Source: Stylophora pistillata (lineage: Eukaryota). From it: 64,000 bases of DNA. Where the stretch lies: positions 284,992-348,991 of the forward strand of contig NW_019217847.1 of NCBI RefSeq assembly GCF_002571385.2. The letters run 5' to 3'. Positions 1 to 64,000 of the stretch are shown here, one piece after another; within the stretch, counting starts at the first letter, position 1, and every line of letters begins with the position of its first letter. A program made the translations under genes and the position numbers. A model generated the notes under the pieces. That model did no database searches. It saw only the letters and a list, made by a program, of their open reading frames with translations, and was not told where the DNA came from.

Positions 1-140
1 GGGTTTTTACTGTACTTTAAATTTTTTAATCTTTCTAACTGAAGTCATCAATCAGAATTACATTAATCTAACAGTTTACTATCTTCAACAAATTTATACA
101 TTAATGTAAATTATAACTCTCATCCTAGCAAATAAGACAA

Positions 141-360
141 ATGAATAAAGGCTGAAAGTTTCTGTGGTGCTGCGTCAAGGTAATTTGGTTATATCAACTA
201 ACTTGAAATTGTAAATTGGCCACCGTAATGAGTTAAAGAGCTGATGTCTCAAGTGTTAGCCCTTCATCAGAGCAAAGGGCTAACGCTGAAAACATCAGCT
301 TGTGAACTCATTACAGTGGCCAATTTACAATTGCAACTTAGTTGATATAACCAAATGACC
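141..360. mobile_element. Penelope-like (PLE) terminal-repeat fragment in inverted configuration
   Basis: Arms ggtaatttggttatatcaactaacttgaaattgtaaattggccac and gtggccaatttacaattgcaacttagttgatataaccaaatgacc are near reverse complements. Same family as 19731-19968, 32120-32641 and 33010-33228. Confidence 0.7.
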
Positions 361-1321
361 TAGCAAATAAGAATACACTAGCTTAAAAAGTACAAGACTT
401 TCCAATTACTGATAAGCAATTTCAAATACATTACTGACATTTGAGCATGAAATGAGAGGCACTAATTAAAGGGAAATGCTTCACTACATGATGTCAATTC
501 AAATAATTTCACCACCTTATAATCTCTTGTTAAGTCTTTACTTTGCAATATGTCACAGTACTCTCAATGACAGCAGTATTATAATTATGATCAAATAATA
601 GTAACTTACACTAAACAAAGCCATTTTTAATGAGCAATCACCCCTTGGAGGGTTTTCTTTTTTGTCTAATAAATTGAATTATGTATCAGGAAAAAAGCAC
701 AAATAGGTGCAAGTCTTAGAAGGTATAGTGTGAAACAACATCAATTAAGATGTCATTAAGACCCAAACGAGGGAGAATAATGAGATTGATGAGAATTACT
801 CAAACTTGAGCTGTAGTTGTTCAAAGGTCCACAACGTCATACAGCAATAAAATTGCTGCCAGTGGATGAGGCTGATTGTTCTGTAGACAGTTATTAGATG
901 AATATCAATTTATCAAGAAGATCATGGTGTCCAATCTGGAAATTAATACGTTGTCTGCTGGAAAGGAATTTATCAGCAAAAATGTACCAAAAAAGAGTGA
1001 TCACAAATTCCAAGAGAATCAGACTTGATTATTTCAAGGAACTGCAACAAACAGGAATGATGAACAGAACACTTGACTTCTTTATAAAAAAAAAAAATTA
1101 CCAAATGTTTTATTTCAATTAAGATTAAATGTTACAAAATGATATGCTGTTCTTACTTATCAGTCAATTGGGGTGTTCAGACATGAGTTAGTGAGCATGA
1201 CTGAGGTTTTAAATTTGACATTGAAAGAATTTTTCAGAGTCATATCTCCAGTTGACTGAACTGTCTAAAATTACCCTAAACCTGAGACACTCCACAAAGA
1301 ATGCATTCTGCTGCTTTTATA

Positions 1322-4300
1322 TTAAACAGGGCTGTGTAAAACTGCAACCCCTGCTGCAGCCCGACATCTTGTCATAGGAACTACATCTTCCCACTGGTCA
1401 TTCCTTGGCTCATAGGCCTCCACTGTGTTAAGATATGATGGGCCATCAATACCTCCAACAGCATAAACCCAGCAACCATAAGTCATCACACAAACACCAT
1501 CCCGACATGAATTGAGAGGAGCAACTTCTATCCATGCATTTTTACGGGGTTCAAACATCTCAACTATATCAAGCCTTGATGCACCATCAAAACCACCGAT
1601 GGCATAGATGTAACCATCTAAAGCTGCAGCACCAATCCCAGCTCTGGGCCGACTCATGGGGGGTAGAAGAGTCCATCTGTTTGTATGAGGATCATAGTAT
1701 TCGATCGAGTTGAGGAATGAGACTCCATCATTACCACCAATCACAAAGATGCGGTCTCCAAGCTGTGCCACTCCTGTTTGAAAAACATTAATTATTATCA
1801 CTACATGCTGCCAAATGACAAACTGCCCTCTCTAAAACAGTACTTTTTGTGAGCCAAACAGCAAAGTGTGGGCTGTAAATGACATTTGTTGCCCTGACAC
1901 ATTTTACTAAATGAATTTGTGTGATTTGGCCTTGTGTATTGATAATAATGATAATCACATGACTTTTGGAGGGCATATAATTTATTTGTGTCCCTCGTAG
2001 CATCATTTGCACCCTCACTCTGCTTGGGCGCAGATGATGGTATTCTGCCCACAAATAAACTATATGCCCTCCAAAAGTCAGGTGATTGTCCTATTAGAAC
2101 TCTCACTAGCAACAATGATCTATCTTGTGTACAATTCACAATCTAAAGATTCCTATTTATAATTACTGATGTTTTCCTTTAAAACTTTACTAGTCGTTTT
2201 GAAGTATAAAAACTGTCTTTTCTTATTTTAACTTTTGATATGCCTTCTGTGAAATAAGAAATCTTGATTTTAGAGTAAAGCCTCTCGTAAATTTTGCTTT
2301 TGCATGCTATACTGTAGAGAACTAAGGGTGAAGAAATGAATGAATCAACAAAAGAGTGAATGAATATTACACCCACATAGAATTAAATTGATCATCTGCA
2401 AAAATTCCTTGCTTGTTCAAATAAGTATATCCTGACAAGTCCTATTTAATTTGTAATATTTAAGTGATGTGAGTCCTTTGGCCTTTGTGGGCCTTTGAAG
2501 GTCTTTTTGTGTGTACCAAAGTCTCTTCTTGAATATGCACTGTGACAAGTATCCACATAAGAAATCCATTCATGTTTTGTATCTTGACACTAATAAGCCA
2601 TTCATAAATTTCAATTGATAGCATGAAATTTTCATCCTTTCTGAATGATCACAAACAACCACAAAAAGAACTGTGGGGAATTTGTTACATACCGGGGAAA
2701 CTGCGTGTAATATTTGTAGGTGCAACAAAACTCCAAATATCAACCAGTGGGTCATATCTTTCAACTGTTTTTAAACATGATCGCCCATCATAGCCACCCA
2801 TTGCATACATTGCTTCCCCAAGAACACCAACTCCAACACCAGAGCGACTTGTATTCAGTGCCTTGACATACATCCACTGGTTTGTCTCTAACGAAAAGCG
2901 TTCCACTGTGTTCAAGCGTGAATATCCATCTGAACCACCAACAGCATACAGGAAGCCTCCTAAACTTCCTGTGCCAAGCTGTTGTCTTGGGACATTGAGT
3001 GATGGGGCTTGCTGCCAAATGTTTGTTTGTAAACTGATGACAAGGAAAAAAAATGAGATAAAATATTGTCGGCTAATTGACCATGCATACGTACAGCTTT
3101 AACTATCAGTTTAAACTTACATTTATCAGCAAAAGTGCAGTCGGAGAACTATTAGCAATTTAAAGATATTTAGGGAAAAACCAATCTACAAACCTATGGG
3201 CCAATAAAAAGAAGAGAAGAGAAATATTGTTAGTTCATTTATATCTGCCAGAGATGCCAAGGTGATGTTGATCCAGCCTCTGTAATAGTAATAGATTTTG
3301 TTTGACCAGAAAATTACCTCCTAATGAGGGAGTGCCAAGATGTTATCATTGATGTTGCCACCAATCAAGTTGAGACCACCTATCTAGCACAATTTTTCTT
3401 GTACTATGTGTGACTCTAACGTATGTCTGTTTCATACTTCTCTTGGACTTCATTAATCTGAATTCAAATATAGGTGTAATTAGAGACTCAAGTGCCAATT
3501 TTTTTATATAACCCAAGGTGTGATTTTTAATCAATGTGTGACTTTGGTTACGGTTCAACACTTAAAGGCTTCAGCTTGTAGTTTGGTGTTCAGGTTAGAC
3601 TACTGGACACAGACTATAGTAAACGGTGGAAATACGAATATTGTATGGGCTTCTGTGTGAATCACAGTTAAATGAATATCAAATTGGATCAACATCACTG
3701 AGCATTAAATTGACTTGTATAGCTAAATATCCTCGAATAGCTAGATATCCTCAACTACTAGTTTATCTTTTCACTTGGTGGTGAGTGGGTTGATGGCGAC
3801 GTTGCTTAGTGGTGAGGTGCCTGGTAATCATCGTAACAGAGCTATCGTTCCAACAAATTAAGAAAGTGTTTTACAAGAGAAAGAAGAAGCTTTACCCCAG
3901 ACTGTTTTAATAAAAATATGTTTCCGCTATTCAGCCTTCCTCGAGTTAAAACTGAGTATTATTAAAAATAAAGAAAAAAATTGAAATAAAGAAAAACAAC
4001 TTACCTATAACACTCCACAGTATTTGAAATAGTTTCCCCGGCTTCTTTTCCCCCAACTGCATATAATGTTCCCATCATAGATTTTCTGGGTTTCATACGA
4101 TCTGTGCGAAACAGTCCTCGCTGTTCAGGAATCAGATGGTAGTTTTTCGCTTCATCCAGTAAGTCTCTACATTTCAAATTCGATCGTATCAAGTTGTCTG
4201 CATCGATTCGGTCCAGAAGGTAATGTTTTGAAATCAAAGGCATTCGAACGAACTCGATCAAATGAGGAAGTTGTTTCACTCGATTGTTTAAGTCATGTTT

Positions 4301-4933
4301 AACCCAAGACATTACCGCTTCATACACTTCTTCCTCAGCAATAATGTTCAAGTCATCGCTTGAGATCACTTTCACCAGTAACTCACACGGTAGCAAAGCA
4401 GATTCCTCTGATTTCATAACCTCCCGAAAATTTTTCAACACATAATTGTCCACAACTTCAAGGAAATTTGTACAGCCATGAGTTTCAGTAAATTTCCTAA
4501 TTCCCAAGCAGTTCGAAGGATCTAACTGTGTTTCCAAAAATTGACAGCATAAATCTCGCACTTCGTGAAATTGCACCAACGATGCCGTTGACAATATGGT
4601 TTGCACATTTTCGACATTGACATCAAGCTTTCCTGTGTAAGCAAAATCCACTAACATTTGGATCACAGAAGCTTCTATATCTTTCATAGTAATAACTTTT
4701 TGTCGGCTCTCAACCAGATCGCTCGTAAACATGGCGTAGAAGTACGAACTGCAGGCTGCCAATACCGCCCTGTGAGTTGGAATATGTTCGTCTCCAATTT
4801 TAAGAACAACATCACACAGCTTAAGGCAATCTTTTCTGTGTTTGTTCATTGTTTCCAGAACATGGTCACTATGCGACAGAGGCGAATAAGGAGATGAACC
4901 ATCCCAGCCCATAAATGCTCCTGCGACATCCAT
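1322..4933 (-). CDS. Kelch-like protein (BTB-BACK plus 6 Kelch repeats), probable CUL3 adaptor, about 573 aa; exons 4933-4005, 3033-2693, 1773-1322
   Basis: BTB motif LCDVVLKIGDEHIPTHRAVLAACSSYFYAMF; BACK region LDPSNCLGIRKF...EEEVYEAVMSWV; Kelch repeats with GG-Y-W pattern (LYAVGG, MYAMGGYDG, IFVIGGNDG). Both introns are GT-AG with matching phases; the 1722-nt total is divisible by 3. Subfamily not resolved. Confidence 0.93.
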
Positions 4934-5539
4934 AACTCTGATTTTGATGATGTAAGTAATATTATTGTTCGTCGAGTATATGTAGGTGCGTTAGGCCTGG
5001 GCCTGCGTCAGCAAGTGGTCTCCTCGGAGCCCAGTAAGTGCCATCTCATATTTCTCATTAATATTTCACCACCTCATTATTTTTCCCGGCACGACTTTAC
5101 TTTTCCGGAACGACCTTAAATTTTCTGACACGGTTTCTTCCGACAAGACTCTTTTCGGCACGACTTTTTCTGGTCTAACCCTAAGCAATTTATTGGTCTG
5201 TAAATCAAGAGTACCTAAGAAGGTTTACCTTAAAGATTTGACGTCATCTCGTCCAAATTTTATGGGCACTACTGCAGGCTTTGGTGAAGACGTTAACAGT
5301 CACATTGTTTTTTATTAACACACAAGGCCACAGGGGGCCCACACAAGCGGCGTGTCTGGTCGTTTGTTCGAAATATAAAGAAATGTATGGGAGAATATTG
5401 AAGAGTCGTAATATCGTAAACTTATATCAAGGAATGTCTATGTTAAGGCTCAAAATAAATGTAAACCTACCTCACTTGCTGTGTATTGTCGTTTCTGTGG
5501 TTCTAAATAACAAATTTGAGCGATTTGATAGATTTTAGA

Positions 5540-7620
5540 GGCTGGAGTCCTTTGGATTCAGTGCAGTGGTTCAATGCTTAGTTATCAAATCGTACCCTGA
5601 GCATTGTTTTTAATGACACACAATCTGACCCGCTCAGTCAATTCTTTTCGGTGTGCCACAAGGATCCATACTAGGCCCGTTACTATTTATTAAAAAGGGT
5701 TGTCCCTGAAGGGTCTTTCTCTGATTGATTGCCAGTGACGTCTGGTGTGCCACAAGGGTCTATTCTTGGCTCCCTGTTGTTCCTTTCTTACATAAATGAC
5801 ATGCCCGATGACTGGAGCCGGGTCTGGGCTATGGAATTCAACCCAACTAAATGTAAGGTTCTTCATATCTCCAAGAAGAATTCAGATCACCCACTGGGGC
5901 TCACAATAGGAACTACAGTATTGGCAATCGACAACTTGAGTGCATTTCCTCCATCACGGATCTAGGTTTCACCGTGGCTAACGACCTTTCATGGGCGGAG
6001 GCATATTGAAGACATTGTTGCGAAGGCCAACAAAACCCTTGGCCTTATCAAAAGAACTTGCCGGGACTTGTCTCAGCCCACCATCAGAAAACTCCTGTAC
6101 TAGTCTGCCCTCGTGAGACCTAAACTGAAATATGACAGTAACCTGTGGTCACCTTACACAGTCAAGTATTGTAAGCTGTTAGAAGATGTCCAACGTAGGA
6201 CAACGAGGTTCATTTTGAGCTATCCCCAAGACATTTCTTATACTGAGAGACTTATTCAACTGAACTTACCTTCTACACCCTTAGAGCACCGCAGAGAGAT
6301 TTCAGACCTGCTACTATTTTTCAAATCAAGAAATTGCCTGATTACGGATATCCATGATTATCTGTGCACTTCTAATCCTTGTTATAAAACTCGCAACTAT
6401 GATCCAAACAACTATAATGTAAGATTGAAACACAAACAGGACTACTTTCAGTTCGAAATTATTTTTTAATAGGTCTGCAGGGCTGTGGAATACTCTTCCA
6501 CCCAACGTGAAATGTTTAACCTCGCTCCCAACATTTAAATCTAAATTAAACAACTATACTTTTCCAAACTTGACTCATACAGCCCTCCAGATTAGTACCT
6601 TATAATCTTAAATAACTTGCCTTTCTTGTCACTCTTTTTAGCCTTTTCATTGTATCCTTTTACTTTTTTGTTATATAATAGGGGTTAGGCGTCAGTTGGG
6701 ACGAAAGTTCTGTTCCTATCTCCTGCCACTCCATTTTTTACTTTTTCTTTCTTGGTATTGTGTAATGTAGATTAGTTATTTGTATTTGTTGAACTGTAGC
6801 GAATCTATTAAACTGAACTAAAACTAAACTATTATTTACATAAAAGATTTACCAACTGTAGTCAAACACTGCAACACTCAACTCTACGCTGATGACACAC
6901 TGCGGATATACTTCAGTTTCAAGCAGGTCGACACCATTCAGAATCTAAGCTATCCGCAGACCTTGAACAGATTATAACTTGGTTGTCAAGTAACTACCTA
7001 TTCCACAATTTTAAAAACAACCAAGGTAATGCTAATTGGTACAGCTCAGAGACTGCGCATGACCACAAGCTTTACCGCCAATGCCAATGACAATGTCTTT
7101 GAAAGAGTTTTCAGCTTTAAGTATCTCAGTAGGAGTTGTTCTTGCCCCATGCCTTTCCTGGAGCGAGCATATAGATCACATTGCCAACAAGATATCATCC
7201 AGGCTTGGAATGCTTCGCAGAGCGCGTAAACTCACCACGTGAGGCTTGTATCACACTGAACAACTCGATGATTTTTCCACTCTGTGTATAGGATGGATGT
7301 AGTGCCACCAGAGTTAATAGAGGGTTCCCTCTACTAACTCTGGTGCCACTAAGAAAGACTACCTTGATAAGCTACAGAGACGTGCTGCGGGCATCATTGA
7401 ATGTTGGAAAATTAAAGAGAGCGAGTTGCATTTCACGTTTTCATGGCTCAGCCTACAGGCACGCAGAAGCTATCAAAACTGTATGTTAGTCTATAAATGC
7501 TTTAACAATCTAGCCCCAGAATACTTGCTACACGAATTCAAATTCTCTAGACACTTCCATAATTATAATACCAGGAAAAAAGATCTGATTCGTTTTCCTC
7601 TAGCAAAAACTGCAAAATAC
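5540..7620 (+). mobile_element. Decayed L2/CR1-type LINE reverse transcriptase fragment, interrupted by a second LINE
   Basis: GVPQGSILGPLLFI at about 5650-5691 resumes as IYIKDLP...YADD at about 6834-6897. Downstream LDKLQRRAA and LVYKCFNNLAPEYL remnants are typical of LINE ORF2 C-termini. Many stops and frameshifts. Confidence 0.8.
5692..6830 (+). mobile_element. 5'-truncated CR1/L2-type LINE nested in the previous LINE
   Basis: Has its own VTSGVPQGSILGSLLFLSYINDMP motif, then VRPKLKY...WSPY...LEDVQRRTTRFIL, and a 3' tail of short aaact repeats ending at about 6830. Confidence 0.8.
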
Positions 7621-8151
7621 CAGCCGGGGAAAAATTCGTGCCGGGGCAAAAAATCGTGCCGGAGAAGAAATCGCGACGAAAAATAAAGTCTTGTCGGAGA
7701 GAGTCTTACCAGGAAAAATCTGAGGAGGTGAAAAATAACGCGGATAAGAAACATGAGATGCGATGTTTTTACACCACATATTCTGGAGTCAAATATATAC
7801 CCGCTGGCTTTATTAGATCGCAAGTTCATTTGAATTTGTTGACCGTTCCGGTCGTCGCACACTCCGCCTATCTTTTTTCCGCCTTGAATGGATTAATTCT
7901 TGTTCTAAATATTGCCATTACGACTATGAGAAAGAATTTCCAATCGCGTTACCTTACGCCGAGCTGAGGAGGGAATTCCTCCGTCAGTTGTTCCGGTTAA
8001 GAGTTTCTAGAGAACGACCTGCAGGCCAAAATTTTAAGGTAAGGTAAGCTAGGAAGTGCTTTTTATTTACCATATTCATGAGTCAATGTTAGATTGAAGT
8101 TTCTCATGTGGAATGTTTCATATTACTTCATCCAGAGATCCGACGAGAGTC

Positions 8152-11100
8152 ATGTCCAGTTCACCTAAAGGAGGTTAGGAGTAAAAACAACTCTTAAAGA
8201 CAGAGGTCTTTTTTTATCTACCACGCGAGTTATAGCTGTCTGTGGAATAATGTTCTTGTCCTTATGAATAAACCAACATGTGCAGCCTGCATTAAACGTA
8301 ACGTGTTGTTAATAATTATTTTGCAAATGTAATAATCCGGACGCATGAGTGATCTCAGCTTAATGGTCAGTTCAGAAAATAAGTGATTCATTCACTTTGC
8401 ATGGATTTACACCAAAGAAACTCTACTTTTAGTGAAGCTAAATGTTCAATGCTTTGGCTATCCGGACAGTGGTAAAATTTGAGTCACTTAATTTTCACTT
8501 TCTCCTATCAATAAATGCATCGTGTGGCCTTATCTTTGGATTGTGTACAAGACTGAGTGCAACATCCAAGATGTAAAATTATGAAATAGCTAAACATGCA
8601 CATTAGAAAAGTGTTCAGTGGCTGTTAACATTTGGTGTTTGTGGTCTAATCACTTACATTTAAAATCTTCAATAAATACAATGAATTTTTAAAAACTATG
8701 TATGCCTGAAGGTTATTCTAATGAAGTTACAGCTGTAAGCTTACAATGTTCTGTTCAAACTGGTATTCAGGCTGCGTAGATATCACTCCTGTCCTTGTGT
8801 ATCGCTAATGAGGGAAGTGTTGACTGGAAAGTGCATTACATTTAACCCTTGCCTGTGTAGTGAGTTTGAAGCATCAATTTGTTAATTGCAGGAAAGAAAC
8901 CAAAAAAGCCAAAGCCAAAATTTGATTTTACGAAAGGTCATCCATCACCTACTACATCCCCATCGTAAGTGTTATTTAAGTTCTGTTTTGCATTCCTCTG
9001 GCACAGCATATCCAAGTTGTTGATGGCAAAACTTGGATCAGCCGGGGCAAAGGATAATTCTTTAGAGTTTATTGATTAACTATTTGTCATTAACTCCCGA
9101 AAGGGAAGCCCTTGTTATTTCAGATAACAAATTGTTACAGGGTTAGTTTAGGGTTAGGGGTTAGCAGTTAAGGTTAGGGTCTGATCGTCTGTGTGAAAGG
9201 AGATGTTTTAAGCTAACTTTGGTATATTTGATTTATTTTTAGATTAACATAAATAGTATTGATCAAAATACATGTGTTAGAAGATTGTAATTGTTAGCGT
9301 TTTAAACATCACCTTGAAAGTCTGTCACTTACTTTGTGGAACTTAATTCTCATTTCATCCCACCTAATTTTTCAGTACCACTCCACCTAGGAATTTGAGT
9401 GATAAGGCTACACTTACTGTTAATGGCAAGGTTGGTATTTTGTTTCCAATTAATCAACAGTCTTCAAGTTATGTTGTTCTTGCACTCTCTCTCTCTCTTT
9501 CTTTCTCTCTGTTAGCTATTTATAAATTAGTTTTGGGACCATGATTATTCCCTTGGCAGCAAAATCTTACATTGCATTGGTTACCTAGTCAAATACTCCA
9601 AGTTATTGACAAAATGAAGTTTGCTTTTCTTACCATTTATGGTATATCAGTGGTAACCAATATTTCTTGTTCTTTTTATGCTTGTTACAGGACTTTGAAT
9701 GTATTGCAGATGATTTAAAAGAAATAATGGAGCTCGGACATGGAGCATATGGTTTTGTTTACAAAATGCAACATGAACCTACGGGCTTTATAATGGCTGT
9801 CAAAGTAAGTGAAAAAACAGTTCTCCCTGTTTAAGTGTAATTTTACTGGTCATATGAAATTTTTTGTCATTTCATTTATTTTATAAACCACAGAGAATAC
9901 GTGCCAATGTAAATTCAACAGAGCAGAAGAGGCTTTTGATGGATTTGGATGTGTCCATGAGAGTGACTGACTGCCCTTACACTGTACATTTTTATGGTGC
10001 ACTGTTTAGAGAGGTATGACTGAAAGTATAACTCTTCCACCAGACCTTAGCAATTCTGGCTGCTCTAGAGTTTCCCTTTGTTCCATCAGAAAAAAATTGA
10101 TTCATTTTGACAAAGAGCAGACAATTATTTGGCCAGACCTATTTCAATTAGATAAGATGACATATTTATTCAACAGGGAGATGTCTGGATTTGTATGGAG
10201 CTTATGAAAGCATCATTAGACAAACTTTACAAAAAAGTTTATGCCACTCCTGGCCGAAGGATGCCTGAGGAGGTCCTACGGCAAATAGCCATTGCTGTAA
10301 GTTTTGATTTACTCTTTCCTAAGCTATGCACAACATGGTTGTTGTGAGGGCTGTGTTGAAATTGTGAGAATTGATTTTAGATGATATTATGCTGCAACAG
10401 TCACTGTACTGTCAGTAACAATTATGGTATTCTTGTTCTGATAATTATTTTGATTGAGTCAGGAGGTTAATTCACTAAATTTGACATGTCTTTTGATATA
10501 GTTCATTGTTTCCTCCACCTGCTTAGGTATTGATAAGAATTCATATTTGAAATAATTGTATTTTATTTACTGGCACACAGATGGTCCATGCATTGAATTA
10601 TTTGCACAGTAAACTGCGTGTAATCCACAGAGGTAGGCACTCTATTCATAATTAGTCTATCATATTATTTTATTTTTTTTTTTACCATATATTTTTTTCA
10701 ACTCACCAAAATGCTCTCTATTTTTCCTGGTGTAATGGGCCATTCACAAAGTTGGAAGAACCTCGTAAAAATTGTAAATCATGAAGCAAGTGATTGACAG
10801 CTTTTCTTAAGAATATGACACTTTGATGTTGGGTTTACTTTTTCTAACAGCTATGAATGATACAAGAATGTTTGTATGAGATCAGTTAAAGTTTTCTCTT
10901 GAGCTGATGGTCCTTGCTTCTGTAGCACAAGTATCCCTTCAGCATTTTGTCAAGTTTTCATAATCAATAGACCAGTGTCACATGCACTGGAAGTAATAAT
11001 AGTTCTGGCGAGAGATATAAACTGTAACAATAAGTGTCTTGCTTAAGAACACAAGACAGTGATCGTCATGGGCTTCAATATGGACTTCTTAACCCCAAGT

Positions 11101-14100
11101 CAAGAACACTTATCAGTCATTGTGCCTCCCATCTGATTTACATCATTAGTTCAACAGCAACAACAATTACAGCAAAATTTTACTAGCTAAGGGTAAGAGT
11201 TAAAACATAAATTACAAAAGCTGAATGCACCATTGATTATTTTCATTGTTTTATTTACAGATGTAAAGCCTTCGAACATTTTAGTGGATGAAAAAGGAAA
11301 TTTCAAACTCTGTGATTTTGGAATAAGTGGTCAGCTAGTAGACTCGCTTGCAAAAACTGTTGATGCGGGATGCAAACCTTACATGGCAGTAAGTATTTTT
11401 AAAATCACATTAGTCATGAAAGAATTGCAAGATAATGAAATGTGTCTAGATGAGTAGTTCTATGACTATGTGATATTGGTTGATATTATGGGTTGTGACA
11501 TTTTACTTTTTTCTTATTTTAGCCTGAGAGAATCAACCCAGCCAAAAACATGGAAGGATATGATATCCGCTCTGACATTTGGAGCCTGGGAATCACTATG
11601 GTAACTAATTTATACTAAATCTTGTTCTTCCCTAAATCAATGTGGAATCCAATACATAAGAGTACTTGTTCTTCCGTGAAACATTATGGTGCTCAATATA
11701 TACTTGTTCTTTCAGGTAAACAATTGCCGAAAAGAAGCCTGAAGGCTTTGTTGGAATTTAAACCCATGCCTCCTAGAAACTGGCTGGGTGCTACTATCAA
11801 CTAAGCTACAAGGACAGAGAGTTCTATACCATTCATTTCAACTTGTTATCAGATTCCTCTATAGGATAGAAACAAACTTATTTTAACTACACAACTGCCA
11901 CTTGTGAGCAAAAAATAAGAGAGATTGACTCAAGGATTCTAACTGTGATTCTGAGGTTATAAATGATATCAGCTGATAGTGGTCCTGTCTTTTACAGATA
12001 GAACTTGCTACTGGCAAATTTCCATACACTCAGTGGAAGACACCGTTTGAGCAGCTTAAACAAGTTGTTCACGAGCCCTCACCAACTCTTCCTGATGGAG
12101 GACCCTACTCAGATGAATTTAGAGATTTTGTTGTCCAATGGTAATTTTTAATTTTTGGCAAAGCACTTATAATTAACCCTTTTTCACCAAACTCTTAAAT
12201 AATTTGATTCTCCTTATTGTTATCCATAAATTAGTTATAAAATCATTTGTGAGAATCAGTAATGAATTTATTAATATCCCCAATTAAATTTTAGATGAGG
12301 TCTTTATTCTCATTTCCTGCCTTCTTGAGAATGAATGCTAAAAGTATTGGCTATGGTTAGCTGTAAAGTAGTCGAGGTGATCAAAATTATAATTTAGCTG
12401 ACAGAAGAAACTTTATGAGTATTAAAATGTTCTTTTACCTTTAATTTGAATCTGCAGCTTACAGAAAGACTACAGTAAAAGGCCTAACTATGTCTTGCTC
12501 ATGGTAAGTAAACAATATGTCCTAATGTTGAAAATTGTTAAGACTGCCATATATTCTTAAAAATTTGAGTCACTTTGTATATTTGTCAAGTATGTTACAT
12601 ACTTGACTTTTGAGTGATCAGGGGATAATATTTTTTAAATCGTTTGAGTTAATGGTTTTTCCATCTGTTTGATAACTTTGTACAATAAAAACCAATATAC
12701 ACGAGAGAGCTCACATACTATGGATAAGTCATTTAGCAATTTTTTCTTATAATTTTTTTTTTTAGCAAAATTGATATCTGTAGTTATTAGATAGGAATTC
12801 ATCCATTTTACCATGACGTTCATTTAATAGAGATGAGCATTCTCGCTACAGAATAACAAGAACATGTAACAATACGGACCTTAAGATTTGAGGATGGCGT
12901 CTTCTTCTAGGACTTCACGGCATATAAAGGCCTGGGGCGAGAACGCCGTTCTTTGCGTGGAAATTTAGACTTAAGAAAAGGTAAACAGGACATGAACTAT
13001 TTCCAGCCCCTGGTCGAGAATAGCCTCCTTCAAGAAAGCGCGGGAAGAACTTCTTTTAAGTTTTTGTGAGGAAATCATTAATGAGGATGAATTTCTGTTG
13101 TTGTATGATGTTAACAAGTCGAAAAACCCACAGTATCGTTATTGGAATTATGAAAGATGTACATTGCAAGATAAAAGTGAGGCTGAGTGTAAGACAGATT
13201 TTCGCTTAAAAAAATACGACATCCCTCTCTTGGTTGATGTTCTTGGCTTACCTGACGAAATATAATTAAAATCCAGAACTTAGCTGGTCTCTAAAAAAGT
13301 ATAAAAAAAATTAATGTAATGGAGGCCTTCGAAATGAGTATTCTTTGTAGTGTGATGAAACTTGCATGGGTAATAAATATGACAGTCTTAATTACGTGAG
13401 ACTCAAATCACTTTGAAGGTAAGCTGAGAAAACAAGCATCTTTGATATATCTATTCTCAAGCCGTGGAAACGGCATAAGAGTAACCAGTAAATTACCAGT
13501 TCATGAATAAATCGGTAAAACATGGCAAACAGGAGGACAATTTATAGAGACTTCAATTGCAGCGCTCGAAAACTTTTGATTAGGCTCGCTGTAGAAACTG
13601 CGAGTTTGACTTCTGATTATAACTACACTCTACTTACATCAGCCAACCTTTCACATGACTTGATAAATTGATGCTCAACATGATAAATTCTTCTATTCTA
13701 TTAATAAGGAAAACATTTGGAGTCTACCAATTAACTCATGTTAATTGGGACCCGCCAACAGCTCTCCAAAGTACAAACTGATAGTCTCTTAGTTGCCAAT
13801 ACTGCTGTGTCATCTGTAAGCGAAGCTAGAAATCTCGGAGTTTGGTTTGACTCTAAGTTTTAATTTCAAACACACATTAACAAGACATGCCAGTCAGCGT
13901 TTCACTATATCTATAATCTAAGACATATACATAAACTTTTATCATTTGAAGCTGCAAAGATGATAGTTCATGCATTAGTCATCAGCTGCCTGGATTATTG
14001 CAATTCAGTCCTATATGGTATACCAGCTATCTACACGAATAAACTACAACGCGTGCAAAACGCAGCCGCGAGACTTCTCACAAACACACCATGCTGCGCG

Positions 14101-15341
14101 CATATCACACCTGTCATGGCAGACCTCCTTTGGCTGCCTGTAAAAGTTAGAATAATTATTTTTTAAAGTTATTTTATTTACCTTTAAAGCTGTACATGGT
14201 CTTGCACCTGTATACTTTACTAGTCTATTATCTCCTAAACAGTCTAGTCATAACCTTAGGTCTATTGGTAACCACACTCTTGCAAGGCCCAAAATCAAAT
14301 CAGCCAAGACGACTGGAGACAGAGTCTTTGTGGTTGCTGCTCCAGTCTTGTGGAATGCATTGCCACCCGGTCTTAGGAATATTGGCAGTATTACTTTATT
14401 CAAGAAACAATTAAAGACACATCTTTTTAGGGAAGAATATTTTTAGATATTTTACAGTTTTTATCTATCTGACAATTTATTATTATATTACATAGTTAGT
14501 TAGCCACATCTGTCAATTTTATCTAGTATATAGTGTTATATTAAGTACTATATCAAATGTAATAATAATATCATTAATTGTAAATAATATTTTCGAAACG
14601 TCAGCTTTTATAATCATAACGGTGGCCAATATACCATTTCAACTTTGTTGATATATTCATAATATTTTCATAGTCAGTTTTCCTTTTCAACTTGTAAAGC
14701 GCATTAGATCATATATCTAATGAATTTTGTGCTATAGAAATAATAAAATTATTATTATTGTTATTATTATTACTTACTTGGAACTGGAATCCATCGTCTG
14801 TCTATGCAAAAACAAGCACTGCTAACAACAGGTTATACAAAAGAACAGCAAAAACGGCAAAAGAAATGAATAATTTGAGCTCCAAAGCCAAACACATACT
14901 TGCGTTTTGTGCATGACGCGAAATTTTAAAAATGGCGCACTCACCACATGTGAAATGCCATCTCATTCACACAGAGACAAGCGCAATGTCATTTTTAGGT
15001 GAAAATGACCTTCCAGTGGCATCCTAGACAGGTGACATCCTCAAATCTTAAGGTCTCTAATAACGATGTGGTACGAATGGCTCGCACTGGGCTCCTATCG
15101 GGCAAATCATATGTAGAGTCCAGGTCTCTATCTTGTTATAGCGTTCCACTCTAGTTATTGTTTTCTGAATTATTTGTGATAAATTGACTGATAATGTTGT
15201 GTATTTGTACTCAAAATCTCTTTTCTCGTTTACCTTGACCAGGAGTATGATTTCTTAAAAGGAAATGGTACAGATAGCAGTTTTGACACTCAAAGTTGGA
15301 TAACACCCATATTGCAAGAACTGGAACAGTCAAGTTTATAG
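8152..15341 (+). CDS. MAP2K6: Dual-specificity MAP kinase kinase of the MKK3/MKK6 (p38 activator) type, about 349 aa; exons 8152-8173, 8892-8964, 9376-9430, 9691-9804, 9894-10013, 10177-10296, 10581-10632, 11261-11388, 11523-11600, 11998-12140, 12458-12503, 15243-15341
   Basis: Basic N-terminal docking region (KKPKKPKPKFDF); TPPRNL motif; LGHGAYG; MAVK; EQKRLLMDLD; HRDVKPSN; DFGISGQLVDSLAKTVDAGCKPYMAPERI; WKTPFEQLKQVV. All introns GT-AG with consistent phases (1050 nt). Expected co-orthologue of MAP2K3 and MAP2K6. A non-coding first exon probably ends at the donor near 8039. Confidence 0.93.
9138..9180 (+). repeat. Short degenerate (TTAGGG)n-like tract in MAP2K intron 2
   Basis: gggttagtttagggttaggggttagcagttaaggttaggg. 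Confidence 0.55.
12874..15058 (+). mobile_element. Non-autonomous PIF/Harbinger-type DNA transposon in the last MAP2K intron
   Basis: TIRs acggaccttaagatttgaggatg / catcctcaaatcttaaggtctct; 3-bp AAT on both flanks; transposase N-terminal remnant at about 13025-13262 (EDEFLLLYDVNKSKNPQY...ECKTDFRLKKYDIPLLVDVLGLPDEI). Confidence 0.75.
13730..14773 (+). mobile_element. L2-type LINE 3' fragment nested in the Harbinger element
   Basis: ARNLGVWFDS; IVHALVISCLDYCNSVLYG...KLQRVQNAAARL...HITPV..L.WLPV; FVVAAPVLWNALP; (ATT)n tail at about 14748-14772. Confidence 0.85.
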
Positions 15342-15466
15342 TAAAGAGAGAATGTAACAGTTGTTGACTGGTCAGAGTAGAATAGGAGAGCTTGGTTCAG
15401 TAATTATGTGGAGGAGTTTAAGAAATACTTCCTTTTAATAATTTTTTTTTATTAAATACTACTTAT

Positions 15467-15775
15467 ATCTTATTAACCAAGCACGAGGGCCGTACTTGGA
15501 GAATATCGGTCCGAGGTCTTGACAGTATGGACCGAGCACAGCAAGGTCCATTCAAAAAAGACCGAGGCCCGATATTCTTCCAGTACGGTCCCGAGCAAGC
15601 TTGGTTAAAAAGAGATATATCATACGACTGAAGTTTAAAGGGACACAAGTGCAATATCATTTGGGACCATTCGGGACAGTGCCCAGTCCAATACTGACAG
15701 AATATTGACCGGCAATAGAGCATTTTGATTGTTTGATTTTAGTTATTGGCCCTCTGACTGCCCGAGTCCTTTAGT
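15467..15775. repeat. Dispersed palindromic repeat in the MAP2K 3' UTR region; second copy at 61576-61780
   Basis: ttaaccaagc...ccgtac...gaatatcgg is mirrored by ccgatattc...gtacgg...gcttggttaa. Near-identical sequence starts at about 61576. Confidence 0.75.
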
Positions 15776-17654
15776 AAAGTGGTATGTTACATAGATTAGC
15801 TGGGAAGATGAAAATGACTTTTTGTAACAGAAAGGTACATGTTGGATAAATATGTCAAGATAATCAAATCTGCCAAGTTTCAGGTTCTCATGTCTATCCA
15901 TTAAAAATGTTATCAAAGCCAGTTTCTGGAACTTAACAAAATAGCATGTATACTTTAAAAGCCTTGACTAATTTTTATTTAGAATGAGTGAGGTATAAAA
16001 GCCCAAACCAGTGGGAGAAGAGAGAAGTTCTGTCAGATCATCTTTGAGATTCCTTCAGAAATTTTAGAATTCTGAGGCTGTCTAATTGAAACCAAGTGTC
16101 TATTTTTTCTCAATTGCATTGTTCTGAGGGATAATGTCAGTCTCTTACAATCAATCACACCAAACTTCAAAAAAGAAGCATTTGGAATGAATCTAAGTAC
16201 ATTTAAACAAATAAATCAATCGCAGTAGGTTTGATTTTTTCTCCCTAATAACATTATTTCAATTCTTAAAATTGAATAAGCACTGTACATTTTGGTTGAT
16301 GTTTTGAGGAACTGTGGTTTTTTATGTTGAAAATACTGAACAAAAGATTCTTGGTCATTATTTTTCTTAAATTTGCAATATGATGCCAATCATTTTCACA
16401 AATGTTCCCAAGCCATTGACACTAATTTTTAGTGATTCTTTAAATTCTGCTTTAGGTATTATTTCTCTTTGATGAAACCCATTTGGCTTGATTCCCACTT
16501 TTTTGCGTGATATTAACATATAACGATGTGATTAAATACACACACTATCTTAATCTAATATTCTCCCACCCTGAGATGGAGGACAAACCAATTCCAAGTT
16601 ACAGTAGATGGGAAGATATGTTTGTGGATTTGGAAAAAGGTAAGAATGGTTTTTCATCTCCTTGGTTTGGTTTTGTAATGATTTGAGGAAATCTTATGAC
16701 TAGCTTTGCACTGGAAGAATTTTTTGGAACCACTTTACACAGGAAGACAATTGTGATGATAGATGTCTTTCTTTCTAGTTAGTAGTTTGGTATATACTTT
16801 TAGACAGCCAATATGCAGGTTTTTTTTTGTGGTTTTAATTACTAAACTTTGCCCAGTTAAGAACAAATATTTATTCTTTTTAAGTCTTATGTTTAGTTTA
16901 GTACCTCCTTGCTAACTTTGGGTTTGTTAGTGGAAAAGTGGGAGTTGAACTGTTTGTAGTTAATTACAAAGCTAACAGTAAAAATCAAACTTCACTTAAT
17001 TAATGTAGCTATTAATGAAAAACACAAATAAATGCCAATGGTTTATTATTTTAGGAAAAAGGAGTAACTTTAATTTTATACAACTCTTAATTCTAAGGCC
17101 TTATTGTATGTTATTTTGTGTTGTATAAACTCGGTCCCTTACATTTGGTGATAATGCTGTAATATCTATTGTTAATAATATCGTCAAGTTTTACTAGTCA
17201 GTTACTGGCATCAAATTTTGTAAGTGCAAATTCTATCCTTTAATTTGTCGAGGTAAAGTGGTTATTTCAATGTTTCCAGTGAAAGAGAGTCCAAAATAAA
17301 CACAGTACAGTTTTATAATTATTAGCTGCAGTCTTGCTTAATTCTTGGAGATATTTTCATTAGTTAAAAATCCCTTTCAGTTAGAGATTCCATTCAGTTC
17401 CATTTGAAACCCAGTTGCCATCAGCTTGCTTGGCCACATTTTGAAAGCAACTTGTGTTATTCCTGGTTATTCAAATAGGGCCAACATCGCGTTTCTCAGT
17501 GACCTTGTATTCGGCAATTGCTCGTATTTATGGACGGCGGTGCGATTTTGAAATCATCAAAGCTATCCCACAATATTTACATGTAACCTCGAAACTGTCC
17601 TACCCCTCCCTGCCTCGTACGTCCACTGAAAGGAACGATTACGTAATAAGATAT

Positions 17655-17706
17655 TGACCAATCAGGGACATTGTGTCAGCACACCTCGTGGATATGTACG
17701 TCATTG
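17655..17706 (+). promoter_or_regulatory. Putative DDX5 promoter: CCAAT box and CRE-like half site
   Basis: gaccaatcag at about 17656 and tacgtca at about 17697, upstream of a pyrimidine-rich leader and the ATG at 17821. Confidence 0.4.
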
Positions 17707-17820
17707 CAGCTTCCTCCTCCGACATCTTTTCTGCCGGCGACCTTCTTGAAGCTTACTGTTTTTCTTTCGATCGCCTATTCGACTTTGAAAGCCTCAACAA
17801 CCCGTAAGCAGCAAAAAATC

Positions 17821-31492
<13,672 letters not shown>

Positions 31493-32119
31493 AATCAGCA
31501 GCAAAGTAACATTCTGCTGAACCTATTCAAAATTCTATTGAATGATGGTTTTGTTTACTTTCCAATTTGTTTCCTTTTGAGATCCACAAATTCAGGCTGA
31601 TGAGCCTTTAGAAGGAACTTGTTTCCTCAATTTGCAAGATAGCTAGCTGAGCAGTGAATGTTTACACGTTCAATTCTGATTTAAGATTATTTTCCAAATC
31701 AGTTGCTTTGTAGATGGCTTTTTTTTTTTTAGAGGATAGCTCTATGCATTAGATAAAATTACTCCCTAAGTATTTTAAAGTTAAGGATCTATCTGTAGAT
31801 TTTAACATAGTCAAGGATCAGACTACACCTTCACATAGTCAAGGACCCAAATAAATTTCAGTCAACTGTGATTTTGTTGTTGTTGTTTTTAGTCTTTCTG
31901 ATTGTGTTAAATGGGGGTTGTTGCTGTTGTTGTTGTTGTTGTTGTTGTTTTTTGTTGTTTTTTTTTTCCAGGACATCAGCAAGTGACTAGTAAAATTCAG
32001 CTTTTGTGTAATACCTTTAAACATAGGACCCCTCTTTCAAATTACTGGCCAGAAAGTTGAGGGGGGTGGCTAAGGGGTGTTTAAACTTACCCTCTTGAGA
32101 GTATAAGCTATAAATTATT

Positions 32120-32641
32120 AATTTGGATATATCAACAAAGTTGAAGTGGTAAATTGGCCACCGTAACGATTACAAAAGCTGGCGTTTCGAGCGTTACCCT
32201 TCGTAGGAGTGAATAGAGGAATTGTGGGTTGTGTGTGCTTTTAAAGGCAGAGAATGGAGCTACGTTATTGGTGGGAACATGGACGAGAAAAACAAGAATA
32301 AATTAGTGGAATGAAAAGCGTTCGTTTTGAAGTATCTTTCAAACCAGCAGTCTAAATCCCACAGGGATCAACGAACGCTTTTCGTTCCACTAATTTATTC
32401 TTGTTTTTCTCGTTGCCATGTTCCCACCAATAACGTAGCTCCATTCTCTGCCTTTAAAAGCACACAACCCACAATTCCTCTATTCGCTCCGACGAAGGGC
32501 TAACGCTCGGAACGTCAGCGTTTGTAATCGTTACGGTGGCCAATTTACCACTTCAATTTTGTTCATATATCCAAATTATTTCGTTACTCTCACCGACGCG
32601 GCCCCAAACAGTTTCTTTCGAAACCATCAGCCTTTATTCAT
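32120..32641 (+). mobile_element. 5'-truncated Penelope-like retroelement with inverted terminal repeat
   Basis: Arms of about 210 bp (32120-32327 vs 32370-32578). The centre encodes IFQTSSLNPTGINERFSFH* (32334-32393), the PxGxN C-terminus typical of PLE GIY-YIG endonucleases. Hammerhead-like motif at 32486-32519. Confidence 0.85.
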
Positions 32642-33009
32642 TTATAAGTTATTAACACGTGTTTGCGACTAAGTAGTAACTTTTCACAAAAATCCAGTAT
32701 CAACCAATCATTTCCATTGGTTTAGGAGTAGAATTGAGTGACCTGAACTTCAATGTGCTAAATTAACGCGTGGAACTTTCCCAGGATACAGCGGCCTTTT
32801 TTTTTAGTAATGCAGTTGGGCCCTGTATTAAGCGTTCAGTTGTCAAAGTTCCTCTCAATTATGGCAGAAAATGGCAATATTTTTCATTTCTGAAAATACT
32901 TCTATTCTGTGGAACCTATATTAAGTGGTCAACCTTTAATAACCCTTCGACTCCCAGAAGTGATGAACATGTAACTTCTCTCAATAATATCCTTGGACGT
33001 TTCAGCAAA

Positions 33010-33228
33010 CAAGGTAATTCGGTAATATCAACTACAAGTTGAAATTGTAACCTGGCCACCGTAAAAAGAGTTTAAAAGTGGACGTTTCGAGCGTTAACCC
33101 TTAGACGCTCGAAATGTCAGCTTTTTAACTCACGGTGGCCAATTTACAATTATAACTTGGTTGATATTACCTTATTACCCCCCTCAAATGCAGCACCACG
33201 GTTTCTTTAGAAACTTAACGTCCTTAAT
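33010..33228. mobile_element. Penelope-like inverted fragment
   Basis: Same palindromic arms around gacgtttcgagcgttaaccct...acgctcgaaatgtcagct. Confidence 0.7.
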
Positions 33229-33621
33229 TCCGCAAACTCATCAGATAGTTGATATGTTAATCTAACACCAAATTCTTCTAAGTTGCAAGGAAATGTGTCG
33301 CAGCTAGAGGGGAGTGTTCACGATCACATCTTGGAGATTTACGGGTTAAACGTTCATTTCGTTCGCCATTTGACTGTACCGTAGTTATTGTGGATATGAA
33401 TTCTTGGTATTCACGTTGCGTCATTAAAATTAGGAAGTACCACTCCTTTCGAGATCTAGTTAAATAAGTTATTAGAACAGCTGAAGAATTAAATTTTTAC
33501 AAATTTTCAGGTTGAAAGGGTTTTTCATCTTGTTATAAAGCAAGGTTGATTTCTGAGCTTTATTGTGACCAGGCGGCCTTTAATGGTGTCACCTACGTTT
33601 AAAAAAAGTGACTTGTCTGCT

Positions 33622-34109
33622 AAGATTTCGCAAGCTGAACAGTCCTTTCACGAGAATAAGTTGTCATAGAGATGTTTAGGAGCCCTCAGATGATAACCAA
33701 ATGCTTTTTGGAGCAAAACTCGATGATGATACGTTTTTAGTAGCTTGGGGCCTCCATATTACTGCTTCTCTGAGGGTCTAGTACGAAACATCACACAGAC
33801 CTGAATCTTTGCGAGACTGTTTGATTATTTATCTTCTTTTTATTTCTCAGATTCTTGACTATAACCGCCTCCCGGTTAGCTCAATGGATAGAGCGCTGGA
33901 CTGTTGTGCGGGAGGTCGAGGGTTCGAGCCCCGGCCGGACCAACACTCAGGGTCTTAAAATAATTGAGAAGAATTTGCTGCCTTTCTATAACCTCAAGAA
34001 ATGGTTAGATATTCTAGTCTTCTCGGATNTGGGGTAGGAGACGTTAATTTCCCACACACGAGATTACTGTGTGATGGATGTCCTCCCCTGGGGTGGGATG
34101 GGTGGGATA

Positions 34110-34167
<58 letters not shown>

Positions 34168-34355
34168 CTATCTATCTATCTATCTATCTAGCTATCTATC
34201 TATCTATCTATCTATCTTGGATGGTTTTGATCATAGTGTGACTGAAAAAATGCACTTTGAACTTTGACTTTCTCGGATACTTGTGATGATGTTGTAAGTC
34301 GTGGCGGGAAACGAACGTAGTACTGCTCTGTCCCTAATAAGATTGTTTCGGTGCT
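33622..34355 (+). repeat. Upstream copy of a direct repeat of about 375 bp (interrupted by the SINE)
   Basis: Aligns by eye at high identity with 36056-36433. Confidence 0.9.
33864..34216 (+). mobile_element. tRNA-derived SINE with (TATC)n tail
   Basis: A box tagctcaatgg, B box gggttcgagcc; body shared with the 23968-24391 SINE; absent from the paralogous site at about 36290. Confidence 0.85.
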
Positions 34356-35128
34356 TCGGTCAAGTGAAAACCGACCGCGAAACCCTGGGAACGACTTACG
34401 CTTGAAGCTCTTCGACACAGCTGAAAGGTGAGCTGAAAGGAATACTCTAAAATTTTTAATAATATTATACTGATCAGCATTAATTTTTCTTTGGGAAAAT
34501 CACCTGAATAATTTGAACGAATAATCAATGATGTGTCGGTAGTTAAATCCAGTTAATAGTAGTGTACAACTTATGTATTCTTCTATTTATTGTCATGTGT
34601 TTCTGTTTCTGTATTTTTATCTCATACTGTCGTTTGTGCTTTATTGATTTAATATTTTATTTCTGTTTCTTGTATATTTATTGAATCTTTTGTAGAGCCG
34701 AATTTTATTTTAGATGTTTTAGCGTCCACACACTACCCGCCGAGACTAGCTCTGCTGTTTGTGGGTAGTGCGTCATTATGCTAAGTGTCATGTCATGTCT
34801 GATTACCATAAAATACAAATACAAAGTACTAGTAGTGTGGTGAAAATAACTACAGTGTTTTTGTCAAAAGGGTGAAAATGGGGAAGCAAGGAAATGAGTC
34901 AATTACGGTCGACCATGGTGCCTATTGTCTCAGGATATCAGAGGATTTCTGTTACTTTTCTTATCTCCTTATGAGCATACTTAGTGTGCAAAGCTATAGT
35001 ATAACTTTTCTAAGAATATCCTTACAGCCATTCCGCATCCATTTCTCTTTCCACCTCTCGCAACTTACTAACTAATAAGGCTTACACACTTTGTACATCT
35101 GTTTTCAGAACCTTTGGTAGTTCAGATT

Positions 35129-35842
35129 ATGGCTTCAACATCTGTTCCAAAACTTTACTCTGCATGGTTTTGCCCTTTTGCACAAAGAGCTTGGATTGCT
35201 TTGGTAGCAAAGGGTGTGGAGTTTGAGTACATAGAACAAGACCCTTACAACAAAACACCTGAATGGCTGGCCATCAATCCTCGAGGAATGGTGCCTGTGA
35301 TTGTTCATAAAAACAAAGCAATTTATGAAAGTTCAGTATGCATTGAGTATGTGGATGAGGCATGGTTAACTGAGTCAAGATTGCTTCCAGCAGATCCCTA
35401 CTACAGAGCTCATGCAAGAATTTGGGGAGATTTTATTGGCAAGAAAATTGTTCCTTCCTTTTATGCTCTTCTTATGAAACAGAATGAGTCCGAGCAAGAG
35501 AAAATTAAATCTCAGTTGATAAGTCACCTGCTTGAATTTGTGAAAGCCATGGACATTAAAGGGCCTTTCTTCCAAGGTGAGAAGTTGGGTTATGTTGACA
35601 TCATGTTAGCTCCACATGCAGCAAGGTTCTTTATTCTCAAGCATTATCGTTGCTTTGAAGTTCCAAAAAGTGAGAAGTTCAAAAGATTTCGTGTTTGGTG
35701 GGAAGCTGTAAGGAGTACTTCAGCTGTGAAGGCTACATTGCAAGATGAAAGCAAACTTTTAGATTCTTACCAACGATATGCAGATGCTAGTGCCACATCT
35801 CAAGTTGCTGATGCCATTAGACAGGGAAAGACAATGCCTTAA
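35129..35842 (+). CDS. Glutathione S-transferase, cysteine-type (omega-like, CPFA motif), 237 aa, intronless CDS
   Basis: SAWFCPFAQRAWI; INPRGMVPVI (cis-Pro); YESSVCIEYVDE; LLPADPYYRAHAR; GPFFQGEKLGYVD N-capping motif. Probable 5' UTR intron 34428-35108. Confidence 0.92.
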   Translation: MASTSVPKLYSAWFCPFAQRAWIALVAKGVEFEYIEQDPYNKTPEWLAINPRGMVPVIVHKNKAIYESSVCIEYVDEAWLTESRLLPADPYYRAHARIWGDFIGKKIVPSFYALLMKQNESEQEKIKSQLISHLLEFVKAMDIKGPFFQGEKLGYVDIMLAPHAARFFILKHYRCFEVPKSEKFKRFRVWWEAVRSTSAVKATLQDESKLLDSYQRYADASATSQVADAIRQGKTMP

Positions 35843-36055
35843 TCTTCTCATTTCACTTTGATAGTAAACAGCAGCTAGAATTTAAAGAACCCAAGTCTTG
35901 TTACATTGATGTATCAAAGTAGTTTTAATTAACTAGCATTGTTATGTAGATGAAACCTTCCACATACAGTTGTTAATTGACACAAGTAGAAGTCACCAAC
36001 AGGTCAGGTGACTCTGATGAGTACTTGAATCAGGTTATTCCCCCACATCAGTGGT

Positions 36056-36433
36056 GAGATTTTGCAAGCTGAACAGTCCTTTCATGAGAATAAGATGTCA
36101 TAGAGATGTTTAGGAGCCGTCAGATGATAACCAAATGCTTTTTGTAGCAAAACTCGATACGTTTTTATTAGCTTGCAGCCTCCATATTACTCCCCCTCAG
36201 ATGATCTAGTACAAAACATCACACAGACCTGAATCTTTGCGAGACTGTTTGATTATTTATCTTTTTTTTATTTCTCTTATTCTTGACTCTATGTGTTGGA
36301 TGGTTTTGATCATAGTGTGACTGAAAAAATGCACTTTGAACTTTGACTTTCTCGAATACTTGTGGTGTTTTTGTAAGTCATGGTGGGGAACGAACGTAGT
36401 ACTGCTCTTTCCTAATAAGATTGTTTAGGTGCT
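36056..36433 (+). repeat. Downstream copy of the 375-bp direct repeat (SINE-free)
   Basis: Matches 33622-33860 joined to 34215-34355. Confidence 0.9.
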
Positions 36434-37430
36434 GCCGAAACAGCCTGCTTTTCTGTTTGCCAGTCAAGTCCATGTACTTTAGCATAGCTATAGTAGATGC
36501 ACCCAAACAATGTACATAATTTCATCCAGGAATAGCAATTGAATAGGTATGAATAGGTTGGCAGGTGAAAGAAATTAACCCAAAAGTGTCTACAGATGGC
36601 AGATTTTGTCAAAAATTAAAGTTAATTGTGGTTTCAAATTATTCCAAGGATGCAGATTAACTGGATTTCTCTATGTAGAACTTCAAATTTTGGAACACGT
36701 TGCTAACTTAAATGCCCTGACAGATGGTTGATTCAGTTTGTAATTTAACTTATTTCAGCCAATGATAATACTATTTTAGAACTAGAGAGCTTGCCCCATT
36801 TTTTGTACTGACCATAGCCGAGATAAAACAGGCTGTATTAAATCCCAACTTCTCACTCTCATGATACTTCACATTTCCAAAGATTAAAATTTAGACCTTA
36901 CATATGCCAAAAATTATTTATATGGCAAACACAAATAAATGTAGAGCAAATATCATACCTAATGTTATAGAGTACTTTCTGGCTTTGTAGTGAGTGGTTA
37001 GAAAATATCCTTGAATAAAAATTGTTGCAGTGTAACACAGGATACACAAGTCTTGAAAAAGTAGAAAAAAAGGAACCAACTTGCCCTTTATCAGATATCT
37101 AATACTCAGAATGATGACCTTACATCAAAATGAATTTGTCACTCTACATAATTCTTATTTAAAGTTACTAAAAATAAGTGGCCTATGCATCAAAAAGCAA
37201 TTCTTAGATGTAGGTATGACACACAAATTTAAAGCTAACAGCCAAGATTATAGGAATGGCACAGTTTTTTCAGACATAAAATGACTGATCATGGTAACAA
37301 GAAGTTTCTTTTAAACCCATTCCGGTTGGTCTTACGCCCTGCCCATTTTATTTTACTCTGTCCAAAATTAAACTATTTTCTCTGACAGATCAGCACCCAA
37401 CCAAGAAAACATCCTCCCATAAATGGGTTT

Positions 37431-38141
37431 CTAGGGAATTGTTGAACCATTGCGAACAGCATCTGCAAGCTCAGACTTAGCATTACCCTCAGCATAAGGC
37501 CTAGCATTTGCCAAAACCTTATCTTTATTCTGTAGAACTGCTTTTACTGAAGGGTGATTTATCACTGCTTTTGCCCATACATGATATCTAATGTATTCTT
37601 CTGTCTGAGGAATTTGAAAGCCACGATAATGTTCCAGAATGTACATCCTTGAAGCCCAAGGAGCAAACATAATGTCAACATATCCAAGTTCCTTTCCTTG
37701 AAAAAAAGGGCCTGCCTGATCCATTGCCTGGGAAAATTCTAATATATTTGTTAGAAATATTTCTTTGTACTCATTTTGCTCTTCTTGAGACTGCTTAATA
37801 AGGAATCGGTAATATGGTGGGATAAGCTTCTTGATGATAAAATCTCCCCACATTCGTGCCTTAGCCCTCTGATAAGGATCCTTAGACAGTAGCCTTGGTG
37901 CATGAGGCCAGGCTTCATCAACATATTCAATGCAAATATGGCTCTCGTAGATTGACTCGCCATTATGCACGATACATGGTATTAATCCACGTGGGTTTAT
38001 AGCCAGCCACTCGGCAGACTTGTTGTAAGGATCCTGCTCTATGTAATCAAAATCAATTCCCTTCGCTAACATTGAGATCCATGCTCTGTGTGCAAATGGA
38101 CAGAACCAGGCACAGTATAGCTTCGGTTTGTTTTCTGTCAT
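37431..38141 (-). CDS. Glutathione S-transferase paralogue (omega-like, CPFA motif), 236 aa, intronless CDS
   Basis: CAWFCPFAHRAWI; INPRGLIPCI; YESHICIEYVDE; GPFFQGKELGYVD; colinear with the 35129-35842 protein. Probable 5' UTR intron 38643-38146. Confidence 0.92.
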   Translation of the reverse strand: MTENKPKLYCAWFCPFAHRAWISMLAKGIDFDYIEQDPYNKSAEWLAINPRGLIPCIVHNGESIYESHICIEYVDEAWPHAPRLLSKDPYQRAKARMWGDFIIKKLIPPYYRFLIKQSQEEQNEYKEIFLTNILEFSQAMDQAGPFFQGKELGYVDIMFAPWASRMYILEHYRGFQIPQTEEYIRYHVWAKAVINHPSVKAVLQNKDKVLANARPYAEGNAKSELADAVRNGSTIP

Positions 38142-38678
38142 TCTTCTAAAGGTTAAATTGTAATAAAGCAAGGCAATAACATTAAAATCAGATAAACAAT
38201 GGGGGTGCGAGTATAGGTACAGTCAGCAGATCGTTTCCGTCTACCATTACTCGTGTTCAATAATTCCGTTTTACTCTGTTTTTGAACTGAACCATCGAAG
38301 ATGAAACGCATGACCAAGGAGGGTGAGGTATAACTTGGTGTGAATCGTGGACTAAAACCAGCCCTTAGGGATCTTTCAAAGAGGTGTTACTACCGGACGA
38401 CAAAAAGAAAATTGGGCAAGATTTCCTTAGAACCCCGTATTATTACTTCATTATGCATTCAATTCTTGGATAAAGGAAAGCAGAGGCAAAACAACAGATT
38501 TCCTTTGGGACTATGGCTTTGTTTTTGATTGGTATGGGGTTCTACGGAGATCTTTCCGAAAATCGGCTTCCTCTCAAAGTAATAACACACTGCCCATTCT
38601 AGTTGCAGTCTACTTCATATCAAAGTAACTCACTCTCACTTACCGTGAAAGTTTTTTGGTCTTCAACTTGTCAATGTT

Positions 38679-39984
38679 AAGTCTCCCTTGCAGCCGTTTT
38701 TAGTCTCGTCACGCAACGCTTCTCCCCACAAACGGCTGCTCACATTCGAACAACATTCCTTTCCCTTTGTTGTTTTTGCACCAATGAGATCGCTGACATC
38801 GTTTCTTATGTGACCAATCAGAGCACAAGAGATTGTAATCACTATCGTTATTCCCGCGTTTTCAATTTCTGCTTTTCATCGTAGTTTCTTGCTGGAGGAA
38901 ACCCTGAAGAAGGTTTTGCAAAGTGATCGTTCTTTTATTTGTTCCACCTCAGTTGAGACAAAAGAAAAAATTTATGTTTTATCTATGTAGTAGTGACAAT
39001 CAAATAGGCTACACCATGGCACCCAATATCAATTTTATTGGTAATCTGAAGCACTCAGAAGTGTATACTGCGATGATAATGTCTTGTATTTAGACACAAT
39101 ATTTTTACAGGTGATCATGTGTAATATAACACAGACAGAATAAAATAACGATAACCAAAATAAGACCACAGTGTAATACTAATACTGACTAAACTATTTA
39201 CATTTTCTATTTACAATATTTACATTCTTATTGTCCTTTCCTTTATACTGCTTAATTTAAAACATACATGTAAAATAACATTTTGCTGCAGACTCGTTTT
39301 TATTGAAACACTTACCACTGCCTTACAACATGCGCTTCATCGACGGCAATGGCACAGAGTTTTTTGGCATGGAATACACAGAGTTCGTCAGCATAAATCT
39401 CCAGCGTTCGTTCCTTAACCACGCTTCAGGGGATCCGTAAACTAAGGAATATTCGCCGCTTTCGACACGAGTGCGTTTACCACCCTCAAGTGAACTTATG
39501 TTACCAGCTTTTAGCCCTAGCTCCCTCAAATGGGACACTTGGTCGTTCATAAGGCTTTCCCCAATGGTGAGAAAACGACGACGATATGACCAGGCTCTTG
39601 TGAGGTAAGATCAAACACGAGTGGTAGTGCTTCATACAGGAGAGATTTCCCGAAACCAGTAGGAAGATTGACAAATACATCCTTTCTTTCCTCAACTATT
39701 TTCCTAATTCCAGTTTTTTGCTGCGCATTTAAACTAGGAATTCGAAATGTATTACTAACAACATTAAACGCTTCTTCAAAGGACGCCATTTTCAAAGCTT
39801 TGAACTCGAAGATGAAACAAACAATATGATTGGTTAGACTACTTTGGCGCGTACAGTTCTCAACATATGTAACCCAAATAGTGATTGGTTGAAGTAGCGG
39901 AAAGGAATGTTGTTCGAATGTGAGCAGCCGTTTGTGGGGAGAAGCGTTGCGTGACGAGACTAAAAACGGCTGCGAGGGAGACTA
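38679..39984 (-). mobile_element. Internally deleted AcademH-like DNA transposon carrying a RecQ-like helicase fragment
   Basis: Near-perfect TIRs of about 85 bp (agtctcccttgcagccgtttttagtctcg... / ...cgagactaaaaacggctgcgagggagacta); 9-bp TSD gtcaatgtt/atcaatgtt. Frameshifted SF2 helicase remnant at 39790-39317 (LPTGFGKS, VVFSPL..MNDQV, YGSPE, AVDEAH). Confidence 0.8.
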
Positions 39985-40174
39985 ATCAATGTTCGACAGA
40001 AGCTGGATCCGAGATAAATTCCCAGAGTGCTTCGCAAGCCTATCATAAACATTGCGTTGCGTCATTATGCTTTGGAAAAAGTTTTTGATTAATACTGATT
40101 ACACAAGATTTAAAAAAGAGACACGCTTTCTTTCGTTTAGAGGGAAAACTTTTAGGTTCTGGTGGTATGGAAAC

Positions 40175-41176
40175 ATGTTTGAAGTATCAAAGCGCTTAGA
40201 ACAAGCCAACCAAGCGGCAAATCCACACGAACATTTGGAAGAGGAGCACGTGAGAGCTGGTCGCAACGCCGAACTTTCATTTGTGTCTGCTCTGCGTTTG
40301 AAGAGCGGGCTTGACAAATCAAATTTGTTTTGCTGTTTAAGGATTCCAGATAGATATCAAGCACGGAAACGAGAAATCGATGTAGTGGTTCTCACTACAG
40401 ATGGAATATTTTGCATCGAGGTGAAATATTGGTCGGGCACTATAACGAGAAGTGAAGACGGCTCAAAATGGATCCAAACGAGAACGAAGCAGATCGCGAC
40501 GAACTCCTTTGCTACCAACCACATTGAACACAACAATAGTGCTATCGAGACTGAACACAAGGCTCGTCTTCTGCGAGATTATTTAAGTAGAAAAGAGGTC
40601 TATGTTGCAGAGAATCTGTTACACAGTCGAGTCGTTTTCTGTAACGCAAACGCTGAGCTAGATGAACACATAGCAAACGATAGCGCTGTAATTAAACCGA
40701 GTGATGATCATGACAAATTCGTTAAAAGCTTTAGTCGAAGCTTCTTGCAAAGTTTGTCAGAATCAGTTGTTCCGTCCTGGATTTCAGGAAAACTGTCCTA
40801 TTCACAAATAAATCAGATCAGAAATGTTCTTTCCACGACAGGAACTTGGGATGTAATTCATTTGAACGGAGGAAGACAGCTGTGCGGGGATTTAAAAGAA
40901 TGTACGGGAGTTTCTCTCGATCGGAGGAAGTGTGAAGCGCTGGTGTTTTCGCATCAGAGAAGTCGCGTGTTGGGCATGGCATGGGCTTTGTTTGGCTACA
41001 GTCCACAAGTCTATATATCCTTGATAGAGCGGGGTGGAAGCGGATTATTATGGAACTCCTATTGTGCCACCTTGAAAATACCGCACAACGCTGATGTTGT
41101 TTTCCGATTTTGTGGAGATGAAGCAGATTCAAACATCCCAGCCAACGAGATTGAAAGAATATCTCTCAGCATCTGA
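40175..41176 (+). CDS. NERD-domain (PD-(D/E)xK nuclease-related) protein, 333 aa, intronless
   Basis: Uninterrupted 1002-nt ORF from ATG 40175 with GRNAE...LRIP...REIDVVVLTTDGIFCIEVKYWSG...W, the NERD signature. Unassigned C-terminal region starting near TWDVIHLNGG. Confidence 0.82.
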   Translation: MFEVSKRLEQANQAANPHEHLEEEHVRAGRNAELSFVSALRLKSGLDKSNLFCCLRIPDRYQARKREIDVVVLTTDGIFCIEVKYWSGTITRSEDGSKWIQTRTKQIATNSFATNHIEHNNSAIETEHKARLLRDYLSRKEVYVAENLLHSRVVFCNANAELDEHIANDSAVIKPSDDHDKFVKSFSRSFLQSLSESVVPSWISGKLSYSQINQIRNVLSTTGTWDVIHLNGGRQLCGDLKECTGVSLDRRKCEALVFSHQRSRVLGMAWALFGYSPQVYISLIERGGSGLLWNSYCATLKIPHNADVVFRFCGDEADSNIPANEIERISLSI

Positions 41177-41721
41177 CAGAAACGTTGAGAATATTTGCAG
41201 GAAATTTGGAATTAACTTCACAATGTCATTAGCGGGAAGCAAAATTAACGTGATTGCGCCTATGCGGTGTCATTATTAGCCTTCCTACTCATTGACACTT
41301 TTAGTAATTAAAAGAGTCCTTCCACAGCACAAAATAATCTAAGTGTGATTATCGACTTTCAAAGTATAAATCTGGTACTGTTGATAATCTGCACTTCCTT
41401 CTGAAGCAACAGGTGTCATCAGTGGCAATTTTGTGTGTGTGTGCGTGTGGAGATGTTTCTGAAAAATTAAGTCACCAGATGTAATAAGGGGTGCTTTCCA
41501 TTTGACCAAAATTTTCGAGATTTTGGGTCTGAAATTGAATGGAATGGGACAAGTTCTGCGATAAGTTTTCGAGAATTTAGGAACACGTTGTGAGTGTGCC
41601 CTCTTGAATGCGGTTGGACGCGTTCTATTCGAGGAGCTAAAGTTCCGATATTTGGCTGATCCCCGGTGTAAAAGCCACACCTGACGTCATGAGTCGCGCA
41701 CTATCAAACTTTAAATAAATA

Positions 41722-43900
41722 CTAGACGCATATCTGCGTGAACTCGGGCTTTCAATATCGCATATTTGGAGTTATCTTTAGGGGACTGCCATATTTCCAT
41801 CGTTACTGTCGTCACGAAATTTCATCATTGCCGGTCACGAATAAGTCTACTTGTGTTTATTTTTGTCTGCTGGAGTGTAATGAATGTTGTTATGGTACTA
41901 GACAACAATCAAAATAATATATTACCATATAGGAGTAAGTTCCTGTAGATGCCAAAGGTTGAAATTCAAGGACTTTTCAATGACTTTAAAGGCCAAGTTT
42001 TAGAAAATTGAAGGACCACTTTTGGAAAGGTTTGCATAAGCAATTTTAAAATCATTTAATATTATCTCTCAGGTTTTCCATGAAAGTACTGTAAGTTTCA
42101 ACTTGAAAACTGCTAAAGAAAAAGTATTGCAACAATCAAGCCTTAGTCCTCAAATTTAAGTACTTTCTAGGCCTTGAGTTTTTAATTTTTAAATTCAAGC
42201 ATCTTCAAGGACTTTCAAAGCTTTTACAAACCCTGAGTAGGTAATGTACTTGTCTTTAACTGCAAGGAGAAGGGAATTTTTTTATCTTTTATTGGTACCA
42301 AGTCAAAGTTTGTTGCCAAACGTTCACCCAAGGAGTTGTCAGGAATCAGTAGATTGAGGCAATATTACTGTTCAATAGCTCACATTGTTTTTAATAGAAA
42401 AATCTCTTAAATATTTAATACTGCTGATGGCCACAACAAGAGAAGCGGTGCTATTTACAGTTTTAGTGTGTTCAATTAAAGACATTCGACTTTCATTACC
42501 TACCAAGAGGGAATACACATATTTTGACCTTTTTGTGGGTTTCAAAGTAAATGTCATACAAAAATCTGAAAACCACATCAAAAACCCTGTGCATTCAACT
42601 ATTATTTCTTACAAGATTTTTGAGAATTGATTTTCTGTCAACTGAATCAGACAATATTCCTTCACTATAATCCCTTTCAAGATCTAAACTTCAGTTCGAC
42701 AAACATCAGTTTTTGGCAAATCATCTGACAGTAAATACTTGTTCGAAGATGAATTTCCATAATCTTTTGCCATACTGTATAACATTAGATAAGGTGTTTG
42801 AATTCCAATAACTACATGATTTTATTACGGAGTAGCAGAGCGAATAGACAGCCACAGCACAATTCACACTGAACTTTCTGGTTTCACAGGCATGACTGAA
42901 AATGGGCACTATGTTGAACTTTATCAATTTTAACCCCTTTCAACTCAAATATATCGTTGGGCATACTCTGAAAATAATGTACTACGCTATTTAAACAGTA
43001 TTTTGTTGGATATACCTAAAGCTAATACTGTTACGTTCCAGAATAGTTTCTACTCTAGCGCCTCAAGAACATTTAATACACATTCAGAATACACAAAGAT
43101 ATACATTAAACATTATATACATTTTGGTGGGTTTAGCGTCGAGTCGACGCAAAACCCACCAAATCGCTGAAATTCGCCACTTGGAGTCACAGAAACGACA
43201 ATACACAGCTAGTGAGGTAGGTTTACATTTATTTTGAGCTTTAACTCAGACATTTCATGATATAAGTTTACTAAAATAAGACTCTTCAATAATCTCCCAT
43301 ACATTCCTTTATATTTCGAATGAACAACCAGACTCGTCGCTTGTCTGGGCCCCTTGTGGAGGAATTCGGTAGGCTTGGACGAATACGCTCATAAACAAAT
43401 TCCTTCTCCCCTTTCTTATGAGACGTTTAAGAGCAGCTTCTTGTATTCTACTAGGTTCTCTATCACGTCTAAATACACGGTTGTGTTTACATGTAAACAT
43501 GATATGAGATAGCTCGTTTGATATAGCAGGTTTCGCTTGATATTTCTCGATAGAAGGTTCACTCGTAAATTGATCTCTCCTAAAGTTCGCAGACCGACCC
43601 GTTCCCAAAACGCTCCACAATTTTTAGTGTGGGTCTACTGATAACAATGTGTGACTTTCTATGTATACTGAGCGTAATTGCCATCGAATTTCTTTCGCGA
43701 ACATCAGTCCACGAAGGCAGCCATTGCTTTACTATGCGCTCTAGAGGGTTAGCACTTATTTCCATATTTCAGAATGACGTGACGTCATTCCCAATCTTCG
43801 TAACCTTCGGAAGCGTTCGTCGAACACTTCGGGTTCATTCAAAACATGGCAGTAAACCAGGGCAAAATACATTACCTTTTCTCAAAAATATAGGCGCTTG
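41722..43900 (-). mobile_element. Possible non-autonomous Helitron-like element (extent uncertain)
   Basis: Minus strand ends acgca-gata-tgcgt hairpin then CTAG|T at 41722. Decayed coding remnants at 42340-43000 (CAVAVYSLCYSVIKSCSYWNSNTLSNVIQYG); palindrome at 43123-43163. 5' end not located. Confidence 0.35.
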
Positions 43901-44689
43901 CCATTGCAAGTATAATGTGTCTCATTCTTTCGCCGAGCGAGACAACTTTTACGACCTCCATAACATATAATGGCTCAGGTTTTCATCTTCAAGCACAGGC
44001 GGCCCAAGCTCTCCTTGAGAACCACACAAGGAACACAATTTGCACATTTATAAGGATTAGTATGGGATTTTCTAAAAGATATCCACAGAGATAGTTAAAA
44101 GTGAAAATATTAAATAAAAATGGCTTACCTTCTTCCATACGTGTGTTGTTTGCTCCTGGTGTCGTTATTTTACCGATTTCACTTGATTTAAGCAGTTTGT
44201 GACAGAAACATTTACCATGCAATAACAGAAACTTTTAGTGACTGGTATTCTGCATTTTAGTTATGACAATGGATTGACCAGCTTGTGTTGGTATAGAAGG
44301 AGATCGCCTTTCAAACAACCCACTTGCATTTAAAATGAGGATCCTGGTACAAATTCCTCTTGATGAAAAATTATTCTCTGAAGCTTTGCATATTGTTACA
44401 AATTTACAAATCCTGATTAGACGCTGAATGCATTAGGACAAAACTTTATCAACAAAGATGAAACTTGCCAGTCTTTCATTATCATCTTAAAGACAATTAG
44501 TCTGTAATTAAAAGGTTGAATTAGTCCCTAAATTGTGTTAAGTATCATAGCAGAGAATTACTTCTACACATCTAAGACTTGAAGAAAAAGTATTGGGGCT
44601 GACGATTTATAAAGTCTACCATATGCTGCAATTTTTAATGGCCCATGGACCTTGAGAATTCTTTGTATGACAGATAGATTGATAGACTT

Positions 44690-45460
44690 TTAATACCTTA
44701 ATAGCAGCTGGAAACTGAATTGCAAAGGTGTACAAATTATGTAAGAGAACTATAAAATAAAATCAAACCTAAAAGGGAACTAATTTACATATACAATTGT
44801 AATAAATGTTAGTTAAAATGTCTTGCGCTTGCTGGAATGAAAGTATCTCTGAACCAATTTGTTTTAAAGGAAACTCTAAATGGTCTGCGTCGTCGTAACT
44901 CCATAAGTTGATCTCGGTTATTGAAAGGCAGTAAGTGGTATAAACAATCCAAGGGATTGGAGACGGTGTTGTTAAAGAATTTTAAGCAAAGGTCTTCTCT
45001 CCGATCCCTTAGGGTTTTCAGCTCTCCCATCTGAAGTACTTCTCTATAATAATTACCATAACCGTATATAATTTTCAAGGCTCTCTTTTGGACATGCTCT
45101 AAACTTAAGCTCAAATAATTGGGGAGACTGTAATGGTAGACCTGACATCCATAAAGTAAGACAGATTGAATACAAGCAACATAAAAATTTGCTAATTCTG
45201 GTGATGGTACCTTAGCTCACTTTAACTGAGTTAAAAAGTAAAGGCGCTTAACGGCCTTTTTAATCGCCTCAGTAACGCGAGTGTTCCACTTGAGGTTGTC
45301 TTGAAAATACACACTCAGTAATTTCACGACACTAACGGCACTAACCTTAGAGCCATTAATTTCTATGAGATTGTAGGAAGGAGGGGAGCACACAAAGGAA
45401 ACTCTTAGCTCATTACAATTTTTTGGATGGAGTTGAAACAAGTTGAGTGTTGAGGAATAA
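44690..45460 (-). mobile_element. Decayed LINE (L2/CR1 group) 3' fragment
   Basis: VKLLSVYFQDNLKWN...KKAVKRLYFLTQLK; LEHVQKRALKII; LKTLRDRREDLCLKFF; FKTNWFRDTFIP. Confidence 0.8.
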
Positions 45461-45922
45461 AAGCGAAAAAAAAAATTATCTCCAAAGTCAGCTACTAATT
45501 TAATGTTGCCCACAAAAATCAACATTTGGATAAAGTGATTTGGCAGAGTTTGATATGTTTTGGAATGCACTTTCACTGGACAGAAGCAAAGTTTAGTAGT
45601 AATGAGCCACCTTTTGACGAACAGTTTGAGAAAATGAAGAACATTTCCAGTGGATTTAGAAATTGTCCTTAGGTGGCAATATGACAGCAATTAGCTTTGA
45701 TGAAAAGATGGTAGTTGTTTTCCACGCCAGTTATAGATGCTGAGTTTTCCTTATGATCCATGTGTAGTCGCTCCATTAAATGGAGGTCGCGTATGCAGAC
45801 ATTTTCCAGAGATATGAAGAACACATCAAAGCTAACTGACAGGAACTAGTAGCTAAAATAGAAAGTGAACTAAAGATCTATAAAACTTTCCAACAGATAT
45901 GTTAGTTCTTTCTAAATATGGA

Positions 45923-48900
45923 TCAGAAGTGTTGTCCTGTCCTCAACTGACGAAGCATTCTCCAAATCCATAAAAAGAAGTCTCTTGCAGGATGAAAGTG
46001 AACTTCACCATCAGCCAAGCCCACTTTAAAGCTATGCCAGGCAGCGTATGGTGCCAAGAATAGCATCCAGTAAAATGCTAAGTCACAAATGAATGATGGA
46101 AGAAAACTCCACAGAGCGAGATGAAACAATCCATTAACAGAAGCTGTAGTTAAGATTCCAATTAACAATCCTGGTAGTCGCCTGTGAAAATGAAAATAAA
46201 TTCAGCCATTCCTGGTGACATAATTAGTAAGTAAATCTTAAAAGTCCATGGTTGAGAGCAACATGATTAGATATTCTATAAATACCAGTGCCATCTCACT
46301 TTAGAAATCAACCAAAAGTAATCTCAAATCTTACCCCCACTGACTTTAAAGGTCATTAGTAGCCATTAAGCTTATTTCCTAGTTTTATCCCATCTTTTTA
46401 ATACCTAGCAAAGCTTTATGCAATAGAAGTAGATCACTATGCAAGGATCTTCCCTATGTAAACAATGGTACAGCAACTCTGAGGTCCCCCCCCCCCCTTA
46501 AAAGCCATAATCTAATAACTTTGGCTGGGATAAGTTTAGTACCTCTCATTCCCTGCACGAACTAAATGGCAAAACTTACCTCCATCCCCCCATCATGAAC
46601 AGCCATCTCAGCTTTGAAAACTCAACAAGGCTCATAAGAATACAGTAGATGAGGACAACAGCTCCAACAAAGTAATTAAGATAGATCCACCTCAAAGTGA
46701 ATTTTCCAATAAGGTAATAGGGAACCAAAACAAGACGCAAAAAAAATTGGAAATACTCTTTAGAAGGAATGGCTGTCACCTGAAAACACAGAATGTTTCA
46801 GTTAGTTCACAAAAAGAGAACTGTTTCAAAAAGTAAGGAAACAGTAATGACAAAAAATGAAAGAATCCACTTCCTAAATCATCTTCTTTTTCATGAGCAG
46901 CTAATGACACATTATAAAACTATTTAAAGTGCACTTAAAAAATCTTTTTGCTTTGGTGAGTATTTCTTTGAAAAAATTGTTGGATTTGGTTAAACCCTCG
47001 TTTTTTTATGCCCTGTTGAAGTCGAGATCCGAATGGACCACGACCGCGTAAATGGGGATCTGGGCAGAGTAGACTTATGACGTCACTTCGAGAAGACGCT
47101 CAAAGAATTCTCAGCCAGTCATCGACCTGTGAAAGCCTTTCTAGCACTAGAATCCTTCTGCAGCATATTTGCGACCAATATCGATCTAACCTTCCAAACA
47201 TAACCAGTGAACTGTGCAAAATGGAATGAAATACAGATTGTTGGGTTCTTGAAGTGACATCACATTAGTCGCCAGAATCTTGATCCTTGAAACATGGTTG
47301 CAAGTCAAAATGGCGGTGATTTTAATGCAATTTTCCGTACGTAAACGGGGCACAAATATTCAAGGATTTGACCAAATCCAAAAATTTTTTTCAAGAGATG
47401 GATACTCAGCAAAGCATGAAGATTTTTTTAAACAAAAAAAAATTTAGGGGTTAGGTGCACTTTAGGGGCATATTATGGAAAGCTAATTGTAGCAATATTC
47501 AAAACTAAAATTCAATTTCAATTCAAAGACATTCAATTTCAATTCAATGAAATTTAATTTCAATTCAATGAGACTTCAAGTTCAATTCAATGAAGTTCAA
47601 GTTCAATTCAATGAAAATTCAAGTTCAATTCAGTGAAAAAAAGTACATTCAAAATTGCTTCCTCTTAGTGACCGGAAATGATAACTAGCATACGGAAACT
47701 TTCAGGCTTNTTGTTTTTGTGCGGTAAGTTTTAACTAGCATCATGGCGGAAGTAGAGCCAGAATTTGACATGAAAAAAGACTTACCTCAATTTTTATCAT
47801 CAGTGCTCAAAAGAACAGAGCAGTGTATACATAAAAATGAAATGGATATCAATGACTTGCAAGCACAATCTGTAGTTCTCGATCGAACCGTTGGTCTTTT
47901 GAGTTCTATTGCCTTAACTGACATTGAGCAAGATCGGATCGTGAGTGGGAATCTCTAGGTACTGCTTTTGCAGAAGTACTACGGGCTATTGAAAATCATC
48001 TCAAAACTCTAGCAGTACAACCTTCATCAATTTCTCGACGTAAATGTAAAATTCTCAGAACAGGAAACCCTGGGAGACCACAGTTCTATATATCTCCTGA
48101 CACATTGGAAGATCTTCTCGGACTTGGATTTTCATTGTAAAAAAATTCTTGGTGGTTTGGTGTGTCTCATTGGATAATTTATGGTAGCGCACATCATATC
48201 TATTAAGTTGTAAATACAATGATATCTAGCTCATTGCTTTGGTTAGTGTTTACAAGTGAAACAAAAGATGAAACGTCACTTTCGAATGTTTTTACCCTAT
48301 AGCACATAGTTGAGGGGGTGGGCTAGCGGTGCAACATTTAAAAGGGTTATGTTTTGCTGGGCTCGGCCAATATCTTGGGTATCATGTCAACAATGGACTT
48401 TAAAGACTGGGCCTAAATTCTTGTATTTCCAGCTGAGATTGTATAAGATGTTTAAATTTATATTTGAAATGTATGTTAGAACATGTTGAGTTGCAAAAAT
48501 TGCTTTCTCTGGACCACTTGCACTATAGAAAGGACATGTTTAGTGGTGCCTTATAATTGTCCTGCACAAGGATTTGTCACTAATAATAGTTCAACAGTTG
48601 ATTTAAATGGGATTTTAAGAATTATGATGTTTTACAGTCCGCTAAAAGTATTTTCAGGTACCAATGTTCATGGTGCCAATGCTCATACAGTCATTGCACT
48701 CATAACAATTCATGGGAAAGAATGAATTCCTCAGTAAAAAAAATTAATTACAAAGTTGTGGCATGGTTTCTAGAAAATGGGGGACAACATAAGTTGTGTT
48801 TCATTTGTGAATTAGCTATCTATGTCTGTTAGTAGACTCAAAAAGAAAATCCTCAACAAAAATACTTTTTAATTTGTTGTTAGACACAAGAACTTTCACC

Positions 48901-51900
48901 TCTTGATTGTAGCATTCTATCTGTTCAAATGTGAGGATCATACCTATGCTATCAAATATAGACAGCTGCTTAAGTACGAGTTTCTGTTTTAAGGTACCTG
49001 ACATAAAGTTAAAGTTAAAGTTAGTCATTTTTGATTCTGGTGGAATACTGATTTTCTTTGGCAATTAGGTAGCCATATCACACCCTGTTGCCTGTTCTTT
49101 TTGCATTTGATTAATAATGACACTCAATTGTTAACTTTACTACCTACACATCTTACATAGCAATTGAACCTGGACACATGATTTACCAAAAAGGTATAGT
49201 GTTCTTAACTGTTTTCAACACTCTCTTTTATTATCTGGTGAATGTTAGTGTAGATATCTCTGCCCATTTGCATGAATGACATGAGTGGATCGATCCACTT
49301 GAGAACCCTGGCTTGAACTGACTGATGTTCAACTGGTAATGTCATGGGAGGAACACCAACATTATTGTTGCTATCTTCAAATGGAGATGGCCCAGCTGGG
49401 TCAACACCACAGAACTCCAGATCATCAGGATCCACCTCCAATTGCCCATGTACCAAGGGGTTGTCTTCATTTAACATGCCATTGACCCACATCTGATATG
49501 GGGACCAATGGTTTGCTGTCCTTCCCTTGTGAAGATTGAAGGCCTCCCTATATTCGTGAACCCCAAGATTTACTCTTGGGAGTAATGTCAAATGTAGGGC
49601 AAATATATCCGTTGCATTATCAATGCTAAGCTGGCCTGATATCCTCCATTGCATAAAACACGTAATAGAAAAGATGACACACACATCTGAAGACGTCCCT
49701 CCAGAGTCTTTTAATTCTCTGATTTCTCGTGGAGGGACTGGCAATGAAACTCCCTCTACCTTCCCCTCTTGCTTCCACCTTGGCATCATAAACTATTACA
49801 TTTTTCACACCATAATCCACACGAATACGTGATGGCCACAACCCGTCTTTTTCAATTGCTTTCGGAAAGAGTTCCAGAACAGTTTGTGAAAGATTGTTAT
49901 TACTACATCTGAGAAACACAACTCTTCTAGGGAAACTGTGCATCCGTAGATTACAAAACCCCAGCGAATGAGAGAATGATGACCATCTAAATGCCGCAGA
50001 GAATTTGGCCATGGGACGAAGTATTGCCTACGAGAAACAACAATTCCCCACCTCAAGGCAGTATTCGCTGGATCGACCCTTGCTAAAAACTCACAAATTC
50101 TTCTTATTTGAATCCTCAGTCCAAGTGACTTAAGCCGGCTTGGTATGTTCATCCAGTTGTTAATCGGTGACGACCTGTTTTATCACTCCCAGGATATCCC
50201 ATTCTGAGAATTTTACATTTACGTCGAGAAATTGATGAAGGTTGTACTGCTAGAGTTTTGAGATAATTTTCAATAGCCCGTAGTACTTCTGCAAAAGCAG
50301 TACCTAGAGATTCCCACTCACAATCCGATCTTGCTCAATGTTAGTTAAGGCAATAGAACTCAAAAGACCAACGGTTCGATCGAGAACTACAGATTGTGCT
50401 TGCAAGTCATTGATATCTGTTTCATTTTTATGTATACAATGCTCTGTTCTTTTGAGCACTGAGGATAAAAATTGAGGTAAGTCTTTTTTCACATCAAATT
50501 CTGGCTCTAAGTCCGCCATGATGCTAGTTAAAACTTACCGCACAAAAAAAAAAAAGCCTGAAAGTTTCCGTATGCTAGTTATCATTTCCGGTCACTAAGC
50601 GGAAGCAATTTTGAATGTACTTTTTTTCATTGAATTGAACTTGAATTTTCATTGAATTGAACTTGAACTTCATTGAATTGAACTTGAAGTGTCATTGAAT
50701 TGAAATTGAAGTTTCATTGAATTGAAATTGAATTTCATTGAATTGAAATTGAATTGTAATTGAATTTCATTGAATTGAAATTGAATTCCATTGAATTGAA
50801 ATTGAATTTCATTGAATTTTAGTATTGAATATTGCTACAATTGGCTTGCCATAGCAGATCCCACTTACAGTTTACTGATCAACTAATTAGGTGCATGCTT
50901 AAGGTGGCTCCATAGAGTTTTAGCCTGATTATGATGTGCACCCCAGTGTTATGTTTTCATGGACAATTTTCTTTTTTCTGCTTTTAAGATCACTAAAAGG
51001 TACCAAGATGTAGCTCACAAAGGTCCACCTGTTTTTACTGTAGTTAACATAACACAACCGTTTTTATTCTTGAACTAAACCCCCATAAAGAAAGGTGCTT
51101 GATAGTGGTTAGTTGGCTTTGATTTGATTTTCTCCAGTTTGCTAAAGTGAATTCTTTCACAGTTTTCACCACATCTGAAATTTGTACTGATGATCATTTT
51201 AAATTAAGAAAAACAAATAGGGGTTACAAAGGACAATGCTCGCAAAATTTGTGCTCTGCCTCTTCTTTAGAATTGGTCCTGTAAATTTTTTTTTAATAAA
51301 TTGGCAATAAGGGCACAAATATGTTAAACATTCCAAAAGGAAAGACATTGAATCTCACTCAAAAGATCTCCCTTTTTACTCCCAAAACATTTCATTATAG
51401 AGTACAATTCTCAAAATTATAACTGTGTGTACTTCCAGTTTATACTACAGTCTGCCCTCCTGTTTCATTCTTTCTATATTTAAGCCACACAGCAAACTAG
51501 ATTTCTTTTTTTTTTTTTATTTTCCTCTCTTGTGCCCGCCTCAAATAACCCTAGCTACTTGCGGGCCCAAGCATTGTAATTTTTCATCTTAAGCTTAAAT
51601 AAAATTTTGTTGTTGTCGTTATTGTTGTTGCTTTGCCTAGATTGATACCTGCCACCTAAACTTGTTAAATCTATTGCCATTTTGCTATTTTTCCCCAGTA
51701 TTTTCCTTTCTTTCAACTTCTTTGAAGCATAGACGGCCGATGGATATTATGCCTATATTACTTTGTACTTGTAGAGTATTGCAGTAAAAAAGAAATGTGG
51801 TGTAAAATGCAGAGGGGTTATTGACAGCTTTTGACTAAGCCAAAATTGTGACCTAAGGAGGACTTGGTTAGAATAGGGTTTTGTACACTGGTCAATTGAC

Positions 51901-54900
51901 ATGCCTGGGACAAGACAAGAAATTTATAGAATGGATACATGCATTAAATGTGTCTGAAAGGTATTTTTAGACAAAACTTTGCCACTCCTATACACTCTGT
52001 ATCTAGCGCAATGGATACAGCTACTTCTGTCATGTCTAAAGCTATAAGGTTTGAGCCATAGCCACATCAATTTTTTTTTGCCTTTGTTTTTCTTTTCTTT
52101 TTCTTTTTTGTTCTCATTGATTTACATTCTTTTTCAGAGGATATGTTACATATGTTCAGAGAAAAACTCACTTGTGAGAGTGTTTTGAGAGAGGTTTGAG
52201 AATTTGAGGTATAAGATTCGAGCCATGGCTACATCAAGATTTTTTCTCAAGTTCTCATTGTTTTCTTGTTAGGCCTTCCTTTGTTCTGAATGGTCATTTA
52301 CATTACTATGTCTGCTTTTGTTTTTAAATCACTTAAAAACTGTAGCTATGACCTTCTCTAACTAAACATGAGTACATCAGTGACTGAATATTAGTTATTT
52401 GTGATGACTGCTTTGGCAAAATAAAATTAACTACACACAAAAGATAACGTAACACAATTATGTTTGAAAAGTTTCTTGTTACTAAGACATGGGAAATATG
52501 CATGCAGGTTATTTGTCATGTTTTCAAACCCTCACCTCAAATATACTTCCTTCAATAGTAGTTTCACTTGTATAAAATAGCAGAGGTTGAAAAACATCTT
52601 GGTTACAAGCAAAGAATGCGTAAAAGACTGTCAACCTTGGAAACTCTCGTAAACCCCACAAAAGAAGTATTGCCCGCACAGGATAAGCAGTCTAGAAGTA
52701 AACAAAATCAATTTTATAAGGAAAAATGGTCTGAGGCCAGACATCCAAGTTCAGACAAGATCTTATTCTTGTTTTACACTTAGAGTACATATCTACATTC
52801 TCTGGTTTGATTAAAATTTTGTAGGAGCTTTTAAGATTCACTTCTGGTGAAGTGGAATTTACTCCACTGCTTCACTGACTGTGAAACCTGGTTTACTGTG
52901 CATGCCTAGAAAAAAAAGTTTAAGTTGGGTGTTGAAAAGTTGAGATCTCTATTCACTTCAAAAATTCTTTTTTCAGTTCATTGTTGCAAAGTTCATTTCA
53001 TTATTTGTTTCGATGATTTGTTCCTCTGTTGAACATCCACACTCTTTCAAAATAACCCTTCACAGTTCCCTGTGCAAGTAAAAAATAGTGAGATAAGTTC
53101 AACTTGGCTAAATTTTTTTCAGTACAATTCCTTTCCATGCAACATTTAGCTGCTCAACGAAAACAAACATGACCTTCAACTAAGGTAAATCTTTCTTAAC
53201 AAAGACGGTTTAATGTTGCTCAAACACAAAGTATAAGCTTATGCTTATGAACAGAAACAGTTCTTGTAGGAGCCACCAAACTTGTAAAAGCAACATGCAA
53301 TATGAAAAGATGTATCAATTAAATAAACCCCCTTCTGGCTCTCTAGTGTGTTAGTTGATAATGACCTTGGCTGAGAGATTGCATGTCCTCAAATTTTACA
53401 TTCGCCTTTGATGTTTCACTTCTCACCATATATTCATTTTTCCAACAATACCTCTGCTATGGACATTATCAGCCAACATATCAGCCACATAAACACTGGG
53501 TATTGTTCTTTCAAAAGATTCTTTCGCATAAAAATATAGATAATCTACATTTACTCAGATTTTCAATATATCATAGTAGGAGGGGGGAAATTATCAGTTT
53601 CATTATCTTTAGTACTGCCTCTTAGTTTGTGTACCTTGTACTCCCACAGATCTGATGGCCGCTTTACTCCCAGGGCTTTTAGTGCTTCAAGTTCCTTTAA
53701 GAGTACCCGCCTATGATAGGAAACTACAACATTAAGAGGTGGAGTCTCCAAGTCATATTCAGACAAGGACAATAGAAGGTTTCCATCAATTCCTGCATCT
53801 TGGAATCTGTCACTATATCCTTTTGCCCAATCACCTAAGCTTTCCAACCATTTAGCCACATCCTGTGTACTCCATTTAACCACTGGTTTTCTAACAAGAG
53901 GATCTCTTTGGCCCATGAACAAGCTCAGTACATGATATATAAACTACAATCAACAACAACAACAAAAAAAATAGATTGACTGTCACCCTATTTAAAAAAC
54001 AATCACTTCACAACATTTGTATCATATATTGTACAAATTCCATTCAGTCCACTTAAACTCTGTCAAAAAAGAAAAAAGGTGTTAAAAAGTTGTATTATTA
54101 CCCCTACAGGCTGAGAACTGGCATTATATTGAGTTTCCTGCTTATCAAGGTGTTGCAGGGTAATCTTGGCAACACTTAGACATTTTCACTTGCTCACAAC
54201 CTGGAACAGTACCTTCAGCATAAACGCTTCGAATATTTAGAACTTGTTGCTATATTCCAAACAGAGTGTTATGCATTGTATTGAATACATTGGAGTTGAA
54301 AGGGAAGAAAGATTCTTAACTCGTTTACATTCTTCAAAAACCAAACAATTATTCTGGTCTACTAAACATAATATATGGTGTTTCAATGAGTGATGCCTTC
54401 AGCCTCTAATGTTCATGCACGCTAATTTAACCCAATAAATCAGCTAATGACAACAGCTTGTGTTTAACTGGGTCCCCCAAATATATCATCTACATACAAA
54501 AAATGTCACACATGTACAACACCTTTGTCATACTTGCAATTATTTTCTACTTGCCTCATGCAATGCATAAAGGTAAAAAAATAGACATTGTATTTTCTAT
54601 ATGTATTCAAGCAAATACATTTTTGTAACTGAAAAAAATTCCTGACAAAGTATGCTAAACAACAACAAGCATAGGAGAATAAAATGTTTCTGCTATTTGA
54701 GTTCATGCACTGCTGCTCACTAGTTTAGTTTCATTACTGTAACATGTATTTTGTTTCTTTTCTGAAAGACTATAAGGCAGTTTAAGTCACTAGTAAATTA
54801 AGTTTCCATATATTACAATGCATAGGTCAAATATCTTCAATTAAGAAAAGAAAGGGCCGGGGGCAGTTTGACTAGCTTTACAACTTAACATTCTTGAGAA

Positions 54901-56601
54901 ATACTAGTAACAGAACATTGGGAGCAACCCAATCACTTAAATTAAATTGCTGGAATCCCTTGTAGATTGAATGAAACCATTACATCCAGTCACAACAAAA
55001 ACCCGTTGTGAGTCTTTATTTTTGGCGGCGGTTATCTTTACTGTGGTACCAAAAAAAATTCCAAATTAATCAATTGATGAAATTTTTTCAAACCAGCTTG
55101 ATCATCATTTTTCTCTGATTTCTGCATAATCAGAAGAAAATAGGAAAATATGATCAAATTGTTTCAAAAAAATTTCAAGCCAAGGAAAAAATTACCACCA
55201 GAACAACCATTTAATGCTTTAGTTTTGTGTTGTTTAAGACATGATAAAATTAAACGTATCAGATAACTTAGAAAGACAGCTTTTTGAGAGCTTTACAATA
55301 ATGACAGCAAACAATAAGATAATCATTTGTTAGATAACAGCATGTTACACAACATTTCAAATACAAGACCTCTTGGGTAACTTACCATGACAATCCCAAG
55401 GACAGACAGAACAATAAATATAAGCTTTATGCAGGTAATCCCCACATGTTGACCTTGAGCAAATTGTACTTCATGACTGCTGGCAAATCTTTGTGAGGAT
55501 TTACTTTCCAGAGCATCAAACTTGGACAATACTGATCCAAAGTCTGGGGAAGACTTCTGGAAACGTTTTCGTTCTGCCTCTTCCTTTGAAAAGAGTACTT
55601 GGATAGTTCTTCTATCAGAAACCCATTCAAAGAAGAAAAGAATATTCATTACAATGTCAAAGGTATTACATCACACCACATCTGTACAAAACACAAGTAA
55701 TATTAAAAGATCAGTCCATGCAAGATGTAGCCTGCTGTAGGTTTTTATGTTATTTCTGTACAGTTATAACTTCACATTTGTTCCTCATAATTTACATGAT
55801 GTACAAAGTTCAGCACTTATTTTGAAATTTCTGTCTTGAATGCTAACCCTTTCGCTCCGAGGGGTGACCACAAAGTCAATTAAAATTCCTCCTGAAAAGG
55901 ACTAGATTTCAACCAGAAATATTGTCATTTCAACAACTTCATCTGGAAAGTATACTGTATTTACTCTTGTATAGGCCACACCCACATATAGGACACAAGA
56001 CCAACCAAAGTTGACAATAGTTTTTTAATTGATATGACAGCTTAATTAATGCAATATTTACTGAATATTGCCTGTAAATTTGTATTTAGCAGTTCCCACC
56101 AAAGGCTGTTACGTTACCAGGTGCTTTTATACCAGAAAATAAAATAGTTTGCATATCAATGGGATATTGTACAGGACTTCATCTGTATTTGAAGTTTTAA
56201 AATTTCCAATAAAGTTAAAATCAATTGAGAATTGGCAAATTTAAAGTATACACTGCTAAAGCTTCTTTATAATGTTGGAGAATAACAGAATCTAATATAA
56301 TGTTTCGCATTTATAGTGATATTGTGCACAAAACATGAGGCTGTCTGGGTGAAAGTCACTGCTCTGCAAAATAAAACTTTTCATCTTACCTTAATACAAT
56401 ATTAACTTTAGGGCATCCTGACCATGGTTCTCGACACTCTGGACATGTGTTGTGTCTTGATGCATTCCACCACTTTGCGAGGCAAAACCGACAAAAGCTG
56501 TGTCCACAATTGAGTGTAGTAGGTTCAACCATAAGCTCAAAACAGCAACTACATTGAAAATCTCGTTTTAACAGCAGACTGTCTTGGTCACTCCTTGCCA
56601 T
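45923..56601 (-). CDS. BFAR: Bifunctional apoptosis regulator (RING E3 ligase, SAM domain, multi-pass membrane), about 453 aa; exons 56601-56390, 55611-55386, 53943-53635, 52691-52536, 46779-46580, 46181-45923
   Basis: RING FQCSCCFELMVEPTTLNCGHSFCRFCLAKWW...CPECREPWSGCPKVNIVLR; first TM segment; LVRKPVVKWSTQDVAKWLESLGDWA SAM domain; ALGVKRPSDLWEYK; FPRL; LVPYYLIGKF; FICDLAFYWMLF. Same motif order as vertebrate BFAR. All introns GT-AG with consistent phases (1362 nt). Confidence 0.9.
46928..47461. mobile_element. MITE with imperfect TIRs, TTAA target (Kolobok-like)
   Basis: ttaa|agtgcac ... gtgcact|ttag, with mirrored subterminal ttggatttggt / accaaatccaa. Confidence 0.6.
47474..50853 (-). 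mobile_element. IS3EU-type DNA transposon with very long TIRs in BFAR intron 4
   Basis: Termini TATGG...CCATA; 6-bp TSD gcatat/gcagat; TIRs of roughly 600 bp with about 21-bp tandem subterminal repeats. Frameshifted integrase-core transposase at 50150-49205 (PNSLRHLDGHHSLIRWGFVIYG, PSRIRVDYG..N, STRNQRIKRLWRDV). Confidence 0.82.
51505..51632 (+). mobile_element. LINE 3' tail fragment
   Basis: gcccgc...gcgggc stem-loop, then aataaa and a (TTG)n tail. Confidence 0.5.
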
Positions 56602-57077
56602 AACCTCTAAATGGGAGGAGGAACGATTATGACGGAGGAAGAAAGTGACTTAGTACCTAATTCGTACGTTTAAATTTGCAGATGAGGGATGCAGAGATCA
56701 CAGTACCACCATATATTAACTTAACAGGTATCACTCCGTTCTGTCTTCATTCTTAAAACCATTGAATTGGTACGGAAAAAAAACACGTTTGAAGAAAAAT
56801 GCTCAATATAATCTACCCCGTAAGACTGGCCTTGCAATAATGTTAACCGCTGTCGCCAAATACAGGCTTCTTTAACCTACTGAGTTCATTGTCGACTGTT
56901 TTCTTCTGTAAATCGCAATTTGGACTTTGGCTTCATGCACAATTTTGAGTTTGATATGATGATAAAAACAATATTTCCTCACCTAACTGTGCTTAGAACT
57001 TCCTGTACCCTATATCATTAGTACCTCGATATTCGAATCTTGTCGAATTTAGTTTAGAGCAGTACTGGTTTCGCCTA

Positions 57078-57403
57078 NNNNNNNNNNNNNNNNNNNNNNN
57101 NNNNNNNNNNNNNNNNNNNNNNNNNNNNNNNNNNNNNNNNNNNNNNNNNNNNNNNNNNNNNNNNNNNNNNNNNNNNNNNNNNNNNNNNNNNNNNNNNNNN
57201 NNNNNNNNNNNNNNNNNNNNNNNNNNNNNNNNNNNNNNNNNNNNNNNNNNNNNNNNNNNNNNNNNNNNNNNNNNNNNNNNNNNNNNNNNNNNNNNNNNNN
57301 NNNNNNNNNNNNNNNNNNNNNNNNNNNNNNNNNNNNNNNNNNNNNNNNNNNNNNNNNNNNNNNNNNNNNNNNNNNNNNNNNNNNNNNNNNNNNNNNNNNN
57401 NNN
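57078..57403. other. Assembly gap
   Basis: Run of N. Confidence 0.99.
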
Positions 57404-58624
57404 AATGTCATCCTTTCGCGGGCTTTCGCAAATATTCGCGGGTTTCATAATTTCCCCGCTAACCAAACTTACCGTTTACTCTTACCCTCGACGAGCGCCT
57501 TCGATATAGCATCACCCACCAAAGTCGACAATCGTCTCTCAAATAATTGAGCCAGCAATGTTACCGCTATAAAAAAAGCACTTTGGTGGTGGAGTATGGT
57601 AACTGGCCAAGTCTTCCAAAGGTCATCTCGCCTTAGGTCATGTCGATTGAAACTAGAGTTATGTCGCTCACGATTTTTGTTTATGACGCCCTACGAGATC
57701 TTATTTTTTGTTGACAGAAGAACTAATTATTTATAGTATCAGACCGACAGTCTGTAAATGGGCTACATGAAAATTGAGAAATCTTTATCAACAAATAACC
57801 GGTTTCTGTTATTCAAACGGAATCGAGATCATGTTTGCCATAAGCGGTATCGGGGTCAATATAGTGTGTTGCGGCGACTGTGGCGCTCGCTGTATAGAAA
57901 TCAATACACTGTGCACAGGTATTCGACTCGTGTCGTTCTTGTTCGTTTTACTCGAACCACACGGATATTTTAAAACGCAACCAAACTTGTACAACGGTGA
58001 AAACTAAGATAAAAGGCAAACAATAGCGGTAGTAAGAAAGAAACCTAGGGTAACAAGCAAAGGCTACGACTAAAACATGACAAAAAAAAAAAGGGAAACA
58101 CTGACAACCTGTGCTCCTCAAGCGAACAACCAGGAGCTACGAATGAACACGATACATTTATGAACTTAAGGCTGTCGTGTAAGTGTCACGAAAGATCAAC
58201 GGACAGAAAAAATGAGGGATCCCAAATATGAAACGGCGATCAAAGCATAGTGGTCAATATAACTGACGATATAGCGGTCGATGTGGCGGTTGACATATCG
58301 ATCGATCGTCGGTGGATGATCGTCAATTAATATCATCTGTCGATATATACCGGTCGAGAGACGTTCGATATCTCGATCGTCAAAATGTCGATACTCAACT
58401 GCATCTGTCACCCTCACTTCACTGCTACTTAACTGATTATAAAACGGTAAAAACAAACGATAAGATCCGACGTTTCGGAGTAGTTCTGACTCCATTATCA
58501 AGGTAAAATATATCAGATCATGCACACTGCGGCATTTAAAGCGTTCTTAGCGCAAGACTTTTTCACAATAGGGTGCGAAAATTATGAAAATACTTTCATA
58601 ATCTTCGTTAACCGTAACCCTGAG

Positions 58625-59072
58625 TAGCCTACGTAGCCTGGCTCTTTTAAGGGAGGGGGGGTGGTGGGAGAAATGCCTCTGAGCATAGAGTCTGAGCTCA
58701 AGGCCTTAAATTCTTCGCTGACTTCCCCTCTTACAACGTCGGGAACTTCGTGCTTAAAGACAGACTTGGCCATAGTACTCCATTGTTTCAGGGCCATGCC
58801 TCTGATAATTGTAGCTGTTAGTTTGTCGAGATTCTCCTTAACAATAACATTCCCGCTAGGATATGCTATAAATACCTTAACTTTACTTTTATTGGCAGTT
58901 AGGGCGATCGTATCTATGTTCATTAGATTCTGTATTTCGTCTTCGACTTTTTTCTTGAAGGTTGTCTGAGTCAATATTAAAAGCCAAGGGATCGTTTTCA
59001 TCATAGCAACTTTGTTCAACATCGAAAAGATTCAGCTTCGACGATATTCCTCTTTTAACTTTGGTGTTTGAT

Positions 59073-59132
<60 letters not shown>

Positions 59133-59560
59133 TACATACATACATACATACATACTTTATTGAGACTCCCTTCAACAGGGCTTTTCTTTCACAATGTGAT
59201 TGCCTTTCCGGTGTTATTATCGTTGATAACACGCGCTTCTTCCGAACGCGATCAGAATAATGAACCACTTCAGTTTCTGCAGCTTTTTGAAGCCATGCGA
59301 GAATGTCTGCACCGTTTCTTAATTTTCTTGCACAAGGAGCCCAAAGACGCTCTGAATATTATGATGATTTACTTACGGGTGTCCCTAGGTTCCGTAGAAC
59401 TTCGGCAAGCTCAACACGATATTTATCCTGTCGCTTCGAAGGCTTAAACAAGTTCTCAAAAGAGCGATTGTTTACATTCAAGTTGGTTTAGCAAAACCTA
59501 CAAATATCGTTGACATTTTGCACTGGCTCATTTCGTCGGCGTAAACGACAGAGACATAGC
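58625..59560 (-). pseudogene. Decayed, probably transposon-derived ORF (zinc-finger-like N-terminus; possibly Academ-related)
   Basis: MSLSFTPTK* then ICRFC...PCARKLRN and KSKVKVFIAYPSG...VRGEVSEEFKAL, with stops and frameshifts. Interrupted by a microsatellite; bounded by tagcctacgtagc at about 58625. Confidence 0.45.
59072..59154. repeat. Compound (CA)n/(CATA)n microsatellite, probably a retroposon tail
   Basis: Direct sequence; followed by actccc...gggcttttc, as seen next to the tail at 26470-26535. Confidence 0.9.
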
Positions 59561-60106
59561 AATTTAAGCGCTGTAATTTAGTGCGCTGGCGCTCTCGCTA
59601 CGCGCCAAACTTTCACACTTGAAATTGACAACTCGCTCCCCCTCCGGTGATCGCTGATTGGCTAGGGTAATTTCATCGCTAAGGCGGGCGTTATGAAAAT
59701 TTGACTAGGCTGAAAGCCAGGCTCTTTTTCCGCCTCAAACCCCTAAACCCTCCGCACCACGGTCGACATTAGATAGCATAGGGTGAAGTAGACCCCAATG
59801 ATTAGCATTTTCCGATCATCGTTGTGACGTCATCTTCCGACCGCACTGTAAACTTCGAAAATTAACATGGCGGCGTAAGTATGAAACCAGTAGTTCATGT
59901 TGCGCACGACTGCAGGCTGTAAGCTTAGACTAGGCCACGCATCTTTTTAGTGTACGGAGTTGCAGACTAATAAGCAACTCGCTAGACAAGCAGAAGAATG
60001 TTTCCGGACCTACTTACTTAAGTGAAGGACTCTATGCTACCTCACCCGATGTTACTTTTCAGTACTTCAGGACAATGTATAAGTACATAACATAGGGTGA
60101 GGATTA

Positions 60107-60876
60107 NNNNNNNNNNNNNNNNNNNNNNNNNNNNNNNNNNNNNNNNNNNNNNNNNNNNNNNNNNNNNNNNNNNNNNNNNNNNNNNNNNNNNNNNNNNNNN
60201 NNNNNNNNNNNNNNNNNNNNNNNNNNNNNNNNNNNNNNNNNNNNNNNNNNNNNNNNNNNNNNNNNNNNNNNNNNNNNNNNNNNNNNNNNNNNNNNNNNNN
60301 NNNNNNNNNNNNNNNNNNNNNNNNNNNNNNNNNNNNNNNNNNNNNNNNNNNNNNNNNNNNNNNNNNNNNNNNNNNNNNNNNNNNNNNNNNNNNNNNNNNN
60401 NNNNNNNNNNNNNNNNNNNNNNNNNNNNNNNNNNNNNNNNNNNNNNNNNNNNNNNNNNNNNNNNNNNNNNNNNNNNNNNNNNNNNNNNNNNNNNNNNNNN
60501 NNNNNNNNNNNNNNNNNNNNNNNNNNNNNNNNNNNNNNNNNNNNNNNNNNNNNNNNNNNNNNNNNNNNNNNNNNNNNNNNNNNNNNNNNNNNNNNNNNNN
60601 NNNNNNNNNNNNNNNNNNNNNNNNNNNNNNNNNNNNNNNNNNNNNNNNNNNNNNNNNNNNNNNNNNNNNNNNNNNNNNNNNNNNNNNNNNNNNNNNNNNN
60701 NNNNNNNNNNNNNNNNNNNNNNNNNNNNNNNNNNNNNNNNNNNNNNNNNNNNNNNNNNNNNNNNNNNNNNNNNNNNNNNNNNNNNNNNNNNNNNNNNNNN
60801 NNNNNNNNNNNNNNNNNNNNNNNNNNNNNNNNNNNNNNNNNNNNNNNNNNNNNNNNNNNNNNNNNNNNNNNNNNNN
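60107..60876. other. Assembly gap
   Basis: Run of N. Confidence 0.99.
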
Positions 60877-61575
60877 AAGCAATACGATAAAACCAAGCCA
60901 TACTTTTTTTGCGTTGAAAGAGGGTGTTAGTAATGAAGTCCTTAAAAGTAACATATTAAAAGGAAGCAACTTTGAGCGAAGTCACATTTATTCATGATTA
61001 TGTGCTTGGGCTATATGTGTACTTTAAAATCAACTACTATCCTTACTATCCCATCGAAGGCTAACATCAGAACCAATATAAAATATAATTGCGAGTGTTG
61101 CAAGTATCTTTGAGGTTTACCGTTTTACGCCGTACGAAAAGCCAGCTATACATGTAAAAAGACTATAAAGAGTAACCTTCGCATCCCCTCGCCCCTCAGT
61201 CTTGATGGTTTCGCCTGTTAAACTTTAACTCCCCTCTTCCGACGAGCTGCCTGTTCTAGCGGGAAAATCTAGCGGGAGAATTGAATGTGGTATCTATGTT
61301 TACAATGGAAATTTGGTTTTATTTCTTGGATTTTTTCAATTGGGTATTGGGATAAACAAGCAGTGGGATCTATAAATTTCCAATCAGGAAAAATGATATG
61401 CCTTTATTATACTTAGACAATTATTCATATAAGAAAAGTGAACTATAACAATACTGCATAATTGAGTATTCATTGACATCCATAAAACAAGCCTGACTGA
61501 AAGAAATGTATTCTATGGCTTGTAAATTTCTCACGGTCTGATTGGCTGTTAGCGCATAATGACCGGTCATTACTG

Positions 61576-61782
61576 TATCTTATTAACCAAGCGCGAGGGC
61601 CGTACTGGAAGACTATCGGCCTGAGGTCTTGACAGTACAGACCGAGCGCAGTGAGGTCTGTCCAAAAAGATTGGCTAATAAGAGATTTATGATAGGACTG
61701 AAGTTGAAAGGGACCCAAGTGTGGTTTCATTCGGGACAGTACCCGTTCCAATACTGAGAGAATATTGACCGGCAATAGAGAC
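61576..61782. repeat. Second, internally deleted copy of the 15467-15775 repeat
   Basis: tatcttattaaccaagcgcgagggccgtactgg...gaatattgaccggcaatagag is shared between the copies. Confidence 0.8.
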
Positions 61783-64000
61783 TATATGTAAAAAAAAACT
61801 TAATAAACCCAGGATAGGCTAAAAATATTTTATTAGTCTATATTTGCTAAATTATTTGATATTTGTTTGTACAGCTTGGGGGACCTTTGGTCTATGTATT
61901 TGTAAATCCCTAAAAAAGTAAAATGATAAAAGAAAAGGCACCGATAAATTTGAATGAACCTGATTGTTTCTTGTGCTACTCGTAAAGTTTCTCTGAGGTT
62001 CCAGGCCATTTGGTGCACTTTTTGAGTGAATTATGGCATGTTGTTTATGGTGTATTATTTGAGAAATTAGAACACTCGGCCATCTCAAAGTCTCCATGAA
62101 ATTGTCAGTAACCTTTCTCTTCATGCACTGTACACCTCACATTTTACCACAAATTATGTTATAAGATAAGTCAGCAATTTACTTATAGTATTCCTGTGAT
62201 TGGAGATAAATTGCGCTCCGGGAATGTGAAGAAACATTTACATCGCAATTACAGCAGCATGCAGATCGGCGGTGTAATGAATAAATTTGTGTGGCGACCC
62301 GTATGCAGGCGATGACGCTATGAAGGCATTGTGACGTAAATTTGAGCGCCAAAGTATAGCGAAGTGAAGTTTTAGTAGTGGCGGGGAGATTGAAAGCAAT
62401 AAATGGTGGAGTGATGTTGTATTGGTTGATTTAAGGCCGCCTGGTGATGGAAAGGCATCATTAAGCCTGGAAGTCCGTAAGCCTCGTGTATCATTCAAAG
62501 AATCGAGTGATATAAGACAGACGAGTTTGTTGGGGGCCAGGTGGAAAGTGTAAAAGCAACTGTAGCTATATTCAGTGCAGACTTAGGCAGGAAATAAGCG
62601 GGGCAAAGGGAGTTTTTCAGTTTATAGAGTGGGTATAAAGTGTTGTTGTATTGGATAGGCGAGTTGCTTTTAGACTTACCCCAGGTTTTATATATGCAAG
62701 AAGCCCTATGGGTGCTCGCGAATGAACTTTGGAATATGCAAATATTAAAAATAGATTACTAAGATCAGTAGGGTTGACATCGGTATTATAACAGAGCTAA
62801 GTACAAAAAAGATAAGTAGCTAGGGAGAGTATTTCCACAAAGCACAAAAGCAGATGACTTGAAAGCCATAGAGAGCAGATATTTTTCAAAGCAACAATGT
62901 AGATCATCGATCGATAGATACACAACAAAGATGAAATCTCGATTCTCGTCCAAACGGTCTTACATGAAGTATACAAGTCACTGAGGAGAAAGGAAATAAG
63001 TTCAGAGCGCTAAAATCTAAGAAGGAGAATTAAAATAGAAAAAAAAGAAAATGTGGTATTGGTTGGATGTAACCGCTGTAGTTCGAACTCTGATCGTCAG
63101 ATTACCAGTCGAGTGCCCTAACGCTCTACCATGAAATTTTATGGGCGATACGATACCAACAAACGTCTGCGCATGCGTGGCTTGAGCATGTTGATCTTTC
63201 CATCGTTTTATCACCGATCTAAACCGTGGATATATTTTGCCTTTCAAACTGCAATGTAAGGACGCCATTTGAAAATAAATTCTATAAACTGAACTCTTCG
63301 ATATGTTGAACGTATTATTTTTGGAAATTAAATGTTTATTTGCTTGCTCGAGACCCAACAACTTTCAGCACGTACTCGGTAGGTAAGGAAACATGGATTG
63401 CAAGCTTAATTTCTTTGAGTATCATTTATCTCTATTTTAGATGATAAGCTAAGATTCAAATTGATAGAGGTTAAACAATAACATGCTTTGGTAAGAAATG
63501 GTAATAATTTGGTGATAATTCTATCAAGGCGAAGCGAAAGCACACCTAACACTGTGTTACATGAACAAATTGAAAACGCTGCAAAATATCGCTACAGCTA
63601 CAGCACAAGTTATAAATTGCGCCACATATCTCTTAACATTCATTATAGTCCTAAGAGTGTATTGGAAGGTAGATGAAATCCATTGTTCGCGTGGATGCAT
63701 GTGCCATGAACAACAAATATTCCTGGGAAAGTTGGAATAAGTACAATGGTGTTGCAACTCAAATGAAGACAGAAGTTGTAATTGCTTTAGGATTAATGCT
63801 AAAAGGGAGTTCAGGAACCAAAGTGGTTTGGTACTTCAGTGTTTTAGGGACTTGCAGAGGTTGTAGCACAGCAAAGGTTTGAGGAGAGTTGTGTGTGATT
63901 GAATCATAGATCCTGTTGCCTTAAGTAATATTCCTTGAGCAATTAATGCCCATGCCTCACTCAGCGATTTGATGAATGAAAACATTTCCTAACCAAAAAG

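What the first reader, a model, noticed from the sequence alone, without database searches (positions are those of the whole stretch)
40175..41176. Intact, intronless NERD-family nuclease gene in an animal genome
Seen: a 333-aa single-exon ORF with all PD-(D/E)xK-type residues apparently intact (GRNAE, EIDVV, IEVK) and an unassigned C-terminal half. No transposon ends bracket it, and it lies between ordinary host genes. Established: NERD domains are mostly prokaryotic and poorly characterised, often fused to helicases or kinases. Inference: this is an ancient eukaryotic NERD family with patchy retention (the LRIPD and TWD motifs recall uncharacterised plant NERD proteins, from memory only) or a domesticated horizontal acquisition. 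It may be an undescribed nuclease in nucleic-acid defence or processing. It is the best candidate in the window for a novel protein system.
Basis: partly seen in the sequence, partly recalled or inferred. Interest (0 to 1): 0.75.

Follow-up and report, generated by a model that had tools for sequence, protein, structure and literature searches.

The report
Conserved coral NERD nuclease gene
A real, expressed, single-copy coral gene encodes a nuclease-type (NERD) protein whose uncharacterised family also occurs in starfish, fish, lampreys, early plants and some bacteria, so it is an old inherited gene and not a recent bacterial import.

Summary
The ORF is real. Its coding sequence most likely starts 108 bases upstream (40067-41176, 369 aa). 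It matches Pfam NERD well above the cut-off and keeps every catalytic residue (E33, E67, D69, E82, K84). It is single-copy in the 398-Mb genome. Poly(A) RNA-seq contigs from two studies cover it colinearly, without introns. Purifying selection is clear (dN/dS 0.13-0.15). The whole 330-aa architecture, NERD plus a conserved C-terminal domain with TWD/GG/GD motifs and no hit in Pfam, PDB sequences or the Atlas, recurs widely. It is found in other corals, Nematostella, Xenia, a starfish, sturgeon, teleosts and lampreys (named si:zfos-911d5.4), a lycophyte, Coleochaete, Picozoa, and Planctomycetota, Omnitrophota and Hydrogenedentota. A careful tree separates bacteria from eukaryotes (100/100) and nests the coral gene in an animal clade (100/99). 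That rules out recent transfer and a transposon-passenger origin. Vertebrate members have lost catalytic residues. Transposons do flank the gene: a TIR element ends 75 bp upstream. No paper describes the animal family. Function is inferred only: a metal-dependent endonuclease, substrate unknown, with RNA in the two assayed NERD enzymes. The scan earlier noted a different NERD-helicase gene elsewhere in this genome.

The parts
40020..40066 (+). Conserved 47-nt leader directly upstream of the start codon (5' UTR or core promoter)
   Evidence: 82-89% identical in 6 coral loci (L012, L014-L018), although synonymous sites are near saturation.
40067..41176 (+). Most likely complete coding sequence: 369 aa plus stop, single exon
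   Evidence: RNA contig X8 covers 40064-41522 in one piece.
40067..40174 (+). N-terminal 36-aa basic extension (9 K/R, 2 D/E, pI 10.7). Possibly an organelle-targeting presequence (inference only).
   Evidence: Homologous extensions of 19-62 aa occur in 19 of 38 cnidarian-type sequences. dN/dS is 0.31-0.52 against L012-L017. pI.
40259..40642 (+). NERD (PD-(D/E)xK-type) nuclease domain. Catalytic residues: E33 at 40271-40273, E67 and D69 at 40373-40381, E82 and K84 at 40418-40426 (333-aa numbering).
   Evidence: Pfam PF08378 at 64.9 bits. The residue pattern EEDEK is kept in 160 of 209 family sequences and in 30 of 31 cnidarian-type ones. dN/dS is 0.08-0.11.
40667..41173 (+). Linker plus conserved C-terminal domain of unknown fold, with motifs GTWD (from 40841), LNGG, GD and FRxCGD
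   Evidence: Aligns with bacterial, plant and animal relatives. No Pfam, PDB-sequence or Atlas match. Not a second NERD domain (hhalign probability 3.5%). dN/dS is 0.13-0.15.
41177..41522 (+). 3' untranslated region as far as RNA-library contigs run
   Evidence: Contigs of X8, X13 and X11 end at 41522, and X9 ends at 41475. Contig ends are not proven RNA ends.
37431..38171 (-). Glutathione S-transferase gene, head-to-head neighbour (context)
   Evidence: Pfam GST_N_2 at E 6.9e-17. A 77%-identical GST lies 154 bp from the NERD start, in divergent orientation, in coral locus L018.
38672..39991 (.). Inserted TIR transposon between the GST and NERD genes (context, not part of the gene)
   Evidence: 93-nt inverted arms, 96% complementary. 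Many copies at 95-100% identity elsewhere in the genome. RNA contigs break at 39984-39986.
41709..42991 (.). Second, unrelated dispersed repeat downstream (context)
   Evidence: At least 30 other places in the genome at 84-94% identity.

Best explanation
This is a genuine coral host gene, vertically inherited, single-copy, intronless and expressed. It belongs to an old two-domain family of about 330 aa: a NERD nuclease domain followed by a conserved C-terminal domain of unknown fold. The family is shared by animals, early-branching plants, protists and a few bacterial phyla. In corals all residues of the PD-(D/E)xK-type centre are kept (the helix glutamate of GRNAE, the Asp of EID, and ExK). 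The protein is therefore most likely an active, divalent-metal-dependent endonuclease. The C-terminal domain probably binds or selects the nucleic-acid substrate, or regulates cutting. Shown here: gene reality, family membership, catalytic-residue conservation, purifying selection, presence in RNA libraries, phylogenetic placement and single-copy status. Inferred: catalytic activity; substrate (RNA is somewhat favoured because the two NERD enzymes with experimental data act on RNA, but DNA is not excluded); the role of the C-terminal domain; and the idea that the basic N-terminal extension of stony corals is a mitochondrial presequence.
For: Gene and domain.

Copy number: only the gene itself is found, by protein, by DNA for 39991-41708 and by PF08378.

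Expression: 5 poly(A) RNA-seq runs in 2 studies hold 71-76% of the words. Contigs 40064-41522, 40103-41475 and 40195-41522 are colinear without joints.

Selection: dN/dS is 0.13-0.15 against four coral loci and 0.18-0.22 for five closer pairs. Of 8 variable sites in RNA contigs, 5 are synonymous.

Family breadth: 31 of 31 word-search hits carry PF08378 at 100% coverage. The profile search gave 890 hits at E<=1e-3, many of them full length. Bacterial loci L002-L011 match residues 1-326.

Tree: bacteria and eukaryotes split at 100/100, the animal clade has 100/99 and hexacorals 98/97.

Catalytic residues. The spacing matches ZwsA E535/D567/E580/K582, whose mutants lose activity, and ZwsA cleaves RNA in vitro (passages read). 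The TbLrRP2 NERD domain is needed for rRNA processing (passages read). One protist relative carries a CCCH zinc finger.
Against: No structure could be predicted, so the PD-(D/E)xK fold and the fold of the C-terminal domain rest on sequence alone. No activity, substrate or localisation data exist for any member of this subfamily (searches found no paper).

Vertebrate members and two unnamed animal-clade members have lost catalytic residues yet remain conserved. The family's core role may therefore not need catalysis.

RNA-library contigs cannot show strand, ends or level, and DNA carry-over is not formally excluded.

Oikopleura falls outside the animal clade on a long branch.

The presequence idea rests on composition only. 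No targeting predictor was available. The extension is missing in sea-anemone-type sequences, and its dN/dS reaches 0.69-1.05 against L018 and L019.
Confidence: 0.8

Rival explanations
1. The gene is an antiviral or anti-mobile-element immune nuclease, conserved from bacterial defence systems to animals.
For: NERD domains sit at the N-termini of the defence proteins PglW, MkoA and MAD6, which are the only PADLOC and NCBIfam matches. ZwsA is a NERD RNA endonuclease that acts against RNA phages.
Against: Those matches cover only the NERD part, at 30-33 bits against cut-offs of 460 and 990. The immediate neighbours of the bacterial full-length homologues are UvdE, a PIG-L deacetylase, a PAP2 phosphatase, an epimerase or proteins with no Pfam family, not defence genes. 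This covers 10 neighbours in 5 loci. The coral gene is single-copy with low dN/dS, not diversified as many immune genes are. No relative was found in viral contigs.
Confidence: 0.15
2. The protein is a non-catalytic nucleic-acid-binding or scaffold protein (a pseudo-nuclease) in corals too.
For: Sturgeon (FDDDK), teleost (LENDK) and lamprey (VDSDK) members, and the unnamed P0035 and P0040, lack the catalytic pattern yet keep the whole architecture. SmdA shows that a NERD-like domain can function without the most conserved residues.
Against: 30 of 31 cnidarian-type sequences, the starfish, Xenia, the plants, Picozoa and the bacteria all keep EEDEK. The NERD domain has the lowest dN/dS in the gene, 0.08-0.11.
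Confidence: 0.1
3. The gene is a recent horizontal acquisition from bacteria, or bacterial contamination of the assembly.
For: It is intronless. NERD is mostly prokaryotic in the literature. Bacterial homologues share the same length and architecture.
Against: It nests in an animal clade whose internal order follows the species tree (window coral with Desmophyllum, then Montipora, then Nematostella). Bacteria lie across a 100/100 branch. GC content (0.41) is like its surroundings. The gene lies on a contig extending to at least 349 kb (window coordinates), with host GST genes and coral repeats beside it. The GST neighbour is conserved in another coral. It is present in poly(A) libraries.
Confidence: 0.03
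4. The gene is a passenger or remnant of a transposon.
For: It is flanked by a TIR element 75 bp upstream and another repeat about 530 bp downstream. It is intronless.
Against: The two flanking repeats belong to different families. None of their other copies carries the gene, and 39991-41708 is unique in 398 Mb. There is one protein match and one PF08378 match in the genome. Orthologues in other corals have different flanks.
Confidence: 0.02

Closest known systems
Database proteins 'uncharacterized protein si:zfos-911d5.4' (ray-finned fishes, named after the zebrafish locus) and 'NERD domain-containing protein' of Nematostella, Patiria, Desmophyllum and Oikopleura
   Same: Same family. They show a full-length colinear match (profile positions 18-349), the same NERD plus C-terminal domain architecture and the same TWD/GG/GD motifs. 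The Atlas top cluster scores 0.96.
   Different: The fish and lamprey proteins have lost the catalytic pattern. Fish gene fragments end at what look like exon borders, suggesting introns there (inference). None has been studied: 0 papers hold 'zfos-911d5.4'.
ZwsA (Zowangsin), a Pseudomonas NERD RNA endonuclease against RNA phages (bioRxiv 10.64898/2026.04.06.716636; passages read)
   Same: NERD domain with the same E...D...ExK tetrad. The Asp-to-Glu spacing of 13 and the ExK are identical in pattern.
   Different: ZwsA has VHS, DUF647 and S4 domains, and none of these is found here. It has no counterpart of the C-terminal domain. It is bacterial and defence-linked.
TbLrRP2, the trypanosome NERD protein needed for LSU rRNA fragmentation (PMC12702573; abstract and passages read)
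   Same: A eukaryotic NERD protein whose conserved charged residues are required, and probably an RNA endonuclease.
   Different: TbLrRP2 has a C-terminal transmembrane domain and a DEDDh partner. Its authors found only bacterial relatives for it. The coral protein has no hydrophobic stretch of transmembrane strength (maximum 19-residue Kyte-Doolittle mean 1.15), and it belongs to a family with animal, plant and protist members.
NERD domains of BREX/Pgl PglW, MADS MAD6 and MkoA
   Same: Homologous NERD domain, with local matches at E 1e-5 to 1e-14.
   Different: Those are proteins of 600-1600 aa with kinase or other modules, set in multi-gene defence loci. Scores here are far below their cut-offs, and no kinase or helicase part is present.

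Membership tests
NERD (Pfam PF08378), PD-(D/E)xK superfamily | Match to the family profile above the curated cut-off | tested here: met
   64.9 bits against 22.1, profile positions 2-111 of 111. Also found in the six-frame genome search at 67.2 bits.
NERD (Pfam PF08378), PD-(D/E)xK superfamily | Conserved acidic and lysine residues of the active site (E in the first helix, D, ExK) | tested here: met
   E33, E67, D69, E82 and K84 are present. The same pattern occurs in 160 of 209 aligned family sequences.
NERD (Pfam PF08378), PD-(D/E)xK superfamily | Restriction-endonuclease-like alpha/beta fold | not testable with these tools
There is no PDB sequence relative at E<=1, and the Atlas holds no model.
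NERD (Pfam PF08378), PD-(D/E)xK superfamily | Metal-dependent nuclease activity | not testable with these tools
   Needs a biochemical assay.
Two-domain NERD plus C-terminal-domain family (si:zfos-911d5.4-like; bacterial 326-aa proteins) | Colinear full-length similarity, including the C-terminal TWD / GG / GD / F(R/H)xxG motifs | tested here: met
   T60, D62, G68, G74, D75 and F146 of the C-terminal alignment are invariant in 15 of 15 sequences, including 8 bacterial ones.
Two-domain NERD plus C-terminal-domain family (si:zfos-911d5.4-like; bacterial 326-aa proteins) | Placement inside the animal branch of the family tree | tested here: met
   Animal clade of 12 rows at 100/99 and hexacoral clade at 98/97.
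BREX PglW / MADS MAD6 / MkoA defence proteins | Whole-protein score above the family cut-off, with kinase or other effector modules | tested here: not met
   31.8 bits against 990 (PglW) and 32.8 against 460 (MAD6). Only the NERD part aligns.
ZwsA-type RNA-phage defence nuclease | VHS, DUF647 and S4 RNA-binding domains around the NERD domain | tested here: not met
   The Pfam scan lists only NERD above cut-off.
TbLrRP2-type membrane-anchored NERD RNase | Transmembrane domain | tested here: not met
   The highest 19-residue hydropathy mean is 1.15. This is a crude scale test, not a dedicated predictor.

The most novel reading that the evidence does not exclude
This is an undescribed, ancient two-domain nuclease family that was present early in eukaryote evolution and is shared with Planctomycetota-type bacteria. 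It survives in marine invertebrates, jawless and ray-finned fishes and early-diverging plants. In stony corals it acquired a basic presequence and works as an organellar (mitochondrial) RNA- or DNA-processing endonuclease. In vertebrates the same protein became a catalytically dead binding protein. The C-terminal TWD/GG/GD domain would be a new nucleic-acid-recognition module.
Probability: 0.2. Interest if true: 0.6.

Novelty: new member of a known kind. Interest (0 to 1): 0.42.

Why it matters
The papers read here describe NERD as essentially bacterial, with a few plant and archaeal examples (PMC12702573, PMC9040797 and PMC3424549, passages read). None of the 29 papers holding 'NERD domain' deals with an animal protein. 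This work shows a well-conserved animal, plant and protist subfamily with a second, unassigned domain, intact catalytic residues in invertebrates and decayed ones in vertebrates. That gives an experimentally tractable entry, through Nematostella, zebrafish or recombinant protein, to what a stand-alone NERD nuclease does in eukaryotes. It is not a new kind of system, and its function remains unknown.

Tried and rejected
The Atlas has no model of the protein.

C-terminal domain identity:
- The Pfam scan of the 163-aa and 169-aa pieces gave 0 families. Across the 15 members of A4, three unrelated families were each hit by 1 member, at E 0.024-0.11.
- The PDB profile search at E<=10 gave 0 hits.
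- The Atlas feature search restricted to named clusters without PF08378 gave no usable hit.
- hhalign against the NERD-domain alignment gave probability 3.5%, so the idea of a tandem duplicated nuclease domain was rejected.

Bacterial gene context as a clue to function: there is no conserved neighbourhood. UvdE is adjacent only in two Singulisphaera genomes, which are one genus and therefore not independent.

Viral origin: no relative was found in viral contigs.

Metagenome loci were used instead.

The sigma-70 and terminator scan does not apply to a eukaryotic gene and was not used.

Transcript ends could not be fixed. All runs laid were contigs, and repeats break them at 39984-39986 and near 41522.

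dN/dS: L015 and L016 were left out as near-duplicates of L013. For 7 of 11 comparisons with the window the synonymous sites were saturated, so no ratio is given.

Trees: the first quick tree had 47 rows. The careful tree had 42 rows, made up of the window, 12 named rows, 22 unnamed rows and 7 bacterial loci. It left out the long-branch rows P0055, P0068, P0156 and P0160, also P0082, L005 and L007, and all other hits. Rows were chosen by hand for full-length coverage.

Taxon names were looked up for only 30 clusters. Absence from mammals, insects or nematodes is therefore not shown.

Expression tables of coral or zebrafish studies may mention the gene there.

Full report
OBSERVATION. The window has an open frame at 40052-41176 on the + strand. 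From the ATG at 40175 it encodes 333 aa. In 100 shuffles of the window the longest open frame was 201 codons. Pfam NERD (PF08378) matches residues 29-156 at E 1.1e-17, with 64.9 bits against a cut-off of 22.1. The second half has no Pfam family.

TRUE START. In 9 of these 11 the extension is related to the window's and is basic. In the window an in-frame ATG at 40067 gives 369 aa. Coral loci L012-L019 all start with a homologous 33-38-aa extension. The 47 nt before 40067 are 82-89% identical in six coral loci. RNA-library contigs begin at 40064, 40081 and 40103, upstream of 40175. I therefore take 40067-41176 as the coding sequence. Use of the second Met as an alternative start is not excluded.

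A REAL, EXPRESSED, SINGLE-COPY HOST GENE.
- Copy number: the protein finds only itself in the 398-Mb assembly, and PF08378 finds only this locus. A DNA search with 38200-43000 shows that 39991-41708 matches only itself. These genome searches score only the best candidates. One search did not recover it and I did not test it.
- Expression: five poly(A) RNA-seq runs from two studies hold 71-76% of the sampled words. In the four runs laid, single contigs cover 40064-41522, 40103-41475 and 40195-41522. In the fourth run the coverage is 40081-40859 plus 40865-41522. All are colinear with the genome and none has a joint inside the gene. Contigs cannot give strand, ends or level.
- Polymorphism: of the 8 variable sites inside the coding sequence, 5 are synonymous.

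FLANKS. An element with 93-nt terminal inverted repeats (38672-38764 and 39899-39991, 96% complementary) lies between the upstream GST gene and the NERD gene. It has many copies at 95-100% identity elsewhere, and it holds short DEAD/RecQ-like frames. A second repeat family starts at about 41709, with at least 30 places at 84-94% identity. However, they belong to two families and none of their other copies carries the gene. Upstream there are two single-exon GST genes (35114-35842 on + and 37431-38171 on -). In coral locus L018 a GST 77% identical to the second one lies 154 bp from the NERD start in divergent orientation. The head-to-head pair therefore predates the transposon insertion. Loci L012, L015 and L016 show no GST within 2.4-3 kb upstream.

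SELECTION. Against four coral loci (L012, L013, L014, L017) dN/dS is 0.13-0.15 at dS of about 1. By region it is 0.08-0.11 for the NERD part, 0.13-0.15 for the C-terminal part and 0.31-0.52 for the extension. Five closer pairs among the loci give 0.18-0.22, and one near-identical pair (dS 0.012) gives 0.66. Seven more distant comparisons are saturated at synonymous sites. All 13 full-length loci have no internal stop.

THE FAMILY.
- The word search gave 31 proteins, all with PF08378 and 100% query coverage. Named members are Desmophyllum (81%), Montipora (68%) and Nematostella (53%).
- A profile search of 1.84 billion representatives gave 890 hits at E<=1e-3 and 31 at E<=1e-30. Many are matched end to end, at profile positions 18-349.
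- Names recovered for 30 clusters include starfish Patiria, octocoral Xenia, Oikopleura and three lamprey genera. They also include sturgeon, paddlefish, piranha relatives and a catfish (as 'si:zfos-911d5.4'), plus the lycophyte Diphasiastrum, Coleochaete and Picozoa.
- The Atlas independently put a chordate si:zfos-911d5.4 cluster first, at 0.96.
- Full-length bacterial relatives (residues 1-326) occur in Singulisphaera, Isosphaeraceae, another Planctomycetota MAG, Omnitrophota and Hydrogenedentota.
- No relative was found in viral contigs.

TREE. A careful maximum-likelihood tree of 42 hand-picked full-length rows splits bacteria from eukaryotes at 100/100. It also gives an animal clade of 12 rows at 100/99, made up of hexacorals, Xenia, Patiria, vertebrates and three unnamed rows. 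Inside it the order is the window coral with Desmophyllum (99/90), then Montipora (100/99), then Nematostella (98/97). Plants form their own clade at 98/93. Oikopleura sits outside the animal clade on the longest branch (1.67), so its place is unsure. The root is not inferred. This pattern fits vertical descent at least since the cnidarian-bilaterian ancestor. It rejects a coral-specific transfer from bacteria.

ACTIVE SITE. In an alignment of 209 family sequences of at least 250 aa, the five positions E33, E67, D69, E82 and K84 read EEDEK in 160. This holds for 30 of 31 cnidarian-type sequences, and for Patiria, Xenia, Oikopleura, Diphasiastrum, Coleochaete and Picozoa. Sturgeon and paddlefish read FDDDK, characiforms and the catfish LENDK, and lampreys VDSDK. 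Two unnamed animal-clade proteins read EENVR and VDDMR. So the vertebrate proteins are probably not active nucleases, although they keep the whole architecture.

C-TERMINAL DOMAIN. The last 150-170 residues align from corals to bacteria. L55, T60, D62, G68, G74, D75 and F146 of that alignment are invariant in 15 of 15 sequences. This region has no Pfam, PDB-sequence or named-Atlas counterpart, and it is not a diverged second NERD domain. Its sequence pattern suggests mostly beta strands after a helical linker. That is my reading of the alignment, not a prediction tool.

N-TERMINAL EXTENSION. In 19 of the 38 cnidarian-type sequences scanned, an extension of 19-62 aa was measured. It carries 4-16 K/R and only 0-5 D/E (9 K/R and 2 D/E in the window). 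In four further rows (P0001, P0016, L018, L019) the script's core-start pattern failed; three of them also begin with such an extension. The window's extension has pI 10.7, against 6.9 for the core. This is the composition expected of mitochondrial presequences (general knowledge). No predictor was available, and sea-anemone-type sequences lack the extension. Relatives in other eukaryotes have unrelated N-termini. I rate this idea at about one in three.

FUNCTION.
- PADLOC and NCBIfam match only the NERD modules of PglW, MkoA and MAD6, far below their cut-offs.
- The neighbours of the bacterial homologues are not defence genes. UvdE is adjacent in two Singulisphaera genomes only.
- NERD proteins with experimental data that I read about are these. 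ZwsA is an RNA endonuclease whose E535, D567, E580 and K582 are needed (bioRxiv 10.64898/2026.04.06.716636; abstract and passages). TbLrRP2 has a NERD domain needed for trypanosome rRNA processing (PMC12702573; abstract and passages). SmdA is a cell-division factor that lacks several conserved residues (PMC9040797; passages).
- One protist relative (P0171) adds a CCCH zinc finger.

I therefore propose a metal-dependent endonuclease with a substrate-selecting C-terminal domain. RNA is slightly favoured over DNA. All of this is inference.

NOVELTY. Three literature searches were run: 'zfos-911d5.4' (0 papers); 'NERD domain-containing', 'nuclease-related domain' or 'PF08378' (32 papers); and 'NERD domain' (29 papers). 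They gave no paper on an animal member, judged from listings and abstract starts only. The PD-(D/E)xK survey lists NERD as bacterial (PMC3424549; passage). The proteins are, however, already in public databases under automatic names. This is a new, uncharacterised member and subfamily of a known domain family, not a new kind of system.

LIMITS. There is therefore no fold test, no intron maps and no synteny for named genomes.

Noticed in passing
window 38672-39991: A 1320-bp element with 93-nt terminal inverted repeats. It has many copies at up to 100% identity elsewhere in the genome, so it was probably active recently. It carries short DEAD/RecQ-like open frames and is inserted between the GST and NERD genes, 75 bp from the NERD start.
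   Followed up: partly
window 41709-42991: A dispersed repeat with at least 30 other places in the genome at 84-94% identity. It starts about 530 bp after the NERD stop codon.
   Followed up: partly
window 35114-35842 (+) and 37431-38171 (-); L018:1323-2033: Two single-exon glutathione S-transferase genes. The second is head-to-head with the NERD gene, and the same arrangement (154 bp apart) occurs in another coral's contig.
   Followed up: partly
proteins P0033, P0034, P0036, P0039 and cluster members: Vertebrate members of the family (sturgeon, paddlefish, characiforms, catfish, lampreys) have replaced the catalytic Glu and Asp residues but keep the full architecture. They are likely pseudo-nucleases.
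   Followed up: partly
proteins P0038, P0042, P0043, P0044, P0066: Unnamed, probably protist, relatives carry an acidic stretch followed by W/Y-L/V-L/I-V/I at the N- or C-terminus. This resembles Atg8/LC3-interaction motifs (a resemblance recalled from memory, not tested).
   Followed up: no
protein P0171: A 539-aa relative has a CCCH zinc finger (PF18044, E 1.7e-7) in front of the NERD domain. This hints at RNA binding in one lineage.
   Followed up: no
L003:4963-5901 (-) and L005:4958-5905 (-): In two Singulisphaera genomes a UV-damage endonuclease gene (UvdE) lies directly upstream of the NERD homologue and is divergently oriented. The other bacterial loci examined do not show this.
   Followed up: partly
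L007:6001-6504: The second Isosphaeraceae copy of the bacterial homologue has an in-frame stop in its N-terminal half. It may be a pseudogene or a sequencing error.
   Followed up: no
window 49205-50152 (-) and 44809-45690 (-): Broken integrase-core (PF24764) frames and retrotransposon-like frames lie downstream of the gene. The downstream neighbourhood is therefore transposon debris, not host genes.
   Followed up: partly
proteins P0145, P0150, P0153, P0161, P0176: Short fish-type predicted proteins match only profile positions 219-296 and then run into unrelated sequence after 'PQV'. This would be expected of a single exon, suggesting that the vertebrate gene has introns whereas the cnidarian gene has none.
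   Followed up: no
My six-frame PF08378 search listed only the present locus, so that search is a lower bound.
   Followed up: no
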